Origin: a virus
IMG/VR virus record: IMGVR_UViG_3300045988_164840
DNA length: 39,550 bases
Reading direction: 5' to 3' (one strand)
Shown: positions 1 through 39,550 of the stretch, in pieces
Layout: each line of letters starts with the position of its first letter
How positions within the stretch are numbered: position 1 is the stretch's first letter
Notes under the pieces: model-generated
Databases searched by the model: none
The model's input: the letters and a program-made list of their open reading frames with translations, nothing else
Told to the model about the DNA's origin: nothing
Translations under genes and position numbers: made by a program

Positions 1-3
1 AAC

Positions 4-48
4 AAAAACCCACGCAATTCCGAAAAAGCCTCGAAACTGCGTGGGTTT
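4..48 (-). terminator. Hairpin terminator of the tRNA gene (duplicated copy)
   Basis: Stem 7-16 AACCCACGCA pairs with 38-47 TGCGTGGGTT. On the minus strand it is followed by TTTGTT and lies just 3' of the tRNA CCA end. Confidence 0.7.
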
Positions 49-52
49 TCTC

Positions 53-97
53 TGGTCTGAGTGACCGGACTTGAACCGGCGGCCTCTACCACCCCAA
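53..97 (-). pseudogene. Displaced 3' fragment of tRNA-Pro (anticodon loop to CCA), not a complete tRNA
   Basis: Minus strand reads TTGGGGT-GGTAG-AGGCC-GCCGG-TTCAAGT-CCGGT-CACTCAG-A-CCA. The sequence 5' of it (..tttcc) cannot pair with GGTAG, so there is no anticodon stem, D-arm or acceptor 5' strand here. Confidence 0.8.
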
Positions 98-205
98 GGA
101 AATGTGTTTATTTAAAAAATACCAAGAAAATACTGAAAAAGATCCGGTTTTACAGTGCTTTTTATTTTGAAAAATATGAGATCAATTAAAAAAAACTTCT
201 TAGAA

Positions 206-227
206 TGTCGTAATAGTGTCGTGGTAA
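206..227 (+). promoter_or_regulatory. Putative integrase arm-type binding motifs (left arm)
   Basis: TGTCGTA (206-212) and GTGTCGTGGTAA (216-227). The same two motifs recur at 39430-39436 and 39417-39428 in the right arm. Confidence 0.45.
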
Positions 228-233
228 ATGGAA

Positions 234-1361
234 TCATTTAATGCCAAGAAGATTGCGTGTACTTTCGGTGTCTTCATGAGCATATCGTTTTCTCAACATT
301 TTTAAATCTGCATGTCCTAATACTGTTGCTACTGCAAATAAATTTGCACCGCTGTTTACCCATAATGTTGCACGTGTATGCCTTAATTCATGCGGATGCA
401 ATATTGGTACATCAACGCCCTGTTGCATATAATATGTATGCATATCTTTCATGAACACATCATAATGCCGTCTGCTCCATGTTCGTGGACTTTGTACAGT
501 TCCTTTTTCTGTGCAAAAGACAAATATACTGTTTCTATCTCTATTTTTCAAGATCTCAACAACATCTGAAGAAATTGGGATTTCTCTTTTCCTGAAATCA
601 TTTTTTGGCTTTCCAATAACAATTTTTGATTTTCTTGTATTTGCGTCGACTACATCTGTAACGCCACGTTCTATTTTTAATGTGGCATGTTCAAAATCAA
701 TGTCATCCCATTGAATTCCAAGCAGTTCCGAACGTGTAATCCCATATGACAATAGCAAAATAACATCAAGACCGTATCTATGTGTAGTTGCATATGCAAG
801 TACCATTTTGCACTGCTCTTCTGTGTAAGTTTGTTTTTTTCTTGTCTCTTTTTTGCTTGATAATTTGATGCTGGTGCATGGGTTCACATGGATCAAGCCA
901 TTTTGTAAAGCAGATTCAAAAATTCTTGATAGTGCCATTCTATGCTTTTTTAGCGTTTCTATCGTATATTCATTTGCTTTTTTATTAAAGTAGAGCTGGA
1001 TATCTATCTGCTTTATTTCTTGAATATGTGCTTTTTTGAAATATGGGATCAAGTGATTTTCAATAGAATTTCGATAGGTTAAATTGTAGGAACTATCTTT
1101 CACGGTTCCTTTTAAAGATTCCAAAACTTTTCTTGCCCATGTATCAAAACAGGTTCCGATACTTGTAATAGATTCACCTGTTATGTTTTTGACAGCTTGT
1201 TCAATTTTGTATTGTTCTGCTTTCGCTCTTGCATCTTCTTTGCTCCTTTTGCTGTAAAAGCTTTTGCGGATCAATGTGCCATCAAAATTCTTTCCAACGG
1301 TCACTTTCACTTCATAGCAACCGTCTTTTCTGTTCGGCTTTTCTTTTTTTGGTCTGCCCAT
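234..1361 (-). CDS. int: Tyrosine recombinase / phage integrase
   Basis: 375 aa. C-terminal catalytic pattern ..HPHELRHTRATL..LGHADLKMLRKRYAH (R, H-x-x-R, H, Y). GAGGGAG RBS before the ATG. Adjacent to attL. Confidence 0.95.
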   Translation of the reverse strand: MGRPKKEKPNRKDGCYEVKVTVGKNFDGTLIRKSFYSKRSKEDARAKAEQYKIEQAVKNITGESITSIGTCFDTWARKVLESLKGTVKDSSYNLTYRNSIENHLIPYFKKAHIQEIKQIDIQLYFNKKANEYTIETLKKHRMALSRIFESALQNGLIHVNPCTSIKLSSKKETRKKQTYTEEQCKMVLAYATTHRYGLDVILLLSYGITRSELLGIQWDDIDFEHATLKIERGVTDVVDANTRKSKIVIGKPKNDFRKREIPISSDVVEILKNRDRNSIFVFCTEKGTVQSPRTWSRRHYDVFMKDMHTYYMQQGVDVPILHPHELRHTRATLWVNSGANLFAVATVLGHADLKMLRKRYAHEDTESTRNLLGIK

Positions 1362-1412
1362 TTTTTCGCTCCCTCGTTTGTTTCAATCTATGTCCTCACA
1401 AAAAGGCGACAG

Positions 1413-1441
1413 TTGACAAACGGGAACAAATATGATATAAT
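1413..1441 (+). promoter_or_regulatory. Consensus sigma-A type promoter TTGACA-17-TATAAT with TGn extension
   Basis: TTGACA at 1413-1418, a 17-nt spacer, TATAAT at 1436-1441, TG at 1433-1434. No ORF follows it. Confidence 0.6.
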
Positions 1442-1445
1442 AAAC

Positions 1446-1517
1446 ATTGTCAAATTATATTTTTTTGTTCCCTTAAAAATACCGCCTGTTGTACCAGCAA
1501 CAAGCGGTATTTTTATT
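1446..1517 (+). ncRNA. Candidate ~70-nt small RNA (orphan promoter plus intrinsic terminator)
   Basis: The consensus promoter at 1413-1441 is followed about 30 nt later by a strong terminator hairpin and T-run. There is no start codon or RBS in between. Confidence 0.35.
1479..1517. terminator. Bidirectional rho-independent terminator
   Basis: Stem ATACCGCCTGTTG (1479-1491) pairs with CAACAAGCGGTAT (1498-1510), 12 of 13 bp. TTTTATTT follows on the plus strand and TTTTAAGG on the minus strand. It lies downstream of the AlbA_2 gene stop. Confidence 0.8.
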
Positions 1518-1578
1518 TATATGATATGTTGTAAACAGTTTTAATCCGCATTTAAAAAATAAATGCACTTAGAAAATT

Positions 1579-3225
1579 TTACTTGATTTTATAATAAGCA
1601 AATTTTCCCTTACCAACAAGTATAAGCATTCCGTCTTCTGTCATTTTGACAAGTAGTCGATATGCTTGCCCTTGGTTTAAATGTAGGAGTTGCATAACAT
1701 CTTTTCTTGTCACTTTTCCATAATTGTTTTTTGCAAATTTTAAAATAAGTTCTGGATAACGAATACGATTAATACCCGTCTGTCGTACATACCCAATAAC
1801 ATTATTTGCATTTTTATAAAGTTCTGCACTAAGAATATAGGATCTATTATTTCCGTTTCCATCTGTTTCCACAAGTCCCGATTCAACTAATTTTTCAATA
1901 GTAGTACGTACCTTGTATTCATTGATATGAATCATATGTGTAAGTGATTTAAGTTGTAGTCTTCTATTTGATTTTAAAGCATTTAATATCAGTAAAGCAT
2001 TTATAGATAATGGCCTTCCAATTTTACTTTGTTCTTCTGCAACCATTTTAATGAATGCCTTATCTGGTAAGCTTTTTGGAATAAACAGATTTACAGTGTT
2101 TGAATTGGATTCTGAATAATCAGGTAATGACTTTCCATAGGAAAGAGATCCTTCAAAAATACGATCAATCCCTCTTCCAGTACGTTCTGCAAGACCAATA
2201 CGTTTTAATGCATCAGCAAGTGCAGGATTTCTTCCGTGCGGTTCTGCTGTCAATAGATTTTCAATTGTTACGCCTTCAATAAATCCACCTGGATTACTTA
2301 TTGTTAAGCCATCATCATCCAGTGCAACGCGAATACGTCCCAATATTGTGTAGTCTCGATGGCAAAAGGCATTTACAAGTGCTTCACGAAACGCTCTTTT
2401 ATCAAAATCTGGAATAGAGATACGAAATAATCCTTCCTCCATTTCTTCTGTGTGATTTCTGGCATCCATATAAGATTCTATTTTTTCGAATGCTGTTAGC
2501 ATAGGTAACATAAACGATTCATTTACAACTACATCTGTGCCTTGTAATTCTTGAAATGTTGCTTCAGCAGTCGGAACAAGCATTGAGAGACGTTCTCTAC
2601 GACCAATCAATAACATACCACAATATGTAGGAACAAAAACACCATTTTGTTCTATTGCCAAACGAAGTGCAAGATCTAACTCTGTATCATCAAGATCAAG
2701 TAAAGTTTTTTCACCGTGATAATTTTGTATGATGCTACGAAGATGCTCTCGTTCTACTGGATCTAAATCTGAATATACAGCTTCTGGAACAGGTTGTGCG
2801 GAATAATCCAGCATACGCAATGAAGAAAGTCGTGAATTCATTTCATATGGGTACATAGGTATGTTTTCTGGTTCCCCATCCAACTTAATTCGTCTTCTCA
2901 AAACTTTTCCATTTGAAGCAGCAACAATAGCAGAATATTTTGGAACTGTTATAATCAAATATTTTATGTTATTTGTATCAATAAGTTCAGTATGAACAGC
3001 AACAGGTGGAATTGTTTTATTTGCAATAAATGCTGCCAATTTTGAAGGGTCTTTGTGAGATGGATGTAATCCTGTAATGTCACCATTATCTTCTACGCCA
3101 AGGAAAAATCTGCCACCATTAGTATTTGCAAAAGCAACTACACTTTCAATTATCACGTCATCTGATAATTTTTTTAAATCGCTTTTAAATTCAATGGTTA
3201 TATTTTCTCGGAATCCAATGTTCAT
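1579..3225 (-). CDS. Schlafen/AlbA_2-domain protein with an HATPase_c_4-like segment and C-terminal winged-helix regions (COG2865-type putative regulator)
   Basis: ENITIEFKSDL..VVAFANTNGGRFFLGVEDNG (AlbA_2-like). FREALVNAFCHRDY..ISNPGG..GRNP..AERTGRGI (HATPase_c_4-like). Start trimmed to ATG 3225, which has AAAGGAG 8 nt upstream. Confidence 0.85.
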   Translation of the reverse strand: MNIGFRENITIEFKSDLKKLSDDVIIESVVAFANTNGGRFFLGVEDNGDITGLHPSHKDPSKLAAFIANKTIPPVAVHTELIDTNNIKYLIITVPKYSAIVAASNGKVLRRRIKLDGEPENIPMYPYEMNSRLSSLRMLDYSAQPVPEAVYSDLDPVEREHLRSIIQNYHGEKTLLDLDDTELDLALRLAIEQNGVFVPTYCGMLLIGRRERLSMLVPTAEATFQELQGTDVVVNESFMLPMLTAFEKIESYMDARNHTEEMEEGLFRISIPDFDKRAFREALVNAFCHRDYTILGRIRVALDDDGLTISNPGGFIEGVTIENLLTAEPHGRNPALADALKRIGLAERTGRGIDRIFEGSLSYGKSLPDYSESNSNTVNLFIPKSLPDKAFIKMVAEEQSKIGRPLSINALLILNALKSNRRLQLKSLTHMIHINEYKVRTTIEKLVESGLVETDGNGNNRSYILSAELYKNANNVIGYVRQTGINRIRYPELILKFAKNNYGKVTRKDVMQLLHLNQGQAYRLLVKMTEDGMLILVGKGKFAYYKIK

Positions 3226-3240
3226 TTCAACACTCCTTTT

Positions 3241-3412
3241 ACGCTCGGTGAGCGTTAATACATATTTATTATAGCACAAACGAGCGTTAAAAGCAAGCGT
3301 TAAAATAAAAAAATTGTTTTTCAATGAAAAAAAGTGCGAATTTTCGGAACATTTATAAGTGTCTGGTTTAACGCTCGTTAACACTCGATACGAGCGTTAA
3401 ACCGAGCGTTAA
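3241..3412. promoter_or_regulatory. Array of GAGCGTTAA iterons (putative operators)
   Basis: GAGCGTTAA at 3250, 3282, 3392 and 3404. AAGCGTTAA at 3295. Inverted TTAACGCTC at 3368. Palindrome ACGCTC-GGT-GAGCGT at 3241-3255. Confidence 0.7.
3268..3296 (-). promoter_or_regulatory. Promoter of the AlbA_2-type gene (TTGCTT-17-TATAAT, TGn extended)
   Basis: -10 at 3268-3273 and -35 at 3291-3296 (minus strand). One iteron fills the spacer, one overlaps the -35, and a palindrome sits in the 5' UTR. Confidence 0.6.
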
Positions 3413-3450
3413 ACTGATTTTTTGTAGTTTTAGTGACATATAACACATGC

Positions 3451-3500
3451 AAAAAATCCCACCGGAGCAGGTGCATCAACCGCTTCGATGGGGTTTTTTT
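3451..3500 (-). terminator. Terminator element, copy A (A-run, hairpin, T-run)
   Basis: AAAAAATCCCACCGGAGC-AGGTGCATCAACC-GCTTCGATGGGGTTTTTTT, located 11 nt after the stop of the 3511-4272 gene. About 90% identical to 6415-6462. Confidence 0.8.
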
Positions 3501-3510
3501 ATTTAATACC

Positions 3511-4272
3511 TTATACAAATACATTTTGATTTTCACCAATAGAACTAAATAAAATTGGTTTAATAGCATAGCTTTCAAATGCAACAATATCTTTTTCATT
3601 TATTTTGTTTTCATCGTTTATAATTGTTATTAAAGTACTGCTATCTTCTCTAGCATCCATCGTATCAAGCCAATTAAAGATTGTAGCATCTCTAATTGAT
3701 TTGTTTAAATGATTGATAACTCTACAAAAACGGTCTGTTGGATTGGCTTTATTTCGTTGAAAATGAAAATCGTATGTGTATATATTTTTCGTTTTTCCAA
3801 TTATTGAAAAATCTCTGGTATAATATATTTCATGTTTATCGAAAAATGTAGTAACATCTTCCAAAAACAAACTTTTTACATTGCTTTTTCGTAGTTCAAA
3901 CATATTATCAATCAGCAACATTGCTTGAACCATCATATGCTTTTTTTTCGGAAAATCTTTAATTTTAGAAACGGCTGTAATCGCTTCTCCATCCAGTGTA
4001 AGTCCATAATTATGAATTGTTCTTTCTAAAATTCGCTGTTTTGTAGAATTTTTCTTGAATTGCATGCCACATGCGATAAGATTTCCAATAATATAACCGT
4101 CATCTGTGAAAAATACATCATTTTCATCAACTTGCTTTACATAAATCTGGAGATAATCGTTAAAGCGGTCTAAATATGGAGTTGTTATTTCATAGTATTC
4201 ACCGATTTTTTCAAAAGAGATACTTTTGTTAAGCCAATCGGTATAGGAATCTATCATTTTCTTAATATCCAT
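3511..4272 (-). CDS. DUF1828/DUF1829-like protein (function unknown)
   Basis: 253 aa. N-terminal YYEITTPYLDRFNDYLQIYV..FFTDDGYIIGNL matches my memory of DUF1828 followed by DUF1829. AGGAG RBS present. Lies 24 nt downstream of the preceding gene. Confidence 0.8.
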   Translation of the reverse strand: MDIKKMIDSYTDWLNKSISFEKIGEYYEITTPYLDRFNDYLQIYVKQVDENDVFFTDDGYIIGNLIACGMQFKKNSTKQRILERTIHNYGLTLDGEAITAVSKIKDFPKKKHMMVQAMLLIDNMFELRKSNVKSLFLEDVTTFFDKHEIYYTRDFSIIGKTKNIYTYDFHFQRNKANPTDRFCRVINHLNKSIRDATIFNWLDTMDAREDSSTLITIINDENKINEKDIVAFESYAIKPILFSSIGENQNVFV

Positions 4273-4296
4273 GCTATCAACTCCTTTTTCTGCTTT

Positions 4297-4746
4297 TTAA
4301 AATCCTTTAAGTGATGTTACTTGGGCAATCGTTGGAGGATCTACAATGTGAAATCGTTCAAAAAAGTCCATACAAAGCTCAAGTAAATTTTTGTTGGAAA
4401 CATCAAACGGAATTGCTTCTGTACCATATTCAGCAGAATAGATATGTAGATGTGCCCCTTTTATGTGCGTATCTGTCTTTTCATCATAATGAACTAGGTT
4501 TTTTCCAACATCTAAGCGAAGTAGTACAATTCCTTCTGGCAACCGACCTAAATAAGTACAATTATCAGCATTAATGCCTTTTCTTTGAACATTAACAACA
4601 AAAGACTGATCATCATCAGAAACAACTTCAAATTCAAATCTACCTTTTCCGTTTGGGATATAATACGTTTGGTTTATTACTTTTCTTTTCAATAAGTTTA
4701 TTAGCTCTATTGCTTCTTCCGTGCTTAAAGCAGATTTCTTTGTCAT
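4297..4746 (-). CDS. Hypothetical 149-aa protein with an HxH motif (GAHLHIYSAEYG), possibly DUF6978-like
   Basis: ATG with AAAGGGA RBS, directly downstream of a strong promoter. First gene of a two-gene cassette. The family assignment is tentative. Confidence 0.75.
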   Translation of the reverse strand: MTKKSALSTEEAIELINLLKRKVINQTYYIPNGKGRFEFEVVSDDDQSFVVNVQRKGINADNCTYLGRLPEGIVLLRLDVGKNLVHYDEKTDTHIKGAHLHIYSAEYGTEAIPFDVSNKNLLELCMDFFERFHIVDPPTIAQVTSLKGF

Positions 4747-4763
4747 ATTTATCCCTTTCTATA

Positions 4764-4792
4764 ATTATACCACATTTTTTGCACCTATGCAA
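4764..4792 (-). promoter_or_regulatory. Promoter of the two-gene cassette (TTGCAT-17-TATAAT, TGn extended)
   Basis: -10 at 4764-4769 and -35 at 4787-4792 on the minus strand, with TGG immediately upstream of the -10. Confidence 0.65.
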
Positions 4793-4817
4793 TCTTTTTT
4801 TCAGCAGTTCTTACTTT

Positions 4818-4850
4818 GCCATCTCCATAATCGCATTCATAATCTTCATT
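4818..4850. repeat. 33-bp junction repeat, copy A
   Basis: GCCATCTCCATAATCGCATTCATAATCTTCATT differs from 6383-6414 by 1 substitution and 1 indel. On the minus strand it encodes ..EDYECDYGDG. Confidence 0.85.
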
Positions 4851-4933
4851 TATTAGCATATATATTTAATAAATACTAATCCTTATTTCGTTTTTCAAAT
4901 CGAGATTGAATTCAATTATTTTTTCATTATGAG

Positions 4934-4962
4934 TTGACATGGATAATTAAAAATGCTATAAT
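4934..4962 (+). promoter_or_regulatory. Consensus promoter TTGACA-17-TATAAT (TGn extended)
   Basis: TTGACA at 4934-4939, TATAAT at 4957-4962, TG at 4954-4955. Lies 44 nt upstream of the ATG at 5006. Confidence 0.7.
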
Positions 4963-5005
4963 GAAAATAGAGGATCTCGTTTTTGTCTGCATGGAGGAAA
5001 TAAAA

Positions 5006-5338
5006 ATGAATGAAAATGAAGCACTTACATTATTGAAAAAAATTTTAGATATGACTAATAGAAATGCTTTAGAATGGAATGCCGATGTTACTGAAAATGG
5101 AAATATTAAATATTTTTCTAAAATTCCAAATACTGAATTTCAAATTATTATATTTGAGATAAATGTAACTCCAAAAGTTTTTATTTTAAATAGCAACTAT
5201 GCATTACAGGTAAATTTAAAATCTTTTGAAAATACACCACTCAGTAAAGCTGAAAAAATTACTATTTCTATTATTACCATTGTAAAAAGTCAGATCCATT
5301 CTTATATAAGAAAAAAGTTAAAAGCTGAATTTATCTAA
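5006..5338 (+). CDS. Hypothetical 110-aa protein
   Basis: Start trimmed to ATG 5006 (GGAGG 8 nt upstream). Its N-terminal motif LKKI-x3-T-x-NR-x-L-x-W is shared with the convergent 5318-5731 product. Confidence 0.7.
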   Translation: MNENEALTLLKKILDMTNRNALEWNADVTENGNIKYFSKIPNTEFQIIIFEINVTPKVFILNSNYALQVNLKSFENTPLSKAEKITISIITIVKSQIHSYIRKKLKAEFI

Positions 5339-5731
5339 AAACTGAAATAAATCAGAAACATCTACACAGTATTCGCCTTCTTTTGATTTCCAATACTCTA
5401 TAACATTTTTCCTTAATTCAAATATATGTTCAGTAAGATATTGTGGTATCTCACAAACTCCTGCATTTTTATGAAATACACCCAACAGTTCTATTTTGTC
5501 AGAATATTTAGAATGATAACTTAGCAAAATTAAATAAGCTTCTTCTTTTTTCACAAAAAAAGATTCGAATTCAGTTAATCCATTTTCATATGCTTTCATG
5601 ATATATTCGTTCAGATAGATGCTATCATCATAATACTTATTGTATTCTGAGATAGGTCTCCAATTAAGTTTTCTATTTTTTGTGTTCTCATTTATTTTTT
5701 TAAGATAACCTTCAATTCTATCTGATATCAT
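5318..5731 (-). CDS. Hypothetical 137-aa protein
   Basis: ATG with AAGGA RBS. Overlaps the upstream gene by 14 nt, so the two form an operon. Its 3' end overlaps the convergent 5006-5338 gene by 21 nt. Confidence 0.7.
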   Translation of the reverse strand: MISDRIEGYLKKINENTKNRKLNWRPISEYNKYYDDSIYLNEYIMKAYENGLTEFESFFVKKEEAYLILLSYHSKYSDKIELLGVFHKNAGVCEIPQYLTEHIFELRKNVIEYWKSKEGEYCVDVSDLFQFLDKFSF

Positions 5732-6173
5732 ATATATTTCCTTTCATTTCTAACAACGAGATCATTTCTCCTAATTTCGTAGTTAATTCACTTAGATTCT
5801 CTTTGGTTATATTTCTTGCTTTCTTATAAATCTTTTGACATTTTTTTATAGATGAGATATCCTTTTTGCTCCATTCACCGTTCTTACCGCCAGTTTCAGC
5901 ATAATCTTTCATTTTACATAAAGATTTCATGATAGTTGCATAAATATTGGTATTGTTGATGTCGCCTGATGACATTTGAGAAAAACAAATATTAAGGTTC
6001 TTTTGTAATCCATCATAATCTAATTTAAATCCCTTATCTATCTTTTCTTTCTGTATAGATCTTTCTATATTAGTTGCTTTTATCATTGTAATAAAACTAA
6101 TGATAATTCCACCAACTCCACTGATAATGCCAACAATCCAAGATGTGATCTCAACAATATTTAAAACCGTCAC
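5718..6173 (-). CDS. Hypothetical 151-aa membrane-anchored protein (one N-terminal TM helix)
   Basis: GTG start with AAGGAG 7 nt upstream. The N-terminal segment WIVGIISGVGGIIISFITMI is hydrophobic and the rest is hydrophilic. Confidence 0.7.
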   Translation of the reverse strand: MTVLNIVEITSWIVGIISGVGGIIISFITMIKATNIERSIQKEKIDKGFKLDYDGLQKNLNICFSQMSSGDINNTNIYATIMKSLCKMKDYAETGGKNGEWSKKDISSIKKCQKIYKKARNITKENLSELTTKLGEMISLLEMKGNIYDIR

Positions 6174-6191
6174 ATTTTATCTCCTTATTTT

Positions 6192-6238
6192 CTGCATTGA
6201 AACAGTTGCTCTGTTTTGATGCAGATTTTTTTATTTTT
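6192..6238 (+). terminator. Plus-strand-specific rho-independent terminator
   Basis: CUGCAUUGAAACAG / CUGUUUUGAUGCAG gives a 14-bp stem. Two G-U wobbles pair only in the plus-strand RNA. AUUUUUUUAUUUUU follows. The minus-strand version has two A-C mismatches and no U-run. Confidence 0.8.
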
Positions 6239-6409
6239 CCTCTTCCAATTCATCATAAATCATAGATATGATTTTTACACGTTTTTTCAGCGACAGGCTT
6301 TTTATCAGGTCTAAAAGTTCTGTATCTTCTTTCTGCTGGTTGGAAATTGTGATATTTGTATTTCCACCAGCGACAGCAACACCGCCATCTCCATAATCAC
6401 ATTCATATC
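6231..6409 (-). pseudogene. 3' remnant of a second XRE-type repressor gene (no start codon)
   Basis: The open frame ..YECDYGDGGVAVAGGNTNITISNQQKEDTELLDLIKSLSLKKRVKIISMIYDELEEEK* parallels the C-terminus of the 7042-7452 repressor (GGDNN..VTI..EIEVLLEKMPRSKQLRAIADIIDLLEEK). It is preceded by an in-frame TGA. Confidence 0.6.
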
Positions 6410-6414
6410 TTCAT
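6383..6414. repeat. 33-bp junction repeat, copy B
   Basis: GCCATCTCCATAATCACATTCATATCTTCATT. Here it abuts terminator element copy B directly. Confidence 0.85.
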
Positions 6415-6462
6415 TAAAAATCCCACCAGAGCAGGTGCATCAATCGCTTCGGTGGTTTTTTT
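6415..6462 (-). terminator. Terminator element, copy B
   Basis: AAAAATCCCACCAGAGC-AGGTGCATCAATC-GCTTCGGTGGTTTTTTTT, located 6 nt after the stop at 6468. One stem difference from copy A repairs a C-A mismatch to a C-G pair. Confidence 0.8.
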
Positions 6463-6467
6463 TCATT

Positions 6468-7025
6468 CTAAGAGAGAAGTACAGCTCCTATTTTATCGGT
6501 AAACTTATTTTGTATCAAAAGAACTAAATCATAAATAGAACCTAATCCAAATATGCCAAAAGTTAATAAATATAAGATACCTGTTTTCTTTTTTCCAACA
6601 TAAAATCGATGTAAGCCGGCGATTCCAATAGCATTTAACAGCAACAAGAAAATGGCAACATATTTATTTTTGCTGCTTGCACGAGAGACTGAAGTTGTTT
6701 TGATTCTTGGAGTTGATGGATTTTCGGTTCTATTTGTTTGAGTTTTTCCTTCAAGTTTTTCGGCTTCTTCTCTGATGCCTTGACGTAGTTCTTCACTTTG
6801 TTGATTTAATTTTTCAACTTCTCTATCAAGTTCCTCTATACTCATGTTGGAATATTTTGGTTTTATTTTTGCCTTTTTTGGGACTCTATCATCTATGTAT
6901 CGATCAGCTCGAATTTGAAAAGTTCTTCCACAATTTTTGCAAATAAATCTTGGATCTCCATACGCACTATATCCATGATGATTAACATGGTCTGATCCGC
7001 ATCTGTAACATACCATTGACGACAT
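6468..7025 (-). CDS. Zinc-ribbon, coiled-coil and TM2-domain membrane protein
   Basis: CYRCG..CKNCG zinc ribbon, a charged helical linker, and a C-terminal GLHRFYVGKKKTGILYLLTFGIFGLGSIYD (TM2-like). ATG 7025 has an AAAGGTG RBS. Lies 17 nt downstream of the repressor gene. Confidence 0.8.
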   Translation of the reverse strand: MSSMVCYRCGSDHVNHHGYSAYGDPRFICKNCGRTFQIRADRYIDDRVPKKAKIKPKYSNMSIEELDREVEKLNQQSEELRQGIREEAEKLEGKTQTNRTENPSTPRIKTTSVSRASSKNKYVAIFLLLLNAIGIAGLHRFYVGKKKTGILYLLTFGIFGLGSIYDLVLLIQNKFTDKIGAVLLS

Positions 7026-7041
7026 AAATAACACACCTTTC

Positions 7042-7452
7042 TTATTCTTCCTGATATTTTTCTTCCAACAAATCTATAATATCTGCAATTGCTCGAAGCT
7101 GTTTGGAACGGGGCATTTTTTCCAACAGTACTTCGATTTCCTTGCAGTTGTTTTCTTTTTCAGCAGTCTGCCGGATAGTGACAGAGCCACGATTTTTAAT
7201 CGCTTGGATGCCGTTATTATCTCCGCCTATGTAAGATTCGGACAAAACTGTTGAGTTATCTGTTCTGCCAAGTAAGTAATCAACAGAAACGTTAAAATAA
7301 TCAGCTATTTTCATTAAAACTGAAGAATTAACAGTAGCACCATTCTGCCATTTTTGTTTATTACTTGCACTCATTTTTAGTTCTGCAAGCAAACCACTTA
7401 CAGTAATTCCATTGATTTTGCATAGTTCTGATAAGTTGTCATAAAAGCACAA
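7042..7452 (-). CDS. XRE-family HTH repressor (CI-like, no S24 peptidase domain)
   Basis: HTH_3 pattern LSELCKINGITVSGLLAELKMSASNKQKWQNG..LMKIADYFNVSVDYLLG. The start is probably TTG 7452 (GGGGGT 6 nt upstream). The longer ORF-track N-terminus overlaps the operators. Confidence 0.85.
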   Translation of the reverse strand: MCFYDNLSELCKINGITVSGLLAELKMSASNKQKWQNGATVNSSVLMKIADYFNVSVDYLLGRTDNSTVLSESYIGGDNNGIQAIKNRGSVTIRQTAEKENNCKEIEVLLEKMPRSKQLRAIADIIDLLEEKYQEE

Positions 7453-7487
7453 AATAATACCCCCATTTTTGTGTAAAAAGATGAAAA

Positions 7488-7533
7488 TAACACCATAGTG
7501 TAATTTTTGGTTGACAATCACACTATGGTGTGA
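7488..7533. promoter_or_regulatory. Two operator-like inverted repeats (ACAC-N6-GTGT core)
   Basis: TAACACCATAGTGTAA at 7488-7503 and TCACACTATGGTGTGA at 7518-7533. The second fills the spacer of the rightward promoter. Confidence 0.7.
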
Positions 7534-7539
7534 TATAAT
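7511..7539 (+). promoter_or_regulatory. Rightward consensus promoter TTGACA-17-TATAAT of the switch
   Basis: TTGACA at 7511-7516, TATAAT at 7534-7539. Divergent from the repressor gene. Confidence 0.7.
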
Positions 7540-7802
7540 AAAACCACGGTCGAGATAAAGCACGCTATACCAAATAAAAAAAAGAACGTTTCCGGTTGAT
7601 TTTCATGAGCAAACGGGAAATAAAGCGATTTTCAAGCGTGCTTTACTTTATTGTATCATGTTCCATTTTATTTGTCAATAGAAAGCATATTATTTGCAGA
7701 AATTCTTTGACGATGGAAAATGAAATGTTTAACAAAATCAGTCGAGGACAGGTAGCGGAAAACCCAAACGCTCGACTGAAATTAAAAGAAGGTGGTGAAA
7801 TA

Positions 7803-7994
7803 ATGAAAAACGATGAAAAAAAGGACACCCTGTATCTGTGCGACCCACAGAAAAACACAGAGTGCCCAAAAGGAAATTGTCAGATTCCTGACGGCTGTTT
7901 TCTTACGATAAAGAAAGAATTTGCCGTAACTGATAAAAATGGGAAGCCTATAATTGGGATTGAATTACATCAAGAGCAATCTTCCCAGCAATAG
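7803..7994 (+). CDS. Small Cys-rich protein (63 aa)
   Basis: ATG 7803 follows GAAGGTGG. Contains YLCDPQKNTECPKGNCQIPDGC. The upstream part of the ORF-track frame has no RBS. Confidence 0.55.
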   Translation: MKNDEKKDTLYLCDPQKNTECPKGNCQIPDGCFLTIKKEFAVTDKNGKPIIGIELHQEQSSQQ

Positions 7995-8340
7995 ACATCA
8001 ACGAATTGAGCGATGTGCATCCTAATTTTTTTGCAATTGATTTTGTTTTACTCCAGATACTATTGCTTCTAACATTGTCAAGAAACTGATGCCCATCGTA
8101 GGTTAAGCTGGAATAAATGCACATGTAAATGCTATTATCTGCATTCATTATTTGTGCATTTATCAATCCACCTTGTTCTGCTTTTAAAGTTGTATATGCG
8201 ATTACATTTTTTGGAAAGTCCGGCAGTGCTTTTTCCATATCATCGAGTGTCATAGATTGGTAGTTTAGATTCTCATCGATATTTTCAAATTCTTCGAGTT
8301 CTAACAACAATGACCGTAAGCAATCGTAGTTTAACTTCAT
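7948..8340 (-). CDS. DUF2513-like protein
   Basis: Start ATG 8340 (AAGGGGG RBS). MKLNYDCLRSLLLELEE.. and LTYDGHQFLDNVRSNSIWSKTK resemble DUF2513. Confidence 0.75.
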   Translation of the reverse strand: MKLNYDCLRSLLLELEEFENIDENLNYQSMTLDDMEKALPDFPKNVIAYTTLKAEQGGLINAQIMNADNSIYMCIYSSLTYDGHQFLDNVRSNSIWSKTKSIAKKLGCTSLNSLMSIAGKIALDVIQSQL

Positions 8341-8540
8341 ATCATTCACCCCCTTTCCAGTCAATTTTATCACAATTTGACAGGAAATACAACACCTGCT
8401 GACCTACCGGCAATACGGGGACGATGTGGCAGCATCGTGGGCATTACCTCCAAGCTTTGCCTTTATACTAACAACGCCCGTCGGGAGCGTATCCCGACCC
8501 ACTGCCCGTAAGGGCAATAAAAAATAGAAAGGATGATTGG

Positions 8541-8762
8541 ATGCTGATTGCAGAAAGTTTTAAGAAGACCCGAATCCGGCATGAACTGACACAGGTACAG
8601 CTTGCAAAGGCTCTGGGAATTTCGGACAAGATGGTTAGCCAAATCGAAAATGGCTTTCGCCCACCGTCCGCAGAGATTTTGCGAAACATGGCAGAGCAGC
8701 TGGGTTGTTCCGCTGATGAAATCCTTGGCGTAGAAAAGAAAGGAGAAGATACAAATGAATGA
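8541..8762 (+). CDS. Cro-like XRE HTH regulator
   Basis: 73 aa with the HTH_3 pattern LTQVQLAKALGISDKMVSQIENG. GAAAGGA RBS. First gene of the plus-strand early operon. Confidence 0.85.
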   Translation: MLIAESFKKTRIRHELTQVQLAKALGISDKMVSQIENGFRPPSAEILRNMAEQLGCSADEILGVEKKGEDTNE

Positions 8763-9540
8763 AATTCAGGTATGGAACTATGAGAGTTCCGAAGTTCGGA
8801 CAGTACAGGTGAACGGCGAACCGTGGTTCGTGCTGTCTGATGTGTGCAAAGTGCTGGAATTGTCAACGCCAGCCAGAGTTGCAGAAAGGCTGGAAAAAGA
8901 TGAGGTGAGTCAGACTCACACCATCGACAGAATGGGGAGAGAGCAAAAAACAACCATCATCAATGAATCCGGTTTATACACCGTGATTCTCCGGAGCGAC
9001 AAACCGCAGGCAAAACCATTTCGGAAATGGGTGACATCAGAAGTGCTTCCATCCATCCGCAAACATGGCAGCTATTCCGTGCAGTCGCAGTTTGCGGATC
9101 TGTCCCCACAGCTGCAAGTCTTAATCCAAATGGAAACCCGTCAGAAACAGATAGAAGCCCGTCAGGCAGAGCAGGCAACTGCACTCGCAGGACTGGAACA
9201 GAAGTTGCAGAATACCTGCGAGGTCATCGCTCTGGACAAGACCGCATGGAGAAAAGACAGCGAACACCTGATTAACAAGATTGCACGGGCAACCGGAGAG
9301 GGTTATGGCGGTATTCGGTTAGTTTACGAGGAAATCTATCGTTCCATCGAATCCAGAGCAGACGTTTCCTTGAATACCCGTCTGACCAACAAGCGGAATC
9401 GGATGGCTGGCGAGGGCGTTTGCAAATCGAAACGGGACAAGCTGACACGGGTTGACATCATCGCAGAGGACAAGAAGCTGATTGAAATCTATGTGGCAAT
9501 CGTCAAGGAACTGGCTGTGAAATACGGCGTTTGTGCGTGA
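8755..9540 (+). CDS. Bro-N / antirepressor (Ant-like)
   Basis: WFVLSDVCKVLEL..ESGLYTVILRSDKPQAKPFRKWVTSEVLPSIRKHG is a typical Bro-N domain. It also has a C-terminal Ant-type region. Confidence 0.88.
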   Translation: MNEIQVWNYESSEVRTVQVNGEPWFVLSDVCKVLELSTPARVAERLEKDEVSQTHTIDRMGREQKTTIINESGLYTVILRSDKPQAKPFRKWVTSEVLPSIRKHGSYSVQSQFADLSPQLQVLIQMETRQKQIEARQAEQATALAGLEQKLQNTCEVIALDKTAWRKDSEHLINKIARATGEGYGGIRLVYEEIYRSIESRADVSLNTRLTNKRNRMAGEGVCKSKRDKLTRVDIIAEDKKLIEIYVAIVKELAVKYGVCA

Positions 9541-9561
9541 GAGGGAGAGGAGAAATGAAAG

Positions 9562-9822
9562 ATGGCACGAAAACCAGATCCGAAACCACGGGAATTACCG
9601 ATGGACATCGTAGCCGGAAACATTGCCGGACTGATGCAGCGGCGGAGAATCACACCGCTGGAAATCTGTAAGCTGCTGGGATATGCACAGACAAGAACAT
9701 GGAACACACGCATGAGCGACCCGTCCTCGTTTACGGGGGCGGATCTGAATATGATATGTTCATTTTTCGGCGTGACGTTGGAGCAGCTTGCACATGACAG
9801 TATGGAAACGGCGGTGAGATGA
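9562..9822 (+). CDS. Small HTH-like protein
   Basis: 86 aa with RBS GAGGAG. Contains ITPLEICKLLGYAQTRTWNTRM.. The ATGA stop/start overlaps the next gene. Confidence 0.7.
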   Translation: MARKPDPKPRELPMDIVAGNIAGLMQRRRITPLEICKLLGYAQTRTWNTRMSDPSSFTGADLNMICSFFGVTLEQLAHDSMETAVR

Positions 9823-10280
9823 TGGGAAAACGGTACTACTGGCTGAAACTTCCAGAAGACTTTTTCGGAGATAAAGCCATTAAACGGCTGCGAAAGATTG
9901 CTGGCGGTGATACATACGTTATCATTTATCTGAAAATGATGCTCCGCAGCCTGAAAGATGATGGGTATTTGTACTATGACGGCTTGGAGGAAGACTTTCC
10001 GGCAGAACTTGCCCTTGATTTGGACGAGGAAGAGGACAATGTACAAGTAACGCTGAACTTCTTACTGCAACACGGAAAGCTGGAGATCCGCAGCGAGCAG
10101 GAATACTTCATGCCGGATATGAACATTGGTTCTGAAACGGCAGCAGCAGAACGAAAACGTGCAGAACGGGAGAGAAAACGACAGCAATCGTTACAGAGTA
10201 ATGAGCCTGAAACGTCAGGGTGTGACAATGTCACAGGGGTGTCACAAATGTGTCACGGAGAGATAGATATAGATAGATAG
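9819..10280 (+). CDS. Phage replisome organizer, N-terminal domain, ending at an in-frame TAG
   Basis: YYWLKLPEDFFGDKAIKRLRKIAGGDTYVIIYLKMML is Phage_rep_org_N-like. The stop TAG at 10278-10280 lies inside a GATA repeat. Confidence 0.85.
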   Translation: MMGKRYYWLKLPEDFFGDKAIKRLRKIAGGDTYVIIYLKMMLRSLKDDGYLYYDGLEEDFPAELALDLDEEEDNVQVTLNFLLQHGKLEIRSEQEYFMPDMNIGSETAAAERKRAERERKRQQSLQSNEPETSGCDNVTGVSQMCHGEIDIDR

Positions 10281-10308
10281 ATAGAGAAAGATATCTATCT
10301 ATCTATCT
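10261..10308. repeat. (GATA)n / (TATC)n palindrome, candidate replication-origin element
   Basis: AGATAGATAGATAG (10271-10284) and CTATCTATCTATCT (10295-10308) form a perfect 14-bp inverted repeat with a 10-nt spacer. Extra GATA units lie at 10262-10269. Confidence 0.85.
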
Positions 10309-10631
10309 TAGATGGCGAATCAAAAGAAAATCTTTCAACTTTTCAACAATCAGCACAACCACCAACGCTATTAGAGGTCAAACAGTATGCAGAGCAGAAA
10401 GGCATCCATACAGATGTGCAAAAGTTTTACAGCTATTACAGCGAACGTGGATGGAAAACCAAGAACGGTCAGCCGATTACAAACTGGAAAGGCACACTGG
10501 CTTATTGGGGCAAGACAGACGGAACTTGTCAGGGCAAGCGAAAGCCGGAAACCTATGTTTCAGAGAATGCAGCAGCCTATGAGAGTCTAATCTATAACCT
10601 ACAGGAGAATGACAGCAGTGATAAGGCATAA
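10281..10631 (+). other. Continuation of the replisome-organizer frame after the TAG (C-terminal domain, no usable own start)
   Basis: Same frame as 9819-10280. Encodes ..PPTLLEVKQYAEQKGIHTDVQKFYSYYSERGWKTKNGQPITNWKGTLAYW, a typical C-terminal module of phage organizer/DnaD-like proteins. The only in-frame start is GTG 10416, which lies inside that motif. Confidence 0.65.
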
Positions 10632-10774
10632 AAAAGAGCCCTGTTGCTGAGAGGGTGCAACAGGGCATCAAAAGGAGAAATAAAATTGGATTAAACAAAC
10701 CATGCCGAAAGGGATCGACAAGAATATCATACTCCTTTTCGGGTTCGGTGTCAAGCAAAAAGGAGGAAAAGTTT

Positions 10775-11290
10775 GTGGAAGGAGAAGACATTTTTGCAGT
10801 GGTCTGTGTGCTGGGAATGTTCGGAGCGGCTGCATATCATATTGCAATGCAAATCAAGAACGGCTTGCAAGAGCGGCACAGAGAACCGCCGAAGCCAACA
10901 CCGGCGGAGCAGAGCGAAGAAATCTATGGATTTAACTTTTACGATGTGTCCCACGGAATTGACAGCACGGTAACGATTCGGGAGCATCTCGAGACGCTCC
11001 AGCGGCTGCAAACCAAGATTGATTTGAGCCGGGAGAATCTGTGTGGAAATTATCGGGTGGTACAGATCCAGTGGCACGATGATGTGCAGAACAGGTATCT
11101 GACCTATGATTTTCCTGTATCGTACGGAGAGAATGCAGCTCTTTTAGAGCAGTTAGTCTGTGCGGAAAAGCAGCGGTTGACCACTTCCCTGTTCAGCGAG
11201 ATTCAGAAAATGAGCCAATACGGTGAAGTCAAAACCGTGGACAAAACCGAGAGGGGAGCAGGGGAGAGGGGAGAAAAAAAGCGTGAGTGA
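10775..11290 (+). CDS. Hypothetical protein with an N-terminal TM helix
   Basis: GTG 10775 lies 8 nt after AAGGAGG. The N-terminal segment is IFAVVCVLGMFGAAAYHIAM. Confidence 0.6.
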   Translation: MEGEDIFAVVCVLGMFGAAAYHIAMQIKNGLQERHREPPKPTPAEQSEEIYGFNFYDVSHGIDSTVTIREHLETLQRLQTKIDLSRENLCGNYRVVQIQWHDDVQNRYLTYDFPVSYGENAALLEQLVCAEKQRLTTSLFSEIQKMSQYGEVKTVDKTERGAGERGEKKRE

Positions 11291-11570
11291 GATCAAGTTT
11301 TGCAAGGATTGCGGATGCGTCCTTGGGACACGGGAAACGCTGGGGCGGCAACGGTTTAACAGCCTGAAACGCTGTCCGGAATGCCAGTCCATACACCGGA
11401 AATTGCAGAAAGCAGACTACCAGAGGGAATATCGAGGAGATGCCAGAACCGTCCGCCGGAAGCAAAAAGAAGAAATCGTCAGGCTGTCGAGAATATCGGA
11501 TCTGCAAGCGGAAATCATATCTCGACTGCGAGAAGAACTAAAAGATATGGAAAGGAAGAACCAAACATGA
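11283..11570 (+). CDS. Zinc-ribbon / coiled-coil small protein
   Basis: GTG 11283 overlaps the previous stop. Contains CKDCG..CPEC. Confidence 0.55.
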   Translation: MSEIKFCKDCGCVLGTRETLGRQRFNSLKRCPECQSIHRKLQKADYQREYRGDARTVRRKQKEEIVRLSRISDLQAEIISRLREELKDMERKNQT

Positions 11571-11773
11571 ATGCATATGCACGATTGACGGCATTGGAAA
11601 ATGCAATCAAATCCAGAATTCTGCTGTACAGTGAACAGCTGTTCGCTGACATGACAGAGGATTCTATGTTCCTGAACGAACTCTATTACCTGTTGGGGAA
11701 AAGAGAGGAACTCTTTCAGGAACTGGGCTGCTCTTATTCTACAGCAAGTCAGAAGCAGGAGGAACAGAAATGA
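11567..11773 (+). CDS. Hypothetical protein (68 aa)
   Basis: ATGA overlap with the upstream stop. The downstream gene also overlaps (ATGA at 11770). Confidence 0.6.
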   Translation: MNAYARLTALENAIKSRILLYSEQLFADMTEDSMFLNELYYLLGKREELFQELGCSYSTASQKQEEQK

Positions 11774-12000
11774 AAAAGATTCTGAAACTGAAAGCAGTTC
11801 TGCATGAAGACCATCAAATCAGCTGCCGTGCTGCGTTTAGGGGTGCGAATGCAGCGGAAACGGGTGCTGCATTGTGTACGCTTGTTTCCAATGTGGCAGA
11901 ATGCATTTTTCCAGATGCAGAAACACAGAAGCAATTCATTTATGATATTTCCCGTGCATTGCGGGAAGTGCAGGATGCGAAAGGAGATATTGAAGCATGA
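11770..12000 (+). CDS. Hypothetical protein (76 aa)
   Basis: Part of a translationally coupled chain with ATGA overlaps at both ends. Confidence 0.6.
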   Translation: MKKILKLKAVLHEDHQISCRAAFRGANAAETGAALCTLVSNVAECIFPDAETQKQFIYDISRALREVQDAKGDIEA

Positions 12001-12476
12001 CGAATGTGGTTGTAATCACAGGAAGGCTGTGTGCGGATCCAGAATCACGGCAGACACAGAGCGGCACGGCGGTTTGCCATTTCCGTCTGGCGGTTGGCAG
12101 AAATCGAAAGGTGGAAGGAAAACCGGAAGCAGACTTTATCAGCTGTGTATGCTGGGGCAAGACCGCAGAGTTTGCAGTTAAGTATTTACATAGGGGCGGT
12201 ATGATTACCGCAGAGGGTCGGTTGCAGAATGCGGACTATACCGACAACAACGGTGTAAAACACTATGCGATGGAAGTCAATGTGGATCAGCTGAACTTCT
12301 GCGGTGATGGAAAGCCGTCAGGGAATGCACAGCAAGCCGCACAGGGCGATGCAGGCAATTATCCGCAAAACTACCCACCGCAGCAGCCGAACGGCTACAA
12401 CGCACCGCAGGGCGGATATTATGATGGATATTACGAGCAAGCACCGCCACCGCCGCAGAACTACGGGCGGCGGTAA
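11997..12476 (+). CDS. ssb: Single-stranded DNA-binding protein
   Basis: OB-fold pattern NVVVITGRLCADPESRQTQSGTAVCHFRLAV..ADFISCVCWGKTAEFAVKYLHRGGMITAEGRLQ, followed by a Gln/Pro/Tyr-rich tail. Confidence 0.9.
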   Translation: MTNVVVITGRLCADPESRQTQSGTAVCHFRLAVGRNRKVEGKPEADFISCVCWGKTAEFAVKYLHRGGMITAEGRLQNADYTDNNGVKHYAMEVNVDQLNFCGDGKPSGNAQQAAQGDAGNYPQNYPPQQPNGYNAPQGGYYDGYYEQAPPPPQNYGRR

Positions 12477-12479
12477 GCG

Positions 12480-12689
12480 ATGGCGAAAGAGAAACGCCCA
12501 TACGGAACGCCACGAATTGAAATCCGGAACGGATACAAGTATGCGGAATGTGCGTGGTGCAAGCAGTGGTGGAATGTATCCTGGCAGTTTTCGGGCTGGT
12601 ATTTATGCCCGAAATGCCGCCGGAAATGGGAAAGGAGCAGGAAAGATGATCAGATGCTTTTTGATACTTACTTTGGCTGTCATGATTAA
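12480..12689 (+). CDS. Small zinc-ribbon protein
   Basis: 69 aa with CAWC..CPKC. Confidence 0.55.
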   Translation: MAKEKRPYGTPRIEIRNGYKYAECAWCKQWWNVSWQFSGWYLCPKCRRKWERSRKDDQMLFDTYFGCHD

Positions 12690-12779
12690 GGTTGCCTTTG
12701 ACATCCACAATCACAAGGTGGATGTTCGGGCTGCCGAAGCAGGGGTAGAATTGGAACGGATTCCGAAAGGGGAAGACGT

Positions 12780-13034
12780 ATGAAGCAGAAAAAAGAAGCG
12801 GAAGTGCCGAAGAACCGGCAACTGCTGAGTATGGCAATTGAACTGGTAGCACAGTCTGAGCGGTTGGTTCTGCTGAATGAGGTCGGATGCGTAGAGGATG
12901 TCATTCAGGTTGCAGAGCAGTTGTGCGGAAAGCTGGGCAATCTGATTGCCTTTGCAAAGGATATACAGAGAGGAGCAAAGCAGCATGACCTTAAAGGAAT
13001 GCATGAAGAAAAAGAAACCGTACATGGTGCATGA
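12780..13034 (+). CDS. Hypothetical protein (84 aa)
   Basis: ATG start within the coupled gene chain. Helical, charged sequence. Confidence 0.55.
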   Translation: MKQKKEAEVPKNRQLLSMAIELVAQSERLVLLNEVGCVEDVIQVAEQLCGKLGNLIAFAKDIQRGAKQHDLKGMHEEKETVHGA

Positions 13035-13290
13035 GGAAGCGATTGGCGGTGTAGATGGCTGCCCAAGCAGTCAACCTTTTCTGCATTGTGAAAAGGGGCT
13101 GTGTGAGCAGGACGACAAGGGACGGGGCAGCACATGGACAAGCCTTTGCACATACTGCTGGAATCAGCCAATGCCTGCTCCGGACGATATACCGAAGCAG
13201 TGCTGCCGCTGTAAAATCAGCGGTGTGCCACTTATGAAATCAGCAAACGGCGGTCTGTATTGTGCAGACTGTGCCGGATTTTTAAAATAA
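12985..13290 (+). CDS. Cys-rich small protein (101 aa)
   Basis: ATG 12985 follows AGAGGAG. Has 12 Cys, including CTYC, CCRC and CADC. Confidence 0.55.
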   Translation: MTLKECMKKKKPYMVHEEAIGGVDGCPSSQPFLHCEKGLCEQDDKGRGSTWTSLCTYCWNQPMPAPDDIPKQCCRCKISGVPLMKSANGGLYCADCAGFLK

Positions 13291-13312
13291 CAAGCGAGAG
13301 GGAGAAATAATC

Positions 13313-13906
13313 ATGAAAGACTACATTGAAACGCAGTATAAGAATCTGGACTTTACGATTCCGGATGATTACGTCAGCCGCCGGGAAGTGTATGCGATGC
13401 TGGACTACATCGGCGGAACGGATGCAGATGAAGCATATTTTCAGGGATGGGATGCAGCGATTGATGAAGCGTGCAGCCTGCTGAATGATGTGGATTCTGC
13501 GATGGGATGGACACCGGTTGAAGAAGAACTTCCTGAGGAAACAGGGGTACTGCTGGTAACAATAGATGACAAGCGTGTTGGATTTCGGAGAGTATGCGTT
13601 GCACAGTATTGGGCAGTTGACAAGCAGTTTGTTGTGATGCGGTCAGATGGTGGCGGTGTGGTTACCTTGTATGATGTCGTGGCGTGGATGCCGTTTCCGG
13701 AAGCGTATGGAGTGGAAAGCGATGGAAATGAGCTAAAGGGAAGGACCGTTCCAACCGATCCGGAAAACGTGGAAGCATCTACATTGATGGATGGATATGT
13801 TTGGTGGACGTGCGGCAAATGCAAGAAGCTACAGCATACAGACAAGCAGGTGCAGTATTGCTCGTACTGTGGGCAAAGTGTAAAATTGGAAAATCCAGAA
13901 GAATGA
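13313..13906 (+). CDS. DUF551-like protein with a C-terminal zinc ribbon
   Basis: WTPVEEELPEETGVLLV..VVAWMPFPEAY resembles DUF551. C-terminal CGKC..CSYCG. GAGGGAG RBS. Confidence 0.7.
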   Translation: MKDYIETQYKNLDFTIPDDYVSRREVYAMLDYIGGTDADEAYFQGWDAAIDEACSLLNDVDSAMGWTPVEEELPEETGVLLVTIDDKRVGFRRVCVAQYWAVDKQFVVMRSDGGGVVTLYDVVAWMPFPEAYGVESDGNELKGRTVPTDPENVEASTLMDGYVWWTCGKCKKLQHTDKQVQYCSYCGQSVKLENPEE

Positions 13907-13915
13907 AAAGGAGAA

Positions 13916-14842
13916 ATGAAAATGGGAAAACTGGTCGAACATCTGATGCCTTGTGCAATTTGTGGGGCTGTGCCGAAAATCAATGATGTTTACGACATAG
14001 ATCCGGAAAAAGCGGAACATTGTTACAAGCTGTTTTGCTCTGAAAATGGGGTACACAACAGCACCGGAGAATGGTTTGCAAACAAGTACAAGGCTTGTCA
14101 GGACTGGAACAGACGGCAGCAAGCTCTTGGAGAAACGATAGAAACACTTGGCAACAGGCTGAAACCTTGTCCGTTCTGCGGACGGAAAATGCAGTTTCAT
14201 AACGATGTGCAGATAGGCAGGGACGGAAAGCGGAGAAATTATTTGTATTTCCTGCATGAAGATTACGACATAAATAAAGAGGAATCCTGCATTCTGGATG
14301 ATATTTGTATGCCGTTTTCGATTGGAGCAGGCGATGCATGCCTTGAATCAGGCTGTATCGGCGAATATGCAACAAGATGGAACAAACGTGCTTACGATGA
14401 AAATCCAATGCATGAAATCAAACAGACGTTGCTTGGAACGATTCAGCCGCTGGAACGAACCGTGGAACTGCTCGAACAGCGAAACAAGGAACTGGAGCAG
14501 GAAAACGGGGAACAGAAGCAGATTATAAAGCGAACGAAACAGTGGAGAGTTAATAAGGACATCAAAAGCCCGTTTGCAAACATCTCCGGATTGTGTTGCG
14601 TTCATTGTGATCACAAAGATGAATACATCATCGAACTGGAAGAAGAAAACCAGAAGCTGAAACAGATGCTGAAAAAAGTAGCAGATGATGCAGAGGGGCT
14701 TTTTGAAGAGTGTGCGGAATATAGCCCGTATGAAGAATGTTTAGCAAACGAATACTGCCACTGCTGCAACAGTGATTGTGACGGGACACAATGCAAATGG
14801 CGGTATGAGGACGATGTGAAAAAGCTGCTGGGATTGGAGTGA
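13916..14842 (+). CDS. Tandem Lar-like (restriction-alleviation family) protein with a coiled coil and Cys-rich tail
   Basis: Two units, LMPCAICG..ACQDWNRR and LKPCPFCG..ATRWNKRA, resemble the Lar family pattern CPFCG...WNxR. These are followed by a coiled coil and CHCCNSDCDGTQC. Confidence 0.65.
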   Translation: MKMGKLVEHLMPCAICGAVPKINDVYDIDPEKAEHCYKLFCSENGVHNSTGEWFANKYKACQDWNRRQQALGETIETLGNRLKPCPFCGRKMQFHNDVQIGRDGKRRNYLYFLHEDYDINKEESCILDDICMPFSIGAGDACLESGCIGEYATRWNKRAYDENPMHEIKQTLLGTIQPLERTVELLEQRNKELEQENGEQKQIIKRTKQWRVNKDIKSPFANISGLCCVHCDHKDEYIIELEEENQKLKQMLKKVADDAEGLFEECAEYSPYEECLANEYCHCCNSDCDGTQCKWRYEDDVKKLLGLE

Positions 14843-14847
14843 TAAAA

Positions 14848-15090
14848 ATGTATGTGGAAATTCCGGAGAATTTGACCGAACGCACTGTAATCTTGGAATT
14901 TGGTGCAGATGCGTACAGATTTTACCAAAACAGAATCGAAGAAAGAAAGCGGAACGGGAAAATCTATTACAATCCGCTGAAGACAATCTATATTTGGGCA
15001 GTGCAGGATCGGAAATATCATCAGGGATATTGGTCAACATGGTTTGGCTATAACAAAGGTAAAAAGTGTAAAAATCATGGGAGGAGTTAA
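14848..15090 (+). CDS. Hypothetical protein (80 aa)
   Basis: ATG 14848 follows GGAGTG. Confidence 0.5.
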   Translation: MYVEIPENLTERTVILEFGADAYRFYQNRIEERKRNGKIYYNPLKTIYIWAVQDRKYHQGYWSTWFGYNKGKKCKNHGRS

Positions 15091-15094
15091 AATA

Positions 15095-15415
15095 ATGGCA
15101 AAACACAATCTCAGAGAGCTTGACCAAGGGCAGCTTCAGACGATGTGGAACTTTTTAAAGCTGCAACGCAAAAACACCTGCACTAAAGAGGATGTCAGGA
15201 TACTAAAAGAGCATCTGGACATCATCCGGCAAGCAATGGTACAGAAAACAGCTGGTCAGAGAGATACAGACCCAGATACATATGTTGATTTTGTCGACAT
15301 CGGCACATATATCAACTTTGTTGTGATTGAGGCGTTGCAGTTGCGTATATATGGTGGCTTAGATGTGCTGGAAGAGGTGTTGCCGGATGAAGAACACAAG
15401 GATGATAAGACGTGA
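15095..15415 (+). CDS. Hypothetical protein (106 aa)
   Basis: ATG 15095 follows GGGAGGAG. Confidence 0.6.
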   Translation: MAKHNLRELDQGQLQTMWNFLKLQRKNTCTKEDVRILKEHLDIIRQAMVQKTAGQRDTDPDTYVDFVDIGTYINFVVIEALQLRIYGGLDVLEEVLPDEEHKDDKT

Positions 15416-15908
15416 ATGGTATGCCAGTCATGGAATTTGTGTAGAGTGCGGACAAAGAGAAGCAGAACCACACAAAAGGAAATGTTGGGAATGTAGCGAA
15501 AAGAAAGCTGAATACAACAGGAAATATAATGCAAACATGACACCGGAGCAGAAAGAAAAAAACAGCATCAGGCATAAAAAAATGTATGAAAGCAGAAAAG
15601 CCACTGGAATTTGCGTCTATTGCGGAAAGAAACCAGCGGTATCTGGTAAAGTTGCATGCGTGATGTGTGCAAAACGGGATGCAAAAAGGCACATGGAAAA
15701 GAACCGGAAAATGGGGATGTTACCAAGGTGTCTGTTTGGCGATGGATACCACTGCGTAATCTGTGGCAAGGATATTGATAACGGCAAAAAGCAGTGTGAT
15801 AAATGCTATCGTAACTCTGTGCATGCTTTGGAGATTGCGAGAGCAAACATTCAAGGAGGATGGAAAAATCAAGATTTTGTATTTGGAAGTGGGGAAAAGA
15901 AGGTGTAG
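15387..15908 (+). CDS. Multi-zinc-finger protein (six CxxC pairs)
   Basis: CVECG, CWEC, CVYCG, CVMC, CVICG and CDKC. The start is uncertain (ATG 15387 or 15402). Confidence 0.6.
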   Translation: MKNTRMIRREWYASHGICVECGQREAEPHKRKCWECSEKKAEYNRKYNANMTPEQKEKNSIRHKKMYESRKATGICVYCGKKPAVSGKVACVMCAKRDAKRHMEKNRKMGMLPRCLFGDGYHCVICGKDIDNGKKQCDKCYRNSVHALEIARANIQGGWKNQDFVFGSGEKKV

Positions 15909-15912
15909 TGGC

Positions 15913-16596
15913 ATGAATTGCGGTGAAGATTGCCCGTCTAATGAGAAAGACAGAAATTCTCTTCCATGTTGCAATTGTGAGAGAAGGAATGCGATTGTAA
16001 AAAAGGAAGAGGAAGAAAGGAAAAGAATGAAAGAAAACGTGAAACTGAGGAATAGAAAGGCGAAAATGGGTGACATTCAAGACATTCAAAAGGAAATCGA
16101 AATCCTAAAAAACGAAATGACAGACTTGAAGAAGATGTTACAAGAGAAACCATTATCACAGGATGGTTTGCAAAAAGAAGCGGCAACGAAGCAGGATCAG
16201 ACAGAATCAGAATTTTGGATGCCTGACTATGGAGAACCGTTTTTTGCTGTTGATGCCGTTTATGGGGTTACTGAATGCATTTTTGAAGAAGGAGACGATC
16301 TTGATTATATGATGGTTGGAAACTGCTTTGCAACAGCAGAACGTGCGGAGCAGGTTTCAAAGAAGTTGGAATTTCTATTTCGACTGGAGCAGTTGCACGA
16401 TCAATTCTGCCCGGAATTTGAACCAGACTGGAATGACCATGACACTCCGAAAATCGCAGTTCATTTTGACTGTGAAAAAGATAAAATGGTTTCCACTTGT
16501 ACTTATTCTGAAAAATCTGTTTATGAGGTTTATTTTGATAGCTTCGAAACAGCTGATAAAGTGGCAGCGATATTAAACAGAGAAAGGAAGCGTTGA
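15913..16596 (+). CDS. Hypothetical protein. The C-terminal half is paralogous to the next gene.
   Basis: ATG 15913. N-terminal CGEDC..CCNC, then a coiled coil, then WMPDYGEPFF..AERAEQVSKKLEFLFRLEQLHDQFCPEFEPDW... Confidence 0.65.
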   Translation: MNCGEDCPSNEKDRNSLPCCNCERRNAIVKKEEEERKRMKENVKLRNRKAKMGDIQDIQKEIEILKNEMTDLKKMLQEKPLSQDGLQKEAATKQDQTESEFWMPDYGEPFFAVDAVYGVTECIFEEGDDLDYMMVGNCFATAERAEQVSKKLEFLFRLEQLHDQFCPEFEPDWNDHDTPKIAVHFDCEKDKMVSTCTYSEKSVYEVYFDSFETADKVAAILNRERKR

Positions 16597-16597
16597 A

Positions 16598-17044
16598 ATG
16601 AATGACAACGAAAAGAAATTGGAAGCCCTGAAGCCGTGGAAGCCGGAGCGTGGAGAAGAGTATTTTACAATCGAAAACGGTGTTGATGTTGTCCGGTATA
16701 TTTATATTGGAGATGATATTGACGAATCTTGTATCTTATCCGGCAACTACTTTCCGACAAGAGAACGTGTCGAACAAGTCGCAGAGAAAATGCGGTTGCT
16801 GTTACGGTTGGAACAGCTGCATGATATGCTTTGCCCGGATTATGTGCCAGACTACGAAGATGATGATGAAGTAAAGTACCATGTTTATTTTGACCATTTT
16901 CTAGACAGATATGACATAAGTTACAGTACCAGACGGGAAAATCCGTGCATGGTGGCTTTTGACACCAAGAAAAACGCCCTAAAAGCAGCAGAAATTTTAA
17001 ATAAGGAACTGGAGGAATCAGGATGTGCAAAGAAAAAGAACTGA
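16598..17044 (+). CDS. Hypothetical protein, a paralog of the 15913-16596 C-terminal domain
   Basis: WKPERGEEYF..RERVEQVAEKMRLLLRLEQLHDMLCPDYVPDY.. aligns colinearly with the preceding gene product. Confidence 0.7.
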   Translation: MNDNEKKLEALKPWKPERGEEYFTIENGVDVVRYIYIGDDIDESCILSGNYFPTRERVEQVAEKMRLLLRLEQLHDMLCPDYVPDYEDDDEVKYHVYFDHFLDRYDISYSTRRENPCMVAFDTKKNALKAAEILNKELEESGCAKKKN

Positions 17045-17607
17045 CAGAAGCAGCCTATCGCTACTATGTGGATGAAGCATGCATTGAGGATATCGCAAAG
17101 CAGTTGCATCGGTCATACAATTACACACGGCTGATCATAAAAAAATATCGGGGTGCGTTCTGGGATGCGATTATCATGCATTGGTTGGAGCGGGAAAAGA
17201 AGTTGCAGGCAGTTGCTGACGAATATTTCAATGGGACGATGACCACGGAACAAATCAAAGAAACTTTTCACGTGTCCGGTGACACTGTCCGAGAAGTCGC
17301 TCAGAAACAAAAACCACCTTTTACAGAGAAGCCGGAATTTACACCGGAAGAATTGGAAATGGAAAAGATGTTTCGCTTCGAATCGGAAGAAACGGAAAAT
17401 CTGTTTGGAATCCGAAAAAAGAAGAAACGGAAGCCGATTTACGGAATTTACAACCGCACTACCGGCAGATGGATACAGGGCTGCTTACAAGGGAAGATTC
17501 AGACAATTTTATTTACCTCTATTAAGGCATGCAAGCAGGAACGCACAGAACGCAATCTGAATCCGGAGGAATTTAAAGCGGCTCTGTACGGATGGAGGAT
17601 GGAATGA
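17023..17607 (+). CDS. Hypothetical protein with an N-terminal HTH-like segment
   Basis: GGAGG RBS. Contains ACIEDIAKQLHRSYNYTRLIIKKY. Confidence 0.6.
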   Translation: MCKEKELTEAAYRYYVDEACIEDIAKQLHRSYNYTRLIIKKYRGAFWDAIIMHWLEREKKLQAVADEYFNGTMTTEQIKETFHVSGDTVREVAQKQKPPFTEKPEFTPEELEMEKMFRFESEETENLFGIRKKKKRKPIYGIYNRTTGRWIQGCLQGKIQTILFTSIKACKQERTERNLNPEEFKAALYGWRME

Positions 17608-17963
17608 CAGAATATCAACATCAGAGAACCGTTATGGAGTGGTCGTGCTATGCCAGCAATCGCATACGCTATCCGGGGTTAGATTTGCTGTATCATATCC
17701 CGAATGAGATCAAATGCAATGCAGCACAAGGCAAACAGCGAAAAGATATTGGCGTAAAGTCTGGCGTACCGGATTTGTGCTTGCCGGTTGCACGTGGGCA
17801 GTATCACGGGTTGTACATAGAGATGAAAGCAGAACGGGGCAGAGTATCCGAAAACCAGAAGAAATGGCTGAAACGATTGATGGAGCAGGGTTATCTTGCA
17901 AAGGTCTGCTATGGGTTCGACGAAGCAATCCGGTGCATTAAGGAGTATTACGATGAAAGATAA
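17592..17963 (+). CDS. VRR-NUC domain nuclease
   Basis: GVKSGVPDLCLPVARGQYHGLYIEMKAERGRVSENQKKWLKRLMEQGY matches the VRR-NUC pattern (PD..E-x-K). Confidence 0.85.
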   Translation: MEDGMTEYQHQRTVMEWSCYASNRIRYPGLDLLYHIPNEIKCNAAQGKQRKDIGVKSGVPDLCLPVARGQYHGLYIEMKAERGRVSENQKKWLKRLMEQGYLAKVCYGFDEAIRCIKEYYDER

Positions 17964-18312
17964 ACAGGCAGAAACCAGTCAGGAAAACGTGTTTTTCTCC
18001 AGACTGGAAAAAGAAAAAATCAAATTAGCTGCTTTGGAAGATTACAAGCAAAAACATGAAGAAGAAGACCCTGAAGCAGAACAGATGTGCCAGAAGCAAC
18101 GAAAAGTGGTCGAAGCATGCCGGACAGAAATTAAAACGGCGATACATCAGCTTAGAGATCCAGTTGCAGAAGCAATCCTGATTCGCAAGTATTTAAACAT
18201 GGAGCAGGTTCAGGACATTGCAAATCATATGCATTATTCAGAACGTACAATCAGCTACAAGCTGCAAGAAGCACTCCAAAAGTTTGCAGACAATTGCGGT
18301 GATTTGCAGTAA
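17953..18312 (+). CDS. Sigma-70 region-4-like HTH protein, a likely late-gene activator (RinA/DUF1492-like)
   Basis: ATG 17953 follows AAGGAG. Contains ILIRKYLNMEQVQDIANHMHYSERTISYKLQEALQKF. Last gene before the packaging module. Confidence 0.6.
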   Translation: MKDKQAETSQENVFFSRLEKEKIKLAALEDYKQKHEEEDPEAEQMCQKQRKVVEACRTEIKTAIHQLRDPVAEAILIRKYLNMEQVQDIANHMHYSERTISYKLQEALQKFADNCGDLQ

Positions 18313-18362
18313 AATTCGTTGTTTTTCTTGTAAATAAATGATACAATTATAATATGGATTTT

Positions 18363-18397
18363 GCCGATATAGGGAAATACCTGTATCGGCATTTTTG
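18363..18397 (+). terminator. Rho-independent terminator ending the early operon
   Basis: GCCGATA-N14-TATCGGC followed by ATTTTTGTT. Confidence 0.7.
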
Positions 18398-18423
18398 TTA
18401 ATATTGACGATGGAGGGGAAAAC

Positions 18424-18498
18424 ATGAAGAATCCATGCAAAGCAGCCTATCAAATTGAACGGTCAGATGCTGATAAGCATGTGATGGAAGATGGATGA
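18424..18498 (+). CDS. Possible 24-aa leader ORF coupled to the small terminase gene
   Basis: GGAGGGG lies 5 nt before ATG 18424. Its stop overlaps ATG 18491 of the next gene, which has no RBS of its own. Confidence 0.3.
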   Translation: MKNPCKAAYQIERSDADKHVMEDG

Positions 18499-18832
18499 AC
18501 CGAACGTAAAACCGCAATATAAATTAGTTGCAACTTATTACTGCGGAGAATGTGCCGGAAATGCGGAACAATCCGTAATTCGGGCAGGATATTCCAAAAA
18601 GTATGCAAGGGGCAATGCCACTAAATTAGTTGCACGTCCGGAAGTACAACAGTATATTGCATATCTGAATAGCTTGTGTGAAAATGATCCACGAAAGCAT
18701 GTGGCGACCATTGCAGAGATTCAATCGTTCTGGACGGAAATTTTTCTGGATGAAAAGCAAGATATGCGTTTCCGGCTGAGAGCATCGGAATTACTTGCAA
18801 GAGCAAAAGGGATGTTTACGAATGAATGGTAG
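18491..18832 (+). CDS. terS: Terminase small subunit (Terminase_2-like)
   Basis: CAGNAEQSVIRAGYSKKYARGNATKLVARPEVQQYI matches the NATQAAIRAGYS.. signature. Confidence 0.8.
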   Translation: MDEPNVKPQYKLVATYYCGECAGNAEQSVIRAGYSKKYARGNATKLVARPEVQQYIAYLNSLCENDPRKHVATIAEIQSFWTEIFLDEKQDMRFRLRASELLARAKGMFTNEW

Positions 18833-19532
18833 TTTCTATCAGTCGAAGCCTTGGGTGAAATTGATGGCAGTTCTCCGGATGGAACGGGTAAACGAAAAGG
18901 GAGAATTGCTGTGTGAATTTTGCGGAAAGCCGATTGTGCATAAGTATGATTGCATCGGACATCACAAAATCGAACTGACTGACCAAAACATAACAGATGC
19001 AATGATTGCATTGAATCCAGACAATGTCATGTTGGTGCATCATCATTGCCACAACAAGATTCACAACAAGCTGGGATATTACACACGACAAGTCTATCTG
19101 GTGTATGGCTGTCCGTTGTCTGGTAAGACAACACTGGTACAGCAGAGTATGTCAGCTGGTGATTTGGTTGTGGATATGGATAACATTTGGCAATGCATCA
19201 GCATGCAAGAACGATATGTCAAACCACCAAGGCTGAACGCTGTTGCATTTGGTGTGCGTGATCTGCTGATTGATATGATTCGCACACGGCGAGGGAAATG
19301 GCAGAACGCCTATCTGATTGGCGGCTATCCATTGAGCAGCGAACGGGAACGATTGCAGAAGAGTTTGAACGCTCGTGAAATCTTTGTGGATACCAGCAAG
19401 GAAGAATGCTTAGACCGTTTGCGAAATCTTTCTGACAATAGAGATAAAGAAATGTGGGAAAAATTTATTTTGGATTGGTGGGAAAAATTTTTGCCCACCC
19501 CCCACATCGAAAAAAGAACGAGTGAGGGCTAA
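18822..19532 (+). CDS. HNH endonuclease fused to a P-loop NTPase/kinase-like domain
   Basis: CEFCGKPI..HHKIEL..HHHCHNKIH (HNH), then VYLVYGCPLSGKTTL (Walker A). Confidence 0.8.
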   Translation: MNGSFYQSKPWVKLMAVLRMERVNEKGELLCEFCGKPIVHKYDCIGHHKIELTDQNITDAMIALNPDNVMLVHHHCHNKIHNKLGYYTRQVYLVYGCPLSGKTTLVQQSMSAGDLVVDMDNIWQCISMQERYVKPPRLNAVAFGVRDLLIDMIRTRRGKWQNAYLIGGYPLSSERERLQKSLNAREIFVDTSKEECLDRLRNLSDNRDKEMWEKFILDWWEKFLPTPHIEKRTSEG

Positions 19533-19615
19533 CTGATGATAGGGGTGCAGCCGTCTCGCAGAAACCTGAAAAATGAGATTTTTGGATTTGAAATTCTGGA
19601 AGATGGTGGAAAGAA

Positions 19616-19927
19616 ATGAATCGAAGAGAAGAATTGCTGAAAATCGTGAATGAATCGAACAGCATTGCAATTTTGCCCTTGATTGACCGCATGATTTTTC
19701 TGGAAACAAAGCTGGAAGAACTAGAAAAGCTGCCGATGATTCGGATCAATGCAGAAAATCCGTCTCAGCAGAAAGCAACACCGGCAGCAAAACAGTATCG
19801 GGAATTTCTGCAACAGTACACGAATGTTGTGAAAATTGTCGCCCGTATTTCCGATGACAACGGAGATCAGCAGGAAAGTCCATTGCGAGCGTGGGCAAGA
19901 GAAAGAGGGATGGACTGTGCATGTTAA
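19616..19927 (+). CDS. Second small-terminase-like / packaging accessory protein (P27-type by position)
   Basis: 103 aa, immediately upstream of TerL and overlapping it (ATGTTAA), downstream of the HNH gene. This is the classic HNH-TerS-TerL order. The family call is tentative. Confidence 0.5.
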   Translation: MNRREELLKIVNESNSIAILPLIDRMIFLETKLEELEKLPMIRINAENPSQQKATPAAKQYREFLQQYTNVVKIVARISDDNGDQQESPLRAWARERGMDCAC

Positions 19928-21627
19928 TCAAGGAAAAGAAAATCTGGACACCGGATAATTCTTTTTTGCTGGAATACCATGCACGGATTGCATGTGGTGA
20001 AATCCTTGTCGGACAGGAATTGTGGCAGGAGTTAGAAAACTTAAAAGCCGATTTTCTGAACGATGCCTTTTATTATGATACCAAAGATGCACGAATCCGG
20101 ATCAATTTCATGGAAAAGTGCGTCCGGCTGACAAAATCGCCGTATTATAATCAGCCGATGGTGCTGATGCTCTGGCAAAAGGCTTTTATCGAAGCAATCT
20201 ACAGCTTCAAGATGAGTGAAACCACATTTGACCGGTTCAAAAAAATCATTTTGCTGATTGCCAGAAAGAATACAAAGTCGGAAACTTGTTCTGCTTTGGG
20301 TTTGTCTGAATTGATTGTTGGCAATAATGGTGCAGATATTGTATGCAGTTCCAACGATGACAATCAAGCAAGCATTACTTACGATGCAATTGACACCATG
20401 CGGCGGTTGATTGATCCGGACGATTTGGACACAAAGCGAAATCAGCGATTTATCCTCAATAAAGTGAATGGGTCGAAGATTTTTAAGCTGTCCGACCGGA
20501 CAAAAAACAAAGAAGGGCGTAATATTGATTTCGCAATCATAGACGAAACCCACGAAATGAAAGAAAACATCATCGGGAAATCTATTGAACAGTCGCAGAG
20601 CTTGAAAGAAAACCCGAAATTTATCAATATCACGACCGAAGGCTTTGTGGTCGGCGGCTATTTAGACGATGAACTGAAAAAAGCACGGGCTGTAATCAGT
20701 GGAGAAGATGACACGCTTGCAGGGCAGCGACTTTTGCCGTGGCTTTATACACAGGATTCTGAAAACGAAGTGTGGCAGGATGAACGCACTTGGGTAAAAA
20801 GCAATCCAACGCTGGGAATCGTGAAAAAATGGGATTACCTGCGAGAACAGGTAGATCTTGCACGGTCATCCAAAGCGGATCGTATTTTTGTATTGCCAAA
20901 AGATTTTAATATCAAGCAAAATGCAGTAGAATCGTGGCTAAATCTGGAAGACTATGATTATGGTGCAGTTTATGATTTGGAAGAATTTCGTGGCTGCATT
21001 TGTTTGGGTGCAGTGGACTTGTCAGAAACAACCGACCTGACTTGTGCAAAGATTTTGATGATGAAGCCGGACGACAAAACCAAATACATTCACACCATGT
21101 ATTTTATTCCACAGTCAAAGTTAGAAGATTCAGATGACTGGATTGCTGGTGCAAGGTATAAAGATTGGGCAAAATCCGGACTGCTTACAATTACAGACGG
21201 AACAGACATTGATTTGTCTGTGGTTGCAGATTGGTTTTACAAGCTGTACACGGATTATGACATCCGTCTGTGGCGGTGCGGATATGATCAGCGATTTAGC
21301 CGTGACTGGATGAATCGTATGGATTATTATGGCTGGACGAAACAAAATGAAGATTTGGTGCTGATTTTGCAGAACGCTTACACATTATCCAATGCACTGA
21401 AATATTGTGAAGCAGACCTGAAACATCAGCTGATTAACTATAATAACAATGAGATTGATAAATGGTGCTTGAAAAACGCTGGTATTAAAACCGTTGATAA
21501 TTTTGCTCTATGTGTGAAAACAGAACGTGCGAAGCGAATTGACGGGGCTGTTACGATGATTATTTTGTATGAGATGTACAGAAGATACCGCACAGACTTT
21601 ACACAGCTGATTCGGCAATCCAGATAG
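19921..21627 (+). CDS. terL: Terminase large subunit
   Basis: Contains ARKNTKSE (Walker A-like), DFAIIDETHE (Walker B) and a C-terminal nuclease region. GTG 19891 is an alternative start. Ends in TAG. Confidence 0.92.
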   Translation: MLIKEKKIWTPDNSFLLEYHARIACGEILVGQELWQELENLKADFLNDAFYYDTKDARIRINFMEKCVRLTKSPYYNQPMVLMLWQKAFIEAIYSFKMSETTFDRFKKIILLIARKNTKSETCSALGLSELIVGNNGADIVCSSNDDNQASITYDAIDTMRRLIDPDDLDTKRNQRFILNKVNGSKIFKLSDRTKNKEGRNIDFAIIDETHEMKENIIGKSIEQSQSLKENPKFINITTEGFVVGGYLDDELKKARAVISGEDDTLAGQRLLPWLYTQDSENEVWQDERTWVKSNPTLGIVKKWDYLREQVDLARSSKADRIFVLPKDFNIKQNAVESWLNLEDYDYGAVYDLEEFRGCICLGAVDLSETTDLTCAKILMMKPDDKTKYIHTMYFIPQSKLEDSDDWIAGARYKDWAKSGLLTITDGTDIDLSVVADWFYKLYTDYDIRLWRCGYDQRFSRDWMNRMDYYGWTKQNEDLVLILQNAYTLSNALKYCEADLKHQLINYNNNEIDKWCLKNAGIKTVDNFALCVKTERAKRIDGAVTMIILYEMYRRYRTDFTQLIRQSR

Positions 21628-21638
21628 GGGGTGATCGC

Positions 21639-22943
21639 TTGGGCTGGTTACGTGATCAGTTCGATAAATTGATCCATGGAAGCAAGAATAAAAAGTATGC
21701 AGACATCCTGAACGGATTCACACCGATTTATTCGCAGTTTGGGCAGAACATCTATGCGAGCGATGTTGTACAGCAGGCAATCAATTGCATTGTTTCGGAG
21801 TGCAAAAAACTGATTCCGATGCACGTGAAAAAGGATGGCTCTGATTCTATTCCGATTCAGAGCGGATTGCAAACGCTGCTGAACGCCCCGAATGAACTGA
21901 TGGCAACAGCAGATTTCATTGAAAAAGTGATTTGGCAGTTGTATTTGAACTATAATGCATTTATTATTCCGACTTATTACACCCGACAGGATGCAAATGG
22001 CAGCGTGACAAAGGTTTATACTGGATTATATCCGATTGCACCGCAGAATGTTGTGTTTTTGCAGGATGCAGCTGGAAAACTGTTTGTAAAATTCACATTT
22101 GCGAACAATTATGAAACAACGCTGAACTATGCAGACATCATTCACATCCGGAAAAATTACAGTGTGAGTGAATATATGGGTGGGAATGAATGTGGACAGC
22201 CAGACAATCAAGCGTTGCTGGACACATTGGATCTAAACTATAAATTACTGCATAATTTGTCAGTTGCGATGTCTTCCAGCTGTGCGGTCAATGGGGTCGT
22301 TAAGTACAATACCATAATGGATGACGGCAAGACAGAAGCAGCAATGAAAGAACTGGAAGAAAAACTCGCAAAATCGCAGAGTGGATTCTTAGCATTGGAC
22401 AACAAGTCGGAATTTGTTCCAATCACCCGAACTGTAAAATTTGTGGATGCAGATACGCTCAAATTTATTGATGAAAAGATACTGCGATACTTTGGTGTTC
22501 CGCTGTGTATTTTGACAGGGGACTATACAAAGGAACAATACGAAGCATTCTTCCAGAAAACCATTGAACCGATTGTCATATCGCTGTCGCAGAACTTTAC
22601 AAAGGTTCTTTTGACTGCACGAGAACAGTCATTTGGAAATGAAATTACATTCTACACGAAAAATCTGGTCTTTATGACAACGGATCAGACTTTGGAAATG
22701 ATACGCTTGTTGGGAGATTGCGGTAGTTTGTACGAAAACGAAAAACGGGCAGCATTTGGAATGCGTCCGTTGAAAGAATTGTCCGGTGTGCGGATGATGT
22801 CATTAAATTACATCAATGTAAATGATGCAAAGCAATATCAAACACAAGCGAGAGCCATAGCAATGAAAAATAATGGCTGCTGTGTGCAACCAACAAATAT
22901 CCAAAATTGTAAGGAAGGTGGAAGCACGGATGAAGGAACTTAA
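21639..22943 (+). CDS. Portal protein (HK97 family)
   Basis: 434 aa, directly after TerL. TTG start follows AGGGGGTG. The sequence is typical of Phage_portal. Confidence 0.88.
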   Translation: MGWLRDQFDKLIHGSKNKKYADILNGFTPIYSQFGQNIYASDVVQQAINCIVSECKKLIPMHVKKDGSDSIPIQSGLQTLLNAPNELMATADFIEKVIWQLYLNYNAFIIPTYYTRQDANGSVTKVYTGLYPIAPQNVVFLQDAAGKLFVKFTFANNYETTLNYADIIHIRKNYSVSEYMGGNECGQPDNQALLDTLDLNYKLLHNLSVAMSSSCAVNGVVKYNTIMDDGKTEAAMKELEEKLAKSQSGFLALDNKSEFVPITRTVKFVDADTLKFIDEKILRYFGVPLCILTGDYTKEQYEAFFQKTIEPIVISLSQNFTKVLLTAREQSFGNEITFYTKNLVFMTTDQTLEMIRLLGDCGSLYENEKRAAFGMRPLKELSGVRMMSLNYINVNDAKQYQTQARAIAMKNNGCCVQPTNIQNCKEGGSTDEGT

Positions 22944-23085
22944 TTATGCATCTTGCTGGAAGTTGCTGGGATTGTCCTCTGATGTTGCAACACTCAAGAC
23001 AGATTACGATGAAGGCACAATGTTTCTTGCAGCAGATACCGGCGATGTCTATATTTTGTACCAGTCAAAATGGTACAAGCTGTAA
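22930..23085 (+). CDS. Hypothetical 51-aa protein
   Basis: ATG 22930 follows GGAAGGTGG. Overlaps the portal gene end by 14 nt. Confidence 0.5.
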   Translation: MKELNYASCWKLLGLSSDVATLKTDYDEGTMFLAADTGDVYILYQSKWYKL

Positions 23086-23094
23086 AGGTGGTGT

Positions 23095-24006
23095 TTGCAG
23101 ATGGATCTGTTGCTATATGCGATTTTAAACAAAAAAATCAAGCAAAGTGGTAGCGGTGGCGGTTCGGCTGTTTCTGTCCAAAATTGCACGATTAACAATG
23201 ACGGAGATCTAATTGTTACATTGTCGGATGGGTCAATCATCAATGCCGGACGTGCAAAGGGCGACAAGGGAGATACCGGGGAAACGGGAGCAGCCGGAGC
23301 GGCTGGGACACCGGGTGTGAATGGTGCAGACGGTGTACCCGGAAAAGATGGCGAACCGGGAACAGATGGTATTTCTCCAACGATTGAAATCTATGAAAAC
23401 ACACCGACCGTATATCGGCTGAAAGTCAATAATGCGGATGGTTCATCTATCATTACGCCAAATTTGATTGGCACAGGGTCAACCACGACCCGTTATTATG
23501 TGTTTGATAACGCAATGTATACAAACTATACAGGTACGATTTACACGCTGACAACAACGGGGCTGAAATCTTTGCAGGAATATATCACAGCGGAAAGTGC
23601 ATTTTGCAATGCAGATTCCAATCATTCCTTGTATTATAATAATACGGATTTCGGATGGAATCAGCAAGTGACGACTTTTAGCACCACGCCACTGACCATC
23701 AGCCCGACACAGTTGCTGTTATATGGGTACATTTCAAGCTCGATGAAAGACGGGGAATTTTTCAAGTTCATTCCTGCTGGTCTGGTTACCGGTGCGACAG
23801 ATGCAGAAAAGGCGACATCAATTCAAAGCCTGCTGGCAGCGGACAACGAAAACATTGTCAAAGTCGATTTTGAGTATGTGTATGCAACAGCTGGCGTAAC
23901 AGAAGCCGTTGATATTTCGAGTGTTCCGGCAGGTGAATATTATTTGGCATGGTCGGGAACAAGCGACAACAGTTCTCCAAAAATCAATGATATTACAATT
24001 ATGTAA
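23095..24006 (+). CDS. Collagen-like repeat protein
   Basis: 12 uninterrupted G-X-Y triplets, GDKGDTGETGAAGAAGTPGVNGADGVPGKDGEPGTDG (nt 23260-23370), followed by a roughly 210-aa C-terminal domain. Confidence 0.85.
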   Translation: MQMDLLLYAILNKKIKQSGSGGGSAVSVQNCTINNDGDLIVTLSDGSIINAGRAKGDKGDTGETGAAGAAGTPGVNGADGVPGKDGEPGTDGISPTIEIYENTPTVYRLKVNNADGSSIITPNLIGTGSTTTRYYVFDNAMYTNYTGTIYTLTTTGLKSLQEYITAESAFCNADSNHSLYYNNTDFGWNQQVTTFSTTPLTISPTQLLLYGYISSSMKDGEFFKFIPAGLVTGATDAEKATSIQSLLAADNENIVKVDFEYVYATAGVTEAVDISSVPAGEYYLAWSGTSDNSSPKINDITIM

Positions 24007-24020
24007 GGAGGTGCAATGCA

Positions 24021-24626
24021 ATGCTTGAATTTTGCAAAAGAAATTTTATGTTTGACATTCGAGCAGATACAGACAGCGATGGCGGTTCTTATCTGGTTGG
24101 AAGACCGATTGTTTTTGAAATGAAAACTGATTTGGGATTTTACGATGAAATTATTCGGCGAGGTGCGTTGGATGATGCAGATTTATCTGATGTGCGGTTT
24201 TTGGTCAATCACAATACGGGCATGATTCCATTGGCACGGGCAAAAGCCGGAAACAAAAAATCTACGATGCAGCTCCAGCGTGACAAGGATGGGTTAGCTA
24301 TACAAGTACAGTTGGACGTGGAAAACAATCCGGATGCAAAGGCGTTATATTCTGCTGTGCAGCGTGGCGATATTTCCGGTATGTCCTTTATGTTTACGAT
24401 TACTGGAGATGAATGGGAAGGCTTAGATACCGACCATCCGACCCGATACATCAATAGCATTGGACAGGTTGCAGAGGTTTCTGCTGTGACATTTCCAGCA
24501 TATGAAAGTACTGAAATTTCCGCCCGTGACAAGCGAGCGGTTGAAGATGCCAGAAAATCACGTTCCAAAGGCAGTGAAGATGTAGAACTGGAAAAGCTGA
24601 AACTGAAATATTTACTGGAGGTATGA
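24021..24626 (+). CDS. Prohead maturation protease (HK97 / S78 family)
   Basis: Contains VGRPIVFEMKTD..FLVNHN..PLARAK..GDISGMSFMF. Lies before the capsid gene. Confidence 0.9.
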   Translation: MLEFCKRNFMFDIRADTDSDGGSYLVGRPIVFEMKTDLGFYDEIIRRGALDDADLSDVRFLVNHNTGMIPLARAKAGNKKSTMQLQRDKDGLAIQVQLDVENNPDAKALYSAVQRGDISGMSFMFTITGDEWEGLDTDHPTRYINSIGQVAEVSAVTFPAYESTEISARDKRAVEDARKSRSKGSEDVELEKLKLKYLLEV

Positions 24627-24630
24627 GCAT

Positions 24631-25917
24631 ATGACAAAATTTCTGAAAAATCTGATTGAAAAAAGAAAGAAAGAAATCGAAGCACTCAAGGCAAAACTTG
24701 AAACTTCCAAAGATGCACAGGAAGTAAGAGATCTTGGGAAGACCCTGCTGGCATTGAAAGAGGAATTGCAGGATGCAGAAGAGCAGCTGAAAGAAGCAGA
24801 GAAGGACGATAATCAGGATGATGCTGGAAGTGATTCTGCTGACAAGACAGGCGATGATGCAACCGGACAGCGGTCTGCATTTAATCCGATGCAGGCAAGA
24901 AACCTTGCAACGTTTACAATGAATCCGCAGGGAGAACAGAGAACCGGAAATGCACTGGATTCCGTGGAATATCGGAAGGCATTTATGCGGTATGTACAGA
25001 CTGGTGAATGGGACTACCAGAAGCGACAGGATGAAACTTTGGTTACATCCGATGTCGGCAAGGTGATTCCGAACACCATCATGAACGAGTTTATCAAGGA
25101 ACTGAAAGTCTATGGGAACTTGTATAACCGTGTCCGGAAGCTGAATGTTAAGGGCGGCGTAGAATTTCCGATTGAAGAACTGGTTCCAACGGTTTCTTGG
25201 ATTACAGAAACGACTGTTTCTGATACACAGGCAGTTCCGAAAATCAAGACCAGCGTATCTTTCGGCTATCACATTGTGGAAGCACATCTTTCTCAGTCCT
25301 TGCTTTCTCAGGTGGTTACACTGGATACGCTGGAAACGGAAATGGCACGGCTGTTGTCTGAAGCGTTTGCACGGGAATTTGACCGTGTCATCTTGTCCGG
25401 CACTGGCAGCGGTCAGCCGATGGGCATTCTCAATGATACACGGGTAAAGGCAGAAAACAAGATCACCTTTACTGTGGCAGAGCTTGCAGACTGGACAAAG
25501 TGGAGAACAAAGCTGTTTGCAAAAGTGCCGTTGGCTTATCGTGGGGAAGGCGTTCTGGTAATGACTGCTGCAACGTTTGAATCTCAGATCATGACGTTGA
25601 AGGATGCGAACGACAGACCGCTTTACATGGAAACATATGATCCGGTCAATGGTACAGTATCCGGCAAGTTTGCAGGACGGGAAGTCATTCTCGTGGAGCC
25701 AGACATTATGAAAGACTTTGATGCAGCAGCGGACGGGGATGCATTCGCAATTTACTTCCGCCCGAATGATTATGCAATCAACACCAATTTGCAGCTGGCA
25801 TTCAAGCGGTGGTTTAGCGATGAAAAGAATGTATGGTACAATAAGGGACTTTGCATTATGGACGGCAAGCTGCTGGATGTCAATTCTGTATTCGTGTTGA
25901 AAAAGTCTACAAAGTAA
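24631..25917 (+). CDS. Major capsid protein (HK97 fold) with an N-terminal coiled-coil delta domain
   Basis: 428 aa. A coiled-coil N-terminus is followed by typical HK97 MCP sequence. Confidence 0.92.
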   Translation: MTKFLKNLIEKRKKEIEALKAKLETSKDAQEVRDLGKTLLALKEELQDAEEQLKEAEKDDNQDDAGSDSADKTGDDATGQRSAFNPMQARNLATFTMNPQGEQRTGNALDSVEYRKAFMRYVQTGEWDYQKRQDETLVTSDVGKVIPNTIMNEFIKELKVYGNLYNRVRKLNVKGGVEFPIEELVPTVSWITETTVSDTQAVPKIKTSVSFGYHIVEAHLSQSLLSQVVTLDTLETEMARLLSEAFAREFDRVILSGTGSGQPMGILNDTRVKAENKITFTVAELADWTKWRTKLFAKVPLAYRGEGVLVMTAATFESQIMTLKDANDRPLYMETYDPVNGTVSGKFAGREVILVEPDIMKDFDAAADGDAFAIYFRPNDYAINTNLQLAFKRWFSDEKNVWYNKGLCIMDGKLLDVNSVFVLKKSTK

Positions 25918-25929
25918 GAGGTGAATCAC

Positions 25930-26202
25930 ATGACAGCCGAAGAACTGTTGGAAAAAGTGAAAATCGGTCTGAATATCACGGGGACGTATCAGGATGAAAC
26001 ACTGAAAACCTATATCAACGATGTAAAAGCGTTTTTGCTGGATGCTGGCGTTTCGGATGCGGTCGTAAACAGTCCGGAGGCTGTCGGTGTGATTATCCGT
26101 GGCGTTTCTGACCTATGGAATTATGGGATGGGCACAGCGGAATTGTCGCAGTATTTTGTTCAGCGTGCAATCCAGCTGATTTATAAGAGGGGAGATGCAT
26201 AA
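25930..26202 (+). CDS. Head-tail connector (gp6-like)
   Basis: ATG 25930 follows AGAGGTG. Contains LEKVKIGLNITGTYQDETLKTYINDVKAFL. Confidence 0.75.
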   Translation: MTAEELLEKVKIGLNITGTYQDETLKTYINDVKAFLLDAGVSDAVVNSPEAVGVIIRGVSDLWNYGMGTAELSQYFVQRAIQLIYKRGDA

Positions 26203-26547
26203 TTGTCCAATTATCGACCGAATGAGCCGTTTGTTGTTCCACTATGGCTGCTGATTCCGCAGACAAAACTGATAAAGGGCATAACCAAAAAAGTTTATCC
26301 GGAAACTGGGATTCTGTTTTATGCATCTTTTAAAACATTCGGCGGAACAGAACGCACAAATAATGATGTGGTCACAATTGAAGATACAGCAGTCATTGAA
26401 ACTTGGTATCGACCTGATATCAAAGCAGACTGCCGGATTCAGAATGCGGACGGGAAAACATATGAAGTCATTGGAACACCAGAAAACATCAATATGAGGA
26501 ATCAGATCTTGAAATTCAAAATCAGGGCTGTTTCCGGAGGTGCGTAA
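26203..26547 (+). CDS. Head closure / head-tail joining protein
   Basis: Assigned by position and by its similarity to SPP1 gp16-type sequence. TTG start follows GAGGGGA. Confidence 0.7.
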   Translation: MSNYRPNEPFVVPLWLLIPQTKLIKGITKKVYPETGILFYASFKTFGGTERTNNDVVTIEDTAVIETWYRPDIKADCRIQNADGKTYEVIGTPENINMRNQILKFKIRAVSGGA

Positions 26548-26549
26548 TC

Positions 26550-27002
26550 ATGGGAAAGAAGAATCAAATCGGCTTACAGTTTTCCGGTTGGCAGGAACTC
26601 ATGCAGAGCATTGACCGGGCAGCAGGGGAAGAAGGGCTGAAAAAAGCAACAGAAGCCGCCCTGAAAGCATCCAAAGAATACGTCAATGAGCAAGTCACTG
26701 CGATTATGAGAAAAGCCAATATGCCAGCAAAGGGAAAGTTCTGGACAGGGGACACGAAAGCAACACTGGACAAGAATTTTTCCGTTGAATGGAAGGGCTT
26801 TACTGGCGAAATAAAAATCGGGTTTAACCTGTCGGAAAGTTTGGTATCTAATTTCCTGATGTATGGAACACCTCGACACGAACCGCCAATGGCAGCCGTT
26901 CCGGGGCTGTATGATGCTGTTTATGGCAGGAAAACGCAAATTGCAATTACCTATTTGCAAAGAGAAGCCATTGAAAAATGGATTGAACGGAATATGGGGT
27001 GA
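26550..27002 (+). CDS. HK97 gp10-family tail-attachment protein
   Basis: Assigned by position and the LMYGTPRHEPP motif. Confidence 0.7.
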   Translation: MGKKNQIGLQFSGWQELMQSIDRAAGEEGLKKATEAALKASKEYVNEQVTAIMRKANMPAKGKFWTGDTKATLDKNFSVEWKGFTGEIKIGFNLSESLVSNFLMYGTPRHEPPMAAVPGLYDAVYGRKTQIAITYLQREAIEKWIERNMG

Positions 27003-27005
27003 CCG

Positions 27006-27368
27006 ATGGAAGACCGTTTGATTGCACTATTATCAGAATTCGGGTATCCGGTTCGGCGGCAGGGAAGTTTGCTGGAAGATGAACCGTATCCAGATGCGTT
27101 TTTCACATTCTGGCAGGTTTCTGGCGATTTGAATAGTGCTTATGATAATCTGGAATATGCGACATTATACACCTATGATGTCAATTTTTATGCCGTTGAA
27201 CCGGAAAAATGCTATGACGTTTTGCGGCAAGCGATTGAAAAGTTAAAAAAGAATGGATTTGAAGCATGGGGCGATGCTTACGATGCGGTTAGTGACTTGG
27301 ATACCCACATCGGGCGTGGCATTTCTGTGCAGATTCTTAAAATCCGTGAAAACAATGAGGAGGTTTAA
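27006..27368 (+). CDS. Tail completion protein (positional assignment)
   Basis: 120 aa, between the gp10-like and major tail protein genes. Confidence 0.6.
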   Translation: MEDRLIALLSEFGYPVRRQGSLLEDEPYPDAFFTFWQVSGDLNSAYDNLEYATLYTYDVNFYAVEPEKCYDVLRQAIEKLKKNGFEAWGDAYDAVSDLDTHIGRGISVQILKIRENNEEV

Positions 27369-27370
27369 CC

Positions 27371-28033
27371 ATGGCAGATAATTCTAACAGCGTTTTTGAA
27401 TATCGTGGCGTACAGGATTTGTATTATGCACAGGTCTTGGAAGATAGTGAGGAGAAATTTGTTACTACAACGCCATATCGACTGGCGTATGTTGCAACGA
27501 TTGCAAAAGAAGTGGAAACTTCCAGCGAAACGCACTTCTATGACAACAGAGGTATGATTGTAATTCCTGCAAAGGGTGCAGAAACATTTACACTTACAGT
27601 TGCTCCGTTGAAGTTGGCAATACTGGCAGACATTACCGGTCAGGCATTTGATGCAACAAAGGGCATGCTGATCGAAGGGGAAACCAGACCGAAACAGTTC
27701 TGCATTGGTTACAAAACAAAGGGAACAGATGGTTTCTGGCGGTTTGCATGGAAATACAAGGGTGTATTTGCGATCCCGTCCGAAGAAGTCAACACCGAAT
27801 CTGACAGCATTGATACAACCAATATGGAATTGACCTATACTGCAATCAGCACCATTCATAAATTTGCGTATCGAGACGATACAACCGTTGTAGTAGAGGG
27901 TACACAGACAGCACAGCGAACAGAATCTATTACTGGTATTGTGGTCGATGAACGCTATGCACGGGCTGATAATTTGGACGAATGGTTCACAAAGGTTATG
28001 ACACCGGATGATGTAGTAACGAAGACAGCGTAA
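27371..28033 (+). CDS. Major tail protein
   Basis: 220 aa, followed by a terminator and the chaperone genes. phi13-family-like N-terminus. Confidence 0.85.
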   Translation: MADNSNSVFEYRGVQDLYYAQVLEDSEEKFVTTTPYRLAYVATIAKEVETSSETHFYDNRGMIVIPAKGAETFTLTVAPLKLAILADITGQAFDATKGMLIEGETRPKQFCIGYKTKGTDGFWRFAWKYKGVFAIPSEEVNTESDSIDTTNMELTYTAISTIHKFAYRDDTTVVVEGTQTAQRTESITGIVVDERYARADNLDEWFTKVMTPDDVVTKTA

Positions 28034-28059
28034 ACTTTACACAGATTGATATTTTATTT

Positions 28060-28097
28060 AGGCACTGCACGACCACATTGTGTGGTGCCTATTTTTA
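28060..28097 (+). terminator. Hairpin and T-run after the major tail gene
   Basis: AGGCAC..GTGCCT outer stem with an inner CCACA-TTG-TGTGG stem, then ATTTTTAAA. Confidence 0.65.
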
Positions 28098-28107
28098 AAC
28101 GGAGGAA

Positions 28108-28446
28108 ATGATAATGGACATGAAACTGAGAATTTATGATAAGACCGGAAAAACATTGGAAAAGACTTACACAGCGACACAGTTTGACCTGATGTGGGGT
28201 ACAATGGAAGACCTTGTGCAATGTGTAGATCTGGACAAGGTGGATGATAAAGCGGCAGTCGGTGGAATGATTCTGAAATTGCTGCCGCAGCTGAAACCAT
28301 TGCTGATGCAGATTTTTGAAGGTGTTACAGAAGAAGAGATTCGCCGGACAAAAGTCAGCGAATTGGTACCGATTTTTATTCAGGCAATCAAGTATTGCTT
28401 TTCTGAAATTAAGACATTGGACAACGGAAAAAATCAGGGAAACTGA
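28108..28446 (+). CDS. Tail assembly chaperone (gpG-like)
   Basis: 112 aa between the major tail and tape measure genes. Has a slippery site near its end. Confidence 0.8.
   Translation: MIMDMKLRIYDKTGKTLEKTYTATQFDLMWGTMEDLVQCVDLDKVDDKAAVGGMILKLLPQLKPLLMQIFEGVTEEEIRRTKVSELVPIFIQAIKYCFSEIKTLDNGKNQGN
28428..28434 (+). promoter_or_regulatory. -1 programmed frameshift heptamer A_AAA_AAT
   Basis: A -1 slip reads AAA AAA TCA GGG AAA CTG ATG ATG.., open and in frame with the ORF ending at 28655. Confidence 0.7.
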
Positions 28447-28655
28447 TGATGGGCGGCGGAAAGCTGTCCTTATATGATACATTTTTTGATATTACTGTGA
28501 GTTTATGCGACCGATTCAGTGGCTTAGATCCAATTAAAGTGCGGAAATATCCTGCTCACGAAGTGATTTTATTGATGAAGCGTACAGTAAAACATAGCAA
28601 GCAAAAGAAAAAGCCTGCTCGCATGATGCGACCGGCAAGGGATAATTGGTTTTAA
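28446..28655 (+). CDS. gpT-like extension of the tail chaperone, expressed as a G-T fusion by -1 frameshift
   Basis: Lies in the -1 frame relative to 28108-28446. Ends 15 nt before the tape measure gene. Confidence 0.7.
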   Translation: MMGGGKLSLYDTFFDITVSLCDRFSGLDPIKVRKYPAHEVILLMKRTVKHSKQKKKPARMMRPARDNWF

Positions 28656-28670
28656 TGGTGGTGATAAGGA

Positions 28671-31600
28671 ATGGCAAAATCGAAAGAAACAACAACGAAA
28701 TTTAAAGTTGATATTTCGGAACTGAAAAGCAATTTGCAGGAAGCAAACCGACAAATTGCTCTTGCAAACTCAGAGTTCAAAGTAGCGACTGCTGGAATGG
28801 ACAAGTGGAGCGATTCTGCTGATGGACTAACTGCAAAAATCACACAATTAAAGACCGTAAACGAAAGTTATTCCACAATTCTGTCGGATTATGAAAAGAA
28901 ACTTGCTGAGATTGTGCAAAGTGAGGGTGAAAATTCTGAAGCTGCACAGAATATGCAGATTAGAATGAACAGCTTAAAAGCTGCTATTAAGGGAAATGAA
29001 TTTGAGATTGCAAAGCATAACAACACACTGGACGAGATGGGTAAGGCAGCCGAAGAAGCTGCAAGGCAAGCAGAAGAACTTGCAAACACAGAAGAAGAAA
29101 CTGTAAGTGCGTTTGACAATCTGTCAGGGGAAGTCAAACAGCAGGAATCGGATCTAAAGACATTAAAAAAAGAATATTCCAGTGCTGTATTGGAGTATGG
29201 GCAATTTTCAGATGAAGCAAAAGCAGCAGCGGAAAAAGTTTCTGATTTATCAAGCGAATTAGATGAAAATCGTAAGAAACTGAAAGAAGCTGAAACAGCA
29301 GCAAATGATTTTGATAATACCCTTGCAAAGGCTGAAGAAACAGAAACACAAACTGTAAGTGCGTTTGACAAGTTATCAAATGAAATCAAACAGCAGGAAT
29401 CGGATCTAAAGTCCCTGCGACAGGAACACGCAAATGCTGTCATAAAGTACGGGGAAGAATCAGACGAAGCAAAACGTCTTGGTGCGGAAATCTCCAATTT
29501 GTCAGATGACCTAAAGAAAAATAAGGATTATCTGAAATCGTCTGAAAGTGCAGCAGATGCCTTTGACAACACGCTGGATGAAACGGGGGATTCTGCTAAA
29601 AAAGCCGAAAAATCTTTGGACGATGCGAACAAAGAAATCAAAGATACCGGCGATGAAGCAGAAAAATCCGGTGGCAAGTTAAAAGAATTTCTTGGATCTC
29701 TTGGAAAAGCGGCTCTGACTGGACTTGGAATGGCTCTGACAGGGCTGGGAGCAGGCTTAGTTGCAGCAACAGAGGGCAGCAAGGAATTTAATGATAACAT
29801 GGCAAAGTTAAATTCTGCTGCGGAATCTGCCGGAATCAGCAGCGAAAAAGCCGGAAAAATGTTCGAGGACATGTATGGTGTTTTGGGCGATGAAACCGCT
29901 GCAAATACCACTGTATCAAACTTCATGGCGATGGGGACAAGCACAGAGAATCTGAATAGCCTGCTCAATAGTTCGGCTGGTATCTGGGCAAAATATGGCG
30001 ATTCAATTCCGCTTGATGGCTTAGCAGAATCTGTCAACGAAACCGCAAAGGTTGGGCAGGTTACAGGTAATTTGGCGGATGCTCTGAACTGGGCAGGCGA
30101 AAACGAAGATGATTTTAATGCCAAATTGGCAGCCTGTGGTGATGAACAGCAGCGGCAGCAGCTAATTGTTGATACTCTGGATGGGTTATATGGCGACCTT
30201 GGGGAGCAGTACAAGAAAAATAACAAGGCTGTTATGGACTTGAACGCTGCTCAACTTGACATGAAAAATTCCATTGCCCAAATTGGCACAGCATTCACAC
30301 CGGTTCTTGCTATGTTCACCACATTTGCATCTGGGGTGCTTGCAAAAATTGTTCCGGATGTTGAAAATCTTGCCAGTGCATTTATGGATTTGACCAATGG
30401 TGTAGACGGAGCAGGCGAAAAGATTGGATCATCTGTCGGAAATATCCTGACAACCTTAACAACAACCATTACCAGTGTTTTACCAACCGTTGCAAATATC
30501 GGCGTGGAGATTATTCAGAGCATTCTTAACGGTATCACAGAGCATTCTGGGGAACTCTTAGCTGCTGCCGGAGAAATTGTCATGACGCTTGCAGATGGAA
30601 TTGTAACCGTTGCACCGCAATTGCTGACAAGTCTTACAACCATTATTACACAGCTTGCACAGAAAATCATTACACTTGCACCGCAGCTTTTAAGTGCTGC
30701 AATGCAGTTGTTTCAGGGGCTTGTTACTGCACTCAAAGAATTAGACCTTGGAACAACCGTGACCGAACTTATATCGGCTCTTATTGAAATGCTGGTAAAT
30801 GCAACACCACAGATTTTAAGCGGAATTACCACGCTTTTTGATGCAATCGTGCAAGCGTTGCCGGGTTTACTGGATCAGTTGCTATCTTTGATTCCTCTTT
30901 TGGTGGATGGGCTGACCGCAGCAACACCACAAATTTTAGAAGCAGCTAAAACCATGCTGAACGGTTTGATTGATGCATTGCCAGAAATCGTTCAAGGGCT
31001 GACTGCTGCATTGCCGGATGTTATTCGCTCAATTGTGGATTTTGTTGCACAATGCTATCCACAGCTTTTAAATGCTGCAACTGAACTTTTGAATGCGTTG
31101 GTGGATGCTCTGCCGGACATCATTCAGAGCCTTGTTGATGCATTGCCGAATATAATTGTTGCAATTACAGAATTTCTAACCAATGCACAACCAAAAATTA
31201 TGGCTGCCGGTGTGAAGCTTCTTATGGAAATTGTAAAGGCAATTCCGAAAATTTTAGTAGCTCTGGTTGCTGCAATTCCGAAAATTTTAGATGCAATTGT
31301 GGAAGGATTGACACCGCTTGCGGAGAAAATCGGCGAGAAATTATCAGAGGTCTGGACAAGTATCAAGCAATGGTTTTCTGATTTAGGGACGAATGCGAAA
31401 ACGTCCATGCAAGAATTTATACAAGCTATTGTTGATTCTCTGAAACAGCTGCCGGGGAAAATCATTGAATGGGCAGCTGAAATGAAATTGACCTTTGACC
31501 AGAAGGTACAAGAAATCATTGACGGGATTGTACAATTCTTCAGCGATTTGCCATATAAGATTGGTTATGCAATCGGGGCGACAATCGGAACAATTTTGAC

Positions 31601-32402
31601 ATGGGCAGAGAATATCAAAACCTTTGTAACAGAAAAAATTCCGGAAATCATTGACTCCATTGTGCAGTTTTTCTCAGAACTGCCGGGAAGAATCTGGGAA
31701 TGGCTGACAAATGTAATCAGCAATGTTATAACGTGGGCAGCTGAAATGCAAGTGAAATCCAGCGAAGCAGCGAGCAACTTTTTTGAGAACATTGCCACGA
31801 AAATACAGGAACTTCCGGGCGAATTCTGGAACTGGCTGACAGACATCATTGGAAAAGTCACAACATTTGCAAGTGATCTTGGTAGCAAGGCGAGCGAAGC
31901 CGCACAGAATTTATGGGATAACATTGTAGATGGCATTAGCGGCTTGCCAGATAGAATCTATAGCATTGGTTCTGATATTGTGGAAGGCTTATGGAATGGG
32001 ATCAATGACATGGCAGGCTGGATTTGGGATAAAATTCAGGGATTTGGGCAGGGTGTTTTAGATGGGCTGAGAAGTTTCTTTGACATCAATTCTCCGTCTA
32101 AAGTCATGGCGGATCAGATTGGTAAATTCTTGCCGATGGGCATGGCAGAGGGTATCGAAGATGAAACAAAGACCGCTGTGAATGCGATGCAGAAATCTGC
32201 ACAGAAAACGCTACAGGCTGCGAAATCTGCGATTGCAAACGTTTCCAGCGATTTGAATATTGGAGCAGGCACATCCAAAGCGGCTGGAACAACGCAAGTT
32301 GTCAACAATTATAACTTTAATCAGACAAACAACAGCCCAAAGGCACTATCTCGGTATGATATTTACAGGCAGTCCAAAAATCTGCTGAATGCAAAGGGGT
32401 GA
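28671..32402 (+). CDS. Tape measure protein
   Basis: 1243 aa. Coiled-coil N-terminal third with a tandem 84-aa duplication, a Gly/Ala TM-like core, and long helical repeats. Confidence 0.92.
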   Translation: MAKSKETTTKFKVDISELKSNLQEANRQIALANSEFKVATAGMDKWSDSADGLTAKITQLKTVNESYSTILSDYEKKLAEIVQSEGENSEAAQNMQIRMNSLKAAIKGNEFEIAKHNNTLDEMGKAAEEAARQAEELANTEEETVSAFDNLSGEVKQQESDLKTLKKEYSSAVLEYGQFSDEAKAAAEKVSDLSSELDENRKKLKEAETAANDFDNTLAKAEETETQTVSAFDKLSNEIKQQESDLKSLRQEHANAVIKYGEESDEAKRLGAEISNLSDDLKKNKDYLKSSESAADAFDNTLDETGDSAKKAEKSLDDANKEIKDTGDEAEKSGGKLKEFLGSLGKAALTGLGMALTGLGAGLVAATEGSKEFNDNMAKLNSAAESAGISSEKAGKMFEDMYGVLGDETAANTTVSNFMAMGTSTENLNSLLNSSAGIWAKYGDSIPLDGLAESVNETAKVGQVTGNLADALNWAGENEDDFNAKLAACGDEQQRQQLIVDTLDGLYGDLGEQYKKNNKAVMDLNAAQLDMKNSIAQIGTAFTPVLAMFTTFASGVLAKIVPDVENLASAFMDLTNGVDGAGEKIGSSVGNILTTLTTTITSVLPTVANIGVEIIQSILNGITEHSGELLAAAGEIVMTLADGIVTVAPQLLTSLTTIITQLAQKIITLAPQLLSAAMQLFQGLVTALKELDLGTTVTELISALIEMLVNATPQILSGITTLFDAIVQALPGLLDQLLSLIPLLVDGLTAATPQILEAAKTMLNGLIDALPEIVQGLTAALPDVIRSIVDFVAQCYPQLLNAATELLNALVDALPDIIQSLVDALPNIIVAITEFLTNAQPKIMAAGVKLLMEIVKAIPKILVALVAAIPKILDAIVEGLTPLAEKIGEKLSEVWTSIKQWFSDLGTNAKTSMQEFIQAIVDSLKQLPGKIIEWAAEMKLTFDQKVQEIIDGIVQFFSDLPYKIGYAIGATIGTILTWAENIKTFVTEKIPEIIDSIVQFFSELPGRIWEWLTNVISNVITWAAEMQVKSSEAASNFFENIATKIQELPGEFWNWLTDIIGKVTTFASDLGSKASEAAQNLWDNIVDGISGLPDRIYSIGSDIVEGLWNGINDMAGWIWDKIQGFGQGVLDGLRSFFDINSPSKVMADQIGKFLPMGMAEGIEDETKTAVNAMQKSAQKTLQAAKSAIANVSSDLNIGAGTSKAAGTTQVVNNYNFNQTNNSPKALSRYDIYRQSKNLLNAKG

Positions 32403-33256
32403 TTTTTTTGTATTTCGTCAAAACAAAAACGATTGATTTTACAAATAACGCTAATTTTTGCATTTATAAAATAGATGGATTAGCCCCACCCGGAGCAACG
32501 TTGAATTTTAGCACAATTGCCAACGTAGACGGAGAGGTTTATAACTCTGGCAGAATCAACAAGCGAAATATTGTGCTATATATCAAGATGTTTCCAGACG
32601 TGGAGCAAAACCGGAATGCTTTATACGAACATTTTCCGCTGGGAAAAGTCGTCCGGATCTATTTCCGGAATGGGCTGCATGATGTCTACATTGATGGATA
32701 TGTGGAAACATTTGAATGCGACCTGTTCAGCAACAATGAAGCTGCACAAGTATCCATTATTTGCAATGACCCATATTTTAGAAGTGCAAAGAAAGAAACG
32801 TTGGTTTTGTCAGTATCAGAAGCCCGTTTTGAATTTCCATTTTCCATCAATATTGGTGAACCAATTCCCGTTTCTGAACGAAATTACAGCACATCTGGTA
32901 TTATCAATGCCGGACTGGTGTCAACGGGAATGGTGGTTGAATTTAAGGCAATTGGAAAAATCACATCCAGACCATGGCTAACCAATTTGACATCCAATCA
33001 AACCATGAAGCTGACAGGCACAGAAACAACGCTGAATCAAGGCGAAAAAATTACAGTAAACACCAACAAACATCATTTATCGATTGTAAAGACATTTACG
33101 GATGGAACAACCAAAAATATTTTGAACACGATGGATGAAAGTTTTGAGTGGGTGCAGCTGCTGCCTGGAAAGAATCGTCTTACCTATGGGGCAGACGAAA
33201 AGCCGGAAAATCTGCTTGTTACTATCACAGTTGACAAGTTATTACTGGGGGTATGA
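32399..33256 (+). CDS. Distal tail protein (Dit)
   Basis: Directly after the tape measure gene (GTGA overlap). Sipho_tail-like sequence. Confidence 0.8.
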   Translation: MIFLYFVKTKTIDFTNNANFCIYKIDGLAPPGATLNFSTIANVDGEVYNSGRINKRNIVLYIKMFPDVEQNRNALYEHFPLGKVVRIYFRNGLHDVYIDGYVETFECDLFSNNEAAQVSIICNDPYFRSAKKETLVLSVSEARFEFPFSINIGEPIPVSERNYSTSGIINAGLVSTGMVVEFKAIGKITSRPWLTNLTSNQTMKLTGTETTLNQGEKITVNTNKHHLSIVKTFTDGTTKNILNTMDESFEWVQLLPGKNRLTYGADEKPENLLVTITVDKLLLGV

Positions 33257-33260
33257 TGGC

Positions 33261-34376
33261 TTGGTATTGTACATATTGAATCAAACTTTTCAAAGAGTTG
33301 CTGTAATTGATCAATATAGTTCCATAATTTGGACACGGCGTTACTGGGATGTTGGGGATTTTGAGCTATACGTTCCAGCTGATCCAGATTTACTACAGTA
33401 CTTGCAGATTGGATTTTACGTTTTTCGGGAAGATTGTGAAAGCACGATGATGATTGAACACATTGAAATCAAGACCGATGCAGAAAACGGGAACTATTTT
33501 ATCATTTCCGGACGTGGCGTTGAAAATATCTTATCTTACAGGGTCGTTGCAAATGCCGGTTCTTTCTCTGCAAGTTCTCCATCAGCATTGTGCTGCTGGC
33601 TGATCAGCTTGGAAGCAAAAGGTGTGAATGCAAAATATGCCGATCGGGAAATCGATATTATAAAAGATTTGTATGGTGTGAAAATTGATAATGAAGAGGG
33701 ATATTTTTATTGGAACATCTATCAATATCAGAATCTTCTTGATGCAATTTTCAGTATATGCAAGCAGTATGGTTTTAGTTTTAGATTTGTTTTTACAGAT
33801 AAAAAGGATGGATTCAATTTTACGTGTTACAAAGGCGTTGATCGGACATTCGACCAAAAAGAAAATACCCCTGTTATTTTTTCACCGAAATACTACAACT
33901 TAATCAATAGTCAATATGTTTTGGACGATGAGAATAATAAAACGATGGCTTTTATTGCCGGAGAAGGGGAAGGTGCTGACCGATCAGTTATTTGGACGCA
34001 CAAGACGTGGAATTCTGCCGATGAACACAATGTTCCGAAGCAATTAGACCGCCGGGAAATTTTTGTGGATGCTCGTGACCTAAGAATGAAAAAAGACGAT
34101 GGTACATATTACACTGCTGCTGAATATGGGATACTTTTAAGACAGCGTGGAAAAGAAAAGCTGTTTGAAACTGGCATCATTGAGGGACTGTCCGGAGAAG
34201 TGGACACAACACTGCAATTTATATACCGCCGGGATTTGGATTTAGGCGACCTTGTAAGCATTGAAAATGAATACGGCATGAAAGCAAATGCACGAGTTTT
34301 GGAAGTAATTGAAGCGGATGACGAAAACGGTTACAGAGTAACGCCAACATTTTCAGACTGGGAGATGAAATCATGA
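33261..34376 (+). CDS. Gp37-like tail protein (Sipho_Gp37 family)
   Basis: Start is probably TTG 33261. LYILNQTFQRVAVIDQYSSIIWTRRYWDVGDFELYVP matches the family N-terminus. Confidence 0.8.
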   Translation: MVLYILNQTFQRVAVIDQYSSIIWTRRYWDVGDFELYVPADPDLLQYLQIGFYVFREDCESTMMIEHIEIKTDAENGNYFIISGRGVENILSYRVVANAGSFSASSPSALCCWLISLEAKGVNAKYADREIDIIKDLYGVKIDNEEGYFYWNIYQYQNLLDAIFSICKQYGFSFRFVFTDKKDGFNFTCYKGVDRTFDQKENTPVIFSPKYYNLINSQYVLDDENNKTMAFIAGEGEGADRSVIWTHKTWNSADEHNVPKQLDRREIFVDARDLRMKKDDGTYYTAAEYGILLRQRGKEKLFETGIIEGLSGEVDTTLQFIYRRDLDLGDLVSIENEYGMKANARVLEVIEADDENGYRVTPTFSDWEMKS

Positions 34377-35398
34377 TAAAAAGTGGATTTTATGACAGTA
34401 TCAATCATGACCGCCTGTATGGGGCAGATGATTTTTCAGATTATTTCGAAGGATTGATTTCTGACGGGATTTATGCAGGCATTGGAAAAGAATTTAGAGT
34501 TTTTGCCGATGGATCTACGATGGGCGTTCAGGTTGACACAGGCAGAGCAAAAATCTTAAATAAGTATGTGAGAAATACGGATATTCTGGAAGTCGAGATT
34601 GATGCGGCAGACAGCGAGAACCCTCGATGGGATGCAGTTTGTGTATCGGTCAATCTGGATGAAGCATACAGAAACGGCTATATTGATGTACATAAAGGGA
34701 CACCGGCAGCTGATCCGCAAAAGCCGGATGTTCCGGACACCAACGCAGCAAAGTTGTTTGTGCTTGCCTATGTCTATGTACCTGCACAGGCAACCGTTAT
34801 CAATGCCGAAAACGTAAACGATAATCGTGGAGCTGCGAATTGTCCGTATGTAGTCGGCATCACAGGAACGGAAAATATTGTGAATGTCGTGCAGGAAGCT
34901 GCAACAAATGCACAAAGTCAAATTACTGCAACAGTGGCGGATGCACAGACACAAATTTCCGGATTTGTTACAGATGCACAGGCAAAAACAAATAAATTTG
35001 TAGCAGATGCACAAAGTCAGATTGATACTGCTCTAAGTACACAGCAGACACAGTTTGACAAGTTTTTGACTGATTCTAAAACAGAATTACAAACTTTAGA
35101 GGTTGACTTTAATGCTTGGTGGAATGACAAGAAACAAAACAAAATCAAACTGTTAGAGGATACAACACAATATACTATTACAAACGGAAACGGTGACGTT
35201 CCTGTAGCAAAAGGCAGATACTCATTAGACGACGAAATCGCTGGGAAAGCAGTTGCAAACGTGTATAAAAACGGATTATATTTGACTCGTAACGTAGATT
35301 ATACTATGCGGTATACGGATATTTCTACTTATTTTGGGCTAAAAACCGTAAATGATGGTGACAAAATCACAATTCAGATTCTGAAAATTTCATCATAA
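34373..35398 (+). CDS. Tail fiber / receptor-binding candidate
   Basis: Last structural gene. Has a coiled-coil repeat ADAQTQISGFVTDAQAKTNKFVADAQSQI. Confidence 0.65.
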   Translation: MIKSGFYDSINHDRLYGADDFSDYFEGLISDGIYAGIGKEFRVFADGSTMGVQVDTGRAKILNKYVRNTDILEVEIDAADSENPRWDAVCVSVNLDEAYRNGYIDVHKGTPAADPQKPDVPDTNAAKLFVLAYVYVPAQATVINAENVNDNRGAANCPYVVGITGTENIVNVVQEAATNAQSQITATVADAQTQISGFVTDAQAKTNKFVADAQSQIDTALSTQQTQFDKFLTDSKTELQTLEVDFNAWWNDKKQNKIKLLEDTTQYTITNGNGDVPVAKGRYSLDDEIAGKAVANVYKNGLYLTRNVDYTMRYTDISTYFGLKTVNDGDKITIQILKISS

Positions 35399-35728
35399 GT
35401 GGGAGTGATTTTTTTGAGCAGTATTATTACAATTCTTTTATCTGTAATCAGTGCGTCTGGGATTCTTGGAATTGGGACAAGAGCAATTTTAGCCCGAATG
35501 AAAGAACAGGAAATGCGACAAAAGGCACTGGAATTTGGCGTACAAGCCTTGCTCCGTGACCGGATGTTGCACTGCTATAACAAGTACATTGATGCAGGGT
35601 TTGCACCGATTTACGCAAAAGAAAACTATGAAAACATGTATCAGCAGTATCATGAACTGGGCGGCAATGGTGTGATGACACACTTGCACGAAGAATTTAT
35701 GGCACTGCCGACCGAGAAAGGAGCATAA
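35399..35728 (+). CDS. Membrane-anchored protein preceding the holin (possible holin partner)
   Basis: One N-terminal TM segment. The start is uncertain (GTG 35399 or TTG 35414, which follows GGGAG). Confidence 0.6.
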   Translation: MGVIFLSSIITILLSVISASGILGIGTRAILARMKEQEMRQKALEFGVQALLRDRMLHCYNKYIDAGFAPIYAKENYENMYQQYHELGGNGVMTHLHEEFMALPTEKGA

Positions 35729-35729
35729 C

Positions 35730-35927
35730 ATGAGAAACTGGAAACTTTGGGCAAAGGCTGCAGCAGTCAGAGCCGTGAAAACCATGGCACAGACCGCAGT
35801 AGCAACGATTGGCGTAGCTGCCGTGATGCAAGATGTCAATTGGATCGCCGTTGGCAGTGCGGCTCTGCTGGCTGGGGTGTTGTCCGTTTTGACATCCGTA
35901 GCAGGGCTGCCGGAGGCTGAACGATGA
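35730..35927 (+). CDS. Holin (LL-H / phi LC3-type)
   Basis: 65 aa. WAKAAAVRAVKTMAQTAVATIG..LLAGVLSVLTSVAGLPE is typical of this family. Confidence 0.8.
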   Translation: MRNWKLWAKAAAVRAVKTMAQTAVATIGVAAVMQDVNWIAVGSAALLAGVLSVLTSVAGLPEAER

Positions 35928-36205
35928 ATAGAAGGAAGCTAATAAAATATGATGATATTTTGTCAGGGAAAGGGTTGAAGGAATTGATTTCTGAAACGCA
36001 TCCACCAATGCCAAATTGCATTCCGCCTTGTCCAGACAAATATGAAACAATCACAGTTACGATGAAAGATGGAAAATTTGCTGAGTGGAAGAAAGGTGAA
36101 TGGGATGATTACACCTATGATGGAAAGTTTTTTATTGTGATGAAAAATGAAGCTTGGATTGGTTTTTACAATCTTGATGAAATCAGAACAATTGTAGTTG
36201 AATAA
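35924..36205 (+). CDS. Hypothetical protein (93 aa)
   Basis: ATGA overlap with the holin gene stop. Confidence 0.6.
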   Translation: MNRRKLIKYDDILSGKGLKELISETHPPMPNCIPPCPDKYETITVTMKDGKFAEWKKGEWDDYTYDGKFFIVMKNEAWIGFYNLDEIRTIVVE

Positions 36206-36210
36206 GAAAA

Positions 36211-36240
36211 CCGCCCAGCAGCGGAAAAGCTGCCGGACGG
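36211..36240 (-). terminator. Minus-strand-specific terminator of the inserted XRE unit
   Basis: A 12-bp stem CCGUCCGGCAGC / GCUGCUGGGCGG is perfect only in the minus-strand RNA (two G-U wobbles), and UUUUCUU follows. The plus-strand version has two C-A mismatches and no U-run. Confidence 0.75.
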
Positions 36241-36247
36241 CATCGGG

Positions 36248-36451
36248 TTATTCGGTTTCGGTCTGTTCTGGGTTATCTCTGCAAAGTTCATCCAGCGTGA
36301 CACCCAGGGCATCGGCAAGCTTAATAGCGTTAGACACGAGGCAATCCCCATTTCTGAGGATGTTTTCAACTGTTCGTTTTGGCAATTCCGCCAGATCTGC
36401 CAACTGCTGAACCGTTAACCCTTTTTGTGCTCGAATTTGTTTCAGGTTCAT
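36248..36451 (-). CDS. Small XRE-family HTH protein
   Basis: Start ATG 36451. Contains MNLKQIRAQKGLTVQQLADLAELPKRTVENILRNG. Confidence 0.8.
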   Translation of the reverse strand: MNLKQIRAQKGLTVQQLADLAELPKRTVENILRNGDCLVSNAIKLADALGVTLDELCRDNPEQTETE

Positions 36452-36541
36452 TTCTTTCCTTTCTGGTAAAAGTAAAGCGTCAACTTTACAATTCCAAATA
36501 AAATGAGTAAGCAACCGAATTTTGTAAGTGTTCCCATTGTG

Positions 36542-36570
36542 TTGACATTGGCTTTCTTTTATGATACAAT
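36542..36570 (+). promoter_or_regulatory. Consensus promoter TTGACA-17-TACAAT (TGn extended) facing the small ORF
   Basis: TTGACA at 36542-36547, TG at 36562-36563, TACAAT at 36565-36570. Confidence 0.65.
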
Positions 36571-36620
36571 GGTGAGTAGCAGGGAGAGCGGAAATTTTCC
36601 ACTCTATGCTACCCTTTCTG

Positions 36621-36758
36621 TTAGCCTATGATTTTATCAATCAGTATTAACAGAAATCCGACTGTGAAGTCTACCAACGCACTAATCAAAAGATTGCTGA
36701 CATCAATCTTAGTTTTTGATTTATGCCGTTTGGTAGGCTTCTTTTTTTGTCTTGCCAA
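36621..36758 (-). CDS. Unannotated 45-aa peptide with a basic N-terminus and one TM helix (toxin-like)
   Basis: TTG start lies 10 nt after AAGGGGG. Encodes MARQKKKPTKRHKSKTKIDVSNLLISALVDFTVGFLLILIDKIIG. Lies just downstream of a consensus promoter. It is below the ORF-track size cutoff. Confidence 0.5.
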   Translation of the reverse strand: MARQKKKPTKRHKSKTKIDVSNLLISALVDFTVGFLLILIDKIIG

Positions 36759-36785
36759 TGCTTTCTAACCCCCTTTCTGTATATT

Positions 36786-36814
36786 ATTATACCACATTAA
36801 AAGGTGGTTGTCAA
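36786..36814 (-). promoter_or_regulatory. Consensus promoter TTGACA-17-TATAAT (TGn extended) on the minus strand
   Basis: -10 at 36786-36791 and -35 at 36809-36814, read on the minus strand. Confidence 0.7.
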
Positions 36815-36863
36815 GTGCTTTTTCAAATTTTTCTAAAAATATTTTTTGTGAAAGGATGATATT

Positions 36864-38084
36864 ATGTCAGTCAATCATTATGATTATAATGATAGTACCC
36901 AGCTTTCCCCACATTTTAATGTTAGGGAATTCCGGTGTCAGTGTGGACAATCACACGAAACTTTGATTGCATCTGAATTGGTCGACAAGCTGGAATCTCT
37001 TTACACCGCCCTGAATTGCAGTAAAATCATCGTGACAAGTGGCTACCGCTGCCCAGAGCATGACAAGGCGGTTGGCGGTACGAGCAGCGGTCAGCATACC
37101 AAAGGCACTGCTGCGGATGTCTGCTGTTACGGGCAGGACGGGCAGCTGATCAGCAGCAAGACGGTGTGCTGCAAGGCTCAGGATTTGGGGTTTGGAGGTA
37201 TCGCTAACATCACAAGCAGCTATCAGTATACGCATTTGGATGTTCGGACGGGATACCGCTGGCTAGGTGACGAAACAAAAGGCAATGGCACGGTTACAGA
37301 TGACTTTTACAAGTACTTTGGTATTGAAAAGGCAGAGACTAAAACAAAAAATATCTTAAAAGGGATTGATGTATCCTATGCACAGGGCGTGATTGACTGG
37401 GAAAAAGTAAAAGCATCCGGATTAGTGGATTTTGCGATTCTGCGGGCAGGCTACGGAAAGGAAACCACTCAGGTAGACACACAGTTTGAACGAAACTATG
37501 CCGCCTGCAAACGACTGGGGATTCCAGTCGGCGTTTACTGGTATAGTTATGCTACCACTGCCGCAGAATCAGAGCAGGAAGCGAAAGTTTGCCTGCAAAC
37601 GATTCGGGGAAAGCAATTTGAATATCCGGTTGCCTTCGACATTGAGGAAAAAGAAAGCCTGCAAAATGCAGATGCCTTATGCCAGGCATTTTGCAGTGCA
37701 TTGGAAAAACAGGGCTATTATGCGGCAATTTATACGTTCAAGTCGGCTCTAGAAAATAACATCAGTGCAGCGATCAAGAGCCACTATGATATTTTTCTTT
37801 CACATGTCGGCGTGCAACAGACCTCTTACGCTGGAGCATATGGGCTGTGGCAGTATAGCTGGACGGGACGCATTCCTGGCATCACGGGCGATGTTGATCT
37901 GAATTATGCGTATAAAAATTACCCGGCGATCATCAAACAAGCTGGTTTAAATGGATTTGGAAAAACAGAGCCAGAACCAGAGCCGAAGCCAACACCTGAA
38001 CCAGATAGTGAAGAAAACACGCTGCAACAGATTTTAAAGCATGTGGCAAACATAGATGAAAAAATAAATGGCAATATTACATGA
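36864..38084 (+). CDS. Bifunctional endolysin: M15 (VanY/YcbK-like) peptidase plus GH25 muramidase
   Basis: FNVREFRC..SGYRCPEHDKAVGG..GQHTKGTAADV..THLDV (M15). GIDVSYAQGVIDW..AILRAGYG..GVYWYSYA..WQYS..G..DLNY (GH25). Has a PEPEPKPTPEP linker tail. Confidence 0.9.
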   Translation: MSVNHYDYNDSTQLSPHFNVREFRCQCGQSHETLIASELVDKLESLYTALNCSKIIVTSGYRCPEHDKAVGGTSSGQHTKGTAADVCCYGQDGQLISSKTVCCKAQDLGFGGIANITSSYQYTHLDVRTGYRWLGDETKGNGTVTDDFYKYFGIEKAETKTKNILKGIDVSYAQGVIDWEKVKASGLVDFAILRAGYGKETTQVDTQFERNYAACKRLGIPVGVYWYSYATTAAESEQEAKVCLQTIRGKQFEYPVAFDIEEKESLQNADALCQAFCSALEKQGYYAAIYTFKSALENNISAAIKSHYDIFLSHVGVQQTSYAGAYGLWQYSWTGRIPGITGDVDLNYAYKNYPAIIKQAGLNGFGKTEPEPEPKPTPEPDSEENTLQQILKHVANIDEKINGNIT

Positions 38085-38116
38085 AATATCACATAATATT
38101 GCCATATATAAAAATC

Positions 38117-38146
38117 GGGAGCACCGTCACAACGCCGCTCCCTTTA
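38117..38146. terminator. Short GC hairpin between the convergent endolysin and Abi genes
   Basis: GGGAGC-N14-GCTCCC, flanked by AAAAATC and TTTAAAA. Confidence 0.45.
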
Positions 38147-38194
38147 AAACTGATTCAGTTTTTACATTACATATTTATTATACCATCTTGGTTC

Positions 38195-39232
38195 TTAAAA
38201 GTCAACGATTTTTTTTAAAAATTGAAAACTTGAAAGTATTATATCATTTTTTCCGAAAAAAGATAAATATTTATGTTCAAATCGCCCAAGAATTTTTCTT
38301 ATTGCTTTCAGATCGTGCTGCAAAATATCTTTTGGCAGAAATGTAGAATCTCCAAATCGCTTGTTGGCAAGATACAATACACTTGCAAATTCATGCAATG
38401 TTCGGCACCTCAATCTTGATTGAATCATTGATTTTGTGCATCCTTTTCTCGAAACGAATGTTCTGACAACCGAAAGTGGATAACATTCATTTCCTGATAA
38501 ATCATGCAAGATACAATTGTTATGTGCACAAGCATTGCGGATACTTTTTATGCTATGTAGCAGTTGAGATGAAAGTGGGCTATCTTCTTCATGATATTTA
38601 TAATAAAAATCATAAAAACGAATTAACCCACCGAATGTGATAGATTCCAGCAGAACCCATATGGGCATATCAATGCAGTACTGCTTTTCTCTACCATTTT
38701 GTTTATATAGATGACAATATACATCATTGTTGTTATCTGAACAGTCACACTCAGAAATATACTTTTTTAGCAAATCGCTTATATAACCATTTCGCTGAAT
38801 TCCCTTCTGTAAAATATCATTTGCTGTATAAGAATCGCTCTTTAAAAATGCAGTAACGATTGCATATGCATCTTCTGGTTTTCTTGTTTCAAAGTCTTTC
38901 AAAAGAGATAATTTTAGGCAATGTTCTATATCGACACAAATCCCAAAAATCTGTTTTCTAAGCTGCAAATCTAAAATTGCAAGTGCTTTCAAATGAAAAA
39001 AATCAAGATTTACGTATTTACCTTTCTTTTCACCCAATTGTGCTTTTTGAAAATTTTTTCTATATGAATACAGCCGCAAAAAATTATTCTTCTCTATTAG
39101 ATATTTTGCGGCATCGTTTTTTTGTATTATTTGAAATGTGATTCCCTTGCTTTCCATTTTATCAACAAGTTCTGTTGCGGAACAGTAAGGTTTTTTCTCT
39201 AACATCGGAGAATGATATAATAATGTTTCCAA
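38195..39232 (-). CDS. Abi_2 family abortive-infection protein (AbiD/AbiF-like)
   Basis: Contains LVDKMESKGITF..AAKYLIEKNNFLRLYSYRKNF..LKALAILDLQLRKQIF..IRNACAHNNCILHD. The start is uncertain (TTG 39232 or ATG 39205). Confidence 0.85.
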   Translation of the reverse strand: METLLYHSPMLEKKPYCSATELVDKMESKGITFQIIQKNDAAKYLIEKNNFLRLYSYRKNFQKAQLGEKKGKYVNLDFFHLKALAILDLQLRKQIFGICVDIEHCLKLSLLKDFETRKPEDAYAIVTAFLKSDSYTANDILQKGIQRNGYISDLLKKYISECDCSDNNNDVYCHLYKQNGREKQYCIDMPIWVLLESITFGGLIRFYDFYYKYHEEDSPLSSQLLHSIKSIRNACAHNNCILHDLSGNECYPLSVVRTFVSRKGCTKSMIQSRLRCRTLHEFASVLYLANKRFGDSTFLPKDILQHDLKAIRKILGRFEHKYLSFFGKNDIILSSFQFLKKIVDF

Positions 39233-39271
39233 ATTAATTTCACCGTCCTGAATTGACTATTGATATTTATC

Positions 39272-39300
39272 ATTATAACACAAAACTGATTATATTTCAA
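39272..39300 (-). promoter_or_regulatory. Promoter of the Abi gene (TTGAAA-17-TATAAT, TGn extended)
   Basis: -10 at 39272-39277 and -35 at 39295-39300, read on the minus strand. Confidence 0.6.
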
Positions 39301-39416
39301 GACTAATTACAAGAATGTAAGAAGAAAAAATTAGATGTATTCAAAATAAGATGAGATGTGCAATACAGACAAAAAATATCCCGCTGGATTTTTATTCTCT
39401 ACAGAACATTTTGTAT

Positions 39417-39436
39417 GTGTCGTGGTAAGTGTCGTA
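39417..39436 (+). promoter_or_regulatory. Putative integrase arm-type motifs (right arm)
   Basis: GTGTCGTGGTAA at 39417-39428 and TGTCGTA at 39430-39436. Same motifs as at 206-227. Confidence 0.45.
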
Positions 39437-39453
39437 TCAATTTTCCCATCCAA

Positions 39454-39550
39454 AACAAAAACCCACGCAATTCCGAAAAAGCCTCGAAACTGCGTGGGTT
39501 TTCTCTGGTCTGAGTGACCGGACTTGAACCGGCGGCCTCTACCACCCCAA
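39454..39550. repeat. attR copy of the 97-bp direct repeat
   Basis: Identical to 1-97. Confidence 0.95.
39506..39550 (-). tRNA. 3' part of tRNA-Pro (probable anticodon GGG). The gene continues beyond the window.
   Basis: CCA end at 39506. T-arm GCCGG-TTCAAGT-CCGGT. Acceptor 3' strand CACTCAG implies C1:G72, and A73 is present, both typical of tRNA-Pro. Loop UUGGGGU with G37. The 5' half is outside the window. Confidence 0.6.

What the first reader, a model, noticed from the sequence alone, without database searches (positions are those of the whole stretch)
3511..4792. Self-contained two-gene cassette (HxH protein plus DUF1828/DUF1829-like protein) in the int-proximal cargo position
A strong extended -10 promoter (4764-4792) drives a 149-aa protein containing RLDVGKNLVHYDEKTDTHIKGAHLHIYSAEYG. 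A 253-aa DUF1828/DUF1829-like protein follows after 24 nt, and a dedicated terminator (3451-3500) closes the unit.

Neither protein has a known function. The unit is AT-rich relative to the phage core and is expressed independently of the lytic operons. It occupies the int-to-repressor slot where temperate Firmicutes phages carry superinfection-exclusion and defence genes. It is also flanked by junction sequences reused elsewhere in the island. This makes it a candidate for an undescribed prophage-encoded defence or exclusion pair.
Basis: inference. Interest (0 to 1): 0.65.

Follow-up and report, generated by a model that had tools for sequence, protein, structure and literature searches.

The report
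Prophage two-gene candidate defence cassette
A small two-gene unit with its own promoter and terminator sits in this prophage's lysogeny region; it belongs to a widespread gene pair already listed as an untested anti-phage defence candidate (PADLOC PDC-M24), whose larger protein looks like a DNA-cutting enzyme.

Summary
On the minus strand lie an extended -10 promoter (4792-4764), gene A (4746-4297, 149 aa, DUF6978), a 24-nt gap, gene B (4272-3511, 253 aa, DUF1828+DUF1829) and a strong hairpin terminator (3503-3452). GC is about 31% against 40-50% in the phage core.

An unrelated IMG/VR phage shares exactly window 3453-4802 at 98.9% identity and nothing next to it, so the unit moves as a promoter-to-terminator cassette.

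The pair is not undescribed. Both proteins match PADLOC candidate PDC-M24 (A 9e-21, B 4.5e-77), one of 145 untested "guilt-by-embedding" candidates. No held paper or NCBIfam model gives a function.

A lies directly upstream of B in 34 of 38 assessable genome loci across Bacteria and Archaea, and in all assessable viral loci. The pair recurs between repressor and integrase in many temperate phages, including Lj965, S. aureus phage 37 and Javan197, and once inside a type I R-M operon.

B models well and resembles PD-(D/E)xK nucleases by fold. A has a conserved His triad and no recognisable fold relative. Natural A-null variants keep an intact B, which argues against "B toxin, A antitoxin".

Best reading: a lysogen-expressed defence or exclusion module with B as nuclease. 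This is inferred, not shown. It is a new member of a catalogued candidate family, of moderate interest.

The parts
4764..4792 (-). Promoter of the cassette: TTGCAT (-35, 3 of 6 matches), 17-nt spacer, TGgTATAAT (perfect extended -10). The leader is short, with an AAAGGGA ribosome-binding site 7 nt before the ATG of gene A.
   Evidence: Sequence read. TGNTATAAT is enriched 12 against 2.2 expected in the window. The promoter is conserved within the 98.9% block shared with L065.
4297..4746 (-). Gene A: 149 aa, DUF6978 / PDC-M24A. A small, mostly beta protein with a conserved His triad (H86, H99, H101) and K20.
3511..4272 (-). Gene B: 253 aa, DUF1828 (N-terminal) plus DUF1829 (C-terminal) / PDC-M24B. 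The C-terminal half has alpha-beta-beta-beta-alpha-beta topology and resembles PD-(D/E)xK nucleases by fold.
3452..3503 (-). Intrinsic terminator closing the cassette. The A-run / hairpin / U-run layout could work in both directions. It is also a repeated junction element (copy T' at 6416-6467).
3453..4802 (-). Extent of the mobile block: the exact stretch shared at 98.9% identity with IMG/VR contig IMGVR_UViG_3300013382_000025 (L065), whose flanks differ on both sides.
   Evidence: blastn.
4818..4841 (.). Junction repeat X, just upstream of the promoter. A 96% identical copy X' lies at 6384-6407, next to T'.
6384..6467 (.). X' (6384-6407) plus T' (6416-6467): a second copy of both cassette junction sequences, lying side by side downstream of the TM2 gene.

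Best explanation
The region is an autonomous two-gene accessory ('moron') cassette of a temperate Bacillota prophage. It is transcribed from its own extended -10 promoter on the lysogeny strand and closed by its own terminator, so it is probably expressed in the lysogen.

It is a member of the widespread A-B gene pair that PADLOC catalogues as phage defence candidate PDC-M24.

The most likely function is protection of the lysogen, or of any cell carrying the pair, against incoming foreign DNA or phage. B would be the effector. Its C-terminal DUF1829 domain has a PD-(D/E)xK nuclease fold with conserved acidic residues. Its very conserved N-terminal DUF1828 domain would serve as a sensing or partner-binding module. 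A, a small His-triad (probably metal-binding) protein made from the same transcript, would act with B as its activator, sensor or specificity partner rather than as an antidote.

Shown here:
- the anatomy of the cassette;
- its mobility as a block;
- family membership;
- conserved A-then-B linkage;
- recurrent position in the lysogeny module;
- the nuclease-like fold of B.

Inferred:
- expression in the lysogen;
- the defence function;
- nuclease activity of B;
- an A-B complex and the role of A.
For: Anatomy and mobility:
- The block 3453-4802 is shared at 98.9% with L065. There it lies between a repressor homologue and HicB-like plus serine-recombinase genes, not next to the Schlafen-like gene and tyrosine integrase of this window.

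Family:
- PADLOC PDC-M24A scores 8.6e-21 and PDC-M24B 4.5e-77. No named defence system scores.
- PDCs are defined as genes embedded in BREX, DISARM or type I R-M systems.
- I found the pair between HsdS and a downstream 930-aa gene in L061 and L062.

Linkage:
- A lies directly upstream of B, on the same strand, in 34 of 44 genome loci. That is 34 of 38 loci with a full-length B and upstream sequence available.
- The host taxa span Bacillota, Bacteroidota, Planctomycetota, Acidobacteriota, Actinomycetota, Pseudomonadota and three archaeal lineages.
- All assessable viral loci carry both genes.
- Pairwise identities of A and B correlate across 57 distinct pairs (r = 0.895; 0 of 999 permutations reach it).

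Position:
- In 18 distinct phage loci with sequence downstream of B, the three ORFs after B include 9 tyrosine integrases and 4 serine recombinases.
- In the 20 loci, the three ORFs before A include 12 HTH_3 proteins, 6 of them with Peptidase_S24.
- In L056 the cI-like repressor ends 8 nt before A.
- Lj965, S. aureus phage 37 and Javan197 carry the pair between repressor and integrase.
- Genes sharing the slot include HicAB, ParE/YafQ, Abi_alpha, SocA and a superinfection-exclusion gene.

B as a nuclease-like protein:
- The AlphaFold2 model has pLDDT 86.5.
- Foldseek against PDB returns almost only PD-(D/E)xK nucleases: VC1899, Cdn1, Can2, Card1, BstEII, NucS, PspGI, MspJI, Cas4 and the R2 restriction-like endonuclease domain. 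E-values run from 2e-3 to 0.1, with probabilities up to 0.99.
- BFVD gives phage 'Endonuclease I', DUF559 and PD-(D/E)XK proteins, with target-normalised TM-scores (TMt) up to 0.82 on single-domain hits.
- Acidic and basic positions are conserved: D139, D/E168, E/D180-R181, D203, R208, N219-D220.

A is not an antidote to B:
- Identical B genes occur with A intact (L069) and with A broken by a 4-nt slippage (L067, L068, L070, L071).
- An IS element splits A from an intact B in L097.
- Four loci carry B only.
Against: - No experiment supports defence. PDC-M24 is explicitly untested.
- The fold matches for B are weak in E-value and TM-score (0.24-0.39 against PDB). No canonical (D/E)xK triplet is visible: E180 is followed by R181 and then a hydrophobic residue.
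- No nuclease family is detected by sequence, even at permissive thresholds.
- The A model is poor (pLDDT 63) and has no fold relative, so its role is a guess.
- One lineage (Javan197) lacks the HxH motif.
- Chromosomal neighbours are often housekeeping genes, such as addAB/trp, leuS, and others including cpn60 and IMPDH. Association with defence islands is therefore not general.
- Promoter activity in the lysogen was not measured.
Confidence: 0.5

Rival explanations
1. The pair is a toxin-antitoxin (addiction) module whose main role is to stabilise the prophage or other mobile DNA. A (small, upstream) would be the toxin and B (larger, nuclease-fold, DNA-binding) the antitoxin or regulator, arranged as in hicAB, higBA and mqsRA, where the toxin gene comes first.
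For: - It is a compact two-gene operon with abutting genes.
- Its distribution is patchy, mobile and cross-domain, and it is often dropped among housekeeping genes.
- It sits next to genuine TA pairs (HicAB, ParE/YafQ) in the same prophage slot.
- B is tolerated alone, while A was never seen without B wherever the contig allowed a check. This is the pattern expected if A is the harmful partner.
- The DUF1829-containing DS-6B of HipAD is proposed to be the antitoxin-like partner of a kinase toxin.
Against: - Neither protein matches any toxin or antitoxin family in Pfam, PADLOC or NCBIfam.
- B has no HTH, RHH or other classical antitoxin DNA-binding domain.
- B is the more conserved and enzyme-like partner.
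- TA function and defence are not mutually exclusive, so this rival partly overlaps the best explanation.
Confidence: 0.2
2. B is a stand-alone restriction-type enzyme, modification-dependent as in type IV systems, or a selfish homing-type nuclease. A is a dispensable accessory. The module acts directly on incoming DNA without abortive infection.
For: - Fold hits include MspJI, BstEII, PspGI and Kpn2I.
- No methyltransferase belongs to the pair, as in type IV systems.
- B-only loci and A-null variants persist.
- The pair is embedded in a type I R-M operon, as GmrSD-like enzymes are.
Against: - A is retained upstream of B in 34 of 38 assessable genome loci and tracks B in divergence (r = 0.895). 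This is hard to reconcile with a dispensable accessory.
- No recognisable modified-base reader domain, such as SRA, was identified. The top hit for the N-terminal part is an uncharacterised protein.
Confidence: 0.12
3. The pair is part of the phage's own lysogeny machinery, for example control of the switch, of excision or of prophage induction, rather than cargo.
For: It lies between repressor and integrase in many phages and is sometimes co-transcribed with the cI-like repressor.
Against: - The same pair occurs with no phage genes nearby: between addAB and the trp operon, next to leuS, inside a type I R-M operon, and in archaeal and actinobacterial chromosomes.
- Closely related phages differ in having it or not, and it moves as a cassette between phages with different integrases.
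- In this window it has its own promoter and terminator.
Confidence: 0.05

Closest known systems
PADLOC phage defence candidate PDC-M24 (PADLOC-DB v2; PDC set described in Payne et al., bioRxiv 10.1101/2024.01.29.577857)
   Same: Both proteins match the two PDC-M24 component models over their full length (A 2-142 of 148 profile positions; B 3-245 of 255). They are adjacent, on the same strand and in A-then-B order. I also recovered the embedding that defines the class, HsdM-HsdS-A-B.
   Different: Nothing structural differs. This copy is phage-borne, in the lysogeny module, with a private promoter and terminator. The catalogue entry is an untested prediction with no mechanism, so membership says nothing about how it works.
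HipAD / DS-6 (DefensePredictor, Science 2026, PMC13092281)
   Same: Its second protein, DS-6B, carries a DUF1829 domain. It is a validated two-gene anti-phage system in which the DUF1829 protein is predicted to bind its partner and DNA.
   Different: DS-6B combines DUF3037 with DUF1829, not DUF1828. Its partner is a HipA-family kinase, not DUF6978. There is no kinase here.
PD-(D/E)xK effector nucleases of defence systems (Card1, Can2, Cdn1, VC1899, Cas4, NucS, type II/IV restriction enzymes)
   Same: The predicted fold of B's C-terminal half has the alpha-beta-beta-beta-alpha-beta core. These proteins dominate both Foldseek lists.
   Different: There is no detectable sequence similarity, no CARF or other known sensor domain, and no canonical (D/E)xK triplet. 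TM-scores are low.
Prophage lysogeny-module exclusion and defence cargo (for example lambda rexAB co-transcribed with cI, and sie genes of lactic-acid-bacterium phages; from established knowledge)
   Same: It lies between repressor and integrase, on the lysogeny strand, AT-rich, with an independent promoter or co-transcribed with cI.
   Different: There is no sequence or domain relationship to Rex or Sie proteins. Neither protein has a predicted membrane segment. The pair is also common outside phages.

Membership tests
PADLOC PDC-M24 (candidate system) | A protein matching a PDC-M24A model | tested here: met
   PDLC04536 E 8.6e-21, covering 2-142 of the protein and 2-143 of 148 profile positions.
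PADLOC PDC-M24 (candidate system) | A protein matching a PDC-M24B model | tested here: met
   PDLC04539 E 4.5e-77, 257 bits, covering 3-245 of the protein and 4-246 of 255 profile positions.
PADLOC PDC-M24 (candidate system) | The two genes are adjacent and co-oriented | tested here: met
   24-nt gap, both on the minus strand. The same arrangement holds in 34 of 38 assessable genome loci.
PADLOC PDC-M24 (candidate system) | Family members are found embedded in BREX, DISARM or type I R-M systems (the basis of the PDC class) | tested here: met
   L061 and L062 read HsdM(N6_Mtase)-HsdS(Methylase_S)-A-B-930 aa ORF.
Anti-phage defence system (functional class) | Reduces phage infection when expressed | not testable with these tools
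   PDCs are stated to be untested. No paper in the held library names PDC-M24.
Pfam DUF6978 | Score above the gathering threshold over the whole domain | tested here: met
   69.7 bits against 29.6, profile positions 1-133 of 133.
Pfam DUF1828 + DUF1829 architecture | Both domains score above the gathering threshold, in N-to-C order | tested here: met
   81.1 bits against 22 (residues 31-121) and 65.8 against 22.2 (residues 159-243).
PD-(D/E)xK nuclease superfamily | Alpha-beta-beta-beta-alpha-beta core fold | tested here: inconclusive
   The AlphaFold2 secondary structure for residues 129-218 fits. Foldseek lists are dominated by PD-(D/E)xK enzymes, with probabilities up to 0.99, but E-values are only 2e-3 to 0.1 and query-normalised TM-scores against PDB 0.24-0.39. 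BFVD single-domain hits reach target-normalised TM-scores (TMt) up to 0.82. Coordinates could not be inspected.
PD-(D/E)xK nuclease superfamily | Catalytic D ... (D/E)xK motif | tested here: inconclusive
   D139, D/E168, E/D180 and R181 are conserved, but position 182 is hydrophobic, so there is no canonical ExK.
PD-(D/E)xK nuclease superfamily | Metal-dependent nuclease activity | not testable with these tools
   Needs biochemistry.
Type II toxin-antitoxin with A as antitoxin and B as toxin | The toxin gene cannot persist intact without a functional antitoxin | tested here: not met
   An identical B occurs with a frameshifted A in L067, L068, L070 and L071. An IS element splits A from B in L097. 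Four loci carry B only.
Type II toxin-antitoxin (any polarity) | Match to a known toxin or antitoxin family, or an HTH/RHH antitoxin DNA-binding domain | tested here: not met
   No such hit in Pfam, PADLOC, PHROGs or NCBIfam.
HipAD / DS-6 | HipA-family kinase partner plus a DUF3037-DUF1829 protein | tested here: not met
   No kinase and no DUF3037 are present. Only DUF1829 is shared.

The most novel reading that the evidence does not exclude
The DUF6978 / DUF1828-DUF1829 pair is a genuine, mechanistically new immune module found in both Bacteria and Archaea. In it, a small His-triad metalloprotein with an unclassified fold senses infection or a phage product and switches on, or directs, a divergent PD-(D/E)xK nuclease. 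Temperate phages of gut and pathogenic Bacillota (including S. aureus phage 37, L. johnsonii Lj965 and streptococcal Javan phages) carry it next to the repressor to exclude competing phages.
Probability: 0.35. Interest if true: 0.65.

Novelty: new member of a known kind. Interest (0 to 1): 0.45.

Why it matters
If the pair is a working defence system, it would turn an untested catalogue entry (PDC-M24) into a characterised system. The family is large: the A family alone has 766 clusters at 50% identity, found in Bacteria and Archaea. It is carried by temperate phages of medically and industrially relevant Bacillota, where it would shape superinfection immunity and the outcome of phage therapy.

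It would also assign a function to three Pfam domains of unknown function, including DUF1829, which was recently implicated in the validated HipAD system.

This window offers a compact, naturally delimited 1.35-kb construct with native promoter and terminator that could be cloned directly.

Tried and rejected
1. Sequence search of the A and B profiles against PDB gave nothing usable. A had no hit or only noise. B had one chance-level hit, 6det at E 0.057.
2. The structure of A is poor (pLDDT 62.7). Foldseek gave only LolB-like noise at E of 0.08 or worse, so no fold assignment was made.
3. Permissive Pfam scans of 27 A and 42 B homologues showed no recurrent second family. An idea from memory, that the H..NP..HxH motif of A might relate to DUF4160, found no support and was dropped.
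4. Bulk Pfam and PADLOC scanning of 148 neighbour ORFs from genome loci gave very heterogeneous neighbours, with a few type I S subunits, MADS, AAA_21 and Peptidase_M78 but mostly housekeeping genes. The summary format gives no enrichment statistic, so I do not claim defence-island enrichment and did not scan the second batch.
5. tblastn of A against cultured phages found nothing. The A genes of Lj965, phage 37 and Javan197 were recovered only with profile HMMs.
6. Literature searches for PDC-M24, DUF6978, DUF1828, DUF1829, HipAD and Lj965 transcription found no functional study of the pair.
7. 'B toxin, A antitoxin' was rejected because of the natural A-null variants with intact B.
8. A core lysogeny function was rejected because the pair also occurs in non-phage contexts.
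Full report
**1. What is in the sequence**

On the minus strand, ORF 4746..4297 encodes 149 aa and contains the quoted HxH stretch. After 24 nt, which include an AAAGGAG ribosome-binding site, ORF 4272..3511 encodes 253 aa.

Upstream lies TTGCAT, a 17-nt spacer, then TGgTATAAT (4792-4764). The -35 matches only 3 of 6 positions, so the two-hexamer scan did not list it. The extended -10 is perfect. TGNTATAAT occurs 12 times in the window against 2.2 expected (0 of 100 shuffles reach 12). All copies lie in 1-7.6 kb or 36.8-39.3 kb, the two accessory ends of the prophage.

Downstream, the RNA over 3512-3445 folds into a hairpin of -21.2 kcal/mol (z = -2.75), flanked by an A-run and a U-run. GC is 0.31 here against 0.40-0.52 in the 9-37 kb core.

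The integrase (234-1361), a Schlafen/AlbA_2-HATPase_c_4-wHTH gene (1579-3384), a TM2 gene (6468-7034) and an HTH repressor (7042-7563) are all on the same strand.

**2. It is a discrete mobile cassette**

blastn of window 1-9000 against related loci gave the following:
- IMG/VR contig L065 shares exactly 3453-4802 at 98.9% identity (1350 nt), that is, terminator to just beyond the promoter.
- Beyond the promoter end of the block, the next similarity in L065 is to the repressor gene (window 7055-7311, 87%), only about 40 nt away. Beyond the terminator end there is none.
- In L065 the block is followed by a HicB-like gene and a serine recombinase, not by the Schlafen-like gene and tyrosine integrase.
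- Close relatives L045-L051 keep the larger block from the integrase to the three small ORFs at about 91%.
- L100-L103 have a ParE/YafQ toxin-antitoxin pair between B and the integrase.

The two junction sequences are repeated in the window. The terminator element T (3452-3503) resembles T' (6416-6467, 88%). A 24-mer X (4818-4841) resembles X' (6384-6407, 96%). X' and T' lie side by side. The 1.5-kb segment 4842-6383 is thus bracketed by X copies, and the cassette is bracketed by sequences that occur together elsewhere. This is consistent with module shuffling by recombination at shared junctions.

**3. Family assignment**

- A is Pfam DUF6978 (E 4e-19). B is DUF1828 plus DUF1829.
- In PADLOC-DB the only matches are PDC-M24A (8.6e-21) and PDC-M24B (4.5e-77), both full length.
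- PHROGs gives only families of unknown function. NCBIfam release 20 (June 2026) has no model for either protein.
- PDC systems are 145 single-gene and multi-gene 'phage defence candidates'. They were derived from genes embedded in BREX, DISARM and type I R-M systems, are explicitly untested, and were added to PADLOC for future study (10.1101/2024.01.29.577857).
- No paper in the held library names PDC-M24.
- The only functional mention of any of the three DUFs is DUF1829 in DS-6B of the validated HipAD system. There it is paired with DUF3037 and a HipA-like kinase (PMC13092281).

The pair is therefore catalogued but uncharacterised.

**4. Co-occurrence**

A profile of B recovered 44 loci from one-genome-per-species contigs. 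A profile HMM of A finds an A gene directly upstream, on the same strand and ending within about 10 nt of B, in 34 of them. The other ten divide as follows:
- two have B at a contig edge;
- four carry only B fragments;
- four carry a full-length B without A. These remain negative with a deeper 95-sequence A profile.

The hosts span Bacillota, Bacteroidales, Synergistaceae, Planctomycetota, Acidobacteriota, Actinomycetota, Myxococcota, Alphaproteobacteria and three archaeal lineages.

In IMG/VR, every locus found with either profile has both genes where the contig allows a check. One locus has B inverted.

An exhaustive HMM search finds 766 A-family clusters at 50% identity. The 150 best hits that are listed are nearly all about 145-150 aa, so no domain fusion is evident.

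Pairwise identities of A and B across 57 distinct pairs correlate (r = 0.895; 0 of 999 permutations reach it). The two genes are inherited as a unit.

**5. Genomic position**

- In 18 distinct phage or prophage loci with sequence downstream of B, the three ORFs after B include 9 tyrosine integrases and 4 serine recombinases.
- In the 20 distinct phage or prophage loci, the three ORFs before A include 12 Cro/CI-type HTH proteins, 6 of them with Peptidase_S24.
- In L056 a cI-like repressor ends 8 nt before A. In L053 the order is repressor-A-B-integrase.
- Cultured phages show the same arrangement. These are L. johnsonii prophage Lj965 (Ljo_0292/0291, next to a gene annotated as superinfection exclusion), S. 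aureus phage 37 (ORF031/ORF014) and Streptococcus phage Javan197 (0003/0002). Their A genes were confirmed by HMM, with E-values from 1e-26 to 5e-17.
- Outside phages, the pair is embedded in a type I R-M operon, HsdM-HsdS-A-B. It also occurs between addAB and the trp operon, and next to leuS.
- A bulk scan of 148 neighbour ORFs shows mostly unrelated housekeeping families.

The pair behaves like an autonomous, horizontally mobile module with a strong preference for the lysogeny module of temperate phages. I do not claim general enrichment in defence islands.

**6. The proteins**

B:
- It models well (pLDDT 86.5). An N-terminal domain forms a four-strand meander with helices. A C-terminal domain (129-252) has alpha-beta-beta-beta-alpha-beta-alpha-beta-alpha topology.
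- Foldseek against PDB returns almost only PD-(D/E)xK nucleases: VC1899, Cdn1, Can2, Card1, BstEII, NucS, PspGI, MspJI, Cas4, the R2 restriction-like endonuclease domain and HamA. Probabilities reach 0.99, but E-values are 2e-3 or weaker and TM-scores low.
- BFVD returns DUF1828 phage proteins (E 3e-13). It also returns small phage proteins with target-normalised TM-scores (TMt) up to 0.82, several named Endonuclease I, DUF559, restriction endonuclease or PD-(D/E)XK.
- Across 42-64 diverse B sequences the invariant or near-invariant positions are P32, D35, N38, D39, Y44, D57, G69 and Q116 in DUF1828. In DUF1829 they are F136, D139, G159, G162, D/E168, E/D180, R181, D203, R208, N219 and D220.
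- The acidic cluster is compatible with a metal-dependent active site, but there is no canonical ExK.
- Sequence-level searches detect no nuclease family.

A:
- It models poorly (pLDDT 63). It is predicted as an N-terminal helix, about nine beta strands and a C-terminal helix, with no fold relative.
- Across 95 sequences of 23-43% identity, the invariant or near-invariant positions are K20, P31, L75, H86, N88, P89, H99, H101 and A111. These form an H-x12-H-x-H triad that suggests metal binding.
- The window's A keeps the three histidines but has YDEK in place of xNPD.
- The Javan197 A has R and N in place of the HxH motif.

**7. Which partner is dangerous?**

Three lines of evidence show an intact B without a functional A:
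- a 4-nt ATTA slippage frameshift in A in four IMG/VR contigs from different samples, while a fifth contig with an identical B has an intact A;
- an IS element inserted between a truncated A and an intact B in a 2.9-Mb contig;
- four genome loci with B only.

A without B was never seen where a check was possible.

This rules out 'B toxin, A antitoxin'. Two readings remain. In one, B is an effector that is inert until A, or a signal relayed through A, activates it. In the other, A is the harmful partner and B its regulator.

**8. Most likely mechanism**

I favour a lysogen-expressed defence or exclusion module in which B is the nuclease effector and A its co-factor or sensor (confidence about 0.5).

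The shown steps are the anatomy, the mobility, the membership, the linkage, the position and the nuclease-like fold of B. Defence itself, catalysis by B, formation of a complex and the role of A are inferred.

The rivals are:
- a toxin-antitoxin or addiction module with A as the toxin (0.2);
- a type IV-like or selfish nuclease with an accessory A (0.12);
- a core lysogeny function (0.05), disfavoured by the non-phage contexts.

**9. Verdict**

The claim of 'undescribed' is wrong, because the pair is PADLOC PDC-M24.

This is a new member of a catalogued but untested candidate family. Its value lies in the clean natural construct and in the comparative facts assembled here: cross-domain linkage, placement in the lysogeny module in cultured phages, the nuclease fold of B, the His triad of A, and the A-null variants. 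Interest is 0.45.

Noticed in passing
window 1579-3384 (-), probable true start near 3225; TGCTATAAT at 3276-3268: A Schlafen/AlbA_2 + HATPase_c_4 + winged-helix protein lies between the cassette and the integrase. It is 601 aa as the longest ORF and 548 aa in relatives. It has its own extended -10 and weak PADLOC matches to pAgo-associated (Aga) and pAgo models (E 5e-13 and 6e-11). It is probably a second, independent defence-type accessory gene. It is absent next to the cassette in L065 and in L100-L103.
   Followed up: partly
window 3452-3503 / 6416-6467 and 4818-4841 / 6384-6407: The terminator element and a 24-mer upstream of the cassette promoter each have a second copy, and those copies lie side by side downstream of the TM2 gene. 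The 1.5-kb segment 4842-6383 (three small ORFs) is bracketed by the 24-mer. This suggests accessory-gene modules are exchanged by recombination at shared junctions.
   Followed up: partly
L066 (IMGVR_UViG_3300045988_132888) against window 4728-4802 and 6464-7384: Relative to the window, L066 lacks 4803-6463. It carries the segment [6464-7333 + 4736-4802] inverted with respect to the cassette. The breakpoints fall inside the repressor gene and at the start of gene A, which loses its first residues. This is either a real inversion or a misassembly.
   Followed up: no
window, all TGNTATAAT sites: Extended -10 motifs are about five-fold over-represented. They are confined to 1.4-7.5 kb and 36.8-39.3 kb, with none in the roughly 29-kb structural and replication core. 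Both prophage ends therefore look like arrays of independently transcribed accessory genes.
   Followed up: partly
window 4934-5338 (+), 5318-5731 (-), 5718-6173 (-): Three small ORFs (134, 137 and 151 aa) have no significant match in Pfam, PADLOC, PHROGs or NCBIfam. The first is driven by a perfect TTGACA-17-TGcTATAAT promoter (4934-4962), divergent from the cassette promoter. The block is conserved in relatives L045-L052.
   Followed up: no
window 6468-7034 (-): A protein with an IS1/InsA-like zinc ribbon, a coiled-coil stretch and a C-terminal TM2 membrane domain lies directly downstream of the repressor. It is closed by the T' terminator. It is absent from relatives L045-L052, but TM2 genes occupy the same slot in L100 and L102.
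   Followed up: no
L067, L068, L070, L071 against L069 (IMG/VR); L097: Gene A is inactivated by loss of one unit of an ATTAATTA tandem in four contigs from different samples, while B is identical to that of the intact copy. In L097 a DDE transposase gene sits between a truncated A (103 aa) and an intact B.
   Followed up: yes
L039, L040 (Vicinamibacterales chromosomes), about 5944-6369: B is truncated after the DUF1828 domain, exactly where an ABC/AAA-type ATPase gene begins. That gene is followed by an ORF of unknown family, and in L040 a very large helicase-like ORF lies upstream. It looks like defence-island turnover that destroyed the pair. The neighbours were judged by eye only.
   Followed up: no
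L092 (IMGVR_UViG_3300029129_000191) 5788-7122: This is the only locus where A and B are convergent (tail to tail) rather than co-oriented. Both reading frames are intact.
   Followed up: no
L096 3427-3897 (Streptococcus phage Javan197_0003): This A-family member has GNRINIF where the family has GxHLHIY, so two of the three conserved histidines are lost. Either the triad is not essential in all lineages or this copy is degenerate.
   Followed up: no
window 1-39550: ARAGORN finds no tRNA or tmRNA gene in the window, so the integration site next to the integrase is not an intact tRNA gene within the window.
   Followed up: yes

Follow-up and report, generated by a model that had tools for sequence, protein, structure and literature searches.

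Phage lambda carries 2 exclusion genes appended to its repressor gene (cI-rexA-rexB), which encode one membrane and one cytoplasmic protein expressed in the lysogen, and lactococcal genes of the Sie2009 type lie between the repressor and integrase genes. The excludon concept reportedly goes back to Sesto in 2013. The noncontiguous operon was described by Saenz-Lahoya (2019) and has been the subject of an atlas (PMC11034616). Two prophage systems, Tha/Ith and Tai/Ati, pair an immune gene with its cognate inhibitor gene in such a noncontiguous operon and shut down their own defence when the prophage is induced (PMC11087260, PMC11364771). In the S. aureus prophages 80alpha, phi11, and phiNM2, the defence gene of Tha/Ith is located in the cI operon and is overlapped by an antisense inhibitor gene with a constitutive promoter, an arrangement in which autoimmunity is avoided; the 2 expression states are mutually exclusive, and in 80alpha the cI promoter is stronger than P_ith, from which the inhibitor gene is transcribed (Rostol et al. 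2024, PMC11087260). In phage phi80 and its relatives, the immune and counter-immune genes of Tai/Ati lie on opposite strands, their overlapping transcripts repress each other, and further such pairs were predicted by the authors (PMC11364771). The prophage proteins PdpSau and AbiP are N-terminally anchored abortive-infection proteins expressed in lysogens (PMC10127798).

Here, we describe a locus with a similar layout in a 39,550-nucleotide stretch of viral DNA (IMG/VR record IMGVR_UViG_3300045988_164840, hereafter the window). This DNA is a temperate prophage of siphovirus-like type, whose host is a Ruminococcus-type Firmicute. The genes G and F are convergent with a small gene E (Table 1). 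An earlier note on this DNA had recognised no annotated counterpart, which holds for the proteins, whose 3 families are uncharacterised, and fails for the architecture, which has published precedents in Tha/Ith (PMC11087260) and Tai/Ati (PMC11364771).

Table 1. Features of the G-F-E locus and its surroundings (positions in the window; a dot marks a feature without a strand).
Feature	Position	Strand	Basis or remark
Mobile cassette (P_E, E, F, G, terminator)	4852..6237	.	blastn against relatives; GC content
Promoter P_E, TTGACA-17-TATAAT, TGc extended -10	4934..4962	+	12/12 match
Gene E, 110 aa, soluble	5006..5338	+	GGAGGA RBS 4993-4998, 7 nt before ATG
Gene F, 137 aa, soluble alpha/beta	5318..5731	-	Translationally coupled to G
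Inferred untranslated 3' extension of the E transcript	5339..6190	+	Promoter and terminator positions
Gene G, 151 aa, GTG start	5718..6173	-	AAGGAGA RBS 6180-6186
Intrinsic terminator for the E transcript, orientation-specific	6191..6238	+	In the 5' leader of G, opposite strand
Second cI-like repressor gene, 3' remnant	6238..6393	-	Directly upstream of the hairpin and G
Bidirectional terminator module, 52 nt	6416..6467	.	Second copy at 3452-3503
cI-like HTH repressor	7042..7563	-	HTH_26 and phrog_8 matches

Sequence comparison with relatives (loci with L numbers) identifies the interval from 4852 to 6237 as a portable cassette inside the lysogeny region of the prophage. Its flanks in the window (4743–4851 and 6238–6393) are contiguous in L004 (3927–4034 and 3767–3922), where the cassette is located elsewhere (blastn), and its GC content is 26%, compared with 40–50% for the phage body. 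Between the integrase at one end of the lysogeny region and the cI-like repressor at the other lie defence-type genes, namely Schlafen AlbA_2/HATPase_c_4 and the candidate system PDC-M24; the cassette neighbours at 3511–4746 match PDC-M24A/B in PADLOC. No minus-strand terminator was found between the F stop codon and PDC-M24. The idea that PDC-M24 is necessarily transcribed through the cassette was dropped once an extended −10 promoter (TGgTATAAT, about 4797–4766) had been recognised for PDC-M24 itself. A megablast search of 3400–7600 against GenBank phages and tblastn searches of E, F, and G against 50,697 GenBank phage records (INPHARED) both returned zero matches, and Rfam gave no match across the whole window at gathering thresholds and none in 4700–6500 at E ≤ 1.

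All 3 proteins are under purifying selection. G, the fastest evolving of the 3 (dN/dS 0.16–0.34), has a single N-terminal transmembrane helix (residues ~5–31; hydropathy peak 2.38) with a G-x3-G-x2-G pattern, followed by a helical cytoplasmic domain. The charges past the helix (+6/−3) predict a C-in topology. An alignment of the G family revealed a conserved C-terminal L..LE...N.DIR motif, and G has no family match in Pfam, PHROG, PADLOC, or PDB. F is the most constrained (dN/dS 0.06–0.09). A word-indexed protein search gave just 2–4 clusters each for E, F, and G, which made them look like near-orphans; an exhaustive HMMER search for F found 28 cluster representatives among 1.84 billion proteins. 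An AF2 model of F from 3 sequences was useless (pLDDT 46), and one from 23 sequences reached a pLDDT of 87.4 and a pTM of 0.81. The latter has no relative in the PDB (best E = 0.21, TM 0.27), where a similarity to PUR-alpha/Whirly-like folds was discarded as chance-level, and it matches 2 uncharacterised gut siphovirus proteins in BFVD (E = 6e-6, TM 0.62). E has a dN/dS of 0.13–0.19 between versions, and residues T17, W24, I34, Y36, I40, E51, P56, and E83 are invariant in its family; it has no match in Pfam, PHROG, PADLOC, or PDB. None of the 3 proteins matches PADLOC at E ≤ 0.1 (23 F-family members give one chance-level match) or any known defence, toxin, or inhibitor family. We propose that G is a membrane effector, that F is its sensor or partner, and that E is a cognate inhibitor of G-F which would prevent self-harm.

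For the suggestion that E and F may be diverged paralogs, an N-terminal motif is indeed common to both in register (residues 10–24), and the E and F families each have an invariant T17 and W24, at matching positions. Homology has no statistical support (BLASTP E = 0.38; hhalign E = 0.2, 0.19, and, at best, 0.059, with a probability <1%). A reading built on this paralogy, which we regard as unlikely, takes G-F for an unrecognised membrane anti-phage system and E for a shortened F paralogue that acts as a protein decoy, supplemented by an excludon lock. E would compete for G through the shared N-terminal helix (motif L..I...T......W), the 850-nt antisense 3' UTR with its one-way terminator would be a second, RNA-level lock, and decoy and excludon would thus be combined within one transcript; such a G-F system would be widespread at low density in prophages of gut and rumen Clostridia.

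All the sequence features that the earlier note described are present at the locus, and they are not a product of chance. The promoter that the note had placed at 4934 matches the consensus perfectly, with a TG preceding the −10 element and an expected transcription start near 4969, and the 110-aa ORF downstream of it has the predicted start and ribosome-binding site; the window contains 4 exact TTGACA-17-TATAAT matches, compared with 0.02 expected from shuffles. The overlaps are 14 nt between G and F and, as claimed, 21 nt between F and E. The note had further held that neither a terminator directly after E nor a plus-strand ORF of at least 60 aa precedes a hairpin near 6192 that folds with a U-run on the plus strand only. 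A relaxed scan for a hairpin and a T-run on the plus strand (4960–6300) yielded a single weak extra candidate near 5466 (−7.3 kcal/mol), so that the next credible terminator after E is the one at 6191–6238, and the largest plus-strand ORFs in 5339–6191 have 32 and 39 aa. A hidden second cistron in this stretch was rejected, as these are shadow ORFs that lack an RBS and are not conserved. The stem (6191–6225) has 15 contiguous pairs followed by TTTTTTTATTTTT and folds at −19.9 kcal/mol (z = −7.0), whereas the minus-strand version folds at −15.2 kcal/mol with 2 internal loops and lacks a U-run. A predicted E mRNA that is antisense to all of F and G and runs to a dedicated terminator, the core of the note's claim, is therefore consistent with the layout, and the same architecture recurs in diverged versions of the locus.

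The co-occurrence of the 3 genes is not confined to the window. The G-F-E triad was found on 20 other contigs in 6 sequence versions, which diverge down to 24–30% identity for E and G. The promoter of E, or of the gene that replaces it, matches the consensus at 12/12 positions in L012, L004, and L020 and at 11/12 in L001, and takes the form TGgTATAAT in L018; an E-strand promoter with TG and 11–12/12 matches is present across all versions. Just upstream of G, terminators on the same strand and at the same site have unrelated stems in L004/L011, L001, and L018, which makes, with the window, 4 different stems, each followed by TTTTTTTAT(T) or CTTTTTTAT, with folding energies of −13 to −23.5 kcal/mol; the E-to-G interval of these 4 versions has no terminator. 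In some relatives, E is absent and is replaced by a Zn-ribbon gene or by no convergent gene at all. The latter holds for L022 and L028, where G-F stands alone, and E is therefore not obligatory. G-F of L022 is located inside a DpnII restriction-modification cassette, and G-F adjoins an N6_N4 methyltransferase gene in L025 and a DUF4041/T5orf172 gene in L028. In L022, F is fused to a C-terminal extension, which was tested as an E-like domain and is not one.

These observations bear on a rival explanation, incidental compaction, according to which loosely related or unrelated morons of the lysogeny region have come to lie tail to tail, read-through is noise ended by Rho or by collision, and the 6191 hairpin is a generic boundary insulator. 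Similar terminator modules do occur at other module junctions of the region, namely the 2 copies of the direct repeat D1 (at 3452 and 6416; 88% identical), of which the 6416–6467 copy folds on either strand with A- and T-runs, and the L004 terminator resembles D1. L020 and L024, which are more distant, lack a terminator upstream of G. The 5339–6190 stretch consists of 42% U, 17.7% C, and 10% G, and an untranslated RNA so rich in C and poor in G could plausibly be a substrate for Rho and may end early; at a dS of 0.7–1.1 in F and G, no constraint imposed by a function of the RNA is visible in the sequence, synonymous sites included. Compaction is at odds with the triad travelling as a unit between differing prophage contexts and integrase types, with the retention of a consensus promoter and a convergent gene overlapping the F 3' end despite the swap for an unrelated Zn-ribbon gene, and with terminators whose strand and position are kept while their sequence has changed. 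We consider compaction rather unlikely.

The minus-strand operon that had been described as consisting of G and F has these 2 genes at the positions given, and it is not free-standing: by gene order, G-F is the tail of the cI (lysogeny) operon and would be transcribed in lysogens, because in relatives the pair directly follows a repressor gene and has no promoter of its own. G-F lies 57 nt after the repressor gene in L012–L017, after HTH-ImmA genes in L001 and L018, after an HTH gene in L020, and after an HTH-S24 repressor gene in L028, and the repressor-to-G gaps in the relatives are too short to fit a promoter. In L012–L017, an intact HTH gene of 135 aa lies in front of G; the 6238–6393 remnant in the window shares 99% identity with its 3' end and 95% with the 3' end of its L004 counterpart. 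The 7042–7563 repressor probably starts internally, with a product of ~135 aa, and the divergent 12/12 promoter at 7511 bears an operator palindrome (7487–7534). P_E has no similarity to this cI/cro operator palindrome and is therefore probably constitutive. In the window, G-F is preceded by the truncated repressor remnant and by the bidirectional terminator (6416–6467), so that its expression here is uncertain; as this D1 copy lies between the TM2 gene and the cassette, less read-through may reach G-F. It is also conceivable that lysogens keep G-F mostly silent, because P_E is a perfect consensus promoter, whereas P_ith of 80alpha is weaker than the cI promoter.

Comparison between the locus and Tha/Ith revealed that (i) G-F, like the defence gene of Tha/Ith, lies in the lysogeny region and, in the relatives with an adjoining repressor gene, in the cI operon; (ii) the gene E, like that of Ith, is small, has a promoter of its own, and overlaps its neighbour in antisense, and it may likewise encode an inhibitor, with mutually exclusive expression states predicted; (iii) in both, the small gene lies between the known or putative defence genes and int, in the "xis" position, and tracks the former and not the integrase; (iv) the proteins are unrelated, F and G having no HEPN or other Pfam or PADLOC match; (v) Tha is a single defence gene, whereas G-F comprises 2 proteins, one of them membrane-anchored, with a defence role suggested by analogy; and (vi) the predicted antisense transcript, unlike that of Ith, spans the whole G-F module and stops at a one-way terminator of its own. 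The immune gene of Tai/Ati in phi80 is embedded antisense inside the late operon, whereas in the present locus it is the putative inhibitor gene E that lies antisense, within the lysogeny operon. The predicted full overlap, from P_E to the first strong plus-strand terminator, would resemble that of an excludon or noncontiguous operon. Like lambda rexA-rexB, G-F would add one membrane and one cytoplasmic protein, with a putative exclusion function, after a repressor gene; in contrast, the proteins are unrelated in sequence and fold, RexB has 4 transmembrane helices and G one, and lambda has no convergent inhibitor gene. G also resembles PdpSau, AbiP, and Sie2009 in being prophage-encoded with a single N-terminal transmembrane helix and a cytoplasmic domain; no homology to them was detected, and these 3 act as single proteins, with neither an F-like partner nor an antisense gene.

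These comparisons suggest a reading that we hold tentatively, at somewhat less than an even chance: G-F may be a lysogen-expressed membrane exclusion or abortive-infection module, E its self-inhibitor, and the antisense RNA a reinforcement. G-F would act against phages at the membrane, with G oligomerising through its glycine-zipper helix, and E would guard against self-harm as Ith does for Tha and Ati for Tai. While the cI operon is transcribed, its transcription would collide with that from P_E, and G-F would be made; upon induction or a new infection, the cI promoter would fall silent, and P_E would win, giving E protein and an RNA of roughly 1.27 kb. The 3' 850 nt of this RNA would pair with residual G-F mRNA, leading to RNase III cleavage and transcriptional interference, and the terminator at 6191 would keep antisense transcription out of cI.

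The same layout could serve prophage stabilisation and not defence, in a toxin-antitoxin-like addiction module with G as the membrane toxin, F and/or E as protein antitoxins, and the E 3' UTR as a type I-like antisense antitoxin. Convergent, 3'-overlapping toxin and antisense genes are found in the prophage type I systems txpA/RatA and bsrG/SR4. The glycine-zipper helix of G suits such a role, and the cassette adjoins RelB/YoeB and HicAB in L010 and a DUF4258 pair in L004. However, type I systems are defined by a hydrophobic toxin of <60 aa and a non-coding antisense RNA, whereas G has 151 aa with a soluble cytoplasmic domain of roughly 120 aa and E is a conserved protein-coding gene with the dN/dS given above, not RNA alone; G-F also persists without a convergent gene in L022 and L028. 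An addiction module thus appears quite improbable to us.

The position of E next to int in several relatives raises the further explanation that E and the Zn-ribbon gene replacing it are excisionases or recombination directionality factors, in the classical xis position and unrelated to G-F. In L004, L011, L001, L018, L020, and L024, the gene next upstream of the integrase gene, and in antiparallel orientation to it, is the convergent one, and int is the gene after the cassette in L004, L001, and L018. In contrast, closely related E proteins (74–87% identical) adjoin a tyrosine integrase in L004 and L011, while a close E relative in L010 lies near a serine recombinase, behind 2 toxin-antitoxin pairs; in the window and in L012–L017, E is not beside the integrase, PDC-M24 being located between them. 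E has no HTH or Xis-family match, and like reasoning overturned the "xis" of 80alpha (PMC11087260). E as an excisionase was rejected, as E tracks G-F across integrase types, and we see hardly any chance that this explanation is correct.

If confirmed, the preferred reading, that G-F is a lysogen-expressed exclusion module with E as its inhibitor, would make this locus the third independent case of a rule proposed in 2024, with strictly anaerobic gut Firmicutes represented for the first time: a prophage immune module and its antidote lie on opposite strands, so that immunity comes on or goes off with the lysis-lysogeny switch. The catalogue of defence and counter-defence would gain 3 uncharacterised families: that of G, which spans the membrane once, that of its alpha/beta partner F, to which no PDB structure is related, and that of the small inhibitor E. 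The one-way terminator shielding the repressor gene would be a repeatedly re-invented, clean, and testable design feature, and it could act as a computational signature with which further such pairs are found.

Gene E, which encodes a 110-aa protein, is convergent to 2 minus-strand genes, G (a 151-aa membrane protein) and F (a 137-aa soluble protein), and all particulars of this locus described in the earlier note (promoter, ORFs, terminator, overlaps, and antisense stretch) proved real. The exact pattern of the E promoter, P_E, occurs 4 times in the window versus 0.02 times expected from shuffles, and E is preceded by a GGAGGA ribosome-binding site (RBS) 7 nt before its ATG. A consensus scan of the plus strand between 4000 and 7800 revealed a single terminator, the hairpin at 6191, which forms 15 unbroken pairs on this strand (−19.9 kcal/mol, z = −7.0) and has 2 internal loops and no U-run on the minus strand (−15.2 kcal/mol); a relaxed scan added only 1 weak candidate (end at approximately 5466, −7.3 kcal/mol). 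No plus-strand ORF of at least 60 aa lies in 5339–6190, and the shorter ORFs there have no RBS and are not kept in relatives. The putative antisense RNA of this stretch would be C-rich and G-poor. The GC content is 26% over the triad region (E, F, and G) versus 40–50% in the structural genes. The overlap between G and F is 14 nt long, and that between F and E is 21 nt long.

Features of the lysogeny region and of the E-F-G locus in the window
Feature	Position	Strand	Remark
Tyrosine integrase	234-1361	-	left end
Schlafen AlbA_2/HATPase_c_4/wHTH protein	1579-3384	-	between integrase and PDC-M24 pair
PDC-M24B/A candidate defence pair	3511-4746	-	PADLOC
P_E promoter	4934-4962	+	TTGACA-17-TATAAT, extended -10 TG
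Gene E	ATG 5006, end 5338	+	110 aa
Gene F	5318-5731	-	ORF
Gene G	5718-6173	-	GTG start, AAGGAGA RBS
E-strand terminator	stem 6191-6225	+	then TTTTTTTATTTTT
TM2/zinc-ribbon protein	6468-7034	-	between triad and repressor
cI-like HTH repressor	7042-7563	-	end of left minus-strand gene series

The G-F-E triad is present in 20 further contigs in 6 sequence versions; the sources of the related loci are uncultured Ruminococcus MAGs and gut or rumen metagenomes. The E promoter matches 11–12 of 12 consensus positions or contains TGnTATAAT in the first 5 versions, and the E-like gene of the sixth, L024, has an 11/12 promoter upstream without the TG. In the 4 versions in which this region was examined (the L010 contig stops inside G), no E-strand terminator lies between E and G, and an E-strand intrinsic terminator is located directly upstream of the G RBS; the 4 stems differ in sequence, and each is followed by a T-run (−13 to −23.5 kcal/mol). 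This terminator is absent in L024 and in L020, a more distant locus. Sequence comparison establishes how the genes are ordered, which signals accompany them, and that they co-occur and are conserved, and all 3 genes are under purifying selection (dN/dS of 0.13–0.19 for E, 0.06–0.09 for F, and 0.16–0.34 for G). No extra constraint was seen at synonymous sites.

Versions of the triad and their E-strand terminator stems
Version	Contigs	Identity to window	Terminator stem
Window type	L012-17	99% nt	TCTGCATTGAAACAG... (window and L012-17)
L010 type	L010	85% nt
L004 type	L004-9, L011	77% nt	CCCCACCGAG...
L001 type	L001-3	F 55%, E 25-30%, G 28-31% aa	CTCTCACC...
L018 type	L018-19	F 48%, E 29%, G 28% aa	GCTCATACC...
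L024 type	L024	F 46%, E 24% aa; G-like only 89 aa

None of the 3 proteins has a match in Pfam, PHROGs, PADLOC, PDB sequences, or GenBank phages. G has a single N-terminal transmembrane helix with a G-x3-G-x2-G motif, a C-in topology predicted from the basic flank behind the helix, and a subsequent helical domain with a conserved C-terminal L..LE...N.DIR. Among 1.84 billion proteins, F has 28 cluster representatives. AF2 with the family alignment gave a confident α/β model of F (pLDDT 87.4, pTM 0.81), which has no neighbour in the PDB (best E = 0.21) and matches only 2 uncharacterised gut siphovirus proteins in BFVD. The N-terminal motif that the earlier note saw in both E and F is real and in register, with T17 and W24 invariant in both families; the paralogy proposed from it is statistically unsupported, as homology never reached significance (best hhalign E = 0.059).

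In distant relatives of F, the G-F pair is kept and the third gene varies. In L020 (4014–4253, minus strand) and L025 (3954–4187, minus strand), E is replaced by a convergent gene that overlaps F and encodes a 77–79-aa Zn-ribbon protein (CxxC...CxxC) unrelated to E; in L020 this gene has a 12/12 promoter. This suggests that the same G-F core has alternative, non-homologous partners. No convergent gene was found at G-F in L022 or L028. In L022, the G-like/F-like pair (2558–3747, plus strand) lies within a DpnII-type R-M cassette (Dam-type MTase, DpnII, and N6_N4 MTase), and its F carries a fused C-terminal domain of approximately 100 aa with no detectable relatives; in L028, a DUF4041/T5orf172 gene follows G-F.

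The window represents a temperate phage. Its large terminase is 69% identical to that of a human-faecal phage and 45% to those of Butyrivibrio phages, and its repressor gene is adjoined by consensus promoters in divergent orientation and by an operator palindrome. In prophages, G-F never has space for a promoter of its own: it starts 57 nt behind the cI-like gene in L012-17 and is located behind HTH-ImmA in L001 and L018, behind an HTH gene in L020, and behind an HTH-S24 repressor in L028. Upstream of G in the window are a truncated repressor gene and a bidirectional terminator (6416–6467). The 188-aa TM2 protein (N-terminal zinc ribbon, coiled-coil-like linker, and C-terminal TM2 domain) is encoded by a gene inserted between repressor and cassette (4852–6237, P_E to terminator) and absent from L012-17. 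On the other side, DUF1828/DUF1829 (253 aa) and DUF6978 (149 aa) proteins match PDC-M24B/A (E = 4.5e-77 and 8.6e-21); this pair also adjoins the triad in L004-6 and L012-17, at times on its other side. There is no need to assume a strict operon through E, as PDC-M24 is provided with an extended −10 promoter of its own. The 601-aa Schlafen-like protein (AlbA_2, HATPase_c_4, and 2 winged-helix domains), with weak PADLOC matches to Argonaute-associated proteins, may be a further product expressed in lysogens for defence or regulation; its gene adjoins int.

Two further perfect consensus promoters were noted. The first (1413–1441, plus strand; TTGACA-17-TATAAT with a TGa extended −10) is followed after approximately 30 nt by a strong bidirectional hairpin with a T-run (1474–1515, −22 to −24 kcal/mol). 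The predicted transcript of this unit (1413–1520), between int and the Schlafen-like gene, is approximately 70 nt without an ORF, and the unit may act as a transcriptional roadblock or encode a small RNA; a consensus promoter with an immediate terminator also adjoins the serine integrase in L018 (9090–8994, minus strand). The other, the fourth in the window (36786–36814, minus strand; extended −10), lies near the right prophage end and faces the late genes.

The results of blastn analysis revealed that the cassette is an insertion: its flanks (4743–4851 and 6238–6393) adjoin each other in L004, which has the cassette at another site, and the 3′ remnant of a cI-like repressor gene occupies the 156 nt directly upstream of the hairpin in the window. 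A 33-nt junction repeat (4818–4850 and 6383–6415) brackets the cassette region, and a 52-nt bidirectional terminator module occurs twice (3452–3503 and 6416–6467, 88% identical). These repeats and the truncated second repressor gene (6238–6393) mark the sites at which a mosaic lysogeny region was joined by recombination.

The layout of the triad matches a type of system first reported in 2024. Phage 80alpha of Staphylococcus aureus has a HEPN defence gene, tha, under the control of the cI promoter. This gene is overlapped by ith, a small antisense gene long mis-annotated as xis, which has a constitutive promoter and the product of which inhibits Tha; the noncontiguous operon so formed ties immunity to the phage life cycle and averts autoimmunity when the prophage is induced (PMC11087260). 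Tai/Ati in phi80 follow the same logic, and the authors foresaw further such pairs (PMC11364771). On the basis of this match, we propose that G-F could be a lysogen-expressed exclusion or abortive-infection module at the membrane, that E would be its cognate inhibitor, that an antisense 3′ UTR and polymerase collision may reinforce the switch, and that the one-way terminator would shield cI. Incidental compaction of the genes and a TA-like addiction module are rivals to this reading. That E is instead an excisionase is unlikely: closely related E proteins are found with a tyrosine integrase as neighbour, with a serine recombinase nearby, or with no integrase adjoining, and E always tracks G-F. 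Unlike the weaker P_ith of 80alpha, P_E is a consensus promoter, and G-F may therefore be mostly off. From this layout we infer the defence activity, its inhibition by E, and the existence, length, and effect of the antisense RNA, which could be cut short by Rho.

The locus as observed is confirmed, and its interpretation in the earlier note is borne out in part; the architecture, for which that note recognised no annotated counterpart, is preceded by Tha/Ith and Tai/Ati and is of the prophage immunity-plus-antisense-antidote kind. The E, F, and G proteins are new, with putative functions in such a system.

Follow-up and report, generated by a model that had tools for sequence, protein, structure and literature searches.

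In phage lambda, the iterons of the origin lie inside the gene of the initiator O, whose N-terminal part binds the origin and whose C-terminal part recruits the helicase-loading partner. The lactococcal Tuc2009-type Rep proteins are members of the PF09681/TIGR01714 family, and the description of this family mentions a low-complexity stretch that mirrors repeats in the DNA, which can function as an origin. In phage SPP1, oriL is located within gene 38 and is composed of protein-bound direct repeats and an adjacent AT-rich unwinding element (PMC6316719). Templated mutation at quasi-palindromes is an established mechanism, known from E. coli and yeast, in which a base change perfects an imperfect inverted repeat (PMC7202029, PMC3820800). 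In the mod genes of Haemophilus and Neisseria, an in-frame tetranucleotide tract changes its number of units and shifts the frame on or off (PMC1557822, PMC5084427).

The locus described here is located in a 39,550-nt viral sequence (IMG/VR record IMGVR_UViG_3300045988_164840), which is referred to below as the window. Its replisome-organizer gene encodes an N domain that scores above both family cut-offs and is followed by a low-complexity stretch of E, I, D and K, as in the PF09681/TIGR01714 family. However, the repeats of this clade are inverted and not purely direct, and the window copy is truncated by a stop codon. As in SPP1 gene 38, the presumed origin is held by the initiator gene, with four TGTCAC repeats preceding a repeat tract of 31% GC. 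The likeness to SPP1 is one of layout. The AT-rich part is here a GATA/TATC palindrome that is translated within the linker of the protein, and no phage helicase or helicase loader, equivalent to G39P and G40P, is seen in the replication module of the window. Lambda O also has iterons within the initiator gene and predicts that an N-only fragment binds the origin and cannot start replication, but it has no sequence relationship to the window organizer. The base change that perfects an inverted repeat in the window resembles the E. coli and yeast template-switch mutations; it differs from them in being a single natural variant from a metagenome, with tandem GATA as an alternative template. In the manner of the mod contingency loci, a (TATC)n tract in the lineage of the window changes units and frame among near-identical genomes, although this tract has only 3–6 units and belongs to a replication gene of a prophage, where it is located at the presumed origin.

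The window represents a temperate prophage integrated in the genome of a Firmicute from the human gut. It is delimited by the following features:

1..97, unstranded: attL, a 97-nt direct repeat containing the 3' end of a minus-strand tRNA gene; the window begins and ends with this 97-nt sequence
234..1361, minus strand: tyrosine integrase, with Pfam Phage_integrase and related matches on the identical gene in contig L040
39454..39550, unstranded: attR, the copy of the 97-nt repeat, identical to 1..97

The repeats are assigned as attL and attR because they include a tRNA 3' end, the integrase gene is present at 234–1361, and the window is embedded in 342-kb bacterial contigs with host flanks. 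A circular phage genome, as a terminal repeat of 97 nt might indicate, was rejected since the window lies inside these bacterial contigs and the repeat holds the tRNA 3' end. The terminase, portal, capsid-region ORFs, minor tail protein, endolysin and SSB appear intact, and no other broken gene was noticed in the window. The host carries only the name 'Ruminococcus sp.', taken from an NCBI metagenome-assembled genome, and two scans of GTDB representative genomes revealed no close relative.

The organizer gene of the window is interrupted by an in-frame TAG and comprises the following parts:

9819..10280, plus strand: truncated replisome-organizer ORF of 153 aa, spanning the winged-helix-like N domain and the linker up to about its midpoint
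10278..10280, plus strand: premature TAG; base 10278 is T, and relatives have G (GAG, Glu)
10281..10631, plus strand: orphaned 3' portion of the organizer gene, still in frame, with no usable start codon at the 5' end
10362..10508, plus strand: conserved C-terminal module (PTLLEV...FYSYYSERGWKTKNGQPITNWKGTLAYW), defined by invariant residues, AF2 helices and PHROG 15768
10416..10631, plus strand: 71-aa ORF from GTG, without the first helix of the C module

The 153-aa ORF extends from ATG 9819 to TAG 10278–10280. Past the TAG, the frame stays open for 116 further codons, to TAA 10629–10631, and the translation of 10281..10631 aligns with residues ~156–271 of the intact orthologues P0001 and P0176. 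A scan of canonical start codons returned GTG 10416 as the sole in-frame start 3' of the TAG. The 71-aa product of this start is probably non-functional. Gene callers annotate the 71-aa ORF on some contigs, which is uninformative on its function. An earlier reading of the sequence alone had described a replisome-organizer gene split in frame by this TAG, with GTG 10416 as the only later start and the characteristic C-terminal module encoded beyond the stop, and each of these points agrees with the ORF scan and with the family assignments below.

The N domain of the window ORF matches PF09681 with 70.6 bits (E 1.5e-19), far over the Pfam cut-off of 23.3, and the 153-aa product matches PHROG 5968, 'replisome organizer' (1.7e-45). 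The intact orthologue P0001 scores 99.4 bits against TIGR01714, for which the cut-off is 49.8. The 116 codons after the TAG have no match in Pfam or NCBIfam; they align to the conserved C-terminal module of full-length homologues, and the module matches PHROG 15768 (5e-9), which is annotated as of unknown function. An alignment of 49 homologues, with identities down to 43%, shows no variation at residues P183, F204, Y207, W213, W224 and W231. All 49 share the same architecture of N domain, low-complexity E/I/D/K linker and C module, and an EIEIEKE stretch homologous to the window linker is present in every one of them (49/49). In the window, the linker sequence EIDIDR.IEKDIYLSI is encoded by the GATA/TATC repeats and constitutes a low-complexity region that mirrors the DNA repeats. 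Comparison with these relatives identifies the window copy as a disrupted member of the organizer family, a pseudogene, and not as a separate family: the relatives have a single continuous gene that includes the C-terminal part, whereas the window copy does not.

The AF2 model of the intact orthologue contains an N domain at residues ~8–103 (pLDDT 74–87), a low-confidence linker at residues 128–177, and a C module of three helices at residues 180–235 (pLDDT 71–80). In this model, the stop is placed in the low-confidence linker between two folded parts. In the PDB, Foldseek returned winged-helix proteins as weak matches (E >= 0.016), and these were all to the N domain. For the C module, neither Foldseek against the PDB nor a PDB sequence search returned a match. 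The normal organizer is thus described as one protein of ~270 aa with a winged-helix-like N domain, a disordered linker and a three-helix C module. The N domain presumably binds origin DNA.

The relatives reveal the ancestral state of the stop codon. More than 25 orthologues with 75–99% identity are single proteins of 257–271 aa with Glu at the stop position, and of the 80 best IMG/VR relatives, the 77 with a complete locus all have a single ORF (239–349 aa). Glu is nearly invariant at this column in homologue alignments. GAG is found at the codon in 37 relatives that share flanking sequence; unselected pattern scans in viral and metagenome contigs yielded 22 of them. The window protein with Glu restored exists publicly, as P0176 on 113 contigs and P0177 on 14. 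Over 10.8 kb, the intact prophage L140 displays two differences from the window, namely G/T at 10278 and an indel in a T-run near 7706. Because relatives read GAG and L140 is near-identical, the alignments identify the stop as a very recent G>T nonsense mutation that is neither conserved nor programmed. An inactivating mutation had been one of several origins proposed for the stop by the sequence-only reading, and it is the one favoured by the continuous GAG orthologues and by an intact twin that is a single base away at this codon.

The TAG is situated within a repetitive element that follows a cluster of short repeats:

10221..10257, unstranded: iteron-like cluster TGTGACA / TGTCACA / TGTCACA / TGTCACG, putative organizer binding sites
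10258..10308, unstranded: AT-rich GATA/TATC repeat palindrome, with the left arm at 10271–10285, the loop at 10286–10293 and the right arm at 10294–10308

The arms form a perfect inverted repeat of 15 nt with 100% complementarity and an 8-nt loop, and the TAG falls in the left arm. A perfect inverted repeat had been reported here with a length of 14 bp; its existence holds, but its length is 15 bp. The motif GATAGATAGATA, with at most one mismatch, occurs 6 times at this element and is absent elsewhere in the window, with 0.1 occurrences expected. The single-stranded DNA fold of the region has an energy of -12.1 kcal/mol (z = -3.6), which none of 200 shuffles reaches. Four of the ten TGTCACR sites in the 39.5-kb window are gathered within the 37 nt of 10221–10257, at spacings of 8, 11 and 11 nt, and include three direct TGTCAC copies spaced 11 nt apart; the six further sites are in the rest of the window. 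GC content reaches a local minimum at the palindrome, with 31% at 10250–10349 compared to 45–52% in the flanks. In Butyrivibrio phage Arian, the blastn match to a 9562–10700 query is restricted to the iteron/palindrome element, and the same order of TGTGACA/TGTCAC sites and GATA repeats is found inside an annotated replisome-organizer gene.

Because of the iteron cluster, the GC minimum and the limitation of the Arian match to this element, the origin likely lies inside the organizer gene, with the iterons preceding the AT-rich palindrome. An origin within the gene had already appeared plausible to the sequence-only reading, and the iteron cluster beside the GC minimum, together with the SPP1 oriL precedent, strengthens that view. 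The palindrome at 10258..10308 is a mutation hotspot and may serve in the origin as the unwinding or cruciform-forming part. A sister lineage has three GAAAC repeats in place of the TGTCAC sites and keeps the palindrome.

The ancestral left arm, AGATAGAGAGATAGA, and the reverse complement of the right arm, AGATAGATAGATAGA, differ solely at the mutated base, 10278. The change of G to T at this position converts GAG to TAG, brings the arms to a match of 15/15, and also lengthens the GATA tandem run. The hairpin energy falls from -10.2 kcal/mol in the ancestral form to -12.1 kcal/mol in the mutant. There are 2430 possible single substitutions in the gene, of which 147 are nonsense and just 1 of these also yields a 15-bp perfect repeat. 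Since the changed base is the single mismatch between the arms, we infer a templated error rather than a random hit; the G>T change appears to bear the signature of repeat-templated mutation, as judged from one event recognised after the fact. A strand or template switch in the quasi-palindrome, or a misalignment within the GATA repeat, would have turned G into T. The GATA tandem context is a second possible template that is indistinguishable from the hairpin. A change in length of the tetranucleotide tract had also been suggested as the cause of the stop, but the N and C parts share one reading frame, so such a change does not explain it.

The right arm nevertheless contains a tract of variable length, a possibility raised by the sequence-only reading:

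10292..10308, plus strand: (TATC)4 tract detected by TRF; near-identical prophages have 3, 5 or 6 units

Tracts of n = 3, 4, 5 and 6 are found on backgrounds with <=3 other differences per ~7–10 kb, and only n = 4 is in frame. Five allele types are represented:

n = 3, in L147: truncated, 162 aa
n = 4 with GAG, in L140: intact
n = 4 with TAG, in the window and L138: truncated, 153 aa
n = 5, in L051: frameshifted product of 254 aa
n = 6, in L144 and L145: truncated, 165 aa

All five differ within the palindrome element, and four of the five cut off the C-terminal module. At the DNA level, further tract alleles are present in L009–11 (n = 5) and in L146 (n = 6, beside L144–145). The n = 5 and n = 3 tracts also recur on diverged backgrounds, at least three for each: P0123, P0131 and P0171 for n = 5, and P0128, P0035 and P0041/P0163 for n = 3. 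In P0150 (L045–50), a decayed remnant beside an IS, a separate lesion consisting of a 4-nt loss in the left arm also places TAG at the same codon. Each of these lesions parts the N domain from the C module. Because n = 3, 4, 5 and 6 and the TAG occur on the same near-clonal background, allele comparison identifies the 50-bp palindrome as a recurrent breakage hotspot in this prophage group. In an unselected scan, all 22 loci had GAG and an in-frame tract of normal length, 21 with n = 4 and one (L021) with a one-base interruption, so disrupted alleles may concentrate in certain host lineages or cohorts. P0121 (L042–44) and P0178 (L139) were considered as extra TAG alleles and rejected, as their contigs merely end inside the palindrome and two of them show G at 10278. 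Dual coding of the n = 5 frame was also rejected: in the window this frame runs for 101 codons without a stop (P = 0.0036, synonymous resampling), but its openness is not conserved. Diverged orthologues have 3–16 stops in it, except for L108, which has none, and the close relatives L052 and L054 have one stop each.

Several other explanations of the TAG can be compared with a recent knockout. The window is identical over 20,280 nt to both a JGI contig (L040, 342,362 nt) and an ENA MEGAHIT k119 contig (L041, 342,105 nt), and over 10,459 nt to an ENA SPAdes contig (L138, 114,307 nt, 14x coverage and listed for two samples). The TAG is present in each of the contigs, which represent three assemblies made with at least two assemblers; the assemblies possibly come from related samples or from the same sample. 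As the same allele recurs among them, the assembler error considered by the sequence-only reading is unlikely, and the TAG allele is probably real. The T at 10278 would be an artefact, and the true gene intact, if sequencing or assembly had failed in the low-complexity palindrome. The site does lie within a hairpin-forming, AT-rich repeat, the change is just what polymerase template switching during library amplification would give, and the three assemblies may be non-independent. Given an identical base in all of them, one at 14x and in 2 samples, such an artefact is nonetheless very improbable; graph collapse is not expected either, because the assembly k-mers (k119, and k141 in related assemblies) greatly exceed the 15 nt of each arm. 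A real TAG might still permit useful amounts of full-length organizer if a suppressor tRNA of the host or phage, a reassigned TAG or a leaky codon context let ribosomes pass it. TAG-recoding phages are known from gut metagenomes, and the 116 downstream codons are open, but the latter is expected anyway of a very recent mutation. TAG serves as an ordinary terminator in the window, where it ends 7 of 48 selected ORFs of >=80 aa, including the large terminase (19891–21627), and the portal gene begins 11 nt after the TAG of the terminase. No other long gene is interrupted, and long ORFs are intact under the standard bacterial code. A suppressor tRNA, sought on the phage side following the sequence-only reading, is lacking, as no tRNA is found in the window; reassignment and suppression were dismissed on this ground and on the use of TAG as a terminator. 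The relatives have Glu and no stop at the codon, which also speaks against the programmed readthrough proposed earlier, and an Rfam search found no element. Readthrough is hence a most improbable source of function. The chance that the locus instead produces two polypeptides, an N fragment and, after re-initiation at GTG 10416 or some non-canonical codon, a C fragment, is slighter still and close to negligible. Of the invariant residues, the 71-aa ORF, which gene callers annotate on some contigs, keeps F204, Y207, W213, W224 and W231; P183 is missing, and so is the first of the three helices of the module. A promoter scan of 9400–11000 found nothing relevant and no promoter-like site between 10281 and 10416, and no convincing ribosome-binding site is seen upstream of GTG 10416 when the sequence is read by eye. 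The orthologues had been conceived as possibly being two separate genes as a rule; when compared they are continuous, and the two-gene layout occurs in none of the >100 relatives examined.

The allele series invites a further comparison, with phase variation. The origin palindrome would then be a contingency locus in which (TATC)n slippage toggles the organizer ON at n = 4 and OFF at n = 3, 5 and 6, so that lysogen populations vary in prophage replication competence, and the TAG would be an extra OFF state that arose without slippage. Both the toggling and this place for the TAG are unlikely, as is the more general proposal that the palindrome is a built-in hypermutable switch in which gain or loss of TATC units and templated base changes toggle the C module off and on in lysogens. 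Four tract lengths and the TAG on a near-clonal background, the recurrence of n = 5 and of n = 3, each on three or more backgrounds, and several Logan contigs that end exactly within the palindrome (L042–44, L139) are consistent with such a locus. OFF alleles are also abundant: the n = 5 allele P0123 is present in 436 index blocks, compared to 194 collection blocks for the matching intact P0176, with contig and block counts being non-independent. However, 3–6 units are short for classical high-rate tetranucleotide switching, the 22/22 unselected loci have an in-frame tract of normal length, and the TAG allele is irreversible by slippage. Relaxed selection on a gene that is silent in the lysogen, combined with a slippery tract, accounts for the same pattern with no need of an adaptive switch. 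In the n = 5 allele, the tract finishes with CUU-AGA, and a +1 ribosomal slip there could restore the frame, although this is pure speculation.

A recent knockout of the organizer gene, with a truncated fragment and a replication-impaired prophage, is therefore the explanation that we regard as probable, and with some assurance. Translation would end after residue 153 and leave a fragment with the DNA-binding part and without the C-terminal module. By analogy with lambda O and SPP1 G38P, this N-only fragment is predicted to be replication-dead; it should bind the origin and fail to recruit the replication machinery. Upon induction, the prophage would initiate its own replication poorly or not at all, and the lesion would be silent and free of cost during lysogeny. 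Some replication may persist through low-level UAG readthrough, a host suppressor tRNA or host initiation functions.

The stop by itself is an ordinary recent prophage knockout, and the gene is best annotated as a pseudogene and not as a case of recoding. The locus combines a known kind of gene with an ordinary pseudogenising mutation, to which it adds an origin-like palindrome that is a recurrent breakage point. The presumed origin, necessarily repetitive and palindromic, sits inside the coding sequence of its own initiator, and this placement makes the gene fragile. The five alleles of a 50-bp element in a near-identical 10-kb background provide a concrete natural example of the 'grounding' of a prophage. 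If the switch were true, this widespread prophage of the gut would pass back and forth between replication competence and a grounded state, and a tract that switches reversibly would constitute a new mode of prophage activity control in the gut.

The right arm of the palindrome, the GATA/TATC inverted repeat within the organizer gene and presumed phage origin, carries a tetranucleotide tract with n = 3, 4, 5, or 6 among prophages that are otherwise nearly identical across ~10 kb.

10292-10308: (TATC)n length variation, found at related loci L147, L051, L009-L011, L144-L146, and L012-L017

Among these tract lengths, only n = 4 preserves the organizer reading frame. A total of 436 collection blocks index P0123, the protein that the n = 5 allele encodes. 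The n = 5 frame, +2 relative to the organizer gene, runs without a stop for 101 codons (window 10277-10580; synonymous resampling, P = 0.0036). Most diverged orthologues do not keep the frame open, and its openness is thus probably due to chance. The tract of the +4 (n = 5) allele ends in ...TAT CTT AGA TGG, for example in L051 at ~4490-4500, corresponding to window 10305-10315. The CUU-A at this end looks similar to the CUU-AGG site of Ty1. We speculate that a putative +1 slip on CUU-A would bring back the frame of the C module, the conserved C-terminal part of the organizer.

Several short-read Logan contigs, L042-L044 and L139, which derive from different samples, end right inside the palindrome, 0-3 bases from 10278, suggesting either that mixed alleles make the graph branch or that coverage drops at this point. 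In one lineage, represented by a 327-kb contig (L045 1176-1300), the prophage itself stops ~100 nt downstream of the palindrome, where it adjoins genes for an IS30-like transposase and host alpha-amylase. The L045 palindrome has lost 4 nt and likewise reads TAG.

Between divergent repressor-type genes, a perfect inverted repeat, CACCATAGTGT...ACACTATGGTG (window 7480-7530), flanks a TTGACA hexamer on both sides and constitutes a putative operator-like element. In this part of the window, T or A runs that vary in length by 1 base (7504, 7576, and 7706) account for most of the few remaining differences between near-identical prophages.

A 97-nt direct repeat (window 1-97 and 39454-39550) includes the 3' part of a minus-strand tRNA gene, with the T-arm GGTTCAAGTCCGG. 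The two copies of the repeat are the prophage att sites; its reading as the overlap of a circular assembly was rejected. The accessory genes at both prophage ends are possibly defence cargo.

1579-4746, minus strand: left-end genes for a 601-aa SLFN_AlbA_2/HATPase_c_4 protein, a DUF1828/DUF1829 protein, and a DUF6978 protein
38195-39232, minus strand: right-end gene for an abortive-infection-like protein (PHROG 2158)

One further gene is flanked by the portal gene and the head-protein ORFs, an unusual position for a gene of its type.

23095-24006: 303-aa protein whose PHROG matches are collagen-like or of tail-fibre type

The related locus L055 and the organizer proteins P0014-P0020 have an N domain (PF09681, presumed origin-binding) identical to that of the window, but a different linker module (window 10200-10260), in which three GAAAC repeats take the place of the four iteron-like TGTCAC sites. 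The putative organizer binding sites have thus been exchanged while the N domain has stayed the same. Such a swap is odd, if the N domain alone reads the putative sites.

Follow-up and report, generated by a model that had tools for sequence, protein, structure and literature searches.

What is the role of a transcription unit that runs against its neighbours in the middle of a phage lysis cassette, and how is it controlled? In the IMG/VR record IMGVR_UViG_3300045988_164840, whose 39,550 nucleotides are called the window below, such a unit separates the holin block from the endolysin of a complete prophage. According to our analysis it looks like an undescribed module of the toxin-antitoxin (TA) type, carried by many phages of gut Clostridia.

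Organisation of the cassette

The features of the locus and of its flanks, in window coordinates, are the following:
35730-35927: r1t-type holin, upstream flank of the cassette
36206-36863: the cassette, on the strand opposite to its neighbours
36210-36241, minus: intrinsic terminator of the cassette, 13-bp stem (9 GC pairs), then UUUUCUU
36248-36451, minus: XRE, an HTH_3 repressor of 67 aa (Pfam)
36448-36537, minus: ORF2, 29 aa, MGTLTKFGCLLILFGIVKLTLYFYQKGKK, hydrophobic helix and basic tail
36542-36570, plus: P_anti, TTGACA-17-TGaTACAAT, 11/12 consensus
36576-36612: 5' stem-loop of the predicted antisense RNA, a bipartite hairpin that follows immediately on the ORF1 stop
about 36577-36748, plus: predicted cis-antisense RNA, about 172 nt, three stem-loops
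36615-36656, plus: SL2, a stem-loop of the predicted antisense RNA
36621-36758, minus: ORF1, 45 aa, MARQKKKPTKRHKSKTKIDVSNLLISALVDFTVGFLLILIDKIIG, TTG start, SD GGGGG at 36769-36773 (10 nt upstream)
36666-36748, plus: intrinsic terminator of the antisense RNA, hairpin 36666-36741 with basal stem GAAGUCUACCAACG / CGUUUGGUAGGCUUC, then U7 (36742-36748)
36786-36814, minus: P_sense, sigma-A-type TTGACA-17-(TG)TATAAT, driving ORF1-ORF2-XRE
36791-36808: predicted XRE operator, palindrome ACCACC-N6-TGTGGT within the P_sense spacer
36864-38084: M15_3+GH25 endolysin, downstream flank of the cassette

Read from P_sense, the order is ORF1 (45 aa), ORF2 (29 aa), XRE (67 aa) and the terminator, and P_anti sits between the two small ORFs, opposed to P_sense. 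An earlier note on this DNA had placed here, between the holin block and an endolysin beginning at 36864, a perfect TTGACA-17-TATAAT promoter (36814-36786), a 45-aa ORF with a TTG start, a basic head and one helix (36758-36621), a 67-aa XRE gene (36451-36248), a plus-strand promoter TTGACA-17-TGaTACAAT (36542-36570) and a minus-strand terminator, as well as a cis-antisense RNA ending in a hairpin with T7 just short of the peptide start. All of these parts are located where it had put them: the promoters score 12/12 and 11/12, the XRE gene has a Pfam HTH_3 hit, the 45-aa ORF is conserved and, in terms of anatomy, so are the convergent promoter, fold and terminator of the antisense RNA. Small corrections concern the stems, since the minus-strand terminator given as 36240-36211, present with its minus-only G.U pairs, has its stem at 36241-36210, and the hairpin given as 36671-36736, followed by T7 at 36742-36748, has a slightly wider base (36666-36741). 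The note's advice to look for homologs of the 45-aa peptide beside XRE genes proved fruitful, a small HTH gene being always next to them. What has to be revised is the gene count: the unit described with two genes has three, and the 169-nt gap between ORF1 and XRE contains the overlooked and conserved ORF2 (36537-36448), which overlaps the XRE start and leaves 83 nt of true intergenic sequence.

By its pairing pattern the terminator of the cassette is effective on the minus strand only: three G.U pairs of the minus-strand RNA become C.A mismatches in plus-strand RNA, and no T-run follows the stem on the plus strand. In the comparison of relatives it is conserved in lineages A-C. Searches of the whole window with Rfam (gathering threshold) and ARAGORN gave no known RNA genes. 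The window holds further defence-like morons, including Abi_2/AbiD.

Distribution among gut phages

We find the cassette in more than 100 contigs of gut phages. A set of 22 unique modules from six lineages retains every part, namely the two promoters, ORF1 with its hairpin, ORF2, XRE and the terminator. In four lineages it lies exactly between holin and endolysin, and it accompanies two unrelated holin types; in lineages D and E the same cassette stands upstream of HNH/terS/terL, far from the lysis genes, so the cassette does not depend on a position among lysis genes. Of the related endolysin loci, 77 in number, 37 are without a cassette; on the same chassis, 17 have unrelated small peptides and 20 have HicA + HicB + HTH_3; in the cassette-free ones, about half, the holin adjoins the endolysin with a gap of 10-16 nt. 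The window's cassette has neither a HicA (PF07927) nor a HicB (PF15919) domain, these being confined to the sister cassettes. Payload peptides are highly diverse on a conserved chassis. With its own promoter and terminator, reversed orientation, presence or absence among related phages and a second genomic site, the cassette is, judged by its genomic organisation, an autonomous optional insertion (moron).

The sense promoter and its predicted repressor

P_sense matches the consensus at 12 of 12 positions and has a TG upstream of the -10 box; its hexamers and spacing are identical in 22/22 unique relatives and in most of the 79 loci of XRE relatives. Both promoters stay at 11-12/12 with a 17-nt spacer in six of six lineages, while the spacer sequences have diverged. 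Within the P_sense spacer, the half-sites of the predicted operator are conserved among relatives and its centre is variable. It is the sole close match in the window, and, bar a weaker look-alike at 12721, no second XRE operator was found near P_anti or elsewhere in the prophage.

The XRE protein belongs to PF01381 HTH_3 (39.9 bits against a Pfam cutoff of 23, E = 4.3e-10). It has 79 relatives in IMG/VR (42-100% identity), most of them with the same promoter and operator upstream, and two matches in about 50,000 deposited phage genomes, one of them an UNVERIFIED record. In its motif RT[VI]E[N/D]I, Asn or Asp matches operator CACC or CACG in 31/31 distinct combinations, and on the XRE tree this recognition-helix residue has switched state 8 times or more; additional residue-operator classes are present in loci L112 and L153. 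We predict that XRE almost certainly represses its own promoter via the spacer operator.

Two conserved small peptides

ORF1 combines a basic head with one conserved C-terminal hydrophobic helix (residues 22-43) and is intact in 22/22 unique modules, at 45-48 aa and 60-96% identity. Its homologs come from gut metagenomes and viromes only, with the small HTH gene directly after in every case. Substitutions among the relatives compared are biased to the third codon position in ORF1, as they are in ORF2 and XRE, and by this pattern ORF1 is under purifying (coding) selection. Its synonymous change is about half that of ORF2 and XRE in most comparisons, which would be expected if an antisense RNA adds a second constraint. 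The start codons of ORF1 are weak (TTG/GTG), and existing records list it as 'hypothetical protein' or leave it unnamed.

Neither ORF1 nor ORF2 gave a significant match in Pfam, PHROGs, PADLOC or NCBIfam, and none was found in Pfam for eight other payload peptides. A tblastn search with ORF1 against the phage collection returned nothing, and there were no hits for DNA and peptide searches with this region in about 50,000 deposited genomes of cultured phages. By family searches ORF1 is outside the known type I toxin families (Fst/Ldr, TxpA/BsrG, YonT, Hok, Hol_Tox, C. difficile); at fewer than 60 aa and with a hydrophobic helix, it has the size and membrane character of a type I toxin. We also considered long-range sequestration of the ORF1 SD by an invariant C-rich motif that follows the hairpin, as 5'-3' interactions sequestering the SD are known for several type I toxin mRNAs. 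This candidate was rejected: SD-3' pairing was inconsistent among the MFE folds of 19 cassettes.

ORF2 directly precedes the repressor gene, its TGA stop overlapping the XRE ATG (ATGA), and has no recognisable SD. It is intact in 22/22 unique modules and overlaps the XRE start in every one. Between the window and locus L019 the first, second and third codon positions of ORF2 differ 5, 5 and 16 times; of the changed codons, 13 are synonymous and 7 non-synonymous. In the wider family, too, its slot is filled by a small membrane ORF, and the types of ORF1 and ORF2 are co-inherited. ORF2 is absent from every gene call inspected.

A predicted antisense RNA with its own terminator

Across the six lineages P_anti keeps an invariant -35 box and a spacer of 17 nt, while its -10 box reads TACAAT, TATAAT or TAAAAT. 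In the ORF1-ORF2 gap of 18 further unique cassettes an antisense promoter was found in 12 and a sense promoter in none, against 4% in shuffles; in the wider family P_anti goes undetected in roughly a third of cases. A leaderless or separate sense promoter for ORF2-XRE was likewise not seen by eye.

The RNA predicted to start at P_anti would cover ORF1 between about codon 4 and the stop codon, along with the hairpin 3' of it, giving by geometry about 170 nt of perfect complementarity. A 176-nt plus-strand RNA folds at -55.2 kcal/mol, compared with -33 +/- 3.8 for shuffles (z = -5.9), and the fold of three stem-loops is seen again in all six lineages. Covariation is seen in the 36576-36612 hairpin, where 95% of cells are paired and 6/12 pairs are compensatory, a score reached by 0/500 shuffles; its internal loop is invariant (UCCC in the sense, GGGA in the antisense RNA), and its wobble pairs give about equal support for each strand. 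A similar GC-rich hairpin occupies this position in cassettes with unrelated payloads. In lineage E the predicted antisense start would fall within the outer stem of this 5' hairpin.

Some 10 nt separate the end of the antisense terminator from the start codon of ORF1. In the consensus structure, three U.G positions of its basal stem pair in the antisense RNA only, strand-specific wobble evidence that consists of three or four substitutions. Among cassettes with unrelated peptide payloads, L034, L035, L057, L096, L079 and L099 again have an antisense-strand hairpin with a U-run inside the 5' part of ORF1. As far as conserved sequence and structure tell, ORF1 codes twice, for the peptide and for the terminator of the RNA antisense to it, and the cassette probably encodes an antisense RNA against ORF1. 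As gene anatomy, the predicted transcript has the arrangement of a type I system, a cis-antisense RNA gene overlapping the toxin mRNA.

What the cassette may do

We propose, giving it somewhat better than an even chance, that the unit is a type I TA-like cassette, autorepressed by XRE and acting in addiction or abortive infection. XRE on its operator would hold P_sense low by negative autoregulation, and a constitutive P_anti would supply the RNA of about 170 nt, which would pair with the ORF1 part of the sense transcript and block ORF1 synthesis through duplex cleavage, a translational block and/or head-on transcriptional interference. ORF1 would then be a tightly silenced, probably membrane-damaging peptide. 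Should XRE and the antisense RNA fail, when the prophage is lost, another phage infects or host transcription is shut off, ORF1 would be made and the cell harmed, which would act as addiction or as abortive infection. ORF2 may serve as a second effector or as the membrane partner of ORF1. Since both promoters are equally near consensus, it is not predictable which RNA, sense or antisense, would be in excess. A TA-type reading is favoured because the same promoter, operator and XRE chassis bears a genuine HicAB pair in sister phages, a support that is circumstantial. The earlier note had called the locus type I TA-like, and its anatomy agrees (convergent promoters, membrane peptide, predicted antisense RNA, regulator in the same transcription unit), but ORF1 belongs to no known toxin family and has reversed polarity. 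It also tells against our proposal that ORF2 fits the usual toxin polarity better than ORF1, yet lies outside the antisense RNA overlap.

A rival reading is non-toxic lysogenic conversion, where the peptides would act in superinfection exclusion by blocking DNA entry or incoming holins, and XRE and the antisense RNA would set their dosage. That the insertion is optional, lies on the opposite strand and has a promoter fit for use in the lysogen would be in line with it, and so would the diversity of payload peptides on one chassis, as expected of arms-race genes, the co-inheritance of ORF1 and ORF2 types and the other defence-like morons of the window. We find it rather unlikely, however: three layers of silencing (repressor, full-length antisense RNA with its own terminator, weak start codons) seem too many for a harmless protein, a true toxin-antitoxin pair occupies the same chassis, and PHROGs and PADLOC gave no similarity of the peptides to known Sie/exclusion proteins. 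The holin-endolysin position in four lineages brings up control of lysis timing, which the earlier note had also raised. Here the peptides would modulate the holin or act as an antiholin, and read-through from holin to endolysin would be gated by the convergent unit with its plus-strand terminator. The antisense-RNA terminator does lie upstream of the endolysin on the same strand, and from 36749 up to the region that overlaps the start of the endolysin no plus-strand promoter reaches 9/12, so late transcripts must read through it. Gating of lysis nevertheless cannot be the core function, given the packaging-gene position in lineages D and E and the half of related endolysins that directly adjoin their holin; two unrelated holin types and the filling of the same slot by HicAB, a non-lysis function, also speak against lysis timing, which we regard as distinctly improbable.

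Alternatively, P_anti could chiefly serve to drive the endolysin independently, and the packaging genes in D and E, in which case it would be incidental that its RNA is complementary to ORF1. It does point at the endolysin, with no other strong plus-strand promoter preceding, and at HNH/terS/terL in those two lineages. But in every lineage, and in clades with unrelated payloads as well, a conserved strong hairpin with U7 separates P_anti from the gene downstream, a constitutive late-gene promoter would be costly in a lysogen, and cassette-free endolysins manage without such a promoter. This suggestion of the earlier note is very improbable in our opinion, since plus-strand RNA would meet the conserved terminator before it reached the endolysin. 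One may also take the ORFs and promoters for functionless products of chance in an AT-rich spacer; promoters of at least 9/12 in the region number 14 against 11.6 expected, as such a reading would have it. The comparative data refute it and leave it a negligible probability: all elements are conserved over six lineages despite divergent spacers, both ORFs have coding-type substitutions, the RNA structures covary, and so do repressor residue and operator base.

Returning to the TA-like cassette, one may go further and see in it a new hybrid TA class. Three layers of control would act on a membrane-peptide toxin, namely an XRE gene transcribed across the convergent promoter, the full-length cis-antisense RNA, and ORF2 as partner or antidote. 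Phage-phage recombination would swap the payloads of the chassis (small peptides or HicAB), and the plus-strand terminator upstream of endolysin or packaging genes would make late expression follow the state of the cassette. We consider this extended version quite unlikely; if true, it would tie addiction or abortive infection to lysis.

Significance

A toxic ORF1 would make the cassette a widely distributed but overlooked system of addiction or abortive infection in prophages of the Ruminococcus type (Clostridia). The cassette would also be a natural case of one regulatory frame accepting either a type II payload (HicAB) or a type I-like one (peptide plus antisense RNA). ORF1 and ORF2 have neither functional annotation nor a protein family, despite their presence in more than 100 contigs. 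The match of Asn/Asp to C/G may represent a specificity rule for a family of small repressors and could serve in the design of orthogonal genetic parts.

Comparison with known systems

By analogy with described systems, we lean modestly to the view that the cassette works like a prophage type I TA locus set within the frame of a repressor-controlled TA operon. The yonT-yoyJ/SR6 locus of prophage SPbeta in Bacillus subtilis is a polycistronic type I TA system, where two small toxins flank an antisense RNA gene, and SR6, a cis-antisense RNA of about 100 nt from a convergent promoter, overlaps the first toxin ORF at its 3' end (PMC5848175). Our cassette is likewise prophage-borne, with a small ORF on a polycistronic mRNA and a predicted antisense RNA gene between two small ORFs. 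Unlike SR6, its antisense RNA would span nearly all of ORF1 and spare ORF2, and the operon closes with an XRE repressor whose predicted operator lies in the promoter of the putative toxin. The two systems share no sequence similarity, ORF1 is basic at its N-terminus and has its helix at the C-terminus, and the cassette is known from sequence alone.

Stabilisation of prophages by type I TAs is known from C. difficile (PMC7699646, PMC6563280). The modules CD0956.2-RCd10 and CD0977.1-RCd11 resemble the cassette in belonging to prophages of Clostridia and in coding for membrane peptides, there of 34-59 aa (PMC6563280, PMC7699646), as well as in their convergent sigma-A promoters and overlapping sense and antisense RNAs, which in the cassette are predicted; stabilisation of the prophage is proposed there. 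In type I toxins of Gram-positive bacteria the helix is usually N-terminal and the C-terminus carries the charge (PMC6563280), and the C. difficile toxins, with a hydrophobic N-terminus and a lysine-rich C-terminus, have the polarity that is reversed in ORF1. An operon-mate repressor and a second peptide, both present in the cassette, are not described for those modules. It is by family searches (Pfam, NCBIfam, PADLOC, PHROGs) that ORF1 and ORF2 are set apart from the C. difficile toxins.

Close in architecture are the HicA/HicB cassettes of sister phages (L113, L123-L136 and others), which occupy the same site, divergent from a homologous M15_3+GH25 endolysin. They share the consensus kind of promoter, with the spacer palindrome CCACG...CGTGG, and the gene order, toxin first and HTH_3 last, and the HTH_3 C-terminus ...ALGVTLDELCR... 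is common to both. Where the window's cassette has membrane peptides, they carry a toxin of the ribonuclease type (PF07927) and an antitoxin that is a protein (PF15919), and a strict-pattern scan found no internal antisense promoter in them.

As for the repressor, PADLOC offers Control_protein and capH as small autoregulatory XRE comparators. Similar to the C proteins of restriction-modification systems, XRE is a small HTH-only protein encoded in the operon that it would control, with a predicted palindromic operator overlapping the promoter. C proteins are usually encoded by the first gene and are able to activate as well as to repress. The XRE gene of the cassette, in contrast, is the last one, and its synthesis therefore needs read-through across the convergent promoter.

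Anatomy of the cassette and of its phage

At the level of sequence we demonstrate the anatomy and conservation of a minus-strand cassette, lying between the holin block and the endolysin, which is type I toxin-antitoxin-like in its design. Every feature listed in the earlier note was found in the window, and the element is real and conserved; the anatomy described there was incomplete, though, since the module alignment revealed a third gene (ORF2) and a more elaborate arrangement.

Parts of the cassette
36814-36786, minus: promoter P_sense, 12/12 consensus with upstream TG
36758-36621, minus: ORF1, 45 aa, TTG start, GGGGG 10 nt upstream
36537-36448, minus: ORF2, 29 aa, MGTLTKFGCLLILFGIVKLTLYFYQKGKK, between P_anti and the XRE gene
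36451-36248, minus: XRE gene, 67-aa HTH_3 protein
36241-36210, minus: terminator
36542-36570, plus: convergent promoter P_anti, 11/12 with TG
36742-36748, plus: T7, behind a long hairpin with its base placed at 36666-36741

A complete temperate phage makes up the window, and the cassette fills the 658 nt separating a 93-aa ORF from the endolysin.

Other features of the phage
234-1361, minus: integrase
7042-7563, minus: CI-type repressor
beyond the CI-type repressor, plus: TerL, portal and tape-measure genes
35730-35927, lysis region: r1t-type holin
35924-36205, lysis region: 93-aa ORF between holin and cassette
36864-38084, lysis region: M15_3+GH25 endolysin
38195-39232, minus, downstream of the endolysin: Abi_2/AbiD-family gene (Pfam E = 7e-24, PADLOC AbiD E = 1e-18)

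An exact 97-nt direct repeat (1-97 = 39454-39550) closes both ends. Part of it is the reverse-complemented 3' half of a tRNA (…GGTTCAAGTCCGG…CCA), a pattern typical of att duplication. The two copies are probably attL and attR, left by integration into a tRNA gene; ARAGORN found no complete tRNA. Adjoining the integrase, an accessory block (1579-4746, minus) encodes a 601-aa Schlafen/AlbA_2 + HATPase_c_4 + wHTH protein, a DUF1828/DUF1829 protein and a DUF6978 protein, which may be defence or anti-defence morons. The Abi_2/AbiD gene has its own promoter (39300-39272, 11/12 consensus) and a terminator-like hairpin (38105-38068); a phage AbiF system in C. difficile is described as being under RNA-based regulation (bioRxiv 10.1101/2025.04.15.648962).

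Relatives and coding evidence

The ORF1 peptide had no match among deposited phage genomes or in any family library (Pfam, PHROGs, PADLOC, NCBIfam), and the six ORF1 clusters of a large protein collection were all metagenomic. With one Ruminococcus sp. MAG and 14 viral contigs found by scanning GTDB genomes and IMG/VR, the total reaches 22 distinct module sequences, spread over six lineages (A, A', B, C, D, E). A search for homologues of the peptide beside XRE genes had been proposed, and every contig that reaches beyond the peptide gene does have a small HTH gene downstream of it. Lineages A, A', B and C carry the module between a holin (r1t-type or holin_4_1) and an M15_3+GH25 endolysin. In D and E it is arranged divergently to an HNH endonuclease gene, with terS and terL next in line; a lysis-cassette location is therefore no requirement. 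Four independent metagenome contigs (L005-L008) begin precisely 2 nt upstream of the start codon of ORF1 (position 1-3). These are evidently assembly breaks at the promoter and endolysin-proximal flank, and would fit a flank common to several co-resident phages bearing different cassettes.

ORF2 is intact in 22/22 modules, and its TGA stop overlaps the XRE ATG. Between the window and the related locus L019, its changes at codon positions 1, 2 and 3 number 5, 5 and 16, a third-position bias, with 13 synonymous vs 7 non-synonymous codons. No Shine-Dalgarno (SD) sequence is recognisable upstream of its ATG because the P_anti -35 occupies that space. ORF1 and XRE likewise show coding-type substitution patterns. 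Synonymous changes against another relative, L001, affect 2/45 codons in ORF1, 8/29 in ORF2 and 19/67 in XRE; the markedly lowest value, in ORF1, fits a possible second constraint on its nucleotides.

An exchangeable chassis

Scanning IMG/VR with the XRE alignment gave 79 loci (42-100% identity), nearly all with a common layout: a consensus promoter with the spacer palindrome CCAC[C/G]-N6-[C/G/T]GTGG, a first ORF of 30-57 aa that has a good SD, is charged at one end and contains a single hydrophobic helix, a second, membrane ORF of 26-59 aa that stops at or close to the XRE start, and finally XRE. The payload peptides are unrelated in sequence across clades, and ORF1 and ORF2 types are co-inherited. 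A GenBank record, L106 (MZ417522.1, 7291-7476), also encodes an XRE protein, with 60% identity to that of the window; the record is UNVERIFIED, named Mycolicibacterium phage J1 and classed as Microviridae, yet 24.9 kb long, and its host or taxonomy assignment looks doubtful.

Of 77 IMG/VR loci whose endolysins share 65-89% identity with that of the window, 37 lack the cassette; in these a holin or other upstream gene abuts the endolysin (gap commonly 10-16 nt; up to 120 nt allowed). Small-peptide cassettes occur in 17 and other content in three, e.g. a DNA methylase-like ORF in L139 and L149. In the remaining 20 (L113, L123-L136, L138, L140, L144, L182, L184) the same chassis, roughly 50-900 nt ahead of the endolysin start, carries HicA (PF07927, E = 1.5e-15), a HicB-like antitoxin (PF15919, E = 1.2e-10) and an HTH_3 protein with the C-terminal end ...ALGVTLDELCRED, behind a promoter palindrome of the same style (CCACG-AAAA-CGTGG). 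The holin-endolysin gap looks like a hot spot for insertions. The peptide cassettes have this gene order too, with the putative toxin first and HTH last, and the common chassis and order are the best hint so far that the peptide payload is likewise of toxin-antitoxin type.

Repressor and operator match closely. The recognition-helix residue after RT[VI]E is Asn with half-site CCACC (15 distinct combinations) and Asp with CCACG (16), with no exception, and this state changed at least 8 times on a neighbour-joining tree that was built, with that column masked, from 48 unique XRE proteins. Further pairings, RTVEETV (EET) with CCACA-N6-TGTGG in L112 and RTLQEI (QEI) with GCACA-N6-TGTGC in L153, suggest a small recognition code in the family. 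Together these data give strong indirect evidence for the prediction that XRE binds the palindrome between the P_sense -35 and -10 and represses its own operon. P_anti has no XRE-type operator.

The predicted antisense RNA

Both promoters keep 11-12/12 matches and a 17-nt spacer in every lineage while spacer sequences have diverged; the P_anti -10 varies only among TACAAT, TATAAT and TAAAAT, usually with the extended TG. From the predicted start, a 176-nt plus-strand RNA folds at -55.2 kcal/mol (shuffles -33 +/- 3.8; z = -5.9) into three predicted stem-loops. A hairpin directly follows the ORF1 stop (36576-36612); over nine distinct sequences it is 95% paired, with compensatory changes in 6/12 pairs and a covariation score reached by none of 500 shuffles. 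It is not assignable to one strand, because some wobbles favour the sense and others the antisense strand, and because in lineage E the antisense start would sit within its outer stem. Downstream of this hairpin, in the plus-strand consensus fold, SL2 spans the ORF1 stop, and SL3 is long, with 12-15 bp in its basal stem and a U-run behind it. Three positions of this stem, one shared by all lineages, another by C and D and a third by B and E, are U.G in antisense RNA and would be C.A or A.C mismatches in sense RNA; such strand-specific wobbles argue modestly that selection may maintain the terminator on the antisense strand.

In the hairpin behind ORF1, and in its equivalents in other clades, the internal loop on the 3' side and its flank are without exception C-rich in sense RNA (UCCC, CCCUCCC) and G-rich and SD-like in antisense RNA, with hairpin loops often GNRA or UUCG-like. 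Pairing of the C-rich motif with the ORF1 SD was not supported in MFE folds of 19 cassettes.

In clades whose ORF1 is unrelated (L034, L035, L057, L096, L079, L099) the antisense strand again has a 5' GC-rich hairpin, and a strong hairpin with U-run within the 5' coding part of ORF1. An antisense promoter (full or extended -10) is present in 12 of 18 further distinct ORF1-ORF2 gaps (shuffles 4%), a sense-oriented one in none of the 18. This recurrence makes the predicted antisense RNA gene a family feature and not an accident of the window.

Proposed mechanism and known systems

We propose that XRE autorepresses P_sense, and that P_anti would constitutively make an RNA of ~170 nt able to pair with the stretch of ORF1 mRNA that runs from about codon 4 up to and including the 3' hairpin, its transcription meeting sense transcription head-on. 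ORF1 would then be a silenced, probably membrane-active toxin, released when repressor and antisense RNA are lost. Lysis gating, also raised in the earlier note, may still occur as a by-product: the terminator of the predicted antisense RNA shares the endolysin's strand just upstream of that gene, and no good plus-strand promoter was found between them, so that late transcripts would have to read through or the phage would have to use antitermination. It is not the core function, because lineages D and E place the module elsewhere and other loci lack the cassette.

Of the systems described so far, yonT-yoyJ/SR6 of SPbeta (PMC5848175) comes closest, and the nearest taxonomic precedent is given by the C. 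difficile prophage type I systems (PMC6563280, PMC7699646). The cassette has no homology to either, as judged for the C. difficile toxins by family-library searches. ORF1 polarity is reversed relative to the toxins of both, and the cassette further differs from both in its operon-encoded putative autorepressor and its exchangeable chassis.
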